Shown here: positions 1-64,000 of the stretch, piece by piece | How the letters are laid out: each line of letters starts with the position of its first letter | How positions within the stretch are numbered: the stretch's first letter is position 1 | Assembly (NCBI GenBank): GCA_036785375.1 | Contig: JAWMAR010000074.1 | Span: 7,502,001-7,566,000 of the forward strand | Source: Leucoraja ocellata | Lineage: Eukaryota | Direction: 5' to 3' | Length of the DNA stretch: 64,000 nucleotides | Program-made: the position numbers and the translations under genes | Notes under the pieces: generated by a model | What the model was told of the DNA's origin: nothing | Seen by the model: the letters and a program-made list of their open reading frames with translations, nothing else | Databases searched by the model: none

Positions 1-26
1 GTTCAGGACCCTTGTTTCTGAATTAA

Positions 27-1600
27 GATAGAAACATAGAAACATAGAAATTAGGTGCAGGAGTAGGCCATTCGGCCCTTCGAGCCTGCACCGCCATTCA
101 ATATGATCATGGCTGATCATCCAACTCAGTATCCCGTACCTGCCTTCTCTCCATACCCCCTGATCCCCTTAGCCACAAGGGCCACATCTAACTCCCTCTT
201 AAATATAGCCAATGAACTGGCCTCAACTACCCTCTGTGGCAGAGAATTCCAGAGATTCACCACTCTCTGTGTGAACTCATCTCGGTTTTAAAGGATTTCC
301 CCTTTATCCTTAAGCTGTGACCCCTTGTCCTGGACTTCCCTAACATCGGGAACAATCTTCCTGCATCTAGCCTGTCCAACCCCTTAAGAATTTTGTAAGT
401 TTCTATAAGATCCCCTCTCAATCTTCTAAATTCTACAGATTATAAACAAAGTCTATCCAGTCTTTCTTCATAAGACAGACCTGACATCCCAGGAATCAGT
501 CTGGTGAACCGTCTCTGCACTCCCTCTATGGCAATAATGTCCTTCCTCAGATTTGGAGACCAAAACTGTACGCAATACTCCAGGTGTGGTCTCACCAAGA
601 CCCTGTACAACTGCAGTAGAACCTCTCTGCTCCTATACTCAAATCCTTTTGCAATGAAAGCTAACATACCATTCGCTTTCTTTACTGCCTGCTGCACCTG
701 CATGCCTACCTTCAATGACTGGTGTACCATGACACCCAGGTCTCGCTGTATCTCCCCCTTTCCCAATCGGCCACCATTTAGATAATAGTCTGCTTTCCTG
801 TTTTTGCCACCAAAATGGATAACCTCACATTTATCCACATTATACTGCATCTGCCAAACATTTGCCCACTCACCCAGCCTATCCAAGTCACCCTGCAGTC
901 TCCTAGCATCCTCTTCACAGCTAACACTGCCCCCCAGCTTAGTGTCATCCGCAAACTTGGAGATATTGCCTTCAATTCCCTCATGCAGATCATTAATATA
1001 TATTGTAAATAGCTGGGGTCCCAGTACTGAGCCTTGGGGTACCCCACTAGTCACTCTCCATCCTAATGAAGAACTTAACCATATTATGGTCACTCTTGCC
1101 CAAGGGGCCACGCACCACAAGACTGCTAACTAACCCTTCCTCATTACTCAATACCCAGTCTAGTACAGCCTGCTCTCTCGTTGGTTCCTCTACATGTTGG
1201 TTTAGAAAACTATCCCGCATGTATTCTAAGAAATCCTCTTCCTCAGCACCCTTGCCAATTTGATTCACCTAATCTATATGTAGATTGAGGTCACCCATTA
1301 TAACTGTTTTACCTTTGTTGCACGCATTTCTAATTTCCTGTTTGATGCCATCCCCAACTCCATTACTACTGTTAGGTGGCCTGTACACAACTCCCACTAG
1401 CGTTTTCTGCCCCTTAGTGTTTCGCAGCTCTACCCATATCGATTCCACATCCTCAAAGCTAATGTCCTTCCTTTCTTTTGCATTAATCTGCTCTCTAACC
1501 AGCAACGCTACCCCACCTCCTTTCCCTTTCTGTCTATCCTTCCTGAATATTGAATATCCCTGGATGTTCAGCTCCCAGCCTTGGTCACCCTGGAGCCATG
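27..1600 (-). mobile_element. CR1-clade LINE, 5'-truncated and internally deleted (APE endonuclease fragment fused to RT C-terminus, 3' UTR, (CTATGTTT)n tail)
   Basis: ORF 440-1120 has [19 protein letters not shown] and VRPHLEYCVQFWSP; ORFs 1047-1505 have VVYRPP, IMGDLN and SDH endonuclease motifs; the 3' end is almost identical to the copy at 33563-34600. Confidence 0.95.
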
Positions 1601-1602
1601 GT

Positions 1603-1684
1603 CATGCTGGAGTAACTCAGCGGGACCGGCAGCATCTCTGGAGAGAAGCAATGGGTGATGTTTCAGGCCGAGACCGTTCTTCAA
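1603..1684 (-). repeat. Penelope-derived terminal-repeat fragment with degenerate hammerhead motif
   Basis: Reverse complement matches the 3' non-coding end of the Penelope elements at 3741-3830 and 6311-6405. Confidence 0.7.
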
Positions 1685-2190
1685 CGTTTTGGAGTAAAAT
1701 CCTGCATTAGGATTGAAGGATTAGGAAGCCAACATAAAGAAAAGATGGAGAATGAACAAGGCCAGTAGGTGATTTGTGAACCAAATATGGGTTAAAGATG
1801 ATGAGCTAATGTAGAGGAAGGGGTGGAGTTGGGAGACCGAGGCAGTGGGTGTTGTGGAGGTAGATGGAAAAAGGCCTCGTTCTATTGCAGGACAGGATTT
1901 TTAACCAATTTTGTGGTGCCTCTGGTAATGAAGAGTATGACTAACTTTAATCAAATATTGTTGATCAGTAATAATCAATTACTAATGTTTTGATTAATTT
2001 TGAGGATTTTCGAATGATCTTTACTGAACTGGCAAAATGACAATCCATTAGCACTGGACAAGTTGTAGTTATTGACCTACTTGTATGTCATTCTGTAATT
2101 TCTTTAGTATAAACCCTGAGCAAATTGAAACATTGTGTTGGTTAATCCTGATGATTTAACACAAAGCATTTAGCACACTAGATGTGCTAT

Positions 2191-2832
2191 GATTAATATA
2201 ATCAATAATGAGGTCAATATAGTGCATACTTGTAGGTGGCCACTATGCAATCTTTTGGTGTGTAGGTGTGATCGAAAGAAAATTATGGAATAAAAAAATT
2301 ACAAAACATGCTAATGTGCTCTTATGTCCAATGAACCAGCACAGTTGTCATTCAACTGCAGTTTGTTCAGGTTATTACTGTTATTAACTTTTTAATTATA
2401 CAGCAGTAAGTTCCATCTGCACCTGTACCATTTATAAAAAGAAAAAATACAGAAAAACATTTTTTCATTATTTAAAATTTAATATAAAATTCAAAACATT
2501 TGAGATTCCCACAAAGCAATTTATGTTTCAAACTGCTGAGGTTTTTGGGCACTGAGAAAATTAAACAAGCTGCTGAAGGAACAAGCAGCATCTGTGATGG
2601 AGGGAGGGAGGAATTGTCTTGGTGTTGAGACTGATGCCAAGTCTTGACCTGAAATGTCAGCAGTTCCTGGCTTAAGTAATCTAGTCTCACTCTATTAATC
2701 TAATCAATATCGTAGTCAGTAAAGTGCATATGTGTTAGAGGCTACTTTGCAGTATTTTGGCATTTAGGTGTGATTCAAAGAAAATTATAGATAAAAAATT
2801 CACAAGAAATGCTAGTAAGTGATCTAATGCAC
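2191..2832. repeat. Diverged ~140 bp direct repeat (2191-2333 and 2693-2832)
   Basis: Colinear blocks: attaat-taatcaata, agtgcata, taggtgtgat-aaagaaaattat, ataaaaaa-tt, atgcta. Confidence 0.7.
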
Positions 2833-2931
2833 TTTGGCGGTCTCAAGAACGACAACTGAAGTTTCAAACGGATCTTTAATCGAAAGTTTGGTTTTCAGTA
2901 CACAGGTTCTCGAGACACGTCTGGCCACATC

Positions 2932-3872
2932 TGTGGTCAGGCTCGATGATGGGGCTCGCACCAGGCTCTCCTCCATACCCCGTAACACTGCTCTCTCTCC
3001 CCATCCCCCCCACTCGCAACAAGGGCAGAGTCCCCCTGGTCCTCACCTTTCACCCCACTAGCCGGCACGTACAACAAATAGTCCTCCGTCAGTTTCCCCA
3101 ACTCCGACGTGACCACACCACTCACCACATCTTCCCATCTCCCCCCCTGTCTGCCTTCCACAAAGACTGCTCCCTCCATAACTCCCTTGTTAATTCTTCC
3201 CTTCCCTCCCGCTCCACCCCTTCCCCGGACACTTTCCCTTACAACCGCAAGAGATGCTACACCTGTCGCTTTACCTCCCTCTCGACTCCTTTCAAGGACC
3301 CAAGCAGTCGTTCCAGGTGCGACAGAGGTTCACCTGCATCTCCTCCAACCTCAACTATTGCATCCGCTGCTCTAGATGTCAGCTGATCTATATCGGTGAG
3401 ACCAAGCGTAGGATTGGCGATCGTTTCGTCGAACACCTCCGCTCGGTCCACACTAACCAACCTGACCTCCTTGTGGCTCAGCACTTCAACTCCCCCTCCC
3501 ATTCCGTATCCGACCTCTCTGTCCTGGGCCTCCTCCATGGCCAGATTGAGCAACACCGGAAATTGGAGGAATAGCACCTCTTATTCCACTTGGGGAGTCT
3601 GCATCCTGGTGGCATGATCATTGAATTCTCACAATTCTGTTAACCCATGCTGTCTCCTCCCCTTCCTACCTCTCCCTCAGCCCTCGTCCTCCTCCTCCTC
3701 CTTTTTCCTTTCTTCTCCCCGCCTCCCCCCACCCCCTACCAGTCTGAAGAAGGGTTTCAGCCCAAAACGTTGCCCATCTCCTTCGCTCCATAGATGCTGC
3801 TGCACCCGCTGAGTTTCTCCAGCATTTTTGTGGACCTTCGATTTTCCAACATCTGCAGTTCCTTCTTAAACA
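2932..3872 (+). mobile_element. Penelope-like retroelement, 5'-truncated: GIY-YIG endonuclease remnant plus terminal repeat
   Basis: RVPLVLTFHP, CYTC, FTCISSNLNYCIRCSRCQLIYIGETKRRIGDRFVEH, VAQHFNS; frameshifted and ending in a premature stop at 3572-3574. Confidence 0.92.
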
Positions 3873-5798
3873 CATCTGGTCAGTGCAACTAATGCACGAA
3901 AGCAAAACTGTGCGAAAACAAGCAGCCTCTCCCGAGTCACGTGACTGCGGCTTCCGAACGGTGGGCTCGATACCTGGTTGCACCAGTAGATGCCGCTACA
4001 TGCACCCCCCCAGAATTCGCAGTACGGAAATGTACGGGTAACCGGAAGGTTCGACCGGAACGCGTAATCCGAGGTCGCGGGATGAGCGTAACATTCGGGG
4101 CCGGCAGAACAGGACCGGAGGGACGCGAAAAATGCGAACGAGGGACGGGCGTACCAGATGGGACTGGGGAAACATAACCGGGGGTAACAGGTGCAGAGGG
4201 CGGCAAAACAGCAGTTGGACGTCCTCTATGCCGCGGAGTGGCCACTGTCACTGGGCTATCCTCGTTGACGTGTGCCGGCCTAAAGTGGCTCACGGAGACG
4301 AAATCCTCCTTGCCACCCATGTCCAACATAAACGTCGAGGCACCAGTACTCAGCACCCTGTACGGACCCTCGTACACCCGCTGTAACGGCGAGTGGTGAG
4401 CATCTCTATGGAGAAAAACATAAGCACAATCCCGTAACATAGTAGGCACATGAACCGCAGACGAACCTGCCGGGAAGTGGGGACCGGAACCAAAGCGCCC
4501 GCTCGAGATGGTCAGCTAACAACACCAAAACCGGGACCTCTTAATCCCGGGGGACGGGCAGGAAATCCCCAGGAACTCGCAAAAACGAGCCTTAAACCAA
4601 CTCGGCCGAGGAGGCTTTGAGGTCATCCTTAGGCATTGTTCTGATGCCAAGGAGGAGCCAAGGTCGACCCAATCTGGGCCGGTGAGTTGAGCTTTAAACG
4701 GTGACTTGAGGTGCCTGTGGAAACGCTCAACCAAACTGTTGGACTCTGGGTGATACATGGTGGTCTGATGCAGCTTCACGCCATACAGCTGCACCATACC
4801 ACCCCACAGAGAGGACGTGAACTGGGCCCCATGATCGGTAGTGATATCGGAGGGAACCCCAAAACGAGCGATCCAATTCGAGACAATGGCTCTCGCGCAT
4901 GCATCAGCGGAGGTATCCATTAACGGTAACGCCTCCGCCCACCTGGTAAACCTGTCCACGATAGTCAGTAGGTGAGTAGCCCCGCGCGAACACGGTAAGG
5001 GATCCACCAGGTCGACATGGATGTGCAGGAAACTGCCGTGCGGACGGCAAAATCCTGTACCGGTGGGCGCACATGTCTCTGTAACTTTGAAGTCTGGCAT
5101 GGGATGGAGGAACGAGCCCATGCTGCGACCTGCTTCCTCAACCCGTGACAGACGAACTTTGCCGCGACCAAGGCAGCGGTGGCGCGAATGGACGGGTGCG
5201 CTAGGCTGTGGATAGTGTAGAAAATTGGAAGCCACCAAGCAACCGGGACAATGGGACGGGCTTTACCCATGGAGATATCGCAAAGGATTCGCACGCCGGC
5301 GGCGCCGCAAGGTACCTTAGCCAGCTTGAGACCTGATTCAGCATTGCGGTCAACCTCCATACCAGCATCTGCCTGTTGGGTAGCGGCCAGCTACTCATAA
5401 TCTATGCCTAGACTTAGCGCTGAGACTTCAGGCAGCGCTGGACGGGACAACGCGTCAGCCACAACGTTCAGCTTCCCTGCCACATGCCGAATATCGGACG
5501 TGAATTCGGAAATGTAGGCGAGGTGCCGTTGCTGTCTGGCAGACCAGGGGTCAGATACCTTGGTCAAGGCGAACGTGAGTGGCTTGTGATCTGTGAATGC
5601 GGTGAAAGCGCGCCCCTCCAGGAAATAACGAAAATGGTGGATCGCTACGTAGAGTGCAAGGAGCTCCCGGTCGAAAGCGCCATACTTAACTTCGGGGGCT
5701 CTTAGCTGCCTGCTGAAAAATGCCAGCGACACCCAGCGACTACCTACGCATTGCTTGAGGACGGCTCCTACCACGACGTCAGAAGCGTCCACGGTGAT
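3873..5798 (-). mobile_element. Ty3/Gypsy LTR retrotransposon fragment: RNase H, integrase, polypurine tract and start of 3' LTR
   Basis: RNase H VDASDVVVGAVL/DRELLA/FTDHKPL/VADALSR; integrase HPSIRAT, IHVDLV, IVDRFTRW, ITTDHGAQF, LVERFHR; YEGPYRV; G7 tract at 4005-4011 followed by TGTAGCGG at 4000 on the minus strand. Several frameshifts. Confidence 0.93.
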
Positions 5799-6408
5799 GA
5801 CTGCAAGAAATGCAACACCTGTCCCTTCACCTCCCCCCTCGACTCCATTCAAGGTCCCAAGCAGTCGTTCCAGGTGCGACAAAGGTTCACCTGTATCTCC
5901 TCCAACCTCATCTACTGCATCCGCTGCGCTAGATGTCAGCTGATTTACATCGGTGAGACTAAGCGGCGGTTGGGCGATCGTTTCGCCGAACACCTCCGTT
6001 CAGTCCGCAATAATCTGCCTGAACTCCCGGTGGCTCAGCACTTCAACTCCCCCTCCCATTCCCAATCCGACCTCTCTGTCCTGGGTCTCCTCCATTGCCA
6101 GAGTGAGCAATACCGGAAATTGGAGGAACAGCACCTCATATTCCGCCTGGACAGCTTGCATCCTGATGGCATGAATGTTGAATTCTCCCAATTTTGCTAG
6201 CCCTTGCTGTCTCCTCCCCTTCCTTAACCCTCGAGCTTTCTCCTCCCATCCCCCTGCCCTCGGGCTCCTCCTCCTCCCCTTTTTCCTTCCTTCTCCCCTC
6301 CCACCCCCCATCAGTCTGATGAAGGGTTTTGGCCCGAAACGTCGCCTATTTTCTTCGCTCCATAGATGCTGCTGCACCCGCTGAGTTTCTCCAGCAATTT
6401 TGTGTACC
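5799..6408 (+). mobile_element. Penelope-like retroelement, 5'-truncated: open GIY-YIG endonuclease domain plus terminal repeat
   Basis: ORF 5751-6200: CKKCNTC, NLIYCIRCARCQLIYIGETKRRLGDRFAEH, VAQHFNS, RKLEEQHLI, PDGMNVEF; colinear with 3245-3835. Confidence 0.94.
6316..6343 (+). ncRNA. Minimal type I hammerhead ribozyme motif
   Basis: CTGATGA-A-GGGT(TTTG)GCCC-GAAA-C-GTC: both core boxes, helix II, ACGT palindrome at helix III and a GUC triplet. Helix I pairing is weak. Confidence 0.75.
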
Positions 6409-6544
6409 TCCTGTTTTTGCTCTTTGCTGGTTCTGATGAAGTATCCTGGACCTGAAACATTACTTTCTACTGTTAAGGCTTAACCTGCTGAATATGTCCA
6501 GCATTTTCTGTTGTATTTCAGAATCTCAAAGGGCACTGAATATA

Positions 6545-6720
6545 TTGAACAAGCTGCCAGGGGATGTGGTAGTCTGGTACTATTATAACTATTTTCAAAG
6601 ACACTTGGTTAGACAGGAATAGGAAAGATTTGGAAGGATGTTGACTGCGACTAGCTTAGTTAAACAATTTGGTCAACATGGAATGAGTTGGGCCAAAGGG
6701 CCTTTCTCATGCTGTTTTGC
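6545..6720 (+). repeat. Degraded CR1 3' end
   Basis: tgaacaagctgccagggg, ttcaaagacacttgg, ttgggccaaagggcct resemble CR1 3' ends elsewhere in the window. Confidence 0.6.
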
Positions 6721-9485
6721 TTATTGGCTCTTCCATTCCCAGCATTTGCAGTGTTTAATAATTTTCATACTTTCCATTGTGATACAAGTATATTTAACAT
6801 GTACTTGGCTTGATGCCTCTGTAAACCAATTACAAATCATAGATTTTTGGACAGTAGCAGTGCATCATTTTCTGATATTTTATCACACTTAAGTTAGATT
6901 GATTTATTTAGCCCAATGTCCTTATCATTGATGTGCGTGAAGATGACTTCAATATGGCTGCAATTGTTGGATGTGGCACTTTCTAGTTCATATGGAGGCA
7001 TAAGAGAGTGAATATGGAGCAAAGACAAGGGAGAGCTGTTCAATTTCATCCTGAAACTTTTTTTTCCAGATTGTACATCTGATCCTCCCAAATTATAGGA
7101 AACTAAATCTAATTTTGCTGACCATATACAAAAACCTTCATGATCGTATCAATTCAAAATTGATCCGCTGTGATGACAAACGTGTTTCCAGCCAAAGAAT
7201 ATTCATATATGGCCAATTATTCAACAAAGCACAGAACTTAATTGTAATAATGGAGTCGTAATTAGCAATTCATTCAACTAATCCTTCCGCTGACTGGTTA
7301 GCACACAACAAAAGCTTCTCTGTACCTCGGTACAGGTGATAATATACTAAACTGAAACTAATTGTCTGATTTGTTCTTTCCTCAAATAGTACACACTTCT
7401 GAGCAAAATAGGCTAGGGTTTACCAGCGACTGTACTCGGTAGCTGTTGCATTGTGCTGTAACTGAACTGAATAGTGTTGGTTCAGATAACATTTGGTAGC
7501 TCAAGACTGGCTATCCATGACGTGGTGTCCACTGTTTGCAGTGGCAGAATTGTTTTCTTGCACAGTTATTAGCCTGTGGCTGTGTGGATCCACTCCGTCA
7601 TTCCCATCAAGCCATGGAACGAACCCTGCTTCAATGGAGAATGCAGAAGACATGCTAGAGACGCAGCAGAAAAATCTAAAGTCGACGTGTGAACAGAATG
7701 GCAGCAATATGTAATAAATAGAGCTACCAGATCCTTGGCTGAAACCCTTTTCATCTTTAGTCTTTGTCACTTACTCTACCCATTTGCCAATTAAACTCCC
7801 CTCACCTGTATCCACCTATCACTTGACTGTCCCAACCCTGCCTCTCTTTTCAAGCTTTCTTTCCCCCATACTATAATCAGTCTGAGGAAGGGTGCTGCCC
7901 CAAAATGTCACCTTCCCATTCCTTCTAGAGCAGCGGTTCTTTACCTGGGGGTCGTGACCCCCATGGGGGTCATTTGGCGTCTTTCCCGGGGGTCATGAAG
8001 GGGTCATAAATATCATATCAATTTGTTGGGCCCATTTTTAGGAACCTAACAAAGGTACATACCACACACAGTATTTTGTTCACGTATGTGATTACGTATA
8101 CACACACGAACTGTATGAACCATGTCTGCCAAGAAACGCACGCATAGTGAAGCATTTCTCAGGTTCGGCTTCACAAGCATTGTTCCAAATTCCATGGTCA
8201 AGCCGCAATGTGTTATCTGTGCCAAGGTTTTGAGCCACGAGAGCATGAAGCCCAGCAAACTGAAGATCCATTTGGAGTTTTGTCACAGCGACCTGGCTGG
8301 GAAGGGCGTGGACTATTTCAAATGAAAAGAAGCCGGACTCAAAGGTTCCCGCATCGATTCGATGGGTCACTGGGTCATCAAAATGAAGCAGCATTGGAGG
8401 CTTCATATCGGATTGCTTATCGAATCGCACAGACTAATAAACCTCACATCATCGGTGAAGAGCTTATCAAGCCATGCTGTCTCGAAACAGCGATGTTGGT
8501 GCTGGAGGAACAGCAGTCAAACAAGTTCAGGTAGATTTCCCTTTCGAATGACAGTCAAAAGTCGAATATCAGATATGAGTAATGATATTCTACTGCAAGT
8601 AGTGAGCGCTGTGAAGAGCAGTCCAGTGTATTCACTACAACTGGACGAGTCAACAGATGTTGCCTCATGTTCCCAACTACTAGTCTACGTTCGTTACCTC
8701 GAAGGAGAAGCCATGAATGAGGAGTACCTGTTCTCGGAGCCATTTGCTACTACCACTCGGGGAGAAGATGTGTTCAGAATGCTGGAAGCCTTCCTCATCA
8801 AGCAGGAGCTTGGCTGGGAATGCCTTGTCGGGGTAGTGTACAGATGGGGCACCTTCTATGGCCGGATGCAGTTCCAGCTTCAAAGCATTCGTGAAGGATG
8901 TCGCTCCCCATGTCTCCTTCTCCCACTGCATGATACATTGCCATGTTTAGTCTCCCTCCTGGTCTTCGAGAAGTGTTTTCAGATGTGGTGAAGATTGTTA
9001 ACCACATCCTAGGGAGCGCAACAGACTCAAGAATCTTCAAAACGATGTGTGAAGAAATGGGCATCGATTTCACTGTTCTGATATTCCACATAGAGGTGCG
9101 CTGGATTTCGCGTGGTAAAGTTCTCAATCGTATGATTTAACTTCGAGAGGAAATAGCGCTGTTCTTGGAGAGAGGGTGGACTGAAAAGAAGAATCAGCTT
9201 CATGAAAAGATGCCAGATGAACTGTTCGTGATGAAGGTTGCTTACTTGACTGACTTCTTTGCAGAGGTGAATTCCTTGACTGTCACTTCAAGGAAATCTC
9301 CTAATGCTACGCACGGCTCGTAACAAAGTGGCAGCATTCAGGAGGAAGATTCGCCTTTACCAGAGAAGAGTCCAGGACGGTGACAGGACTATCTTCCCAG
9401 AGATGACGATTCTCCTGGATGCTACGTCAGATGGTGAATGCCACTTCCACGAGGAGATCTCAACCCACCTTCTGGCAATTAGTGA

Positions 9486-9925
9486 ATATGCTGAGAGAAT
9501 GGAGCTGCTGGGCTTGTACACTCTGGAATTTAGATGGATGAGAGGAGATCTCATTGAAACATAAGATTGTTAAGGGTTTGGACACGCTAGAGGCAGGAAA
9601 CATGTTCCCAATGTGGGGGAGTCCAGAACCAGGGGTCACAGTTTAAGAATAAGGAGTAAGCCATTTAGAACGGAGACTAGGAAACACTTTTTCTCACAGA
9701 GAGTGGTGAGTCTGTGGAATTCTCTGCCTCGGAGGGCGGTGGAGGCTGGTTCTCTGGATGCTTTCAAGAGAGAGCTAGATAGGACTTAAAAATAGCAGAG
9801 TGAGGGGATATGGGGAGAAGGCAGGAACGGGTTACTGATTGGGGATGATCAGCCATGATCACATTGAATGGCGGTGCTGGCTAGAAGTGCCGAATGGCCT
9901 ACTCCTGCACCTATTGTCTATTGTC
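9486..9925 (+). mobile_element. 5'-truncated CR1 inserted in the hAT transposase
   Basis: LGLYTLEFR.MRGDLIET, 3' UTR gccgaatggcctactcctgcacc and (CTATTGT)n tail; hAT coding sequence resumes immediately afterwards. Confidence 0.92.
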
Positions 9926-10212
9926 CATCGAACGTTACTTCCCCGGACTGAACAACCGATCTCATGATGAGTGGATCATCTGACCCTTTTCCATTGAAGA
10001 CGGTGCCATCAGCAATACTGACGTGGCTGCGAAGGTTGAATTTTACCGAATTCGTGAAGATGCGCAGCTCAAGAGTGACTTCATGGAACAAGAGTTCGCC
10101 ATGTTTTGGCTGAAAGTGAAGGACTGTTCCTGTCCATTCGAAGAGGGCCCTGACCCTATTGGTCCAGCCCCCTCAACCTATCGCTGTGAGGCTGGATTCT
10201 CACCCATGTTAA

Positions 10213-11072
10213 TAGGTATGTTACAAAACCTACCTGAATCGTCATTGGGAATCTGCCCACAGCCAGGTCAGCGATTTTGGCGCTGTTTGGAGGGGGCGGG
10301 TTTAAAACGCGATTTTTACTAGGCTGTACGAATCGCAGATGTTCAGCCTAGTAAATCATTAACGAAAAATCGCTGCAAGACCCGGTCGCAAAAGGTATTA
10401 TTAGTTTTATAGGCCTCGATAATATAGTTATAATAGTTTTTAAATTACTGTCTCATTCCGCAACCACTCGCAGCCCCAGGGTTTTATAAAGCAAACAATT
10501 ACAGGTATGTACCTTATTTTTACATTAAATGGGGCATATATATAACCCTATATATCAAGTTATCTATAGCGAGTAGTTCATTTTGGGCTTTTTATATCCC
10601 GCAGTATTTTTCTCGGCATTTGAGGGCACTAATCCAGCGCGATGTCAACGTTCTAAACCAGCGCGTTCACATGAACCCACTAGAAAGCCGATTTAAATGG
10701 GCATTTATTTACAGCAATTGAACACTAAATTCCTTCCATTTGGCCTATAAATTAATGTAAATTAGATATAAAAATCATGTTATATTGTGAATTATTTGTG
10801 AATAATCTTTGGACACTTAGGCTATTTAAAAATGTTCATCTTTCCTTAAGAAATGGGCTTTTGACTATCCAAGATCACAGCTTTTTTGTAATGTCCATTG
10901 AAAATCAATAGGGAACAAGATGATAATTTCCGAGTATGAAAATGGCCATAACTTTTTTAATACGAGATATGAAAGTGAATTTAGTGTCAAATTAAACTTA
11001 TTGTTATGCTTTATCTGATGGGATAAATTGCAGACTTGATTTTTTAAATCTCAAAATTTTGTAACATTGCTA
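10213..11072. mobile_element. Non-autonomous TIR element (860 bp, MITE-like) nested in the hAT
   Basis: Imperfect 16-bp TIRs TAGGTATGTTACAAAA / TTTTGTAACATTGCTA; flanking ATGTTA duplicated (10206-10211 and 11073-11078); no ORF. Confidence 0.85.
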
Positions 11073-11250
11073 ATGTTATCTCTGAAAACGAAGGCACGCA
11101 ACAGGCTTGTGATTGGCGCTGACATGAGCTGCTGCCTGTCGAGCATTCGTCCTCGTTTTGATCGCTTGATGAATTTTATACACTTGGTGCTTGCATCTCG
11201 AAGGATCTGTAATCCCAAAATGGGATCAATGTAGGATTGGGTGTAAATAG

Positions 11251-11322
11251 ATGCTGCTGCACCCATAGATGCTCCATAGATGCTGCTGCACCCGCTGAGT
11301 TTCTCCAGCTTTTTTGTGTAAC
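11251..11322 (+). mobile_element. 72-bp Penelope terminal-repeat insertion with 13-bp TSD
   Basis: TGGGTGTAAATAG at 11238-11250 and 11323-11335 flanks sequence matching 6361-6405. Confidence 0.85.
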
Positions 11323-11959
11323 TGGGTGTAAATAGCTGTTTGATTGATGACACTGACTCAGTGGGCCGAAAGGTCTGTTGCTGTTATCTCTCTCTGAGTC
11401 TATTGCCCTGTAAACTATTCTCTCAGAATTCTCTCAGACACTTGAGAGAACATAGTTTACAAGGTAATAGACTTGTAGTGAGAGTCTTTGGCCCACTGAA
11501 TCCGTGCCATCAAGTAGCAGAGTGTGTTATACACCTGTAGTACTTTCATTTCTACAGGGTCTGAGGTTTTTCAGCTACATTTAAAATGGGTTTGATTCAT
11601 GTTCATGTACCTACCTCAAAACATTAAATTAGAGATGCACCGAATTCAAGTTAGGGCTGTTGAATCTCATTGCATGTATTTGTATGCAATGAGTTACTTT
11701 TGTTATTGAACAGAGTTCCAGCTCCTTTCCTCTTTGGAGAATGAGACAGAGTATGCCATCCAGACTGGTTGAATGTCATAGCATTGCTGTGTGCGAATCA
11801 TCCCATGCTAACAAACCTTGAGGCTGTTGGTTACCATTGCAGAGTACCCTCTTCTAAATGTCCTTGTTGGAAGAAATAGAACTAACATTTCAATGTGAAC
11901 AAATTGAAGAATATTTCTTAACATAATTCCAGGAAAATAAATTTCAACTCTGAGATTGT

Positions 11960-13195
11960 AATAGAGAAAGTGTTTTTCTTGGAGCTAAGGTGGGGAGGAG
12001 ATTTGATGGGTGTCAAGATTGACTAGTTTAGATAGAGTGGAAATAATCTATCTCACTAATGGACGGAGGAAGAACCCAGGGAGATGGGTTTACATTTTTG
12101 GACAAAAGAAATGAGGATGATATGAGAATGTGTTTCTGCTTTGGGAGTAGTCTTGCAAACTTGATTCGGTTTTTTGTGGAGGTGACAATGGTAATTGAAG
12201 GTAGGGCAGTGAATGTTATCCACATAGAGTTTAGTAAGACATTTGATGAATATCCTCATGATCTGCTGATCCATAAGATTGTGAGGAATTGGCTCCTTGG
12301 TTGTTGGGATTCAGAACTAGCTTATTCATAGAAGTCCAAGGGTTGTGGTGGAAGGTAGATGCTCTGACTGGAGGTCTGTGACCAGTGAATTCCACTGGGA
12401 TCTGTGCTGGGACCTCTTTGTGATTATATACAAATGAGTTCCACATAAATATAAATGGGTTGGCTCGTACATTTGCAGATGACACCAAAATTGGTGGAAA
12501 TGCGGATAATGAGGAAGGTTGCATACGCAAGGATGTTGATCAGCTACAGAAATGGGTTGAGAAATGTGAATGCCGTTTAATCCAAGCAAGTGTGAGGTGT
12601 TTCACTTTGAGGATGAATATAAGAGGAAGGAATACAGTTAATGTCAAGAGGGATGTGGAGAGAATTTGAGATGCAAGTCCGTAACTCACAGAAAGTAGCA
12701 ACACAAGTAGATAGTGGAAAAGACCACAAAAATATACTTGCCATCATCGGTCAGGGCATCGAGTATGAGTCGGAAACACATATTCCAACTTTATGGGATT
12801 ATTATTTGCTCACATTTGAAATATTTCGTGTACATCCAGTCTTCACATTATAGGAAGGATGTGGAGAGAGTGCAGAAGAGATTTACCAGAATGATATTTG
12901 GATTTTAGTTTATTAATTATAATGAGGTGTTGGACACAATTGCTTTTTCTCGAGTGTCAGAAGCTGAGGGGAGACCTGAGAAGTGTACAATATTGTGTAA
13001 TGGATTGGGTAGACGGTCAAATCCTCTTTCCCAGGATGGAAAAAAAACGTCTTTCCCAGGATGAAAAAAACATACACTAGAGGGCATAGCTTTAAGGTGA
13101 AAGGGGCAAAATTTAAAGATGTAAACCAAGTGTTTTATTTTACACAGTAGAGGGTTCCTGAAATGCGTTGCCAGTGATGGGGGTGCAGTGGAGTT
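11960..13195 (+). mobile_element. Old degraded CR1 RT fragments
   Basis: IEFSKTFD, TFADDTKIGG, DVERVQKRFTRM remnants in several frames. Confidence 0.85.
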
Positions 13196-14594
13196 TATTT
13201 TTAATTTAGCTTCATGTTCAACCTGGATATAGTGGACTGTCTGCCCTCTTCTGATGCCATACAGTTCTGTTCCATGAAACTGCCCTATTCTAATTGACAA
13301 AATGGTGCATATCAATGAAAATTTAAGATTTATTATGTTTTTCATCAATACAACTAATGTTACAGACTCTTGAGACTTGAAGTTCAGTTATTATATTACA
13401 ATTAAACAAATATTAAAATTAATTCACTTGTCATCCATTACCCAAGTATGATTAATAAATTTACATCACATTTTTGGTGCCAGTATACCGTATAGGTGTG
13501 TACCATCACTCAAACCGCTGACACTAACCATCATGTGTATGATGATGTACAAGGGAAGTACGTAGTACTAGGAAAACATGCACAAAACTACAGATTTATT
13601 ATTTTCTCAAACCCCCAAGGAAATGGCTGCACTGTAATTTTTTTGTAAAGGGCCACACCTGCCTGAGAAATGATGGCTGCAGGGGATTTGGATCATAAAT
13701 TATTGAGATATCATTGTGATAAACTGTGAACATTGCAAGTGATTAGGGTACAGCAACATCACACAAACGAGGGACATTTTAAATGCCTGGAAATCTATCT
13801 TCGGGTAAGACACTAAATCTAGTTACTTCAGCACATCGCGCACTGCTTTTGCAATTCCTTCCCTCGAGTCCAATCCATGTGCATTCACTAGTGCAAAAAT
13901 GGGATTAATTTCTAGGCAAGAGGTTTTTAATGCTGCTTTGTTGAAGGGATATATGTCAGTACAATTCTCTTGTTTCTCTTAAAAAGTGGGAGTAGATGGG
14001 TCCAGGCTTTAATATCCCCTTGGAAATCTGTTGTCACTGAGAGAACAACATTCTCTTTCTACTGCATTCAAATGTTAGCCTGGATTATAAACTTTGGTCT
14101 GCGAGCTGAGCCTATTATCACCAACAGAGGCAAGAACACACAATGTAATTGTAGCACAGAGAAAAAAAGTGAGCAGTTTGAACATGACCTACAGTAATCG
14201 TGACCAAAAGCTCAATACCTTAAATTACATAAAATGTATTGCATATGCAAAGTAAGCAATATCATTCACACAGGCTGTAAGACAGAAAATGTCAACCAAA
14301 AATCCACATTTGCTCATGTAAGGCTACAAGGAATTCAAAAAAGCTTGTGAGTTCTCTGTCACACTTAACATTCATCGTAGACTCTGAGTGAATGAGGAGA
14401 GCAGATAGAGTTTAATAATTTCTGCTGAGGTTTTCCCGGTATGTTTCTGCTGGTGGAATTGGCGAAATATTGGAAAATCTCGAACATTCATGCATTTTCT
14501 TCAGCAAGTTTCCCATGAAATAAGAAGTGCACAAGTGCCCGTGATTATAAGCACCCAGTGCTGAGGATGGAAACACTGTACTGTCTAGCATTAA

Positions 14595-14960
14595 TGCTCT
14601 CAACTTTTTGGAGGTTGTAGTGTTTAATAGCCTAATGGCTGTAGGGAAGAAGCTGAGCTCGTCTTGGGCGTTACAGGTTTCAGGCTCCATATCTTCTTCC
14701 TGATGTGAAGAGTGAAATGAGTATGTGCCAGGGTGGTGAGGGTCTCTGATGCTGGTTGCCTTTTTGAAGCAGTGACTCCTGTAAATCCCTTTGATGGTAT
14801 GGTCAGAACCCATGATGGACTGGGCCAACATTTAATGTTCACCACTTTATGCAGTCTTCTTCATTCCTGGGCATTGATGTTGTTGAACCAACCCATGTAA
14901 CAAACTAGTCAATATGCTTTCTACTGTACACCTGTAGAAGTTCAAGAGAGTCCTCTCTGA
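14595..14960 (-). mobile_element. Rex1/Babar-type LINE 3' fragment
   Basis: AQSIMG, KKATSIRDPHHPG, SFFPTAIRLLN. Confidence 0.8.
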
Positions 14961-14961
14961 C

Positions 14962-15150
14962 ACGTTCTCCCTGTGACCATGTGGGGTTTCTCAGGATTCT
15001 CTGTTTTCCTCTCGCATTCCAAGGATGTGCAAGTTTATAGATTAATTGGCTTCTGTGAATTGTCCCTAGTGTGTAGGATGAAACTAGTGTGTTGGCGATT
15101 GGTGGTCACTGTGGGCTGAAGGACTTGTTTCCAAACTACATCTCTAAACT
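14962..15150 (+). mobile_element. HE1/V-SINE fragment
   Basis: acgttctccctgtgacc..tccaaggatgtgcaagt..gtgggctgaaggacttgtttcc, similar to 24790-25100. Confidence 0.75.
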
Positions 15151-16534
15151 GCAATAAAGAGAATTGTGGCAATGAGAAATGTTCACTATGTAACACTGAT
15201 TCTCTGTTCTGATCTCCCATCGAGTGCAAGAGCATTGACCTAACCCTGCTGTGGCCTCCTGACTCGTAAGTGCCTCCAGGATAGAGGTTTAAGACAAAGC
15301 ATTACTCTAGAGATTTGACAATCTACAAACTTACTCACCATCAATTACAGCAGTTGTCCAACAAAACATTTTTTTTCAGCCTATCTTCTCTTTAAGTGCG
15401 GGAATTTTATGTAGTTTCCTTGGAAGAATGTGGTTTAAACGAAGTGAATGAGTGGGACTGTGAAATGTGCCAAAGAAGCTCTACTTCCTCGAATACAGAA
15501 GTTTCTGCTTATGTCAGAAATATTACCCCTGAGCAAGCATTTGTTTCAGAGTAGGTGGGGAATTCTTTCATTGCCCACACAGTGAAATTCCCAAACCGTT
15601 TAGTATGATTCCCGGTCATCCTTTTCTCCTCCGCCAGTAAATGTTGATAGGCAGTTGCCAACGACAATAATGACTCTGATTACCTTCTCCCTTGGTCTGA
15701 TTCTGGCAGAACAAAGGCAAATCTGAACCAGAGATCTTATTTTCTGTACACTGCTAAGCAGAATTCTTTACAACATTAAGTCAATATCCCTATCATATTA
15801 ACATGCTGATTTGGTCATAATGTACTCACTGAGCCTGCCCTTGCATTCCGGGAATGTAACCCAAGCACCTAATTTGTGCAAAACTGAATTGAGAATATTT
15901 TTTGAAATATGCCTAATCTTCAATTAGACTATTGTGGACAAGGTGGTCTTAAGGTTAAAATCAGCTAATTCACCTGTTCACCCTCTCAGAATTGCTCATT
16001 CGCTTCACATTTATTTCTGATGGTTAAGCTAAGTTTCTAGCTTAGACTTTCAGAAGTTTTGATTTTGTTGGGTGTTTGGTTTGTCTGGTGGGACATGGAA
16101 CTAAAAGTGGTCAAAGAGGCTCTAAATGTACTGAGGTGCTTAGAATTATATTCAATCCCCTGTGAGTTGAAGTAAAAAGTTTAAATCATACTTGACCATT
16201 GACTGTATTTTACATAGATTTTTTTTTTGTAACCAAAATCCCAAAACTTAAACTTTAAAAGTTGTGTACAAGCTCTGGTAAGATTGGACCAATTCACAAA
16301 CAACATGCTCCACTCTCAGCAGCACGGTTTCTGTTGCCACTATAAATATGCCCCACACACGTTCATCCATTAAGATGAAAATAGTAAAGTTTCAAAGATG
16401 GAAATAGAATATGTTGGGAAAATCTGGTATCCAAAGCATAATTTTGTTTAAAATCCCTTTTCCTGTTTCGCGCTCTTCAGGTTGCTTCCTCCCTCAGGAA
16501 CCATCAGGTTCATGAACACTACATAGCACATGGG

Positions 16535-16785
16535 TACATAAGGTGGTCAAGGCGACTTTCGGCCTTCATTGGTCAGCGTATTGAGTATAGAAATTGGGAT
16601 GTTATAGCTTTACAAGGCATGGGTGAGGCCACAGTTGGAGTATTGTGTTCAGATTTGGTCACCCTGCTGTAGGATGCATGTTGGTAAGGTGGAAAGGGTG
16701 CAAAAAGGATTTATGATGATGTTGCCAGGACTTGAGGGCCTGAGCTTTAGGGAGATGATGGCCAGGCTAGGACTGTATTCCTTTG
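16535..16785 (+). mobile_element. CR1 RT C-terminal fragment
   Basis: RPQLEYCVQIWSP, VERVQKGF, RLGLYS. Confidence 0.85.
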
Positions 16786-19700
16786 GGCCTGTCTGTATAA
16801 CACTGACTCTCACCAATAACACTAATCTCAGCAACGGCAATCTTCCATGGACTGTCTTTGATTGTTCAATGGACTTTTTTGCACTATTAGTTACATAATT
16901 ACAGTCTCTAATTGCATTTTGATTATTATACATTATCTGTGCTGCAGCACATTAGAATTTCGCTTTCATTATCAGTACATATGACAATGAAACGCTCTTG
17001 ACTCTTGAAAACACTACTCCAGCTGGTTAACTATTACTTGGCCCTCTTCTTCCATTAGCTGACTTAGAACAAATAACACTCCACCCATCCATGCAGTATG
17101 TAATAATCTGATGCACAAAACTCTGGAAATCTAGTCATCAGACATTGTGGGCTGAAGGGCCTATAATTTCCTATTATGTTCCATATTTCCAAAATTCAGA
17201 ATATTCAAAATACACAGCTGTGAAATGTTTCCCTTTTCGATCCTCTCAAAATTGTCAAAAGAACAAAATTACTTTGTTTTTCAATGTAGTTCAATCTTGC
17301 AGCTAAGTTAAGGATACCATAGCCACGAGTATCCGATCTCCAATGTTTCACCTATGCCAGCCTTTTTTTTAAAAAAAGCGGAAGATTGGTGTTGCCATTA
17401 AAATGATATATGCACAAGTGATAGTGAAGTGCTGTTGAGCAACAATTTTCTGTGGTAGCAAACTGCCTGTTGTACAAATAGCTCAAAGGGTTCTGTTCTC
17501 TGCAGATAGCATAAAGGCTAAAACCACAAACCAAGTTCACAACTGCACAAAAATGAGAGGTCTGTGTCTATTTGTGGAGCCTTTGTTAAAGATAGTGAAT
17601 GCTTCCTGTGGCTGTACGCGAATGCTTAATGTTGTAAGAAACGGCTCTTTATTGTGCTGCTTAATATATGGAAAATATAGAAGATCAAACCAGAGCTCTG
17701 CAATTGCTGTTGCAGACTGGACTGTGAAACTATCTAAAGTTCTAAAATTAGTACATATCATAGTTCAACACTAAGTTTATCTCCCCTGGTCTGATCAAAA
17801 TGGGCTTTCTATAGGAAACCACCAACTGCACTTTATTCTTTTTATAACCAATTATTTTTACACCAAAGCTTTTGCTGCTGAAGGATTGAATTATTTTATA
17901 TAATTAGCTTTCATTAAATGAGTAGATGAAAAGCTTGTAAACATTGATGACCTTTTAAACTGCATTTCCACTTCTAAATTCTCAAACCCTGCTGTTGGAT
18001 CTCAAATCGATGCTCATCTTTTCTTTTGAAACGTGTTTAAATGTATCCAATCCTAACTTTCAGTTGTGCCAGGCAACACAGCGGGTTCACCCAAAGCCAC
18101 TAATGATTATACAAATTCTGTGAATCTGGTGTAGTATCAGCATAACTCTCTTGGTCATTGCAAGGTTTGATTAAAGTTAACTACAATGCACACCACATTG
18201 GTTTGTCTCCCTTGAGTGCCTCAATAGGATTTGTCTCATTGAGTTAGCAGTACAGCTGTGACCAAAAAATCCCAGTGCTGGGTTGTCTTCCCGTCCCTGC
18301 ACTGTTACTTCAGGGAAATATTCGCAATCTATCGTTGTACACTCTCTCTCCCTTTTTGATGTGATTAATTTAAGTAACATCTGGAGGCAAAAAGGTTAGC
18401 TCTCCTATGTATACTGACAACATCAGCTCTACATCTCCACCCAATTGCCTCAATATAGTTAAACTGCTTGACCTAGAAGATTTATGAAAAAGTCTAAAAA
18501 GGCACAGTGCCGTTAAAAATGGACCTAACCCAATTTTGGCTGTGTTGGCACCCAACAAGGAATTCAACACCTGACTATTCAGAGAGATTTGTGTTTGTCA
18601 TTACGCTTGTTTCTTTATTATATGTAAACTCCTCACATGATGTCAATAGGGTGCATCACTAAATTCATCTCCAGAGCAATTTTGAATTTCACTGGTCTCT
18701 GAAATGATCATCTAAAAAATTGTGTTGCCTTGCATTGTTTGTGAAAGACACTGAAAGGTTGTGATCTGCAATGACAAAGATTACAGCACTCCTTAAACTA
18801 ATAAGAATTACAGCACATCAGCCTAATGATCACAAATGCTAAACTGCATTTCACACAGGTGAAATGCAGCACAGTGTTCGCTATTGATCATTCGCACAGT
18901 AAGTGGCTATTATTATGTTTAGATTAGTATAGTCAAAAATCTCACAGCATGCAAATATTGCACTGTTTATTGTCATGTGGGGAAACTTCACATCAGAAAG
19001 CTGGCATTGGGGCAAATGAAAATCCTGTTGGGCCAAATGAAAATCCCATTGGAAAGTAACAAGCTTAATTTTCTGACTAGTGCTGAGAAGCCCGGATATG
19101 AGCATAATATTGCCATGTTGTCAGTTTTCAATTGTATCGTTACATTCATATTGAACTTTTGTAACTGAATTTCTAAACCGACAGTTCTTGCATAATCAGC
19201 TTTAAACTGTTTGCTATGAAACAACATTGTTTAAAAGGAAACCCCATTTGTCCTCGGAGGCATGTAATTTCCTGAATTAATTAATATAGCCTTGTGCATG
19301 TGCGTGGTCTGTTTTGCATGGTATGTCAAGAACTTATATCCCTGCCTTGAAGAAGCATTGTGACGATTAGCTTGTAAGATGCCTCTGTTAACCCTTGGGA
19401 TGTCAAAGAACTGACCTTTTTAGTTACTATATTCAGTGCACAGATATTTCAACATAAATTCTTCCAGGTAACCTTTGTTAAATGTGTCAGGTGTCATTAA
19501 GTGTCACTGTTCAATGTAAACATGAGAGTTATTGATTGAATTATGAAAGCAGTACTTTATGAAATCAGTGATCACGTAGCAAGCAGTTACTGTAGGTCCA
19601 TTGGATATTCTTGTGAGTATGTGAAAGATTAATGTTTTGTGACAGCTGCTCTGGATAGGTTGTATTTTTTTTCTTACTAAGTGATAAAAGGATTGAGCAG

Positions 19701-20009
19701 TTTGGCCTGTTAGATGTGGTAGGGCTAAATCACTATTAACAAAGTATAGGATACAGAGTTTCCCTCTTGTGTCAACATCAAGATGGGTCTACATGTGATT
19801 TGTGCAGTTTTTATTCAGATTGGATACGTGAAGTGGAAAGAGATTGATTAAGAATACAAATGTACCTGCACTGAACATACGAAAATAAGAAATAGAAGCT
19901 TGAGCAGGCCATTTAATCTCTTCAGAGTCTGAAGAAGGGTCTCAATCTAAAACATCATCTCTCCAGAGGTGCTGAATAACCTGCTTAGTTACTCCAACAC
20001 TTTGTCATT

Positions 20010-21720
20010 GTGATACAGTGTGGAAACAGGCCCTTTGGCCCAACTCACCCACACTGGCCAATAGTGTTCCAGCTACACTAGTCTCACTTGCCTGTGATTG
20101 GTCTTTATCCCTCCAAACCTGTCCTATCCATGTACCTGTCTAATTGTTTCTTAAACTATGGCATTATCCCAGCCTCAACTACCTCCTCTGGCAACTTGTT
20201 CCATATGCCCACCACCCTCTGTGTGAAACAGTTACCCCTCGGATTCCTTTTCCCCTTCACCTTGAACCTGTCCTCCGGTACTCGATTCCTCTAGTCTGGG
20301 CAAAAAACTCTGTACATCTACCAGATCTATTCCTCTCATGATTTTGTATATCTCATTAAGATCTTCCCTCATCCTCCTGCGATCCATGGAATAGAGACTC
20401 AGCCTACTCAACCTCTCCCTCTCGTTCATACTCTCTACTCCTCGTAAATCTTTTCTGAACCCTTTCAAGCTTGACAATATCTTACCTATAACATGGTGCC
20501 CAGAACTGAACACAATATTCTAAATTAAGTCTTAACAACGTCTTGTACAACTGCAACATGACCTCCCAACTTCTATATTCAATATTCTGATTGAACCCAT
20601 GCTCCTAGATCCCTCTGCTCTACAACACTACCCAGAGGCCTACCATTTACTGTGTAAGTCCTGCCCTTGTTCGACGTCCCAAAATGCAACATCTCACACT
20701 TTTCTGTATTCCATCAACTATTCCTCTGCCCACTTGGCCAATCGATCCAGTCTCTGCTGCAATCTTTTACAACCATCTTCACTATCTGCAAAACCACTAA
20801 CTTTTGTATCATTTGCTAATCTTGCCCTATATGTTCTCATCCAAATCATTGATATAGATGACAAACAATAACGGGCACAGCACCGAACCCTGAGGTACAC
20901 CACTAGTCACAGGCCTCCAGTCCTAGAAGCAACCTTCCACCATCACCCTCTGCTGCCTTCCATGGAGCCAATTTGCTATCCATTTAGCTGTCTCCTTGGA
21001 TCACATGCGATTTAACGTTCCTGAGCAGCCTACCATGCAGAACCTTGTCGAATGCTTTACTGAATTCCATATGACCATATAACCATATAACAATTACAGC
21101 ACGGAAACAGGCCATCTCGACCCTTCTAGTCCGTGCCGAACACATAATCTCCCCTAGTCCCATATACCTGCGCTCAGACCATAACCCTCCATTCCCTTCC
21201 CATCCATATAACTATCCAATTTATTTTTAAATGATAAAAACGAACCTGCCTCCACCACCTTCACTGGAAGCTCATTCCACACAGCTACCACTCTCTGAGT
21301 AAAGAAGTTCCCCCTCATGTTACCCCTAAACTTCAGCCCCTTAATTCTCATGTCATGCCCCCTTGTTTGAATCTTCCCTACTCTCAGTGGGAAAAGCTTT
21401 TCCACGTCAACTCTGTCTATCCCTCTCATCATTTTAAAAACCTCTATCAAGCCCCCCCTTAACCTTCTGCGCTCCAAAGAATAAAGCCCTAACTTGTTCA
21501 ATACAACATACAACAATACAATATACTTTATACAATATACAATTCAATACAATATACAACATCTACAGCAGCCCTGCAGCTCTTCTTGAAAAGAGGCACA
21601 ACATTTGCCACCCTCGAGTCTTCTGGCACCTCTCCTGGATTTGAGGATGACATAAATTTCAACCAGGGGTCCCGCAATTTCCTCTCCAGTTTCCTACAAT
21701 GTCTTCGGATGTATCAGATT
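20010..21720 (-). mobile_element. Degraded CR1 interrupted by a younger CR1
   Basis: ANDTKVSGFADSEDGCKRLQ, RLSLYSMDRRRMREDL; 3' end gttgggccaaagggcctgtttcc near 20010-20045. Confidence 0.85.
21073..21501 (-). mobile_element. Young 5'-truncated CR1 of a different subfamily, (TATATGGT)n-type tail
   Basis: Uninterrupted frame LNKLGLYSLERRRLRGGLIEVFK..TRGH..FFTQRVVAVWNELP. Confidence 0.92.
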
Positions 21721-21744
21721 GCCTACCTTGTTTTTGACTAACGT

Positions 21745-21915
21745 GCTCTGGCTTCCTCACACACTCCAAAGACATAGAGGTTTGTAGATCGGCTTTGGTT
21801 AAGATTGTAAATTATCCCCAGTCTATAGGATAGTGCTAGTGTACGGGGATTTCTGGTTGGTGCGGATATGTTGGGCCGAAGGGCCTCTTCCCAGTTATCT
21901 CTAAACTAAACTAAG
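21745..21915 (+). mobile_element. HE1/V-SINE 3' part
   Basis: cacactccaaagac..gggccgaagggcct..(ctaaa)n tail. Confidence 0.8.
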
Positions 21916-22220
21916 CTCTCTAACATTGGGATCCTCTTGATTGAGGATAACTATGTAGGTAGGAAGAGTATTAAAGCATAATATTTAAATTGCGTGAGGG
22001 AAGATTATCCTTCTGCTGTACGACACTACCTAGAGGCCAACCATTTGCTGTGCAGGTCCTGCCCTTGTTTGATACCTCAAAATGCAACACCTCACACTTT
22101 TCTGTATTAAATTCTATCAACCATTTCTCTGCCCACCTGGCTAATCGATCCAGATCCTAATTGTGTCCACATCTAAAAATGTATCCTTCTGAACGTTATG
22201 AATTTGTCTTTTAGACACTA

Positions 22221-22489
22221 TTGGCGACAGATAGCACAATGGGCTAAGAGTTCGGCTGGTGACCGGAAGGTAGCCGGTTCAAATCCCGCTTGGAGTGCAT
22301 ACTGTCGTTGTGTCCTTGGGCAAGACACTTCACCCACCTTTGCCTGTAATGGAATGTACGGCGGCAGGCGCGGGCACACCGCGACGCCCTGTGTCTCCCT
22401 TTCAAGGGAGATGCTAAAAATGCATTTCGTTGTCTCTGTACTGTACACTGACAATGACAATAAATTGAATCATTTCATTTCATTTCATT
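22221..22489 (+). mobile_element. tRNA-derived SINE with CORE/AFC-like central motif and Rex/Babar-like tail
   Basis: A-box-like TAGCACAATGGG, B-box GGTTCAAATCC, gtgtccttgggcaagacacttcaccc, tail tttcgttgt..caatgacaataaa and (CATTT)n. Confidence 0.85.
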
Positions 22490-24789
22490 GAGATATCTTA
22501 ATATGTGTATGATGTTTCTGAAATTGTTGGTGAATGAGCATTTAAGGTGATCATGATTAGTGGTGAAAGGAAAGTTTATGAATGACAGAAACTTACCTTA
22601 TCATATTCCTCATTTTTACAAGATTTTTGCAGCAAATCCACAATATGATCATGACATAAAAGGACAAATTCAAATCCCACCATGTCTGTCACATTCCCAA
22701 AACTGCTCAAATATTAATGTTACACTTGCCATGTCATTGCTTTTTCACAAAAGCTTGTTTTCATGTAAAGTTTCACCCTACGCAACTGAAAGATTAACCA
22801 ACAAACATGATCTTGTTGACATTGGCTGAAGAGACCATATTAGTCGACATACCTGAAGACTTCCCTATCTTCATTGCATCATGCCACAAAATCTGAAATA
22901 ATTCTAACCCCTTGTATTTTTGGTCAGTATTTAATATATTCCACTGGATTTAGCTTTTTTTTTGTTGATGTTTTGATACTTCTGAGAGTGTACAATGAAG
23001 GACAGGAGGATGCAGATGTTGGGAGGGTATATTAGGGAGTGGGGGAAGAGGGTTGCTTGGTACTGGGGAGAGGATTACCAGATTGTAACATACACTGGCA
23101 CCTTGCTTAGAATTCAGAATATATTCCTGGGAACAAGGATACAGAGTGAACCAACTCAAATAGGTGATTATTTCATGATATATTTGGAGATGCATTATTG
23201 ATTTTTCTATTATTTTAGAATTATGTTTCTATTTGCAAGGGCTCCATTGAGGATTAAGGTAGAGTGTTGAAGTATTGAACAGTAATGACACAATAAAACT
23301 TAACACATAATGTGAGCGGACATTCATTCCGAAATATATCTTTAAAATAGTGAAAGTAGAAGACATATTTGAGGTGTCTGTTCAGTTTAGTTTATTGTCA
23401 CATGTACTGCTTCTAGCCAGTCAGCGGAAAGAGAATAAATAATTACAATTAAGCCATTCACATTGTACAGATACATAAGGGAATAACATTTAGTGTAAAG
23501 TAAAATCCGATCAAAGATAGTTCGATAGTAGTTCTGGACTGCTTTCTGGATACGGTAGGATGATTCAGTTGAACCGGGCAATAACTCGGCGTGTTGTGAC
23601 TCAATGTCATGCATCAAACCTGTGTTATCAAATATCCGAATTCTCTCTCTAATGTGTTGATATCCCAGTTCAGTTTTTGCAGTCTGCCTTGAAGCCAAAA
23701 TCATGAGTCATTTATTTGTACCGTTCCTAGTTTATTGGATGTTGTTACGCCATCTGGATTGAAGCCCCTTGGATAAGTCAATTCATAAAGCTTGCTAACA
23801 CTGGAATATTGTACTCTGGAAATGTCACACTGCTGCTGAAGGTATCTTTTGCCCATCACTTGTATTCCATCTCTTGTTCCTCATATCCAGAGATACTCTG
23901 ACCATAAAGCCATTCAGCTGTGTCAGTGCCTTCTTGTAAGTATTAGTTAATTGATTTATGAAAGGGAATAGTTGCAATAACAGGAAGACCTTGCTATGCC
24001 CCCCATTGATACCCCCCCCCCCCCCCCACTCCCGCAAAAAAAAATGATCGCCATTCATGCTCGGAAAGACATGTGGAGCCGCACTGACATTAATAAACAC
24101 TATCTTATCCAAGACCCAACAGAAGAGGGCTTGACCTACAGTACATAGCTTGCACATATCTGGTCTTGAGTTGTACTTGCACCAGGTGAGCAAGATGCAT
24201 TGAAATTCGGCACAGATGGCAGACTGAAGTTTAGTTGTTGCCAATTATCTCAGACAACCAACCATATTATTTTCCATGCCTTGATCACTGCTAGTGTAAA
24301 GCGTGGCTCATCTCCATGTGGTGATGCCTAATACTTTCAAATAGATCACAAATCACCAATCAAGCACTCCAGTTTGCTGTTTAAGTATCCGTTTTAGATG
24401 AACACTATTTACCCATACCGATGTAGTATGAACATTATACTGTTCATTAAACTTTGCTATAGCTTTAAGTTGTGATATTCATTACTGTATTTCTCTTGTT
24501 GCTTGTGGTTTTGGGGATTATGCCTGGAGTGGTTGTTTGCTCCCTCTACTGGTTAAAGTGTTTATTGAACTTGTGATGAATGTGCTTGGTGACTTATTTT
24601 CTCCTGTGTTCAGTTTATCCTAAATGTGGGCAACAAGTGGATAAGTTCCCAGAACTCTATTTGTGCTCCTAACTGGTCCTGTGATTCCTGTGTCTGGAAT
24701 GAATCTTTCTCTTTCGATCTATTTTCCTCACTGTTGGAGATCTATCAAAACTTGATGCGGATTGACAGTCACCACAATAGAACACAATG

Positions 24790-25100
24790 GGATGTCATGG
24801 TGGCGCAGTGGTTGAATTACTTCCTTCGGCGCTAGAGACTCTGGTTCGATCCTGACTGTGGCTACTTGTCCATACGGTGTTTGTACATTCTCCATGTGAC
24901 CTGCGCGGGATTTCTCCGGGAGCTCTGGTTTTCTCCACACTCCAAATACATACATTTTTGTAGGCCAGATGGCTAGATATAATTGTAAATAATCCCTGCA
25001 GTGTGTAGGATAGTGTCAGTGTGCGGGGAACGCAGGTCGGCGTGGACTCTGTGGGCCGAAGGGCCTATTTCCGCTCTCTCCATTTCTCTAAACTAAACCT
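24790..25100 (+). mobile_element. HE1/V-SINE, near full length
   Basis: A box TGGCGCAGTGG, B box GGTTCGATCC, V-domain-like ttctccatgtgacctgcg..ctggttttctccacactccaaa, CR1-like tail gggccgaagggcct. Confidence 0.88.
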
Positions 25101-25269
25101 ATACCTGATAATCCAAGATGTAGCAACAAGGCATGTGTAGCAATTTGTCAGATGCCTGGCATTCACTGTTTGAGAAAGAGGCTCCTTGGCTCACAATGTC
25201 TGTGCCAAACATGATGTCAAGTTAAACTCTTCGCTGCCTGCACATGTTCTTTGCAAATTGATGTTTCGT

Positions 25270-25565
25270 TTACTTTAGAGATCCTACGCGGAAACAAGCC
25301 CTTCGGTCCACTGGATCCACACTGATCAGCGATTAACTGTATCCAACACACACTAGGAACAATGTTTACATTTACCAAGCAAATTAACCTACATACCTGT
25401 ACGTCTTTGGAGTGTGGGAGGAAACTGAAGATCCCTGAGAAAACCCATGCGGTCATGGGGAGAACATACAAACTCCATACAAACAGCACCCGTAGTCCAA
25501 CCCAGGTTTCCGCCATTGCAAGCGCTGTAAGGCAGCAGCTCTACTGCTGCACCACCGTACCACCC
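25270..25565 (-). mobile_element. HE1/V-SINE, near full length
   Basis: Minus strand ggtacggtggtgcagcagtagagctgctgcc..gagtttgtatgttctcccc..tttcctcccacactccaaagac. Confidence 0.88.
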
Positions 25566-26129
25566 TAAAATCTGTCTATCTAAAAGCTTTTTAAAAGATC
25601 CTACCATATATCCTTTGACCGCCACCCCTGGTAATGCATGTAAAAAAGGGAAACTTGAATATATCAAGATAGAAGCTCATTGAGGTATGTTTTCATCATC
25701 GATGATGTGACAGTGGGTTAGGTCCTCCACTCACTGGGCAAGTGAATGACTTTACCAGATTGCCATAGTGCTACCAATTGTTAATATTTACCATGATGGA
25801 TATAAGTTATAATAAAATACTTATGGGCCACCATACACTGTCTCTCCAATTGAGTTTGTTCATTTCATTCCTTGTCAACGAAAATTCCTAAATAAAAAAT
25901 ATTCCTCTTGCAATGAACAAACTTTTCCAGAATTGGTGGGTTGGATTTTCTAATACAAGCCAGTGCCCCATGCCATGAGCACAACATGGCAAGTTGATTG
26001 TGTTTATTTGTATGGTCCTAATTTCTCTATTTATAATTAATTTTTAGATTTAATCTTTATATTAATGTGGTAATTTTACTGTTGGATTTGAGCACTGAGC
26101 CTCTGTCTTGAAAGCATGAATCTTTGAAT

Positions 26130-26605
26130 CAACTTGGTTTGCTTTCTCTGGAATGCTGAAGGTTGAGGGGAGACCTGATGTGTATGCAAAATTGAGACTG
26201 TCGACAGTTGCAATCTTTCTCCCAGAGTGGAAATGTTAAAGATTAGAGAGTATAGCTTTAAAGTGAAAGTGAAATGTTTTAACTGAGATGTGCAGAACCA
26301 GTTTTCTTACAGAAGGTGGTAGATGCCTGAAATGCACTGCGTGGTGTGGTGGTGGAGGCAAATACAACTGCAGCTTTTAAGAAGCTTTTAGATAGGTGAA
26401 TAGTGGGATATGGATGCAGGCAGATAAGATTTTTTTTTTTTTTTAAATGACAATGCTGGAGTAACTCAGCGGGTTGGGCAGCATCTCTGGAGAACATGCA
26501 TAGGTGATGTTTTGGGTTGGGACCATTCTTCACATTAGTTTATCTTGGCATTATGTTTGGCACATTGTGGGCCAAAGGGCCTGTTCTGTTTGATGTTCTA
26601 TGTAA
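26130..26605 (+). mobile_element. Degraded CR1 3' fragment carrying a Penelope terminal-repeat insert (~26450-26535)
   Basis: ggttgaggggagacctgat, gggccaaagggcctgttc; insert gctggagtaactcagcggg..ttcttcaca. Confidence 0.75.
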
Positions 26606-28014
26606 CTTGGTTTTAATTTTCCGTGAAGGATCATTATTCAGTGGTACCATCCAATCTCTCATGTTTAAAAATGACCAATGAATGACCCTATTGTGCCTGC
26701 GTAAATGTGTATCAGATATCCCTTTTCTCCATCAAAGTAGAAAATCTATTTGAACTTGATGCTTGTATAAACTTTACAATCTGGCCATGAGATTGCATTA
26801 CAAGGCTGACCAGGACTTGTTTTGGCTGTTCATTTCTCCACTTTATATCATTGTATTAGAGTCGCATTAGTTAGTTGCGTAAGTAGATGTGTTTGCTGAA
26901 GAATCAACACTATAAAATAACACCATATGCTAGGTTTGGATTTCAAGAGGATTGGGTAGAAGCCAATTATTAATGCTGCTATGGCTTAATACATTCAAAT
27001 TGCCCTGGGGAATGCAAAGAGTGGTGAGCTGCCATTCAGTACCAGCTTTAATTTGGAAAATGTCACAAAAATTCCAAGAACTTGGCATTCATGTTCCAAA
27101 CTGATTTTGTATTGTCATTTTAAAAGTAGCAGGAGATGGCAGATTGGTAGGCACCCTGCCTATGTGGGGAAATAAATGCAAAGTTGGTGGCATTTGAGTG
27201 AATTTGATTGATTACACCCTGAATTAGGTTTTGCTGGCCCATTACAGCATCGGTAAGTATTCCATTAACAACGGCCTGAAAAATATAGAACTGATTGGTT
27301 GTGCAGGGATTGTGGTTAGACTTTTCTGGAACACCAAGACAATTAGAAGTCAGAACTTTTAAGACCGGTGAGCTTTTTCTCTGACGGTCAACAGTCAAGC
27401 GAAGAGTCAGGAGTTTTATTGTCCCAGATAGGACAATGAAATTCTTCCTTGCTGCAGCACAACAGAATATGTAAACATAATAGTAAGATTAAACGAGAAC
27501 TTACCAGTTTGAAGTTTGATTGTTATTTTATGAGGAGTAACGTTGAGGGATTGCGTGAAGAACCCCGCCAGGATGCATGCGTGTCATTCTTCAAAGCAGT
27601 GGTGTGAAATCACAGATATCTGTAATGACTAACCATAGTAAGATTAGAGAAGAGAGACCAGTTGAGTGTATGATCAAGGGTGGGAGCGGAGGGCACGTAA
27701 TCCCTCAACGTTACTCCTCATAAAATAACGATCAAACTTCAAACTGGTAAGTTCTCGTTTAATCTTACTATTTTACTTCGGAGTCACGTGAGTGACTATG
27801 TGAAGATTTTAAAAGCTCTGTGATTTCATGCCGTGGAAACGAGTCCATGCATCACATCTGCCTTGATTATGGGGAGAATAGTGTTAACATCATTAGACAT
27901 CAATACGATATTGAAAACCCAACGATAAATATATTAACACCAAATTATAGCCCCTATTTATGGGGTAAAATTATATTACAGAACTTAAAATTGTTTCTGC
28001 AAATGTTCCAGGTT

Positions 28015-28747
28015 CAATGACTGGTTTGTTATAAAATCGTTAGAAAGTTTTCTCCGTTGACCATCCTGCTGTCTTGAGGATTTGGTCCATAGGAACATCC
28101 AACTTCATAGCTGCTGATGTAGCTGCAGCCCTGGTGGAGTGAGATTTTAAAATGCTAGTGTCTACTCCAACCTTTATTAGGACCTGTTTTAGCCGTCTAG
28201 AGATGGTCTGGACTGTCACTTTTTTGAATGGCTGTTTGTAGCTGATTAAAAGTGACATTTCTTTGCCTCTGATGATCTTAGTATACTCCATATATAATAG
28301 TAAGTGTGTTACAATACAGAGACGATCATCTGTCAGGTAGGCCCTGAATTCTGTTTTTAGGCCTGCTGACCCCTGTCTGTTCTGTTTGACTAATTCATTG
28401 ATGTGAAAAGTTAAATTTCCAGATGAAATAGTCATGTTGTCCAGCCTTAGTTTCTGTAGCGATTGGACCCTTTGTGCCGTGACCAAGGCCATCAGCATGA
28501 CTGTTTTCATAGTCTGTTTCTGTAGGGACAGAGCTGTAGCTGGAGACCAGTTTCTTAACATGGTCAGTACAATGCTCACATCCCATATTTGGGAGTACCT
28601 GGTTCTTGGGGGATTAACATTAAAAATGCTCCTCATGAGTTTGGTTACCAGGGTGTGTCCCAACAGAATGCCGCTCTGTTCCTTGCCACAGGTATGTTGA
28701 CAGAGCACTTCTGGCGCAGTTGATGGCACTATGACTGAGCCTCTCAT
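28015..28747 (-). pseudogene. DIRS tyrosine recombinase remnant
   Basis: LMALVTAQRVQSL, KSHSTRAAATS (HxxR), ILKTAGWS, then TF*RFYNKP: TAA at 28040-28042 lies just upstream of the expected catalytic Tyr. Confidence 0.9.
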
Positions 28748-28938
28748 CGTAATGGAGGCTTGCCAGGAATTCCAAAACAGACGGGATGTTCATAGATCTG
28801 TGGGTGATGTTATTGTTGTGACAGTACTTTTCCCATTTCTTGATGACACCAAGTACTGTTTTTTGGTGGACTGTCTGTGACCAACTGAAATAATATCCAC
28901 TGTTCGGTCCGTCAGTCCCAGGTGTAGTAGAGGTGCTT

Positions 28939-29391
28939 TCAAACTCTACAAATTAATAGGTTTATATAATTATGACATGGGTAACTTCCCCTTGTTGTGG
29001 GATGAACCAATAAATTAGGTCTATGATGGATGGTGATGCATGGTTCTAATACCATGTCGAGTATCACCGGGACCCATGGTTGAGTAGGCCAATCGGGTAC
29101 TATCAAAATACCAGACGCGGAGTCTTGCTGTATTTTCCTTAATACTCGACTGATGAGGCAGAAAGGAGGGAATGCATAAATAAACAATATCCCCCAATGC
29201 AGCGAAAATGCATCTGTTGCCGCTGCCCCAGATTCTGGTTCCCATGAACATAATTCGATAACTGGTGTGAGCCTGGATGCGAATAGGTTGATATCTGGTG
29301 TTCCATACCGTGCTGTAATTTCAGCAAATACATTTTTATCCAACATCCATTCAGTGTTTTCATTGAATTTGCATGACCTGGTGTCTGCCAC
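28939..29391 (-). pseudogene. DIRS DNA N6-adenine methyltransferase-like domain
   Basis: EWMLD, INLFAS (DLFAS-like), DAFSLHW, YAFPPF, ILIVPDWPTQPW; lies directly after RNase H as in DIRS1-like pol. Confidence 0.82.
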
Positions 29392-29562
29392 TAAATTTAG
29401 TTTACCTGGTAAGTAGGTAGTTGATATCCAAATATCTCTCTGGATACACTATTGCCAAATTGTGTTGGCCAGATTGTCACATAATGTCGATTTGTTTCCA
29501 CCCATATGGTTGATATATGCTACCATGGTGGTGTTGTCAATTTATAGTCTAACATGCTGGTG

Positions 29563-29731
29563 CTCCAAACGGCCCCAATGCTCACGGGCACTGGCTGCTC
29601 GCGGCTGCTCTTGTTCCCCCCTCCCAGCCTCTCCAACCGGCTCCAATGCGCACGGGCACTGGCCGCTCGTGGCTGCTCCTGAAGCCGCTCCAACCGGCCC
29701 CAATGCTCACGGGCACTGGCCGCTCGCGGCT
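29563..29731. repeat. Three GC-rich tandem units in the DIRS gag-like region
   Basis: ctccaa(a/c)cgg(c/t)ccaatgc(t/g)cacgggcactggc(t/c)gctcg repeated near 29563, 29631 and 29688. Confidence 0.85.
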
Positions 29732-30001
29732 ATTCACAGTCGGACTCATCGGAGTCAACGACTCTGTTAGTTTTTTGCTTCGCTCTACCGCCCGGCCGTG
29801 GCCGGTGCAGGAGCGAAGTCGGGCACAGCTGTTCCCATTATGGGAGATTGTCGTGCCGTTGGCTGCGGCTGCCGGCTGCCCGCGACTCCGCGCTTCTCCC
29901 CGCCAGCTTTTTCGCAGCCTTTGTGGATCTGGTCCATGCCTCCACCTGTAAGGTAAGTGGAAGGAACGCGGAGTCTCCTTACCTGCTGTTCCCGGCTTTC
30001 A

Positions 30002-30247
30002 CAAGACAATTCACCCACATTTGCCTGCGTGTGAATGTGTGTGAGTGATTGGTGGTGGTCGGAGGGGCCGTAGGCGCAGATTAGCAGCCACGCTTCCATC
30101 AATCTGCCCCAGGGCAGCTGTGGCTACAGAAGTAGCTCACCACCACCGAGTGTGACTAAGGAGTGAATGAATAATGCGATGTAAAGCGCCTTGAGTATCT
30201 AGAAAGACGCTATATAAATCCCATCCATTATTATTATTATTATTATT
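30002..30247 (+). mobile_element. 5'-truncated SINE with L2-type tail inserted in the DIRS 5' region
   Basis: caagacaattcacccac core, ctgccccagggcagctgtggctaca, tail tgtaaagcgccttgag..agaaagacgctatataaat and (ATT)n; possible TTTCA duplication at the flanks. Confidence 0.85.
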
Positions 30248-32689
30248 TCAAATTCTGCCGCTAAGGGGAACGTTGTTCCCCCTGCTGTGACTCGTTGTAA
30301 TGTGTGTAGCGATATGACATTCATGCGTCCTGGCGGGGTTCTTCACGTAGTCATTCATGTGACTCCGAAGTAAAATACGGAACGGCAGCTAAAAGTTCAG
30401 TGTGTGTCTATATACCATAGACCATATATATATATATATATAAATAAACAGATAAATTGCAATAGGCTTATTGTTCAGAGTTTGTTTGATGGCGAGTTTA
30501 ATAGCCTGATGGTTGTGGGGAAGTGGCTGTTCCTGAACCTGGATGTTCCAGATTTCAAGCTCCTGTACCTTCTTCCCGATGGCAACAGAGAGATGAGTGT
30601 GTGGCCAGGATGGTGTGGGTCTTCGATGTTATTGGCAACCTTTTTGAGGCAGCGGCTGTGATAGATCCCTTTGATGGTGCGGAGGTCAGAGCCGATGATG
30701 GACTGGGCAGTGGTCACAACTGTCTGCAATCTTTTTGGCTCATGGACGTTCAAGTTGGTGAACCAAGCCACGATGCAACCAGCATGCTCTCTACTGTGTA
30801 CCTGTAGAAGTTCGAGAGAGTCCTCCTTGACATACCGACTCTCCGTAATCTTCTCAGGAAGTAAAGGCGCCGATGTGCCTTTTTTATGATTGCAACAGTG
30901 AGCTGGGATCAGGAAAGATCTTCGGAAATATGCACTCCCAGGAATTTAAGGTTCTTGACCCTTTCCACCATCGTCCCTTTGATATAAACGGAATTGTGCG
31001 TCCCTATCCTACCCCTTCCAAAGTCCACAATCAGTTCCTTGGTTTTGCTGGTGTTGAGAGCCTGGTTGTTGTGCTGGCACCATTTGGTCAATCGGTCGAT
31101 CTCATTTCTATCACCATCAGTGATTCGTCCCACAACAGTGGTGTCGTTGGCGAACTTGATGATGGAGTTCGCACTATGTCCGGATACGCAGTCATGAGTA
31201 TAGAGTGAGTACAGCAGGGGGCTGAGCACGCAGCCTTAAGGTGCTCCCGTGCTGCTTGTTAACGAGGATGACACATTTCCACCAATACAGACAGACTGTG
31301 GTCTGTAGATGAGGGCGTCGAGGATCCAATTGCAGAGGGATGTGCAGAGACCCAGATCTGAGAGCATGGGAACCAGCTTGGAGGCGATGATGGTATTAAA
31401 CGCCGAGCTGTAGTCTATGAATAACAGCCTGACATATGAGTTTTTGTTGTCCAAGTGGTCCAGAGCGGAGTGGAGAGCCAGTGAGATCGCATCCATCTGT
31501 TGTGGCAGTAAGCGAACTGCAGTGAGTCGAGGTTCTTGTCAAGGAAGGAGTTGATATGCGCCATAATCAACCTCTCAAAGAACTTTATCACCACAGATGG
31601 TGGTGCCACTCGATAGTCATTGAGGCACTTCACCTTGCTCTTTTTGGGCACTGGTATTATTGATGCCCTTTTAAAGCAGGCGGGAACCTCAGACCTCAGA
31701 AGTGAGAGGTTGAAAACGGTTGAGAGTGTTTGGCAATCTCTTTCTCAAAGGGTGGCGGAAGAGGTCTCCGAATATTAAAGCACATAAGATCAAAGTGATT
31801 ACAGCAGAATTAGGCTATTCGGCCCATCAAGTTTGCTCCGCCATTCGCTCTTGCTCTCGCTCTTGCTCTCGCTCTCGAGAATCTGCCTTAAATAGCCTTT
31901 CTGTGGCAAAGAATTTCACAGATTCACTACATGTAGGTAGATGATTACTAAGCAACCGGGTGAATGCTTGGAGGTGGAAGAATGTGCAGAGTTTAGATTG
32001 TAAACAGATCAGCCATGATCTTACCAAAGGGCAGAGATGGACTCAGTGGCTTACTATTGTTCCCAATTCATATATTTGTCCCCGATTTGAATAGTTTCTT
32101 TCCCACGATACTTGGCAGTTCTAATGGACCTGTTACACTACAATGCTGAGATGGTATTTTACATTCTGTATCTTTTTCTTTGCTCTACCTATTATCAAAA
32201 CAATAGTTTTGATTTTACCATTGGTTACCTTTATCACTGTAATGTATCATTTGTGATGATACATATTGCTATGATAAAGGTAATCTCTCCCACTTGTTCT
32301 ATCAATCAGTTTGCAGCCTTTCTCAGGATTACTGTGCTGCCATCTTCACCATTTGTATCTTGTAGCAGTGAATCACCTGAAATTATTTCCTGCTCCCACA
32401 GCATGATGGTGGGGTCCCAGAGAGAGAAACCTCTATTGTCCCTTTATTATCCACAACTATTGCGTGAAACTAGGCCAGTTTCCTACTGTGAATTGAATCC
32501 ACACAAATCTATCTCATGGCATCAATTCTGACCTATTCAACCCTTAAATGTCAGACTGCTATATGATATTAATACTAATGATCAAATATTTCCAGCAAAT
32601 AAACATTGGGATGATCAATCTCAACATTGTTATTAAATCCTCTGACTGCACAGCGCACCGCTCACTTAGCAACAATACCAACATTGTTA

Positions 32690-32945
32690 TTAAACTTTAA
32701 TCTCTGGTCTTTGCTCCAACCATCTGTCGATTATAAACCCTCTCACCTGTGTCCGCCTATAACTTACCATGCTTAGTCCTGCCTTGCCTCTCTCTGTGTG
32801 AGCTTTCTTTTCCCACACTCAGCTTTTAGTCACCCCCCACCCCACACACAATCAGTATGAAGTAGTGTCCCAACCTGAAAAGTCACCTATCTATGTTCTC
32901 CAGAGATCATCCCTGACCCGGTGAGTTTCTACAGGATTTGATGTC
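32690..32945 (+). repeat. Degenerate Penelope terminal repeat
   Basis: caatcagtatgaag..acctgaaaagtcacctat..cctgacccggtgagtttct; similar to 7760-7930. Confidence 0.6.
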
Positions 32946-33656
32946 CTATTGGGAAGATACAAGTCATTTTTGCTGCTTTTCGCAAACCTCCAAATGAATT
33001 TCAGAACACATACCAGCACCATGAGCTATGACTGCCCAATTTTTACCAATAAAATATTGCCCATTTTTGCTTGACATGGCATCTACTGGGGCACTCTCAT
33101 TTGTCACTTTTAGACTTAACTATTCCAGCATAAGTTTGCTGAAGAGATAAAGGTTGGTCTAGTAGTAGAAGATGAAGAAGGCCATGAAAAGTTGTAGAAG
33201 GATGTAGATAAGTTGGAAAGTTGGCGGAGTGCAGGCAGATGGAATTTAATTTGGGTGCGGTAATACATTTTGAGACATCAAATAGAGAACACATAGTAAA
33301 GGGTTTCACAGAAAGATCTTGGGGTGCAAGTTCCTAGTTCCCTGAAAATGGATAGTGTGGTGATGAAGTCATTCCACATTGTCTTGTCTTTTAAGTAATA
33401 TTTCCTTTTTTAAGCTCTCTGCCACAGAAGGTAGTTGAGGCCAGTTCATTGGCTAGATTTAAGATGGAGTTAGATGTGGCCCTTGTGGCTAAAGGGATCA
33501 GGGGGTATGGAGAGAAGGCAGGTATTGGATATTGATTTGGATGATCAGCCATGATCATATTGAAACATAGAAACATAGAAATTAGGTGCAGGAGTAGGCC
33601 ATTCGGCCCTTCGAGCCTGCACCGCCATTCAATATGATCATGGCTGATCATCCAAC

Positions 33657-36636
33657 TCAGTATCCCGTACCTGCCTTCTCTCCATACCCTCTGATCCCCT
33701 TAGCCACAAGGGCCACATCTAACTCCCTCTTAAATATAGCCAATGAACTGGCCTCGACTACCCTCTGTGGCAGAGAGTTCCAGAGATTCACCACTCTCTG
33801 TGTGAAAAAGGTTCTTCTCATCTCGGTTTTAAAGGATTTCCCCCTTATCCTTAAGCTGTGACCCCTTGTCCTTGACTTCCCCAACATCGGGAACAATCTT
33901 CCTGCATCTAGCCTGTCCAACCCCTTAAGAATTTTGTAAGTTTCTATAAGATCCCCTCTCAATCTCCTAAATTCTAGAGAGTATAAACCAAGTCTATCCA
34001 GTCTTTCTTCATAAGACAGTCCTGACATCCCAGGAATCAGTCTGGTGAACCTTCTCTGCACTCCCTCTATGGCAATAATGTTCTTCCTCAGATTTGGAGA
34101 CCAAAACTGTACGCAATACTCCAGGTGTGGTCTCACCAAGACCCTGTACAACTGCAGTAGAACCTCCCTGCTCCTATACTCAAATCCTTTTGCTATGACA
34201 GCTAACATACCATTCGCTTTCTTCACTGCCTGCTGCACCTGCATGCCTACTTTCAATGACTGGTGTACCATGACACCCAGGTCTCGCTGCATCTCCCCTT
34301 TTCCTAATCGGCCACCATTTAGATAATAGTCTGTTTTCCTGTTTTTGCCACCAAAATGGATAACCTCACATTTATCTACATTATACTGCATCTGCCAAAC
34401 ATTTGCCCACTCACCCAGCCTATCCAAGTCACCTTGCAGTCTCCTAGCATCCTCCTCACAGCTAACACTGCCCCCCCAGCTTAGTGTCATCCGCAAACTT
34501 GGAGATATTGCCTTCAATTCCCTCATCCAGATCATTAATATATATTGTAAATAGCTGGGGTCCCACCACTGAGCCTTGCGGTACCCCACTAGTCACTGCC
34601 TGCCATTGTGAAAAGGACCCGTTTACTCCTACTCTTTGCTTCCTGTTTGCCAGCCAGTTCTCTATCCACATCAATACTGAACCCCCAATGCCGTGTGCTT
34701 TATGTTTGTATACTAATCTCTTATGTGGGACCTTGTCGAAAGCCTTCTGGAAGTCCAGATACACCACATCCACTGGTTCTCCCCTATCCACGCTACTAGT
34801 TACAACCTCGAAAAATTCTATAAGATTCGTCAGACATGATTTACCTTTCGTAAATCCATGCTGACTTTGTCCAATGATTTCACCACTTTCCAAATGTGCT
34901 GCTATCCCATCTTTAATAACTGACTCTAGCAGTTTCCCCACTACCGATGTTAGACTAACTGGTCTGTAATTCCCCGTTTTCTCTCTCCCTCCCTTCTTAA
35001 AAAGTGGGGTTACGTTTGTTACCCGCCAATCCTCTGAAACTACTCCAGAATCTAAAGAGTTTTGAAAGATTATTACTAATGCATCCACTATTTCTGGAGC
35101 TACTTCCTTAAGTACTCTGGGATGCAGCCTATCTGGCCCTGGGGATTTATCGACCTTTAATCCATTCAATTTACCTAACACCACATCCCGACTAACCTGG
35201 ATTTCACTCAATTCCTCCAACTCCTTTGACCCGCGGTCCCCTGCTATTCCCGCCAGATTATTTATGTCTTCCTTTGTGAAGACGGAACCAAAGTAGTTAT
35301 TCAATTGGTCCACCATATCCTTGTTCCCCATGATCAAATCACCTGTTTCTGACTGCAAGGGACCTACTTTTGTTTTAACTAATCTCTTTCTTTTCACATA
35401 TCTATAAAAACTTTTGCAGTCAGTTTTTATGTTCCCTGCCAGTTTTCTTTCATAATCCATTTTTCCTTTCCTAATTAAGCCCTTTGTCCTCCTCCGCTGG
35501 TGTCTGAATTTCTCCCTGTACTCTGGTACGCTGCTTTTTCTGGCTAGTTTGTACGCATCATCCTTCGCTTTGATACTATCCCTGATTTCCCTTGTTATCC
35601 ACGGATGCACTACCTTCCCTGATTTATTCTTTTGCCAAACTGGGATGAACAATTTTTGTAGTTCATCCATGCAGTCTTTAAATGTCTTCCATTGCATATC
35701 CACCGTCAACCCTTTTAGAATTAATTGCCAGTCAATCTTGGCCAATTCACGTCTCATACCCTCAAAGTTACCTTTCTTTAAGTTCAGAACCATTATTTCT
35801 GAATTAACAATGTCACTCTCAATCCTATTGAAGAACTCAACCATATTATGGTCACTCTTGCCCAAGGGGCCACGCACAACAAGACTGCTAACTAACCCTT
35901 CCTCATTACTCAATACCCAGTCTAAAATAGCCTGCTCTCTCGTTGGTTCCTCTACATGTTGATTTAGATAACTATCCCGCATACATTCCAAGAAATCCTC
36001 TTCCTCAGCACCCCTGCCAATTTGATTCACCCAATCTATATGTAGATTGAAGTCACCCATTATAACTGCTTTGCCTTTGTCGCACGCATTTCTAATTTCC
36101 TGTTTGATACCATCTCCAACTTCACTACTACTGTTAGGTGGCCTGTACACAACACCCACCAGCGTTTTCTGCCCCTTAGTGTTTCGCAGCTCTACCCATA
36201 CAGATTCCACATCCTCCAAACTAATGTCCTTCCTTTCCATTGTGTTAATCTCCTCTCTAATCAGCAACGCTACCCCACCTCCTGTTCCTTTCTCTCTATC
36301 CCTCCTGAATATTGAATATCCCTGGATGTTCAGCTCCCAGCCTTGGTCACCCTGGAGCCATGTCTCCGTGATCCCAACTATATCATAATCATTAATGGCT
36401 AGCTGCACGTTCAACTCATCCACCTTATTACGAATACTCCTTGCATTGAGACACAAAGCCTTCAGGCTTGTTTTTACAACTCTCTTACCCCTTATACAAT
36501 TATGTTGAAAAGTGGCCCTTTTTGATTTTTGCCCTGGTTTTGTCTGCCTGTCACTTTTACTTTTCACCTTGCTACCTATTGCTTCTACCCTCATTTTACA
36601 CCCCCCCCCCCCCCGCCTCTCTGCTCTTGTACCCAT
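33657..36636 (-). pseudogene. CR1 ORF2 (APE endonuclease plus reverse transcriptase) with one frameshift
   Basis: 724-aa ORF: [61 protein letters not shown]; continues in the 33657-34589 frame after a C7 run at 34471-34477. Confidence 0.95.
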
Positions 36637-36649
36637 CCCCCTGCCACAT

Positions 36650-37597
36650 TAGTTTAAATCCTCCCCGACAGCACTAGCAAACACTCCCCCAAGGACATTG
36701 GTTCCATTCCAGCCCAGGTGCAGACCATCCTGTTTGTACTAGTCCCACCTCCCCCAGAACTGGTTGCAATGCCCTAAAAATTTGAATCCCTCCCCCTTGC
36801 ACCATTTTTCAAGCCACGTATTCATCTGCAATATCCTCCCATTTCTACTCTGACTGGCCCGTGGTACTGGTAGTAATCCAAAGATTATTACCTTTGAGGT
36901 CCTACTTTTAAGTTTATCTCCTAGCTCCCTAAATTCATCTTGTAGAACCTCATCCCTTTTTTTACCTATATCGTTGGTGCCAATATGTACCACAACAACT
37001 GGCTGTTCACCCTACCCCTCCAGAATGTTCTGCAGCCGTTCAGTGACATCCCTGACCCTTGCATTAGGGAGGCAACATACCATCCTGGAGTCTCGTTTGA
37101 GGCCGCCGAAACGCCTATCTATTCCCCTGAAAATTGAATCCCCTATTACTATTGCCCTTCCACTCTTTCCCCCCCCCCCTCATGTGCCGCAGAGCCACCC
37201 ACGGTGCCATGAACTTGGCTGCTGCTGCCTTCCCCTGATGAGCCATGTCCCTCAACAGTATTCAAAATGGTATACCTGTTTAGGAGGGAGATGACCGCAG
37301 GGGACTCCTGCACTACCTGCCCACTGCTTGGCTGGCTATTGGCCACCCGTTCCCTTCTGTCCTCTTACCTTTTACCTGCGGTGTGACCAACTCACTGTAC
37401 GTGCTATCCACGACTTTCTCAGCGTCGTGGATGCTCCAGTATAAATCCAGCCACAGTTCCAATTGTTCAATGCGGTCTGCCAGGAGCTGCAGCTGTACAA
37501 ACTTCCTGAAAATGTAGTCACCAGGGACACCGACCATATCCCTGATCTCCCACATGTTGCAGGCTGAGCAAACCACGGGGCCAATCTCCACTGACAT
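36650..37597 (-). pseudogene. CR1 ORF1 (zinc finger/coiled coil plus SGNH esterase-like), disrupted
   Basis: VVCSACNMW..QLQLLADRIEQLE; VHIGTNDIG, LLPVPR; frameshifts and stops between segments. Confidence 0.85.
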
Positions 37598-37796
37598 ATC
37601 TTACTCCCAATTTAACTATATTAAATATTAAAAAACGCAAAACTTTATCCTTTAAACTTTACTAATAAATACTGTACCCTTAACTCCCAGAATCCTTAAC
37701 TCCCAGAAGGGACTTAACCTGAAGGCAGAAATGTAAAAATGTAAACCAATCAGAGGCTTCCCCCAGACTCCTTCTCTGGAACGTTGCCAATTTTGG

Positions 37797-37931
37797 TTAC
37801 AGCGCAGGTACTCCTCCCCTCGCACCATCGGCTCCCTGGGCCTCTGTGAAAACAAGCCCCGCGATGTACTTTGTACTTACAGTGCAGGTACTCCTCCCCT
37901 CTCACCAACGGCTCCCTGGGCCTCTGTGAAA
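37797..37931. repeat. Two ~55-bp direct repeats (80-bp period) at the CR1 5' end
   Basis: ttacag(c/t)gcaggtactcctcccctc..ggctccctgggcctctgtgaaa at 37797-37851 and 37877-37931. Confidence 0.9.
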
Positions 37932-39639
37932 TGGTGGTGCAGGCTCGAAGGGCCGAATGGCCTACTCCTGCACCTATTGTCTATGATTCTATGTTTCTAT
38001 GCTTCTCAACCTTATTGCAGTTCCTTCATGATCTTGATCTGAGTACTGTAACCTCGTTCAACTCTTCAACCTATGAAATGTGTGGAACCCCTTCAAATCA
38101 GGCCTAAGCATCCTACATTTTGAATTGATCTCTTTGAGACGGTCATATTTTCAACAATATTCCTTAATATCTATTTCAAGGAGCAAAAAATAAACTGCGC
38201 AGCAACGCAACAGATCGAGCAGCATCTGTGTGTGGATTATTGCTGTTACCTGCATTAAACCCTGCATCAAGACATTGAGACTTTCCTCTTTATACCTGTT
38301 ATCTTCACTCATCTCTCTCAGTCCAAATGCAGGTTTTTTTTTATTGGAAGCAATTCTGTGTCAAGCAGCATCTTGACACAATAGGGTTGTGTTGTGTGCC
38401 AACCCTGGAGTTTCTCCAGCAATTTGAGGCTTTTTCTTGGTGCTCCAGATTCCAGTATGAGCATTTCCCCGTGTGTCTATTGGTTTTAAGAATCTTTTTT
38501 AAAAGGCAAACCTCCAAATGAATAGAATTAAGGACCTAGTTGCATATTTAACGTTAAGACCAACCCTCTGCTAGTTGACTTGGACTGCTGTTGGTGTGGT
38601 GCTTCCGCCAGTACAGGTTGTCATCTTACCGCCAGCTCTTGAAGTGTACTCTCAATTCCTTAATCTGCTACTCCCTTTGAGATCAATGATTTATCAGTTT
38701 GCGTGCCACTAAACAACATGCAGAAGGTTCACATAACCTGTGCTTTGTAGTGTTCTTCAACATAGCCAGAAAGATCGACTTTGTGTGTAATTATCAGTCA
38801 GGCTCTAGGGGAGGGGATTGGACTTTCACACCTTCTGCCCTGCTGTCAGACATGGAGTGCAAATTAAGAATAATTAGAGTTGAAAGAACAATTTAGCCAC
38901 TGTATGGATGAGTGTGTTAAATCAAAGCTTGGGCTGGCCTCATGCTTGTGAACTAGATTGCATTCCTTTCTCTACAGGGGGGCAATATCATGAGTGTAAC
39001 CGTAGCCCCACTGGGGAATCCCAAAGGAGTCATAGCTCTTTTAACGCACTGATCTTATAATATGCCTGCAACATCTCACTCTCAGTCTTCAGCTTACTAT
39101 TTGTCCGGGTGCTGCTAAAATGCTTTTGCAGCCTGTGCACAGGTCCAGTGGATTAAATTCATTTGCAGTCTTTAGATTTGGCACTTAAAAAATCCTTAAA
39201 CTAAGGTGACTCTGATGCCTCCCTTCAGAGAAAAAACATTGCAGGAAAATTACAAATTCCTTTTTAATTCTTTCTAATTGGTGAAAATATTTAAAAAATC
39301 AATGCACGTTTAAAACCAAGTTTGAACGGCCAAGCTCAAGATTCTAATCAGCAATGTGACATCAGGGCAAATTCTCCTGGGTTCCTGAATGAATCAGTTA
39401 ATGTGGGAACCATTCTGAAGGATAATAGTAACAAATTGCTCTTTAATTAATCATTAATTGCACCATTGTTTTTTTTTACACAGTAACACTGAGAGTAGGC
39501 CAATGCTATTACGGAAATCCAATTTGTTCATCACTGCTTGATTCATCAAAATCCAGACCTGCAGGGAAATAATATAAACATTGTGACTGCTGTTTGGTAA
39601 CAGGTTTTTAGTTGGATGCATGTAATACATTATATCAGT

Positions 39640-39782
39640 GTCAGCTGTTGCACGGTAGGTAGCATTCTGCCTGGGAGGATTTTGGGTTCAGGTGCTGCAA
39701 GTAAGATTTGAACACAATATCCAAGCTGACAATTTAATGAGGGAGTGCTGCATTGTTCGACCTGACATCTTGCCGATAAGAT
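39640..39782 (+). mobile_element. Ancient Deu-domain SINE (SacSINE1/AmnSINE-like) 5' fragment
   Basis: gatttgaacaca..aagctgaca..tgagggagtgctgcattgt resembles the Deu domain as I recall it. Confidence 0.6.
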
Positions 39783-39784
39783 CA

Positions 39785-40030
39785 TCAGAGCAGTATTGGG
39801 CCATTCGCCTCATCAAGTATGCTCTACCATTCTATCATGGCTGATCTATTTTTCCCTCTCAACTGCTTTCTCCTGTCTTCTCCCGTAACCTTTGACTCCC
39901 TTACCAATCAAGAACCAGCAATCTTCGCTTTGAAAATATTCAATTTTTTGACCTCCACAGCCGTCTATGGCAATGAGTTCCACAGATTCATCACCCTCTG
40001 GCTAAAGAAATTCCTCCTGCTCTCCATTTC
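39785..40030 (-). mobile_element. CR1 3' fragment
   Basis: ggccattcgcc, catggctgatc, gagttccacagattcatcaccctctgg. Confidence 0.75.
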
Positions 40031-40274
40031 AAGACATTGAACAAAAGATCAGATTAGACTTGCAGATGTATTAAAATACCATGGTATTATTTTTGAAGAC
40101 ATTCAAGGTCATTATTACTGTGTAGTTGTTAAATGGAATTGTCCATAAATGTATAGTGCATATTCTATAGATTGTTACTCTCAACTCTTAGCAGAACAGA
40201 TGGCTTGTGCTCAAAGATAACTGAACACAAGATAAATGTCATTCTAGCTCTTGTCCCACTCATCTCCCCCACAT

Positions 40275-40930
40275 CTTTCTACACTGATGCAATTATAAAG
40301 AAAGTCCTTCAATGCATCTACTTCCTGAGAAGATTGCGGAGATTCGGTATGTCAGAAAGGATTCTCTTGAACTTCTACAGGTGTATAGTAGTGACCGTAT
40401 TGACTGGTTGCATCACGGCTTGGTTCGGCAACTTGAATGCCCAGGAGCGAAGAAGACTGCAAAAAATTATGCCCATCACTAGCTCTGATTTCCCCACCAT
40501 CAAAGGGATGTACAGGAATTGCTACCACAAAAATGCAGCCAGCATCATCACAGACCCACACCATCCTGGCCACACACTCATTTCACCCCTGGGAAAGAGA
40601 TACAGGTGCCTGAAAACTTTAACTCCAAGGTTTAGGAACAGCTTTTTTCCTACAGCCGTCAGGCTATAAAACACTAGAACATCCAATAAACTCTGAACTA
40701 CTTAGACTATTATTATTATTGCACTATTATTTATTTGTTCTAATGTGTACCTGTGCATATGTATGTATATTTATATGTGTTTGTGAGTGTATATATAAAT
40801 GTTCAGGGTGTATATACATTCTGAACATTTTTTTTTCTTGTTTATTATATTGTTTATTGTGTACTGTGTTTATATATTCTGTTGTGCTGCTGTAAGTTAG
40901 AATTTCATTATTCTATCTGGGACTATTGAT
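40275..40930 (+). mobile_element. Rex1/Babar-type LINE 3' fragment with 3' UTR
   Basis: YFLRRLRRFGM, NFYRCIV, DPHHPGH, RFRNSFFPTAVRL; tail aataaaacactcttgactc. Confidence 0.88.
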
Positions 40931-41930
40931 AATAAAACACTCTTGACTCCTCTGTACTCTGGATGAACGGGAGTGACCCAAATGTTGTGCATTTTCAAAC
41001 AGAGATACTGCTTGACCTGCTCAGTTACTCTGGCAACTCCACAAAATTTGTTCCAATTTCCAGCCTCTGTCAGCTGCGATAAACAGAGAATCACAATAAA
41101 AATAGAAATAAATGTCATCTGTGCTGTCCTGGTTCTTTGATGTGAAAGCTTCACGATGTAATCGGAGAGGTTTTGTGAGGATTCTAAAATTCAGGTCTTT
41201 GTGTGCTTGGGGCTGACCACTAAACTGGACTAGACGACCCCATCCAGGGTAGAACAGATTACCAATAAACAAATGTTTTATTATTTTTTCCTTTTCCCCC
41301 GAGATTTAACATATTTCAATACTATTTAGTAAAGATCAGAGCTGAACAATAAGCATAAATTGTTCTTGTAACTTAATCCACATATAGAATTTTGAACTGT
41401 TGTCAAGCATCTATTTTTGAATGATCCATAGCATATCTGATATTTAGATACAATAGTGCTGTTTAAGATCTTTTTGGATAGGAATATGGGTCTGCAGGGG
41501 ATGGAGGGATCTGGGTCATGTGCAAGCAGATGAGTTGGTTTGCTTTATGTTTGGCACAGACATTTTGCAAGCTGAAAGGCCTGTTCTTATACTCTATTCA
41601 ATGTTCCATGTCCAGTCCATGTCCAAAAAAACGATGGTAGATTAGATTCTCCTTGTTGTAAATGTGTGAGATTTATTTAGGTGGCAAATATACCAGTGAG
41701 CAATTATAAACCAACTGTGGCTTTCCCATTTTAGATACAATTGGGGGTGATAGCCTGTGGAGGTCAAATAGTAACAACAGCCAGGACAATGGCACTGGGT
41801 CTGTTGAACAGCAGGGTAGGTGAGTCCTAGCAATAGGGGATTCAATAGACAGGGCGAGACACTAGTTTCTGTATGGAGAGTAATTTAAGATCAGCTGTTA
41901 TTGAGTAAATCCACATTGGCTATGTGGGAG

Positions 41931-42060
41931 GTTACACAAAAAAGCTGGAGAAACTCAGCGGGTGCAGAAGCATCTATGGAGCGAAGGAAATAGGCAACGT
42001 TTCGGGCCGAAACCCTTCTTCAGACAAAACCCTTCTCCAGCATCTGCAGTTCCCTCTTAA
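41931..42060 (-). mobile_element. 130-bp Penelope-derived mini-element with hammerhead motif and 18-bp TSD
   Basis: ACATTGGCTATGTGGGAG at 41913-41930 and 42061-42078; insert is an antisense terminal repeat plus a sense terminal tip. Confidence 0.9.
41996..42023 (-). ncRNA. Minimal hammerhead ribozyme motif
   Basis: Minus strand CTGAAGA-A-GGGT(TTCG)GCCC-GAAA-C-GTT with palindromic AACGTT at helix III. Confidence 0.72.
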
Positions 42061-42384
42061 ACATTGGCTATGTGGGAGTTGTTTTAAGATCATCTTATTG
42101 AGTTCAGAGCTAGCGTGTTCAGTAAGGAGGAGGGATAAAGATGGCAGGGTGAGTGGATCTTGAATTCTAAATTTGATTTAAAAAGATAAAAGAAGCATTG
42201 GCAAGCATTAGAATTCCTGTTTCAGGGACAGTTTCTTCCCAGCTGTTATCAGGCAACTCAATCACAACAAGAGAGCAGTCTTGAATTACTATGTACCCCA
42301 TTGGTGACCCCGGACTATCTTCGATTGGACTTTCCTGGCTTTAACTTGCACTAAATGTTATTCCCATCAGCATTAGAAAAGCTA

Positions 42385-44185
42385 TTGGAGAGAATGCCTT
42401 GGGATAGGCGGTGTTAATTAGGGACAGATGCCATCGTTTTGTCCACAGCAGGTCATATCTTACCAACTGCTTTGAATGTTTAACGTATGTGATAAAGGTG
42501 ATTTTTGAGGGTGCACAAGGGATAGGAGCAGAATTAGGCCATTCGGCCCATCATCTATGCCATTCAATCATGACTGATACATCTCTCCCTCCTAACCCAA
42601 TTCTTCTGCCTTTTCCCCATGACCCCTGACATCCATACTAATCAAGAATCTATCTATAAACATATCCATTGACTTGTTCTCCACAGACTTCTGTGGCAAA
42701 GAATTCCACTGGTTGGAAAATGCATGCTCTTTACATGGAACTTGGTAAGGCATTAATAAAGTGTCTCAATGTAGGCTGATCTAGAAAATTAAGATGCATG
42801 TAATCCACAATTACTTGATAGTTTGGATTCAGACCTGGTTTATCTGAAGAAGCCAAAGGTTGGTGGTGGAAGGGTGTTATTCTGGCTGGACGTCCATAAC
42901 TAGTGGTATTCTGCAGGAGTCAGTGCTGAATGGTGTTTGTGATGTATATAGATAACTTGGCCATGAATGTAGATGAGTTGCTTAGTAAGTTTAATGACAA
43001 TGCCAACATTTGTGATGTTATGGAGAGTGAGGGAGGCTCCCAATTCCAGATATGGGTGAAGTTGTTCCAGATATGGGTGGAGAAATGGCACACAGACATT
43101 AATATTAGCAAGTAGAGCTTGTTGCCCTTTGGGAGTATGAATGTTAGTGGAAAGTATACAGTTAATGGCAAGAAGCTAACAGCATTGACATATGGAGGGA
43201 TCTTAGGGTAGAAACCTACAACTCCCTGAAAGTGGAAACACAAGATAGTGGGAAAGACAAAGTATGTAACGGTATATTTTCAGAAGTCAAGGAATTGAGT
43301 CTAAGAGTCATGAAGTCATGTTGCGGCACTATAGGACTTTAGCTAGGCTGCACATCGGGTGTTGTGTGCAGTACTGATCATCACATTACAAAAAGGATAT
43401 AATTATTTTGAAGAGAGTGCAGAAAAGTTTGATCAGAATGTTGCTTGGAAGAGAGAGTATTTGTTGCAGGGATAGGTTGGACAGACTTGGATAGTTTTCT
43501 CTGGAATGCTGGTGGTTGAGTGAAGGCATGATCAAAATATGTAAAATTATGAGAGACCTTGGTTATGTCTGCTAACCCTAGCTATTTCCCAGGATGGAAA
43601 TATCAAATACCAGAGAGCATAGCTTTAAGATGAAAGGAGCAAAGTTTAACGAATATGTGTGTGGTAAGTTAATTTTACACTGAGTGGTGGTGGTGGAAGC
43701 ATATACACTAGTGGCATTTAAGATGCATTTTAGATAGGCACATTAATATGGAGAGATACAGTCAACGTGCAGGCAGAGGAGATTAACTTGGCATCACAGT
43801 GACACAGCAGTAGAGTTGCTGCCTTCCAGCACCAGAGACCCAGCTTCAATCCTGACTACAGGTGCTGTCTTTACGGAATGTGTGCGTTCTTCCCGTGACC
43901 TGCGTGGGTTTTCTCTGGGTCGTCCGGTTCCCTCCCACACTCCAAAGACGTACAGGTATGATGGTTAATTGGCTTTGGTAAAACAAAATTGAAAATTGTA
44001 CAGTGCGATACATTGTATATATTATGTAGGACAGTGTTAGCGCATTGGGTTATCGCTTGTCGGAGCAGACTCGTGGGCCTGTTTTCGCCCTGTATCTGTA
44101 AACTAAAGTAAAACTCAATCATATTCATCACAGACATTGTTGGTCAAAGGGCCTGTTCCTGTGCTGTACTGTTCCATGTCTGTAT
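42385..44185 (+). mobile_element. Old degraded CR1 with nested short repeats
   Basis: RSYLTN, YIDNL..SKFNDNANI, 3' end ggtcaaagggcctgttcctgtgctgtac. Confidence 0.8.
43795..44113 (+). mobile_element. HE1/V-SINE nested in the CR1 3' UTR
   Basis: cagcagtagagttgctgcc..ccagagaccc..gttcttcccgtgacctgcgtgggttttctc..cctcccacactccaaagacg. Confidence 0.88.
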
Positions 44186-45842
44186 GGTCTATGTATATAA
44201 AGATGTACAACAGAAGACTGCTGCCGGAAACTAGTATGGAGTGAAACAACATGTTACTTTGGTATGGAATATCACATGGTCATGGCCTTAAACTGATGAT
44301 TACCACCTTGTAGCATCTACAAGGCAGTAATAGCTTTTTTTAAAATACTTATCAGAAGATTTTAAAAACACGATGTCTCAGAAATTGTTTTGCTCCCTTT
44401 AATCCTTGTTATATATGGCTATGAGTATTTTGCCCATGCGTAAATTGCTGCAAACTTTAGCTGAGGTTAAGGCCTTCAGCCATACTGCATGCCTGTTACT
44501 TACTTTCCCCGCATACTGCAAACCATGTGAAAGAAAAGATGATAAGTGGAAAGACTTCTGGAGTTTGTAAGTGCAGTCAGGCCTTGGGAAGGTGTATAGT
44601 GTGTGTACCTTGTTGTGGTTAAAAGGAAATCAAGGCCTTGAATGGGAAGATGGCAGTCTCCAGAATTTGGTCCGTCTGGGAAGAACACGGTTTGAGAATT
44701 CATGGGATTGGCGATAAAATTCAGTGATTCACAACCTGGGGGAATTGAGATTAGTGGTGAAGCTTTGGGACTGTGGGAAAAGGGGTGCCCAAAAGGAAGG
44801 TGAAAAATAACACCTCTTGGTTTAGTGGGATCCTGGTCCCTAGCAAAATTGATTTGTCTACAGAGTACCCAACGACAAATTCTTGTGGGCCAAAGCAGAT
44901 TAATTCTCCAGGGAAATGTATCATTTGCTTCAAGTTTGATACGGACATTATGTTAGATGTCCAAGTATGAATCTTGACCAGAAATATCCAGTTGAATTTC
45001 TGGATTGCTGTGATTTGACCTGGAAATGGTCCACACTCCTATTTAAAAAAAAATAAAGTTGATTATAGACATATAATGTTTGGAAAGGAAACAGCTGTGT
45101 ATCTGAATTTCTAGATGTGGATGTCAGGTAAATGAAAAATCTCACTGAATGTAAATGATACAGAAATGAAAGTATTTGCTTACATTTCCCTGCTGCCATT
45201 CTTTCAAGCTGCTGAAAGATTTTTGTTTGCATATGTATCTCTTGAGGAAATGCACTCCTTGATTACATAAACAGAAAATATTTTACCTGCTCATGTGCAT
45301 CATCTTGAATTCTCCTCTCGAACGTCTCATTTGTTCCAATGGTTCTGGGACTTGAGCTTCATGCCACCTTCAAGCTTTGTTCAAGGCTTTGATCTGCGGT
45401 AATGCCTGCCATGACCAAAAAGAAGTGCAGTGACTTATGAGCTTGGGGTGAAGAGACATTTTCCTTACAGCTTGGCATGTAATTTGCTGAACAAACCTTG
45501 TTGCGCGGCTATTAGTGCAGGAGCAGTGTCAGTTTCATGTTCGGAATGAGGTGAGGCAAATCCAGCAAGCTGCAGTATATTCACTAAATTAACCCGGTCA
45601 CACTTAAAGAACGCATTTATTTCTCTCCTGCTATTTGAATATTTTCGTCCTTTACCAGGAGTGAATCGCTCCTTGAAGTCTTAAATCTGGAGTGTATATC
45701 ACTGCCTGACTTTTAAAAACTATTTTAGATGCACAAGGTAATTTTTTTTTTAAACAAAGCAAGTCAGTTCTTTTGGATGGCAGAGGGCATTGAATTTACT
45801 CCACAATTTGTTGCTGATTGCCAATAAGCTGTTCATTTGCTA

Positions 45843-46684
45843 TTAGATTAGAATTAGATCCTTTATTTGTCATTCAGGCCTTACGGTCTGTACGAAATGT
45901 CGTTACCTGCAGCCATACTTACAATAATAAACAACAGAACAGACAGTAAACACAAATTAACATCCATTACAGTGAGTCCACCAAGCACCTCTTTACAGTG
46001 ATGGAGGCAAAAATCTTAGGGCTGCTGTCTCTTCCCTCCTTTTCTCCCTCTGCGCTGAGGCGATACCCCACCGGGCGATGGTAAGTCAGCCCGAAGCTGC
46101 CGCCCTCCAGTCCAGCGGACGCAGCTGTTGACGATGTCGTCCACTGGCCCGCGGCCAAACCCCGGGCTCAGGCCGCTGCCGCCAGAACGCCGTCTCAGCC
46201 ACCGGAGCACCGTTCCAGCCCCGAGCCGAGTCGCCCTCACGTGAGTGCCGTTCCACCCTCGAGCCAGGCCGCCCTCACGGGAGCGCCGTTACCCTCGAGC
46301 CGGACCGCCCTCACGGGAGCGTCTCAGCCCCTTGCGGGAGCACCGTTCCAGCCCCGAGCCAGGCCGCCCTCACGGGAGCGAGCCCAGGGCGAGTCCTGAC
46401 AGGCTCTGCCTCCGGAGCCTCGAGGTCGCCAACTCCGCCATTAGTCCTCAGCGCAGACGGAGGCAAAGAAGGGGGATACGACACGAAAGTCGCATTCCCC
46501 CGAAGTGAGAGACAGCAAGCCCTGTTTTAACCCCCCACCCCCCCCCCCCCCCCACCCCACACACATAACACAAACCTAAAAACCAAAAACTTGACTAAAC
46601 AAGACGAAAAAAACAACACAAAAAAGTAAAAAACAAACGGACTGCAGGCGAGCCGCAGCCATTCACCAGCGCCGCCACTTCCGG
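45843..46684 (-). mobile_element. Non-coding CpG-rich retroelement: LINE-like 5' UTR joined to a Rex/Babar-like 3' tail
   Basis: Minus strand starts CCGGAAGTGGCGGCGC, then a T-rich tract, GC-rich internal repeats (46200-46380), and ends tttcgt..aatgacaaataaag plus (TCTAA)n. Confidence 0.7.
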
Positions 46685-46779
46685 AAATAGAATATTTATT
46701 ATTATATTGAGACTATTATTTGAATATTGGCCCCATTGCCATACTCTTAAAGTAAACATATGTAAATATCATACTTTTG

Positions 46780-47110
46780 CAACCATTGGATCTCACAAAG
46801 AGCATTTTAACAAATTATGGGGTAAGGCACTTGTCAGCCAATTTAAACACAGTAATCTCCCACAAACAGAAATGTTATAATGATGAATAATTTCTATTTT
46901 AGTTAAGTTAACTGAAATTAAACAGATGATTTGCTTCTTAGTGCTGTAGGATTTTTCAAGAACACTGAGAGATTAGACAGGGTCTCATTTAATATGAATC
47001 TCTTCATGTGTACACTGGAGTGATAGATCAGATTATCTACATATTAAATTGCTAGAATGGAATTTGAAGGCAGAGTGTGAAAGACTGGAGGTGTGAACTA
47101 ACAGCTCCGC
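46780..47110 (-). mobile_element. Ancient Deu-domain SINE remnant
   Basis: cagccaatt..cacag..ctcccacaaacag..aatg, gggtctcatttaa, tacactggagtg resemble the antisense SacSINE1-type sequence as I recall it. Confidence 0.5.
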
Positions 47111-49439
47111 AATGAATGAAATCCTTCATTATGCTTTTTCAAAACTTTTGCTTGCTCGACTCCTTCAACCCCACAACCACACACTGCATTCTTTACTGCC
47201 AATATTTCTTTACACAGGTTTGTCGATATATTAATAGCTGAATTGAAAATAATTGAGTTGACATTCTTAGAATCTAGCTGAACGTATCTTAAATTAACGG
47301 TACGCAGCAGTGCTTACTTTATAAAAGCACAATTTTTTGTTTACATTTCTATGAAGCACGCTATGATCAATATTAAAGCTATTATACTAATTTATATTTG
47401 CTCAAAAGAATTGCAATCTTGCTTTTTTGAATATTGCACATAGAAAATGTAACAATATTTTTGTAATTTATTTCTATTATTTTTGTAAACAAAACATTTC
47501 ATTTAGTTGCTGTTAACTACTGTAGATAAGATAAATACCAATATTGATACTTCATCTATGATGAAAGACTGGATGGCAATGTGCGTGTTATAATTTTTTA
47601 CAATTTAGTGCAAAAAATTCAAATTTGACATTGCTATCGGTTTCAGAGGGATAATGAAAATCAAATTGAAAAATGTTCCCAAGAAATCCAGAATTTGTTG
47701 CCAGCAGAGAGCAGTGCACACTCATAACTGATCTACTTGATAAGTACATCCTTGTTTTTTGGGGGCCCACTAGTGTCATCTTGTTAAGTGTTGATCAGTA
47801 GTCAGGGCTGAGACTCTGCACACAGGGCCTTGCAAGGGCACAATGCCATACATGTTTGTAGCAGGACAAGCCCCAGCTATGGCAAATTGATATCCCCGCT
47901 GTTAAGCCCACACATGCTAAATATTACTGACACCAAAATATGAAACATTAAAATCTTCAAAATCTATTAAAATAATGTAATAATATTTCCAGTGAGATTG
48001 TAAAAAAAAAACTGTAACAAAAAACTAATAGAGACATTATGTGTGAGATCTGCAACAACAAATAACAACTTGTTATTGAGTTGCAATTGTGTAGGTTTTG
48101 TGCAACAATATATCCAAAGTTCATATAACCCATACACAATGCACTATCAAAAAAAATGTGTAAATCAAGTTTTCATTAGCTTTGGTGAAAGTTAATATAA
48201 GAGCTAATGTCCTAGCTTCTCACAAAAAATGAGATTGGACATTTGATTTTGCCTCGTTGAAAATCTATTGTGCTTTCTACTAATTTCTGAACTGTATTTA
48301 GTGACTTTTTGAACATGAAGGGGTTCATTGGACACTCTGACCAAAATGGAATGTTCATGTGCTAAATTAGTTGGGCAATGTTTGCCTCTTTGTTTGAGCT
48401 TCATTGAAATAGCACATGTTGTGCATCACTGTATTGACAAATGTACCATTGCACTCTTTAGACCCTGGTGTTAAATCACTTACTATATCTCTCCAGAGAT
48501 CTCGACAGCAGTTTGGCAATGATTTATTTTTAATGGTTAACTCAGTTATCACACATTTTACACCTATGTCCTCTCCCAGAATTATAATGATTATTATAAT
48601 ACGTCATTTCACACTTTGAAAGTACGTTCATTTTGCTGAAGATTCATATCTCTTAAAGGTGCACTCAGTGGCGAGAACACAATTAACCTGGTTGCTATGT
48701 ATTTAAATGTTGGGGAAGCAGAGCGTTATTCTGGTAGTATAACAAAAGTTCTCAATGTTATGAAGAATGGTGTTATGTTTACATTTGTCATTGCATTTAC
48801 TCTATGGATCAATAAATCAGTTAACCTGATTCCCAACACAATGAGCTGGTTTGTGTTTCATTGCGGGTTATGGTTCCATAGGGAACTACTGACCATCCAG
48901 TCAATAGTGTTCAGCACAGCTTTGATTTCCATGTCTGCGCACAGTGAAAGAAGATGCACTGTAGATCACCACTGATCGATCACTGCATCCTTCAACATCT
49001 CCTCAATGTCCTGGTTAGGGGACCATCTGTCGTCTTCAAAATATATTTATTTGTTCTTGATTTTTCTTTATTTCACTGTGTATCTGTTTTTAATTGACAA
49101 AACTGTGGCATTTTTGACTCAATGTATCGTTTTTTAATTACTTAATTAAAATCAATTCCTACTGTTTGAAAATGTAACCGAATGTTAGGAGCTAGACACT
49201 TTTGACAGTGGTGAGGTATTCAATGCCAAGGTATAAAGTGAAATTAAGGTACATCAGGATTGGCTTGGTGGTGGAGGTAGGAACTTTGGGTTATGTCACC
49301 TGAAGCCTGATTGCCACTGGTGGCCCACTCCACCACCCAGGGGAACGTGAGTATCAACATCTATCACAACCATCTCACTGCTGCTCCAGGCATTGGATGT
49401 GTTTGCAAATAGCATACGGGCCGAATCAGGAAAACAGAT

Positions 49440-49740
49440 TCATTTGATCACGAGTCATCACTCTTTTCCAAGAATCTGTGGTGAATCGGTAGAATTTATT
49501 GCCACATTCGGCTGTGGAGGCAAAGTCAATGGATATTTTCAAGGTGGAGATTGACAGATTCTTGATTAGCAGGAGTGTCAGGGGTTATGGGGAGAAGGCA
49601 GGAGAATTGGTTTGAGAGAGAAAGATAGATCAGCCATGATTGAATGGCGGAATAGACTTGATGGGCAAAATTCATGTATTCTTGTAGTAGAATTAGGCCA
49701 ATCAGTCCATCAAGTCTACTCCACCATTCAATGGTCTAAT
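49440..49740 (+). repeat. CR1 3' fragments
   Basis: gtggtgaat, ggctgtggaggc, ttatggggagaaggcagg, gatcagccatgattgaatggcgg. Confidence 0.75.
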
Positions 49741-51196
49741 TTTGCTCCTTTAACATGAAAACTGCTCATTTCTCATATGAAATCTTTGTGAAGTCTCCTC
49801 AGTCAGAAATTGGTTACAGAACAAAGCTGGATTATGCTTGGTAGAACTTGCATTTAGGAAACTGCATGGGCTGTCAGAGGTTCTAAAATATAAATCTATG
49901 TTGCAAAGGCAAAAGTATGGAATATTTTTGAAATACTTGAAATCTGGCTTTAGATTTATGAACAACCTACTTTTCCTGTTATATGGTAAATAAAGCAAGA
50001 AAAGCTAAATGTCGAAATTAGACCAGAACTCATCCCAGGTGTAAAGTTTGGACAATAAGTTGTTGAGGCCAGGATCTGATTTAATCATAACTATTTTAAA
50101 TGATCTAGCAAACTTGAAGGATCATATGTCTCCTCTTGCACCTATTTCAATGTTGTTCGTTTCTCAGCACTCGTTAAGGCTGTCATCATTCTGAATATTA
50201 TAGTTCTTCCTACTATTGTTACATTGGTTATCAGCTACAGCCCATCTCCAGGTTATAAATGCCTGACTTATGGACACCGCTACATACCAATGAGCTCTCA
50301 TAGTATTAAGTTACAAATTCCAATACACATACATACTTTTCGTTCCGGCGAATGGCCAAACTAATGTCCTCCCCCTCTTCACTTTTTAGTACCTTTTCTT
50401 TCGTAATTGTTTTGCATGCTTTTTCTGCATTCATTACAATACTGTGGTAGTATATTTACCATGTTAAATGATTTTATTTATTTTCTGATTTCCAGTCAAA
50501 ATTTACTTGTGGACGTCTGTAAAAACAAACCGTTCATTACTCAGAGATGGCCTGCATTGTCCGGAGTGACCAGTGATAGCAAGGAGCACCATTTTAAGAT
50601 TGATTCTGTTGTCCAGATATTGATGTTTATAGAATGGAAGACTCCTTTTCCCTAAAATAAGTGGAGATATTGACTTTATGTCACTTTACCTCCTTCTGTC
50701 AAATGGCAACCTTCCCTCCATTAATCTGGTAGAGAACTTCCTGTTTCAATGCAATCTAGCTCTACTTTCAATACAATGAATAACAAAACTTGCCCCTCAA
50801 TCCTATGGAAAATCCTCTATATCTCAATCCATTTGTTATCCCTCACTCTCTTGCTTTCTGCTATCTATTCCTCACGTTATTTTATACACATCTATAAAAT
50901 CACCCCTCAGCCTCCAGCGCTCCAAGGAATAATGTCCTGGCCCGCCCAAACTTTCCATACAGCTCAAGCCCTTGGGTCCTGCCAATACTCCTAATACATA
51001 GCAATAAATAATACTTTGATACATCAGTGCAAATAACTGTTTGAAAAATTCAGTTATTTCTTAATTTAAGTTCTTAATTCTTAAATTATTTCTTCAGTGC
51101 AAAATAGAACTCTATAACACCAGTCCCCATTACAATGCAAGTCCCATTCCCCAAGGTTACTATGACTCCTTGACAATTAACCAAGAAGGAAACCCA

Positions 51197-51385
51197 AGAA
51201 GGAGACACAAAGAACTGCAGATGATGGAATCTTGAGTAAAAACCAAAGTGCTAGAGTAACTCAGCGGGTCAGGCAGCATCTCTGGAAACCATGGGTATGC
51301 GAGGTTTTGGGTTGGGATCCTTCTTCAAACAGGTCACCTATCCATGTCTTCCAAAGTTGAGTTACCCCAACACTTTGTGTTTTGC
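51197..51385 (-). repeat. Penelope-derived partly palindromic repeat with decayed hammerhead
   Basis: gaactgcagatg..gagtaactcagcgggtcaggcagcatctctgg..ccttcttca followed by inverted tgagttaccccaacactttgtg. Confidence 0.75.
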
Positions 51386-51842
51386 CTAAGAATAATATTT
51401 CTGCATTAGTGATCAGTTACATAGGGCACACACAATCTCTGTACTAACATTAGAATCACAGGATATCCAGTCTTGGTTCCCCTTTTGCCCCTGTATCCAT
51501 CCATACCTTAAATAGTGAGAAGGGCTTTTTTTAAGTAAAAGTATGGAAATTTAGATTAAAAAAAAAAAATTCCAATGGAATTAATAAACCCATGGAGGCA
51601 TTCTTGACTCTCAGAAGGAAGTTTGTGGATTAAAATCTCACTGCTGAGATGTGAGTGCAGAAACTGGGCTGGTATCCCAGTACAACAATAAGAGTGGGTT
51701 TATTATTGTCACGGGTACCAAGTTACAATGAAAAGCTTTGTTCTGCATGCTATCCAAACAGATCAGGTAATACTATACATAAATACAATCAAGTTAAACT
51801 GGAGTACAATAAATTGAGCATAGGAGAAGATACAAAGTGCAG

Positions 51843-52568
51843 AGAGAGAGGGTGGCGGATTTCCGCTTCCTGGGAATCCACATTGAGGAGGACCTGACGT
51901 GGAGCGTGAACACCACTGCGCTGCTGAAAAAGGTCCAGCAGAGACTGCACTTCCTGAGGGTGCTCAGGAAGAACAACATCACTCAGAGACTGCTGCTGTC
52001 CTTTTATCGGTGCTCCATTGAGAGCATACTAACATACTGTGTATGCGTGTGGTACACCAGCTGCACAGCGGCTCAGAGGAAAGCGCTCCAGAGGGCCATT
52101 GACAACGCCCAGAGGATTGTCGGCTGCCCTCTCCTTACCTTGGAGGACTTACACAGTTCCCGCTGCACCAAAAAAACCCAGAATATCATAAAGGACATTT
52201 CCCACCCCGGACACTCCCTGTTTGAACTGTTGCCGTCAGGCAGACGGTACAGATCTACAAGGACAAGGACAAACAGACTCAAAAACAGTTTTTACCCCAC
52301 TGCTATAAAGGCACTAAATGTAGCCGCCAAGGAACGCAGGGGCGATACAGACTAAGGGACTGTGGTAACTGTGAAATCGACAGAAGGATGGAGGGTTGGG
52401 TGTGCATGCGTGCTGTGTTCGTGATATTTATTTAGTTGTTTATCTTTATTATTTTACCGTGCATGTATCGTTAGCTTTTAGAAATGTTTGAATGCTGCAC
52501 TGACTGGCTGACATTTTAAATTTCGTTGTACATGGTCCATGTTACAATGACAATAAAGAAACTATTCT
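51843..52568 (+). mobile_element. Young 5'-truncated Rex1/Babar-type LINE
   Basis: Uninterrupted frame FRFLGIHI..LTWS..QQRLHFLRVLRK..FYRCSIESILT..LLPSGRRYRS..RLKNSFYP, then 3' UTR ending caatgacaataaagaaactattct. Confidence 0.93.
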
Positions 52569-53064
52569 AATATAGTTATCAACATTGTGACGCACCAGTT
52601 GCATAGACTGCTATACTGTCCACAGTGCCATCCTTCAGGGAAGAAGTTCCAATGAAGGGTCTTTGACTTGAATCATTAACTCTGATTCATTTTTCAAAGT
52701 TGCTGCATAACTGCTGATTTGTTTTTTGAATTCAGACATCCAGCATCTGCAGTGTTTTTCTTCTGATCCCTTTTATCTTCTAGCTGGTGACAATAAAAGG
52801 TTTCTACACCTGAGCAGCAGAGGAATCATCCTCTATGGTCTGGTGAATTTCATTCCTTTCAATAATATGGCTGGAAGTGATTATCTGACCATTGGTATGT
52901 GTTGCAGCCAATTTGCCAAAATAAGCACGATTGTCATCCACAACACTGGCCACATTGTACATCTACTTGAGGGGTTTTCAAGTGCTTCAGAATACATTAA
53001 GATTGTGAAATTAACTTTGCTAATGATAGACTGAGAGATATTCCATGGAGAGCATAGTTCATTA

Positions 53065-53213
53065 ATTGAAGATAGACACAAATGCTGGAGTAACTCAGCG
53101 GGACAGGCATCATCTCTGGAGAGAAGGAAGCTAGAGATGCCTGTCCTGCTGAGTTACTCCAGCATTTTGTGTCTATCTTCAATTTAAACCAGCATCTGCA
53201 GTTCCTTCATATA
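53065..53213. mobile_element. Palindromic Penelope-derived mini-element with 12-bp TSD (11/12 match)
   Basis: Inverted arms ~53065-53117 and ~53133-53183; CATAGTTCATTA (53053-53064) and CATGGTTCATTA (53214-53225). Confidence 0.82.
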
Positions 53214-53225
53214 CATGGTTCATTA

Positions 53226-53765
53226 GTACAAGACTAGGCCATTGCATGCATCAAGTCTACTCTGCCATTCAAACGTGGCTGATCTATCTTTCCTTCTGAA
53301 CTCCATTCTCCTGCCTTCTCCCCATAACCCCTCAGGCCGTAATTAATCAAGAATCAGTCAATCTGCGCATTAAAAAAATACCCAATGACTTGGCCTCCAC
53401 AGCCATCTGTGGCAATGAATCCCACAGATTCACCACCCTCTGACTAAAGAAATTCCTCTTCAGCTCCATTCTAAAAGTATGTCCTTTTATTCTGAGGCTA
53501 TGGCCTCTGGTCTAAGACTCTCCCACTAGTCTAGGACATCCTCTCCACATCTACTCTATCCAGGCCTTTCAATATTCAGTAAGTTTCAATAGGTCCCCCC
53601 TCCCCCCGGCCCCCACCCCCACCCCCCTCATCATTCGAGTACTATCCTCATTCCTCCAGTGAGTATAGGCCCAGTGCCATCGAACACTCATCATCTGTTA
53701 ACCCAATCAATCCTGGGATCATTCTCGTAAACCTCATCTGGACCCTCTCCAATGCCAGTACATCT
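53226..53765 (-). mobile_element. CR1 3' fragment
   Basis: ALERVQMRFTRMIPG, ALGLYSLE; 3' UTR ctgccttctccccataac. Confidence 0.85.
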
Positions 53766-55873
53766 GTCATGCAGTCATACTGAAGATGAGTTATTCTAGC
53801 GCAGTGGAGAGAAAAACTGCAGCTGATATATCCCCCCTTTTTGTTCAACATTGGTGAATAACTCAATTAACAGAAATGGTCTTAAGTAATAATGCGTTTC
53901 CTTTGCTGTTACAGGAAATGGAAATCTGGGCATTTCTAAGGGCAGCATTTTGATGTACTCTGGTATTGGTTATATATTTAAAAAAATCAAAATGAGTTCC
54001 TTTAACAAAGTCAGAAATCCCAGAGCCCTCAGTCTTTTGAATTTAGCAATGGATGATTTGTTGCCATTTGCGGTGATCTAATTCTACCCCCTTCTCTCAC
54101 TCCACCAATGACATTTAATACACAAACTGCTTTTTCTTCAAAGTGTGTCCATAATTGCATATAGACTTTGAGTGAAACTAAATCCCTAAATTGGTAAGGA
54201 TTGTATAACTAGTTTTTCCAATATTCCTGGAAAACCTCAAAATCAATCTACTTGAACAGTGTGAAAACATTGTACTCTACATCAGGGTGCACATTTTCTG
54301 CTTGGATTATTGATCATAGGGTATAGTTTTGTAAGTAACTGTGAATTCCTGAAGGAGGAGCTGTTGGAGAATGTAAATGGCCCTCTCTCTGCTGAGCTAC
54401 ATAAATGAAGTTATTACATTGTATACTTTTAACATAACTTTGTGTCTGGATTTATTTTATTTTAAACAAAATTGCATAAGTAAACCATTGTTTTACACAT
54501 AAATGAATTTGAAGTATGCCCAGTGATTGAGTTTTAAACAATGTATGTGACAGGTCTGTGGGCGCTTTAAGAAATAAAACATCTAAGTTTCTACATATAT
54601 AAAAATATAATGGCAATTGTTGAAAGAATGTGTCATTGCATAACGACAGCTGCTGAAGGGTTTGGATGTAATTGAACAATCTGAACTGTGAAATAGACAC
54701 ATTTCTGGTAAAAATAAAAAGTGAAAATGACTTGTCCTGATTCTGACAGGGAAATATTCTCATTTTGCTTAATTTAAAAAAAAACCTTCTGCATTATTTT
54801 TGTAATTAAATGGATATCATTCTGAATGTATTTAACTGAAATTCATACTAAAAGCAGCATATAATATTTGCAGTTTTTCAGTCCTCTGGTACCAGCCCTC
54901 ATTTTATGATTGCCTGGAAGATTATGGAGACATTGTGATCTTCTAACATATTTTCCTCTTTGATAGAAATTCCATGTTCGACGATGAACCCTAATGCAGA
55001 TTTGGTTGCCCTTAATTTAACAGGTCCAGGGCAACTTAATCTCTTGGGTCTGCTGAAAGAATAGACTTCAAAATTTGCTTTTTGACCTCGGCCTAGGTAG
55101 ATGTTATTCTGCTGTCATAAGGCTATGCTGCAGTATGTGTGTGAAAATAGTCACAAACAATAGCTAAAAGGTGTTATAAATATGCTTGAAAGGGTGGGGA
55201 GCCAGTCATTTTAGCTCCTCTGCTAGCAAGTTATTGTTGTCATGTAATACTAAAATGATAACCACAATAATCTTCAGCAAGTATGGAAATTGTATTTAAA
55301 TGTTTATGTATTACCTTCTGGATAAACATAACATGGACAGTGGCTTGATGGTTGTATTCTCTAAGGAGGCTTGGTTGCTTCTTTCTAAAGCTTGTACTAT
55401 TTACCTTGGTCTTTCCTCACAATGTTTGCAGTTGTTACAAATGTATTGCATGCAGTCCCAGTTTAATCTCAAACTTTCAATCCCATTCCTAAATGTCAGA
55501 TGTCTCATCCTTTTTCTAGAGCTTCAGTTCCCATGTTTCCTTTAGCCTGAAACCATGCAGCCAAATACAAGATTCTGCATGTAGATCCTAGACCCCAGAG
55601 ATACTGCGATAAATCAAAATACATTGATTCTTATCGGCGTTTCCAATCACTGGGAGCTGCAAGTGATAATTCTCTATGATTGCTCTCCACCCTACTGCAC
55701 ATAGGGTGGGGTACGATTATAGATATGATTATTGATGTGTAGTTAGGATTATGGCATGCAGATATGATAGTGGCATTTAAGAAACTTTCAGATAGGCACA
55801 TGGATATGGAGGGATATGGATTATGTACAGTTCGGAGGTTAGTTTAATTTGGCATCTTGTTGAACATGGACAT

Positions 55874-57870
55874 TGTTTTGATATATGTCTGCTTACAAAA
55901 TAAGTAAACTAGCACATAATATACAGAGAAAGATGGCTGCACACACACTCGTGTTGGAATCAAAAACAGGAATGCTTTATTTCCAAGTCAAAGGTCACTG
56001 ACTGATTTACTGAGCATGTGCGAGAATGAGTACAGCTCATACGCATAAATTACCTGGATATTGTCACATCCTTTCCTTTTTGACATTTTGGGATTACATT
56101 TCCAACGATCCCAAAACAAAGTGAACTTAAACACTTTTAATAATATTACACCATATTGATTTGGTTTAACTTAACAGAATAAAACAACTGTTCTGTCTTA
56201 TTTCACAATTTCCATCATAGTCACACTTGTGACATTTCAATAACATAAACTAATGCTCACATGCTTTCTTCTCATAAGAATGTAGGTACATCACAATGAA
56301 ACACATTACTTTGTGACATACTCGGCGTACCTTTCCGGCGGTCTGACAGCTCTTCCTGCCTTAGTCTTTGTGGTGGTGTTTCTTTCAGAAATCTCTTTCC
56401 TTTCAGTATGTACATTCGGTGCATCACTTCTAGTTTCTTCTGTTGTGTCACTTTGTTTTTGTTTAGTTTTCTCTGTGTTCTGAGTTTTACGAGTTACATC
56501 TTTTTCTGGTGATGCATGTTTGTTTTTTTCCGTGTCAGCTGAGGTTGCAAATGTGTCCCAGTCTTCTCCATGTCTGGTGGTTTCTGTGGAGTTATGTGTG
56601 GGGGTAGTTCTCCGGTCTTCTTCAGATCCACTCGATTACGTCGGATTAGAAGTCCTGACTCTGTCTCATCTTCGTATGATCTCTCACCCAATCGTTTCTG
56701 AACTGTTGCTCTCTGCTTTCTGGTATCTCCTAGTTTATAGGGTTTGAGAATTATGACATCACCTTCCAGGATTAGCAGATCCTTGGCATGTCGGTTGTAG
56801 ATTTTTGACTGTTTTCCTTGCAAATCCTTCATCTTTTTCCTCTCCTCTGTGAGTATCTCAGCACCACGTGGTTTAAGGAGGTTAGATGTAGTTGGAAGTG
56901 TCATCAATGTTCTCCTTCCATGTAGTCTTTGTGCAGGACTACTGTTCACTCCTTATGCAGGGGTTGCGCAATTCCAGTATTGCCAAATAAACATCTGTCT
57001 TGGATTGACTGGTTTTCTTCAGCACTCGCTTAGCTGCCTTGACTGCCGATTCCGCCTTTCCGTTAGCTTGGCTATGTCTTGGAGAAATTGTGTAGTGGTC
57101 AAGTTCCCATTTCCTGGCCAATTTGGAAAACTCCTCTGATGAGAATTGTGTCCCGTTATCTCTTACCACGGTGCTGGGAATTCCGTATCTTGCGAATGGC
57201 TCTTGAGTTTCACAATGATTGTCCTGCTGCTCAGGTCGTATAGTCTGTCTCCTTCCCAGAAATTAGATAGATAGTCAACTGTGATTAAATATTGCTTTCC
57301 CTCAAGTTCAAACATATTGGTTCCCACTTTCTCCCATGGGCGATCTGGGAGGTCATGGGGCATCAGAGTTTCTTTCTGATTCTGTTGTTCGTACGTCCTG
57401 CAGGCTTCACAGTTTGAAATGAACTGCTTCACATCAAAGTTCATTCCGGGCCAGAAAATGCATTCTCTAGCGTGTCTGAGGGTTCCTTCCACTCCTAGGT
57501 GAGAGGTGTGGAGTGTCTCCTTCATATCTTTGCGTAGAGTGACAGGGATTACCGCTCTCTCTCCTCTGAATACTAAGCCGTCTTGCACACTCAACTCGTC
57601 TCTGACGTTGAAGTATGGTTGTGCTCCCTTGGGACTTCTGCCTTGTGATCTGGCCATCCATTTTGGATTACTCTCAGTAAGTCAGTCAGTGACTGTTTGT
57701 AGCATTTCATCTTGCTTGGTGTGGGCTGGATGCGTTTGACCTTGTCCTCACCTATGCTCAAGGACTCAACTACGTTGACATCAGTGAATCTGGTTGATCC
57801 TGTGGTGTCCGGGAGGTATGCTCGGAAGAGCATATCTGCTAGATTTACTGAGCATGTGCATATTGTCACA
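55874..57870 (-). mobile_element. Internally deleted Ty3/Gypsy element (Mag-like) with 5-bp TSD
   Basis: GACAT at 55869-55873 and 57871-57875; 3' LTR 55874-56068 (TG..CA); PPT AAAAAGGAAAGGA at 56069-56081; integrase HTSHLG..CEAC, RPWEKVG, VDYLS, DNGTQFSS, QANGKAE. Confidence 0.93.
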
Positions 57871-57929
57871 GACATTGTGGGCCAAAGGGCCTGTTACTCA
57901 ATAACATTCAGTGAATACCAATGAGTGAG

Positions 57930-57995
<66 letters not shown>
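57930..57995. repeat. (CTAT)n microsatellite, about 16 units
   Basis: Perfect tetranucleotide array. Confidence 0.98.
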
Positions 57996-58239
57996 CTTCG
58001 CTTTCCCCTCAAATCCCCATTTTGTGTATTAGCAATATTCAGAAGTATACGGTAGGAAATAATTGTTGACTGAATGCAAGATATAATATTATGAACTTCA
58101 GTTCTGAAATTCAGTACCATAGTCATACAGTTATTTGGCATGGAAACAGGCCCTTCGGCCTATCTTGCCCATGCTGACAAAGATGCTCTATCTGCACTAG
58201 TCCCACCTGCCTGTGTTTGGCCCATACCCCTCCAAACTC

Positions 58240-60898
58240 CTGACAAAGTGAACTGTGCCATCCAGCCCAAGGGCTTCTCCCTCCTCATGATGGACTGCAC
58301 TGTGTCACGGGGCAAGATTAGAAGCAGAGGAGTCTACTTTCTAATCAATACCCTCATGATGCTCAGACTTGGCGGTTCGAGTGACCTGGCATATTTAACT
58401 GAGACGTGTCATCCTAACTACCTGATGAGGGAATTCATCTCTGCTATCCTGACAGTAGTCGACATTCGTCCCCATGTTGATGTCAAGCTTACACTGAATG
58501 AATTGTACTCCGCTAACAATAGCCTTGAGACAAAACTCGCTGCTGGTTATTTAGCTATGGACTTCAATCAAGCCAACCTTAAGGGTGTGCTACCAAATTA
58601 CTAGCAGTATGTCTCTTGGCCCACCAGGGGCCATCACACCCCAGACCACTGTTACACATCAATAAAAACTGCCTACTGCTCCATTCCCTGGCCACATATC
58701 AGGAAACATGATCACCCGGCTGTGCTTCTACCCCTGGCCTACAAACAAAAACTGAAAGGGGAAAATCCGGTGCAGATAGCTGTCTGTGCTGGTCTGTAGA
58801 CACAAACGACATCTGACGTGACTGCTTTGTGTTAGTGGATGGGTCCATATTCAGGGAATCTGCAGCCAACCTGAATGAGTGCGCCACTGCTGTGACTGAC
58901 TTCATCAGCAAGTGTGTAGAGGAGTGCGTATCGACGAAGACAATCAGAGTGTTCCCCAACCGGAAACCATGGATGGGTACCTTTCCAGGTGAAGTCAAGA
59001 CCGCTGCATACAAGTCAAACAATCCCACACAAGCTTTCTTGTACCACTATAAATTTTGCGAAGCCTCCAGGAATGCCAAGGGACAATATGGGTGCAAACT
59101 TGAGTCCCAGTATAATAATTCAGATGCTGGTAGACTTAACAATGGCAGAATACTCTAACTGGCTGCAAAGCGAAATCAGCCACCATTGCTGGTGATAGTT
59201 CAGCCCTTCCAGAATGCTAATGGGGTGTTGACACCCATCCCATCAGACTCGTGTGCCTCTTCCCAGGGTCACTGGTGCAGGATAGATCAGCCTTCCTGAG
59301 GGTGAATCCATGGAAAGCCATTGGCCCAGATGGAGTCCCTGGTCGCGTTTCTAGGAACTGCACGGACCAACTAGCAGGAGTATTCATTAACATCCTTAAT
59401 CTCTCCCTACTGCATGCTGAGGTGCCCATCTGCTTAAGGAAGACCACTATCATCCCAGTGCCAATGAAAATCAAGATCTCATTTCTTAATGATTTCCATC
59501 CAGTGGCCTTGACATCCACCATCATGTGTACTTTGAGGGGCTAGTTATGGAACACATTAATTCCAGACCACCAAGCAAACTTGATCCACTGCAGTTTGTC
59601 TACTGCTACACAGGTCCATGGCTGATACCATCACCCTGGCCCTGCACTCCTCTCAGGAACACCTGGATAACAAAGATACCTATATCATACTCCAATACAT
59701 AGACTACAGTTCTGCTTTCAATACCATCATCCCAATCCAAGCTCATTATCAAACTCGCAGAACTTGGAGTCAGCACTTCCCTCTGCAACTCTGACTTCCC
59801 TCTGACTTCCTGACCAACAGACCACAATCAGTGAGGTTAGAAGACAAATCATTCTCTACGATAATCCTCAACATTAGTGCTCTGCAAGGATGCGTTCTCA
59901 GCTCCCTCTTTACTCCTTTATATACCCACGACTGTGCAGCCAAGTACAAATCCAACTAAATTTACAAATTTGCAGATGATACCACCCTAGTGGTCCGGAT
60001 AACAAATAATAATGAGACGGAATACAGAAAGGAGAATGAGAACCTTGTATCCTGGTGCCAAGACAACAACCTCTCCCTCCATGTCAATAAGACAAAGGAG
60101 ATTGGGATTGACTGGGAAGCGAAGGGTAGCACACGCACACCATGGTATTCATTGATGATGCCAAAATAGATTAAGTTGAAAGCTTCAAATTCGTTGGAAT
60201 AAAAATCATCATCAGTTTGTGCTGGACCAGCCACATTGAAGGAATAGCTACATTGAAGGAATGCCCAAAAAAGCGCACCAAAGCCTACTTCCTTCGAAGG
60301 CATAGGAAGTTCAGCTTGTCCCCAGCAACTTCACCAACTTTTGCAGGCGCACTATATAAAGCATTTTATCAGGATGCATCACAGCATTGTTTGCAAACAT
60401 CTCTAGCCAAGACCGCAAGAAATTGAAGAGAGTTGTGAACATAGCCCAGACCATCACACAAACCAACCTCCCTCCCATTGACTCCATCTACACTTCACTC
60501 AGCTTTTGCAAGTCCATCAGCATAATCGAGGACCAGCCTCACCTTGGTCACTCCCTCTTCTTCCCTCTCCCATTGGACAAGGGGTACAGAAGTGTGAAAC
60601 GCATAACTTCAGGTTGAGGGACAAGTTCTTCCCAGCTGTTATCAGGCGACTGAACCATCCTCTCACCAGCTAAAGAATGGTCCTGCCATCTCATCTATTT
60701 CACTGGAGACCTTCAAACTATCTTTAATTGGATTTTCTTGGACTTTACCTTGCACTAAATGTTATACTCTTTATGCTACATCTGTACGCTGGAGGGCTTG
60801 ATTGCAACCATGTATTGTCTTTACACTGACTGGATGGCACACAACAACAAGCTTTTCACTCTATTTCAGTACACGTGACGATAATAAATTAAACTAAA
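58240..60898 (+). mobile_element. Degraded Rex1/Babar-type LINE spanning endonuclease to 3' tail, inserted in a CR1 3' end
   Basis: DFNQANL, FPNRKPW, KAIGPDGVPGRV, LNDFHPVALTS, aaatttgcagatgatacc (KFADDT), tail aataaattaaactaaac. Confidence 0.88.
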
Positions 60899-61999
60899 CC
60901 TTTCCTATCCATGCACCTGCAAAGTTATTGTAATGGCATTTCAGAAGTGGAGTTCATTCGGTGTATGTTATTAAAAATTATTGTGTGAGACGATGAATTT
61001 CTCACTGTTTCTCAAATATCAACAGAAAACAAGAAAAGAGAACCTAACATTAACAAAAGATCTTGACTAATTAAAGTCTAAAATGCAGAAACAGTTGGAG
61101 ATGCAATGTTCTTATGTTTTATTGGCACAGTGGCACCTTTGCCAAATTGTGCCATGTGTTTGAGAATTACATGGCTTTAACACCCATGTTTAATTAAGCT
61201 GCCTATCTTTCGACTCATTATTATCAATGTCGTAGAATTTATATTAATTTTGCTTAATTATTTCCACGAGGAATGACTACGTAAAAACAAATATTAATGT
61301 CTCAATCAGTTCAAATTTCTTTTGAATTAAATGTATTTGTAGCTTGCTGTTCACACCAGTTTCACTTTGAGGTAACCTTGTGACATCATAGGAGTCAAGC
61401 CTTCAGCACCTTGGAACTTCCCATCACAACCAGCTGCAGAGCTTTGGACACAGGCTGCTGGGGATGTGGTTACATAATGGTAATCCTGAACCACTCACCA
61501 CCACCCCCCCTCCCCACCGTCAATGCAGATAGAAGGGTGGACAGCACCTGCTTTATAAGCACGGAACAGGATCTGACTGTACACTTGCCTATTATCCCAT
61601 GTTAACACACAAATAGCAGGCTGAGCTTCGAACAATCTATCACATGCCACCTGTTGTGGTGTCTGCACCAGCACAATGGCCACTTGCATTCTCAGGATGT
61701 GATCACACTCTGCCTAAGGCAGCTGTGCCGTGCTCTGCCTTGGCCATCTGAGTGTCTGTGGATCCTATCACTGATCCACTACCAACTCTTTCAATGTAGG
61801 CTGTCACGGATGGGGTGGCATGTTTCAAACAGCTGTTCCCATTTCAACCTAATTTCATAAAATTGTTATGCCTAATCTCTTGAACAAATTTGTACCTTTC
61901 CCTTCAAAGAAGTATGAATTGTGAAAATGGAGCAAATTTCACTCCCAGAGCATAAATGGCACATCATGCTGATCAGGTAAGTAAATTCATGGTCCAATT

Positions 62000-64000
62000 T
62001 TAAATAAAGATTTAGAAGATCCGGGCTCGTACAAAGCTATATCACTTTTAAATACAGATCAGAAAATTTTAGCAAAGATTTTAGCAAGAAGATTAAGCAA
62101 ATATATTAGTAAATTGTTAAACCCTGATCAAATGGGGTTTATACCTAAAAGATACTCATTTAATAATCTGAGACGCCTGTTTAATATAATGTACTCGCAT
62201 AAAGTAGAGGAAGAATATATATCAATTATTTCTTTGGATGCAGAGAAAGCATTTGATCAGGTAGAGTGGCAATACTTATATAAAGTACTACAAAAATTTA
62301 ATATGGGAGAGAATTTTATAAAATGGGTAAAATTATTATATGATAAACCGATGGCAAGAATTTTAACTAATAACATGTTATCTCAAAAATTTCAACTATC
62401 AAGGGGTAATAGGCAGGGATGTGCACTATCACCCCTGCATTTTGCCCTTATGATAGAACCCCTGGCTGAAAGTATAAGAATTCATCCGAATATTCAGGGC
62501 TATAATACCAGGGACTCAAAGAATAAAATCTCATTATATGCAGATGATATACTTTTATATATTACAAAGTCACAAACGAGCATACCAAATTTATTAAACT
62601 TAATAGAGGAATTTGGGTATTTTTCTGGATATAGAATAAACTGGAATAAAAGTGAAATCATGACATTAAAACCTCAAGAACCTACATGCTAATTTCATAC
62701 CTTTATTAAATAAACTTAATACGCTGATTAAATTTTGGAAAACACTTCCCTTATCATTAGTAGGTAGAATAAATGCAATAAAAATGATCTTCCTACCACA
62801 ATTACTATACCTATTTCAGTCTATACCGGTATATATACCAAAATATATATTTTTTAAATTAGACTCTAATATTACTAATTATATTTGGGACTATAGATCA
62901 CATAGAATCACAAAAAAACACTTATGTAAACCAAAAGAGGTCGGGGGACTTTCAATTCTGAATTTTATGTATTATTACTGGGCAGTGCATATTAAGAATA
63001 TGATTTATTGGTGGATAGTTCTATCCAACAGACAGAATGGATAAAAATGGAGAAGGAGGATTGCCCTCCTTGTAATATAGGAACGATCCTCTTCTCCCCA
63101 AAAAAACTGAATAACACAATATATAAGAAGAACCCAATTATATATGGTACAATAAGAATTTGGAAACAATAAAATTATCTTTAAAATTAAGAAATCTATC
63201 ACTGTTAATGCCAATAGCGAATAACCCTTTATTTAAACCATCTCTTATTGATAAGACATATAACCAATGGGAAAGTCTCGGAATTAGAAGGATCGGGGAT
63301 ATGTATGAAATGGGAAACCTACTATCATTCCAACAACTACAATTAAAATTTAAATTGAAAAACAACCAATATTTTAAATATCTTCAGATTTGCGATTTCG
63401 TGAAAAAATATATACAAGGATATCAAAAAGTAACTCCTGACTTATTGGAAGAAGCAATGAATATTGAAGCTGACTCACAAAAATTAATATCATATTTATA
63501 TAATAGTATTCTAAATATAGACCTACCATCGACAGAGGTACTTAGAGAAGAGTGGAAACGGGAACTAATTATAAAAATTACGAAGCTTAAATGGGAAAAA
63601 TACCTGATATATATTCACAAGTGTTCAATTAATGTAAGACATAATCTAATTCAATTTAAAATTGTACATAGATTATATTATTCAAAAACAAGATTGAACA
63701 AATTTTATCCAAATATATCCGACACTTGTGATAAATGTCTAGCCCAAAAGGCAACTATAACACACTCCTTAGTTTCCTGCATAAAACTTTATAGATTTTG
63801 GAATTATATTTTTGAAATATTTACAAAATTATTCAAGACAAGAATGGAACCTAATACTGAAATGATTATATTTGGTGTAATGGAAGATGGGAATACATTG
63901 AACACATCTCAAAATCTATTCCTTAACTATGGTTTAATAATAGCAGAAAAATTAATACTCAAATTTTGGAAGGGTACATCAATACCAACGCTTAAAATGT
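62000..64000 (+). mobile_element. L1-clade LINE ORF2 (RT and C-terminus), 5'-truncated, runs off the window
   Basis: ISLLNTDQKILAKIL, PDQMGFIP, SLDAEKAFDQVEW, RQGCALSP, IEPLA, SLYADDIL, SGYRINWNKS, EVGGL; frameshifts after 62690. Confidence 0.93.

Follow-up and report, generated by a model that had tools for sequence, protein, structure and literature searches.

A 130-bp insertion in Leucoraja ocellata, most probably a very short copy of an endonuclease-bearing Penelope-like element carrying a hammerhead motif as passenger

The window analysed here, a 64,000-nucleotide stretch of Leucoraja ocellata DNA, contains a 130-bp insertion lying between two exactly matching 18-mers (Table 1). The insertion joins the inverted terminal repeat (pLTR) of a Penelope-like element (PLE) to a short linker and to a sense tail of the same element. 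Positions within the element are numbered from the A of the pLTR's CAGTCTGAAGA (+1), with the window position on the inverted part equal to 42027 minus n; on this scale the hammerhead core begins at +4 and the predicted cut falls between +31 and +32. An earlier reading, made from the sequence alone, had described the insert as an antisense Penelope terminal repeat and a sense tip only. Both parts are present, while "only" does not hold, as the 7-bp linker is also there.

Table 1. Coordinates of the insertion and its parts in the window
Feature	Position	Strand	Remark
Left copy, 18-bp target-site duplication	41913..41930	+	exact 18-nt direct repeat
Inverted Penelope-like pLTR, +2 to +96, without tail	41931..42025	-	95 bp
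Minimal type I hammerhead motif	41996..42023	-	identified by sequence pattern; putative ribozyme
Linker, 7 bp, local re-copy of 42010-42016 (repeat D6)	42026..42032	+	
Sense tail of the same element, +103 to +130	42033..42060	+	
Right copy, 18-bp target-site duplication	42061..42078	+	exact 18-nt direct repeat

The duplication is overlapped by two to three matching letters at both outer ends of the insert. The tail match runs 3 nt into the right copy, reaching +133 (42033-42063 corresponding to +103..+133), and the last 2 nt of the left copy also match the pLTR end (+98/+97), likely representing priming microhomology. At the inner junction, the linker supplies a TTCT microhomology to the tail and is likely a repair scar.

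A contig of run X20, from a related organism about 95% alike, joins 41781-41912 directly to 42061-42241 and holds a single copy of the 18-mer. The unoccupied site that the sequence-only reading proposed to seek in relatives thus exists, and together with the exact repeat it confirms the perfect 18-bp duplication claimed there. Contigs of runs X15 and X17 end at 41930 and resume at 42061 after 12 unfitted letters with no bridging, a break that fits an empty allele; those of X19 leave the flanks uncovered. The insertion at 41931-42060 is real and recent; its youth is indicated by the inverted pLTR, which differs from the natural sense copy at locus L028 by one mismatch in 97 letters. Other exact 18-mer repeats spaced 50-300 bp apart occur in three stretches of the window, at about 29.6, 37.8 and 46.2 kb. 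On either side of the target, outside the duplication, lies a degenerate repeat (family D1) some 20 bp long, at 41884-41905 and 42083-42103.

The parent of the insert is present in high copy number. Exact genome matches number 29,991 for a 33-nt word from the core and 64,344 for a 36-nt word downstream of it, giving at least 64,344 pLTR copies. Contig C1 carries tandem units of 3,985 bp with long reading frames, divided from one another by the pLTR, and their ORF region matches RVT_1 in Pfam (E 4.9e-07). A CX4CxxC motif preceding a C-terminal GIY-YIG was recognised by eye, and Pfam returned no GIY-YIG in the parent at E<=0.001. A CX2-5CxxC linker motif, alongside RT phylogeny, defines Neptune and is common to Nematis (PMC8557442), and by this motif the parent is provisionally classed as an endonuclease-bearing (EN+) PLE of about 4 kb, of Neptune/Nematis type. 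Two tandem near-intact 3,985-bp units (L081 and L082; G000:C1, 8.66-8.68 Mb) carry a long proline-rich N-terminal extension, and the strand opposite L081 holds a 313-aa frame labelled by eye as Tc1-like transposase.

PLE architecture comprises an inverted 5' copy, a pLTR, a one-sided tail of 30-40 bp and a target-site duplication (PMC8557442, PMC3846280). The insert combines the pLTR and tail of an RT+GIY-YIG element with an inverted 5' copy, a one-sided tail, a target-site duplication and an empty site. It resembles EN+ Neptune/Nematis PLEs in having an inverted tail-less pLTR at one end and the tail at the other, a duplication and a pLTR hammerhead (PMC8557442, PMC3846280), and the parent's CX4CxxC before GIY-YIG, seen by eye, is a further likeness. 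Unlike those elements, its direct part is reduced to the tail alone. Target-site duplications were found in 38 of 41 parsed loci, spanning 6-18 bp with a median of 14 bp, whereas 8-10 bp are given for rotifer EN+ PLEs.

The end points of copies across the genome show where such insertions begin and stop. Among 150 copies scored at the 3' side (loci L031-L179), the pLTR end is the terminus of 88 and the tail end that of 51; 2 continue into the ORF, and 9 were unscored. For the 5' side, the first 100 matches of the 36-nt word were taken without selection on the 5' end, and 98 distinct contexts were scored: 47 start at -6..+8 (mode +2, 16 copies), 30 are joined to the 3' UTR, 16 start at +9..+30 and 5 at +31..+37. 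Both sets of counts somewhat overstate independent events, because the assembly has duplicated segments and the sampled copies are partly non-independent. The initial genome search, biased toward look-alikes of the query, is excluded from these boundary counts. Near-identical locus pairs megabases apart (contig C1 of G000 and others, for example L033/L044 and L180/L181) point to an assembly with segmental or haplotype duplications.

The 47 starts cluster at a point immediately preceding the hammerhead core, with the predicted cut about 30 nt further downstream. At locus L087, host DNA leads into the pLTR start, the tail and the ORF start; ORF-bearing copies therefore begin at this hot spot too. 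Reads and contigs of related organisms pass into unrelated sequence there, at +1/+2. The hot spot lies within TCAGTCT, which we take to resemble the initiator consensus, and about +2 is likely the transcription start of the parent RNA. Published PLEs initiate transcription inside the pLTR (PMC2377424, PMC8557442). Alternatively, the hot spot may be a splice-acceptor end, as a pyrimidine tract and CAG precede the same point, or a structure-based stop. A cap-derived G before +2 was also considered and dropped, the base there being not clearly G in 22 host-flanked copies (9 G, 9 T, 4 C). That about half of the copies start in one 14-nt window differs from EN+ Neptune/Nematis PLEs as described; a literature search outside subscription journals and Repbase/Dfam entries found no report of PLE stubs with a constant 5' end.

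The inverted pLTR carries the hammerhead motif. Read on the minus strand from 42023 to 41996, CUGAAGA-A-GGGU(UUCG)GCCC-GAAA-CGUU comprises the core, an extra nucleotide, a 4-bp helix II with a UUCG loop, GAAA, a palindromic CG replacing helix III, and a GUU triplet, with the predicted cut between 41996 and 41995 and a helix I of 2 bp. Identification relied on the pattern of the published minimal hammerhead (PMC4209133), and the features of the minimal type I form are present: core nucleotides, helix II, the palindromic 15.2-16.2 and an NUH triplet. As in metazoan PLE minimal hammerheads (PMC4209133), an extra base follows A9, a G10.1-C11.1 pair and palindromic 15.2-16.2 occur, helix III is lacking, and copies are dispersed singly or on opposite strands. 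Differences from these are the helix II of only 4 bp, the helix I of 2 bp, and the GUU triplet in the youngest variant. Rfam returned no hammerhead family in the window at E<=1, the four weak matches being unrelated. The intact core reported earlier for the antisense terminal repeat is upheld by pattern, though without an Rfam match. Variants of helix II and helix I retain pairing (U-G versus U-A), in a set whose selection pattern itself required part of the stem.

Predicted folding disfavours the hammerhead shape of the monomer, which at -4.3 kcal/mol lies 2.4 kcal/mol above the best fold at -6.7 kcal/mol, and no unusual folding stability was detected on the motif strand, with z values of 0.09 (insert), -0.05 and 0.27. 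The 2-bp helix I and a best predicted fold other than the hammerhead agree with the weak helix I pairing noted earlier.

The sequence-only reading had offered two origins, one being a retrozyme-like mobile unit with a hammerhead. In such a unit, self-cleavage of a hammerhead dimer would free unit-length or circular RNA, followed by reverse transcription and insertion. Non-LTR retrozymes form head-to-tail tandems of 150-450 bp with mostly canonical hammerheads and circular RNAs (PMC7229834; bioRxiv 10.64898/2026.07.22.740005). The insert resembles them in having no protein, a type I hammerhead, a pLTR origin and a longer duplication, and the motif is intact in the youngest copies, with stem variants that keep their pairing. 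Unlike them, it is a chimeric monomer that spans the cut, with ends that ignore it, a single hammerhead motif rather than two or more in tandem, and a unique junction; head-to-tail units, ends set by the cut and the same unit at many loci are all absent. The disfavoured monomer shape and the lack of monomer cleavage by minimal hammerheads in vitro (PMC4209133) also count against this origin, which is very unlikely and was not borne out. Two short head-to-tail pLTR pairs elsewhere, of 234 and 292 bp (L087:1376-1710 and L110:1072-1647), speak somewhat for the retrozyme route; each has about 100 bp of ORF start between the repeats, and L087 has its own target-site duplication. With two tandem hammerheads, these pairs are better retrozyme-like candidates than the insert, although with differing break points.

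Junctions at the predicted cut were counted with patterns requiring two non-native bases before the tested position. Matches numbered 3,995 at +2, 247 at +29, 650 at +32, 216 at +34 and 398 at +45, with chance-corrected counts of about 7,100 (by hand), 686, 1,806, 540 and 1,106, respectively. The 650 matches at the cut, compared with 247, 216 and 398 at the three controls, favour ribozyme processing as in the retrozyme route. However, half of the 40 classified +32 loci were head-to-head, the others being host-flanked (10), downstream-element jumps (6) and internal deletions (4), and short palindromes underlie many of the head-to-head joins, both at +32 and at +45. Control loci were host-flanked in 5/20, 9/29 and 4/28 cases, with zero downstream jumps. 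The resulting host-flanked estimate at +32, with one duplicate dropped and with automatic labels that include some errors, was 417 (201-710) versus 213, 135 and 158 at the controls, with overlapping intervals. After removal of one duplicate and one local tandem copy, downstream jumps amounted to 4/39 at +32 versus 0/77 at controls (p 0.011), in a comparison chosen after seeing the data. The junction excess at the cut is small and unproven, and suggestive at most. A cut-site test allowing a single mismatch was set aside, its 851 matches at the cut and 1,675 at the control both being mixed with point variants and showing no excess.

Inverted pLTRs within 25 nt of a tail occur 459 times in the genome, and the first 30 such loci contain 25 different linkers, most of the repeated linkers coming from duplicated flanks. 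The junction word of the window copy has two exact genome matches, the other of which continues into different sequence, and the junction plus tail is single-copy. Short copies and copies attached to the 3' UTR share the two commonest variants (19/15 and 12/14). Because of the diverse linkers, the unique junction and these variants common to both classes, the inverted pLTR-plus-tail shape is one that arises afresh repeatedly from parent RNA, not a lineage. Recurrence of boundaries had been suggested as a test of the retrozyme reading against simple truncation. The outer ends do recur, but they do not serve as that test, being the parent's priming sites and its likely RNA start; nor can recurrence be read as ribozyme cutting, as the inner junction varies from copy to copy and the outer ends are not at the cut.

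The RNA data came from a related organism, mostly 90-99% alike and likely another species, and comprised polyA and single-cell libraries. No read-end pile-up was seen in its raw RNA reads, a point against the proposed RNA start. Solo pLTRs are abundant in the polyA reads, at more than 40-fold above the adjoining 3' UTR, which would suit a SINE-like non-autonomous element in which solo pLTRs of 97-133 nt are transcribed and re-mobilised in trans, the insert being a rearranged daughter. About half of the sampled copies being short with fixed ends, and the 3,995 exact matches with two non-native bases before +2, point the same way. Yet the RNA reads mostly continue into unrelated host sequence at +1/+2, as expected of embedded passengers, the main variants are common to short and ORF-linked copies, and solo copies end at priming sites, without the downstream sequence that the anole enzyme needs (PMC11167929). 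A SINE-like origin is accordingly considered unlikely. Strand bias in the single-cell reads was set aside as evidence, since it may reflect internal priming.

The insert is best explained, with good confidence, as a very short insertion of an endonuclease-bearing PLE, probably formed when reverse transcription on an uncleaved parent RNA was primed from each strand at a single staggered cut, and now predicted to be immobile. The extreme truncated or inverted Penelope insertion that had been proposed as the other origin is thereby supported by the parts, the duplication, the empty site, the parent and the recurrent ends. The element protein would nick the target strands 18 nt apart. The top-strand end would prime at the pLTR end (+96/97) and copy to the RNA 5' end (about +2), while the bottom-strand end would prime at the tail end (about +131) and halt about 28 nt on. 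The resulting cDNA ends may then be joined through the TTCT microhomology and the short templated linker, with gap filling yielding the 18-bp duplication. Microhomology joining with a templated linker is a pattern of L1 twin priming and of polymerase-theta repair. The template would be uncut and the hammerhead a passenger, because the copy reaches 30 nt upstream of the predicted cut. Minor 3' variants restricted to short copies, at 1-3 copies each, count against this explanation.

The inner-junction microhomology and templated linker would also suit deletion repair, in which case the insertion would first have been longer, with the usual inverted pLTR, and its middle would have been deleted afterwards. 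However, the copy is young, with its single mismatch in 97 and an empty site in a relative, and its inverted part ends at +2 like thousands of copies, an end that deletion would not favour. Such a later deletion is highly improbable.

The closest biochemical parallel to two-strand priming is PAc, a Poseidon element of the green anole, which in vitro nicks and extends both strands and starts synthesis at two neighbouring sites that flank the tail (PMC11167929). Unprocessed RNA is its main template, and RNA beyond the initiation sites is needed (PMC11167929). The 3' ends observed here likewise fall at two adjacent sites bounding the tail, and the main 5' end 30 nt upstream of the cut is in line with uncleaved RNA as the main template in anole, the evidence here being genomic. 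Differences are that the first ATG lies after the tail, at +168, and in PAc inside the hammerhead (PMC11167929), and that the motif would place the element in a different clade. The requirement for sequence beyond the tail is transferred by analogy from the anole element, and on that basis the stub is predicted to be dead. The 130-bp insert is thus most likely a dead one-off by-product of parent copying, and not a self-spreading ribozyme element.

The single insert is ordinary; its family is useful for understanding how PLEs insert. From the stubs comes in vivo support for priming at two sites, on both strands, and for a template that had not been cleaved; they also point to an exact candidate position for the RNA start and to a candidate for a minor cut. 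They may, rather doubtfully, amount to an in vivo fossil map of Penelope RNA, recording a main 5' end before the core, two opposite-strand priming sites of one cut, and a minor hammerhead-cut RNA visible as the 2-3-fold excess at +32 and the downstream jumps. If true, it would mean that a PLE minimal hammerhead has cleaved in an animal and left its mark in the genome, a trace without precedent. More generally, fixed ends, a target-site duplication and a hammerhead together do not make a retrozyme.

Other copies of the pLTR and older relatives lie in the window at 1606-1683, 3742-3872, 6314-6411, 11247-11322, 26452-26532, 51212-51331 and 53073-53216. The last is a fold-back with tail, which explains a weak Rfam hairpin match at 53088-53159. 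Elsewhere in the genome, stubs sit inside other repeats at L007, L017, L019 and L079, the host at L007 being, by eye, a PLE endonuclease region.
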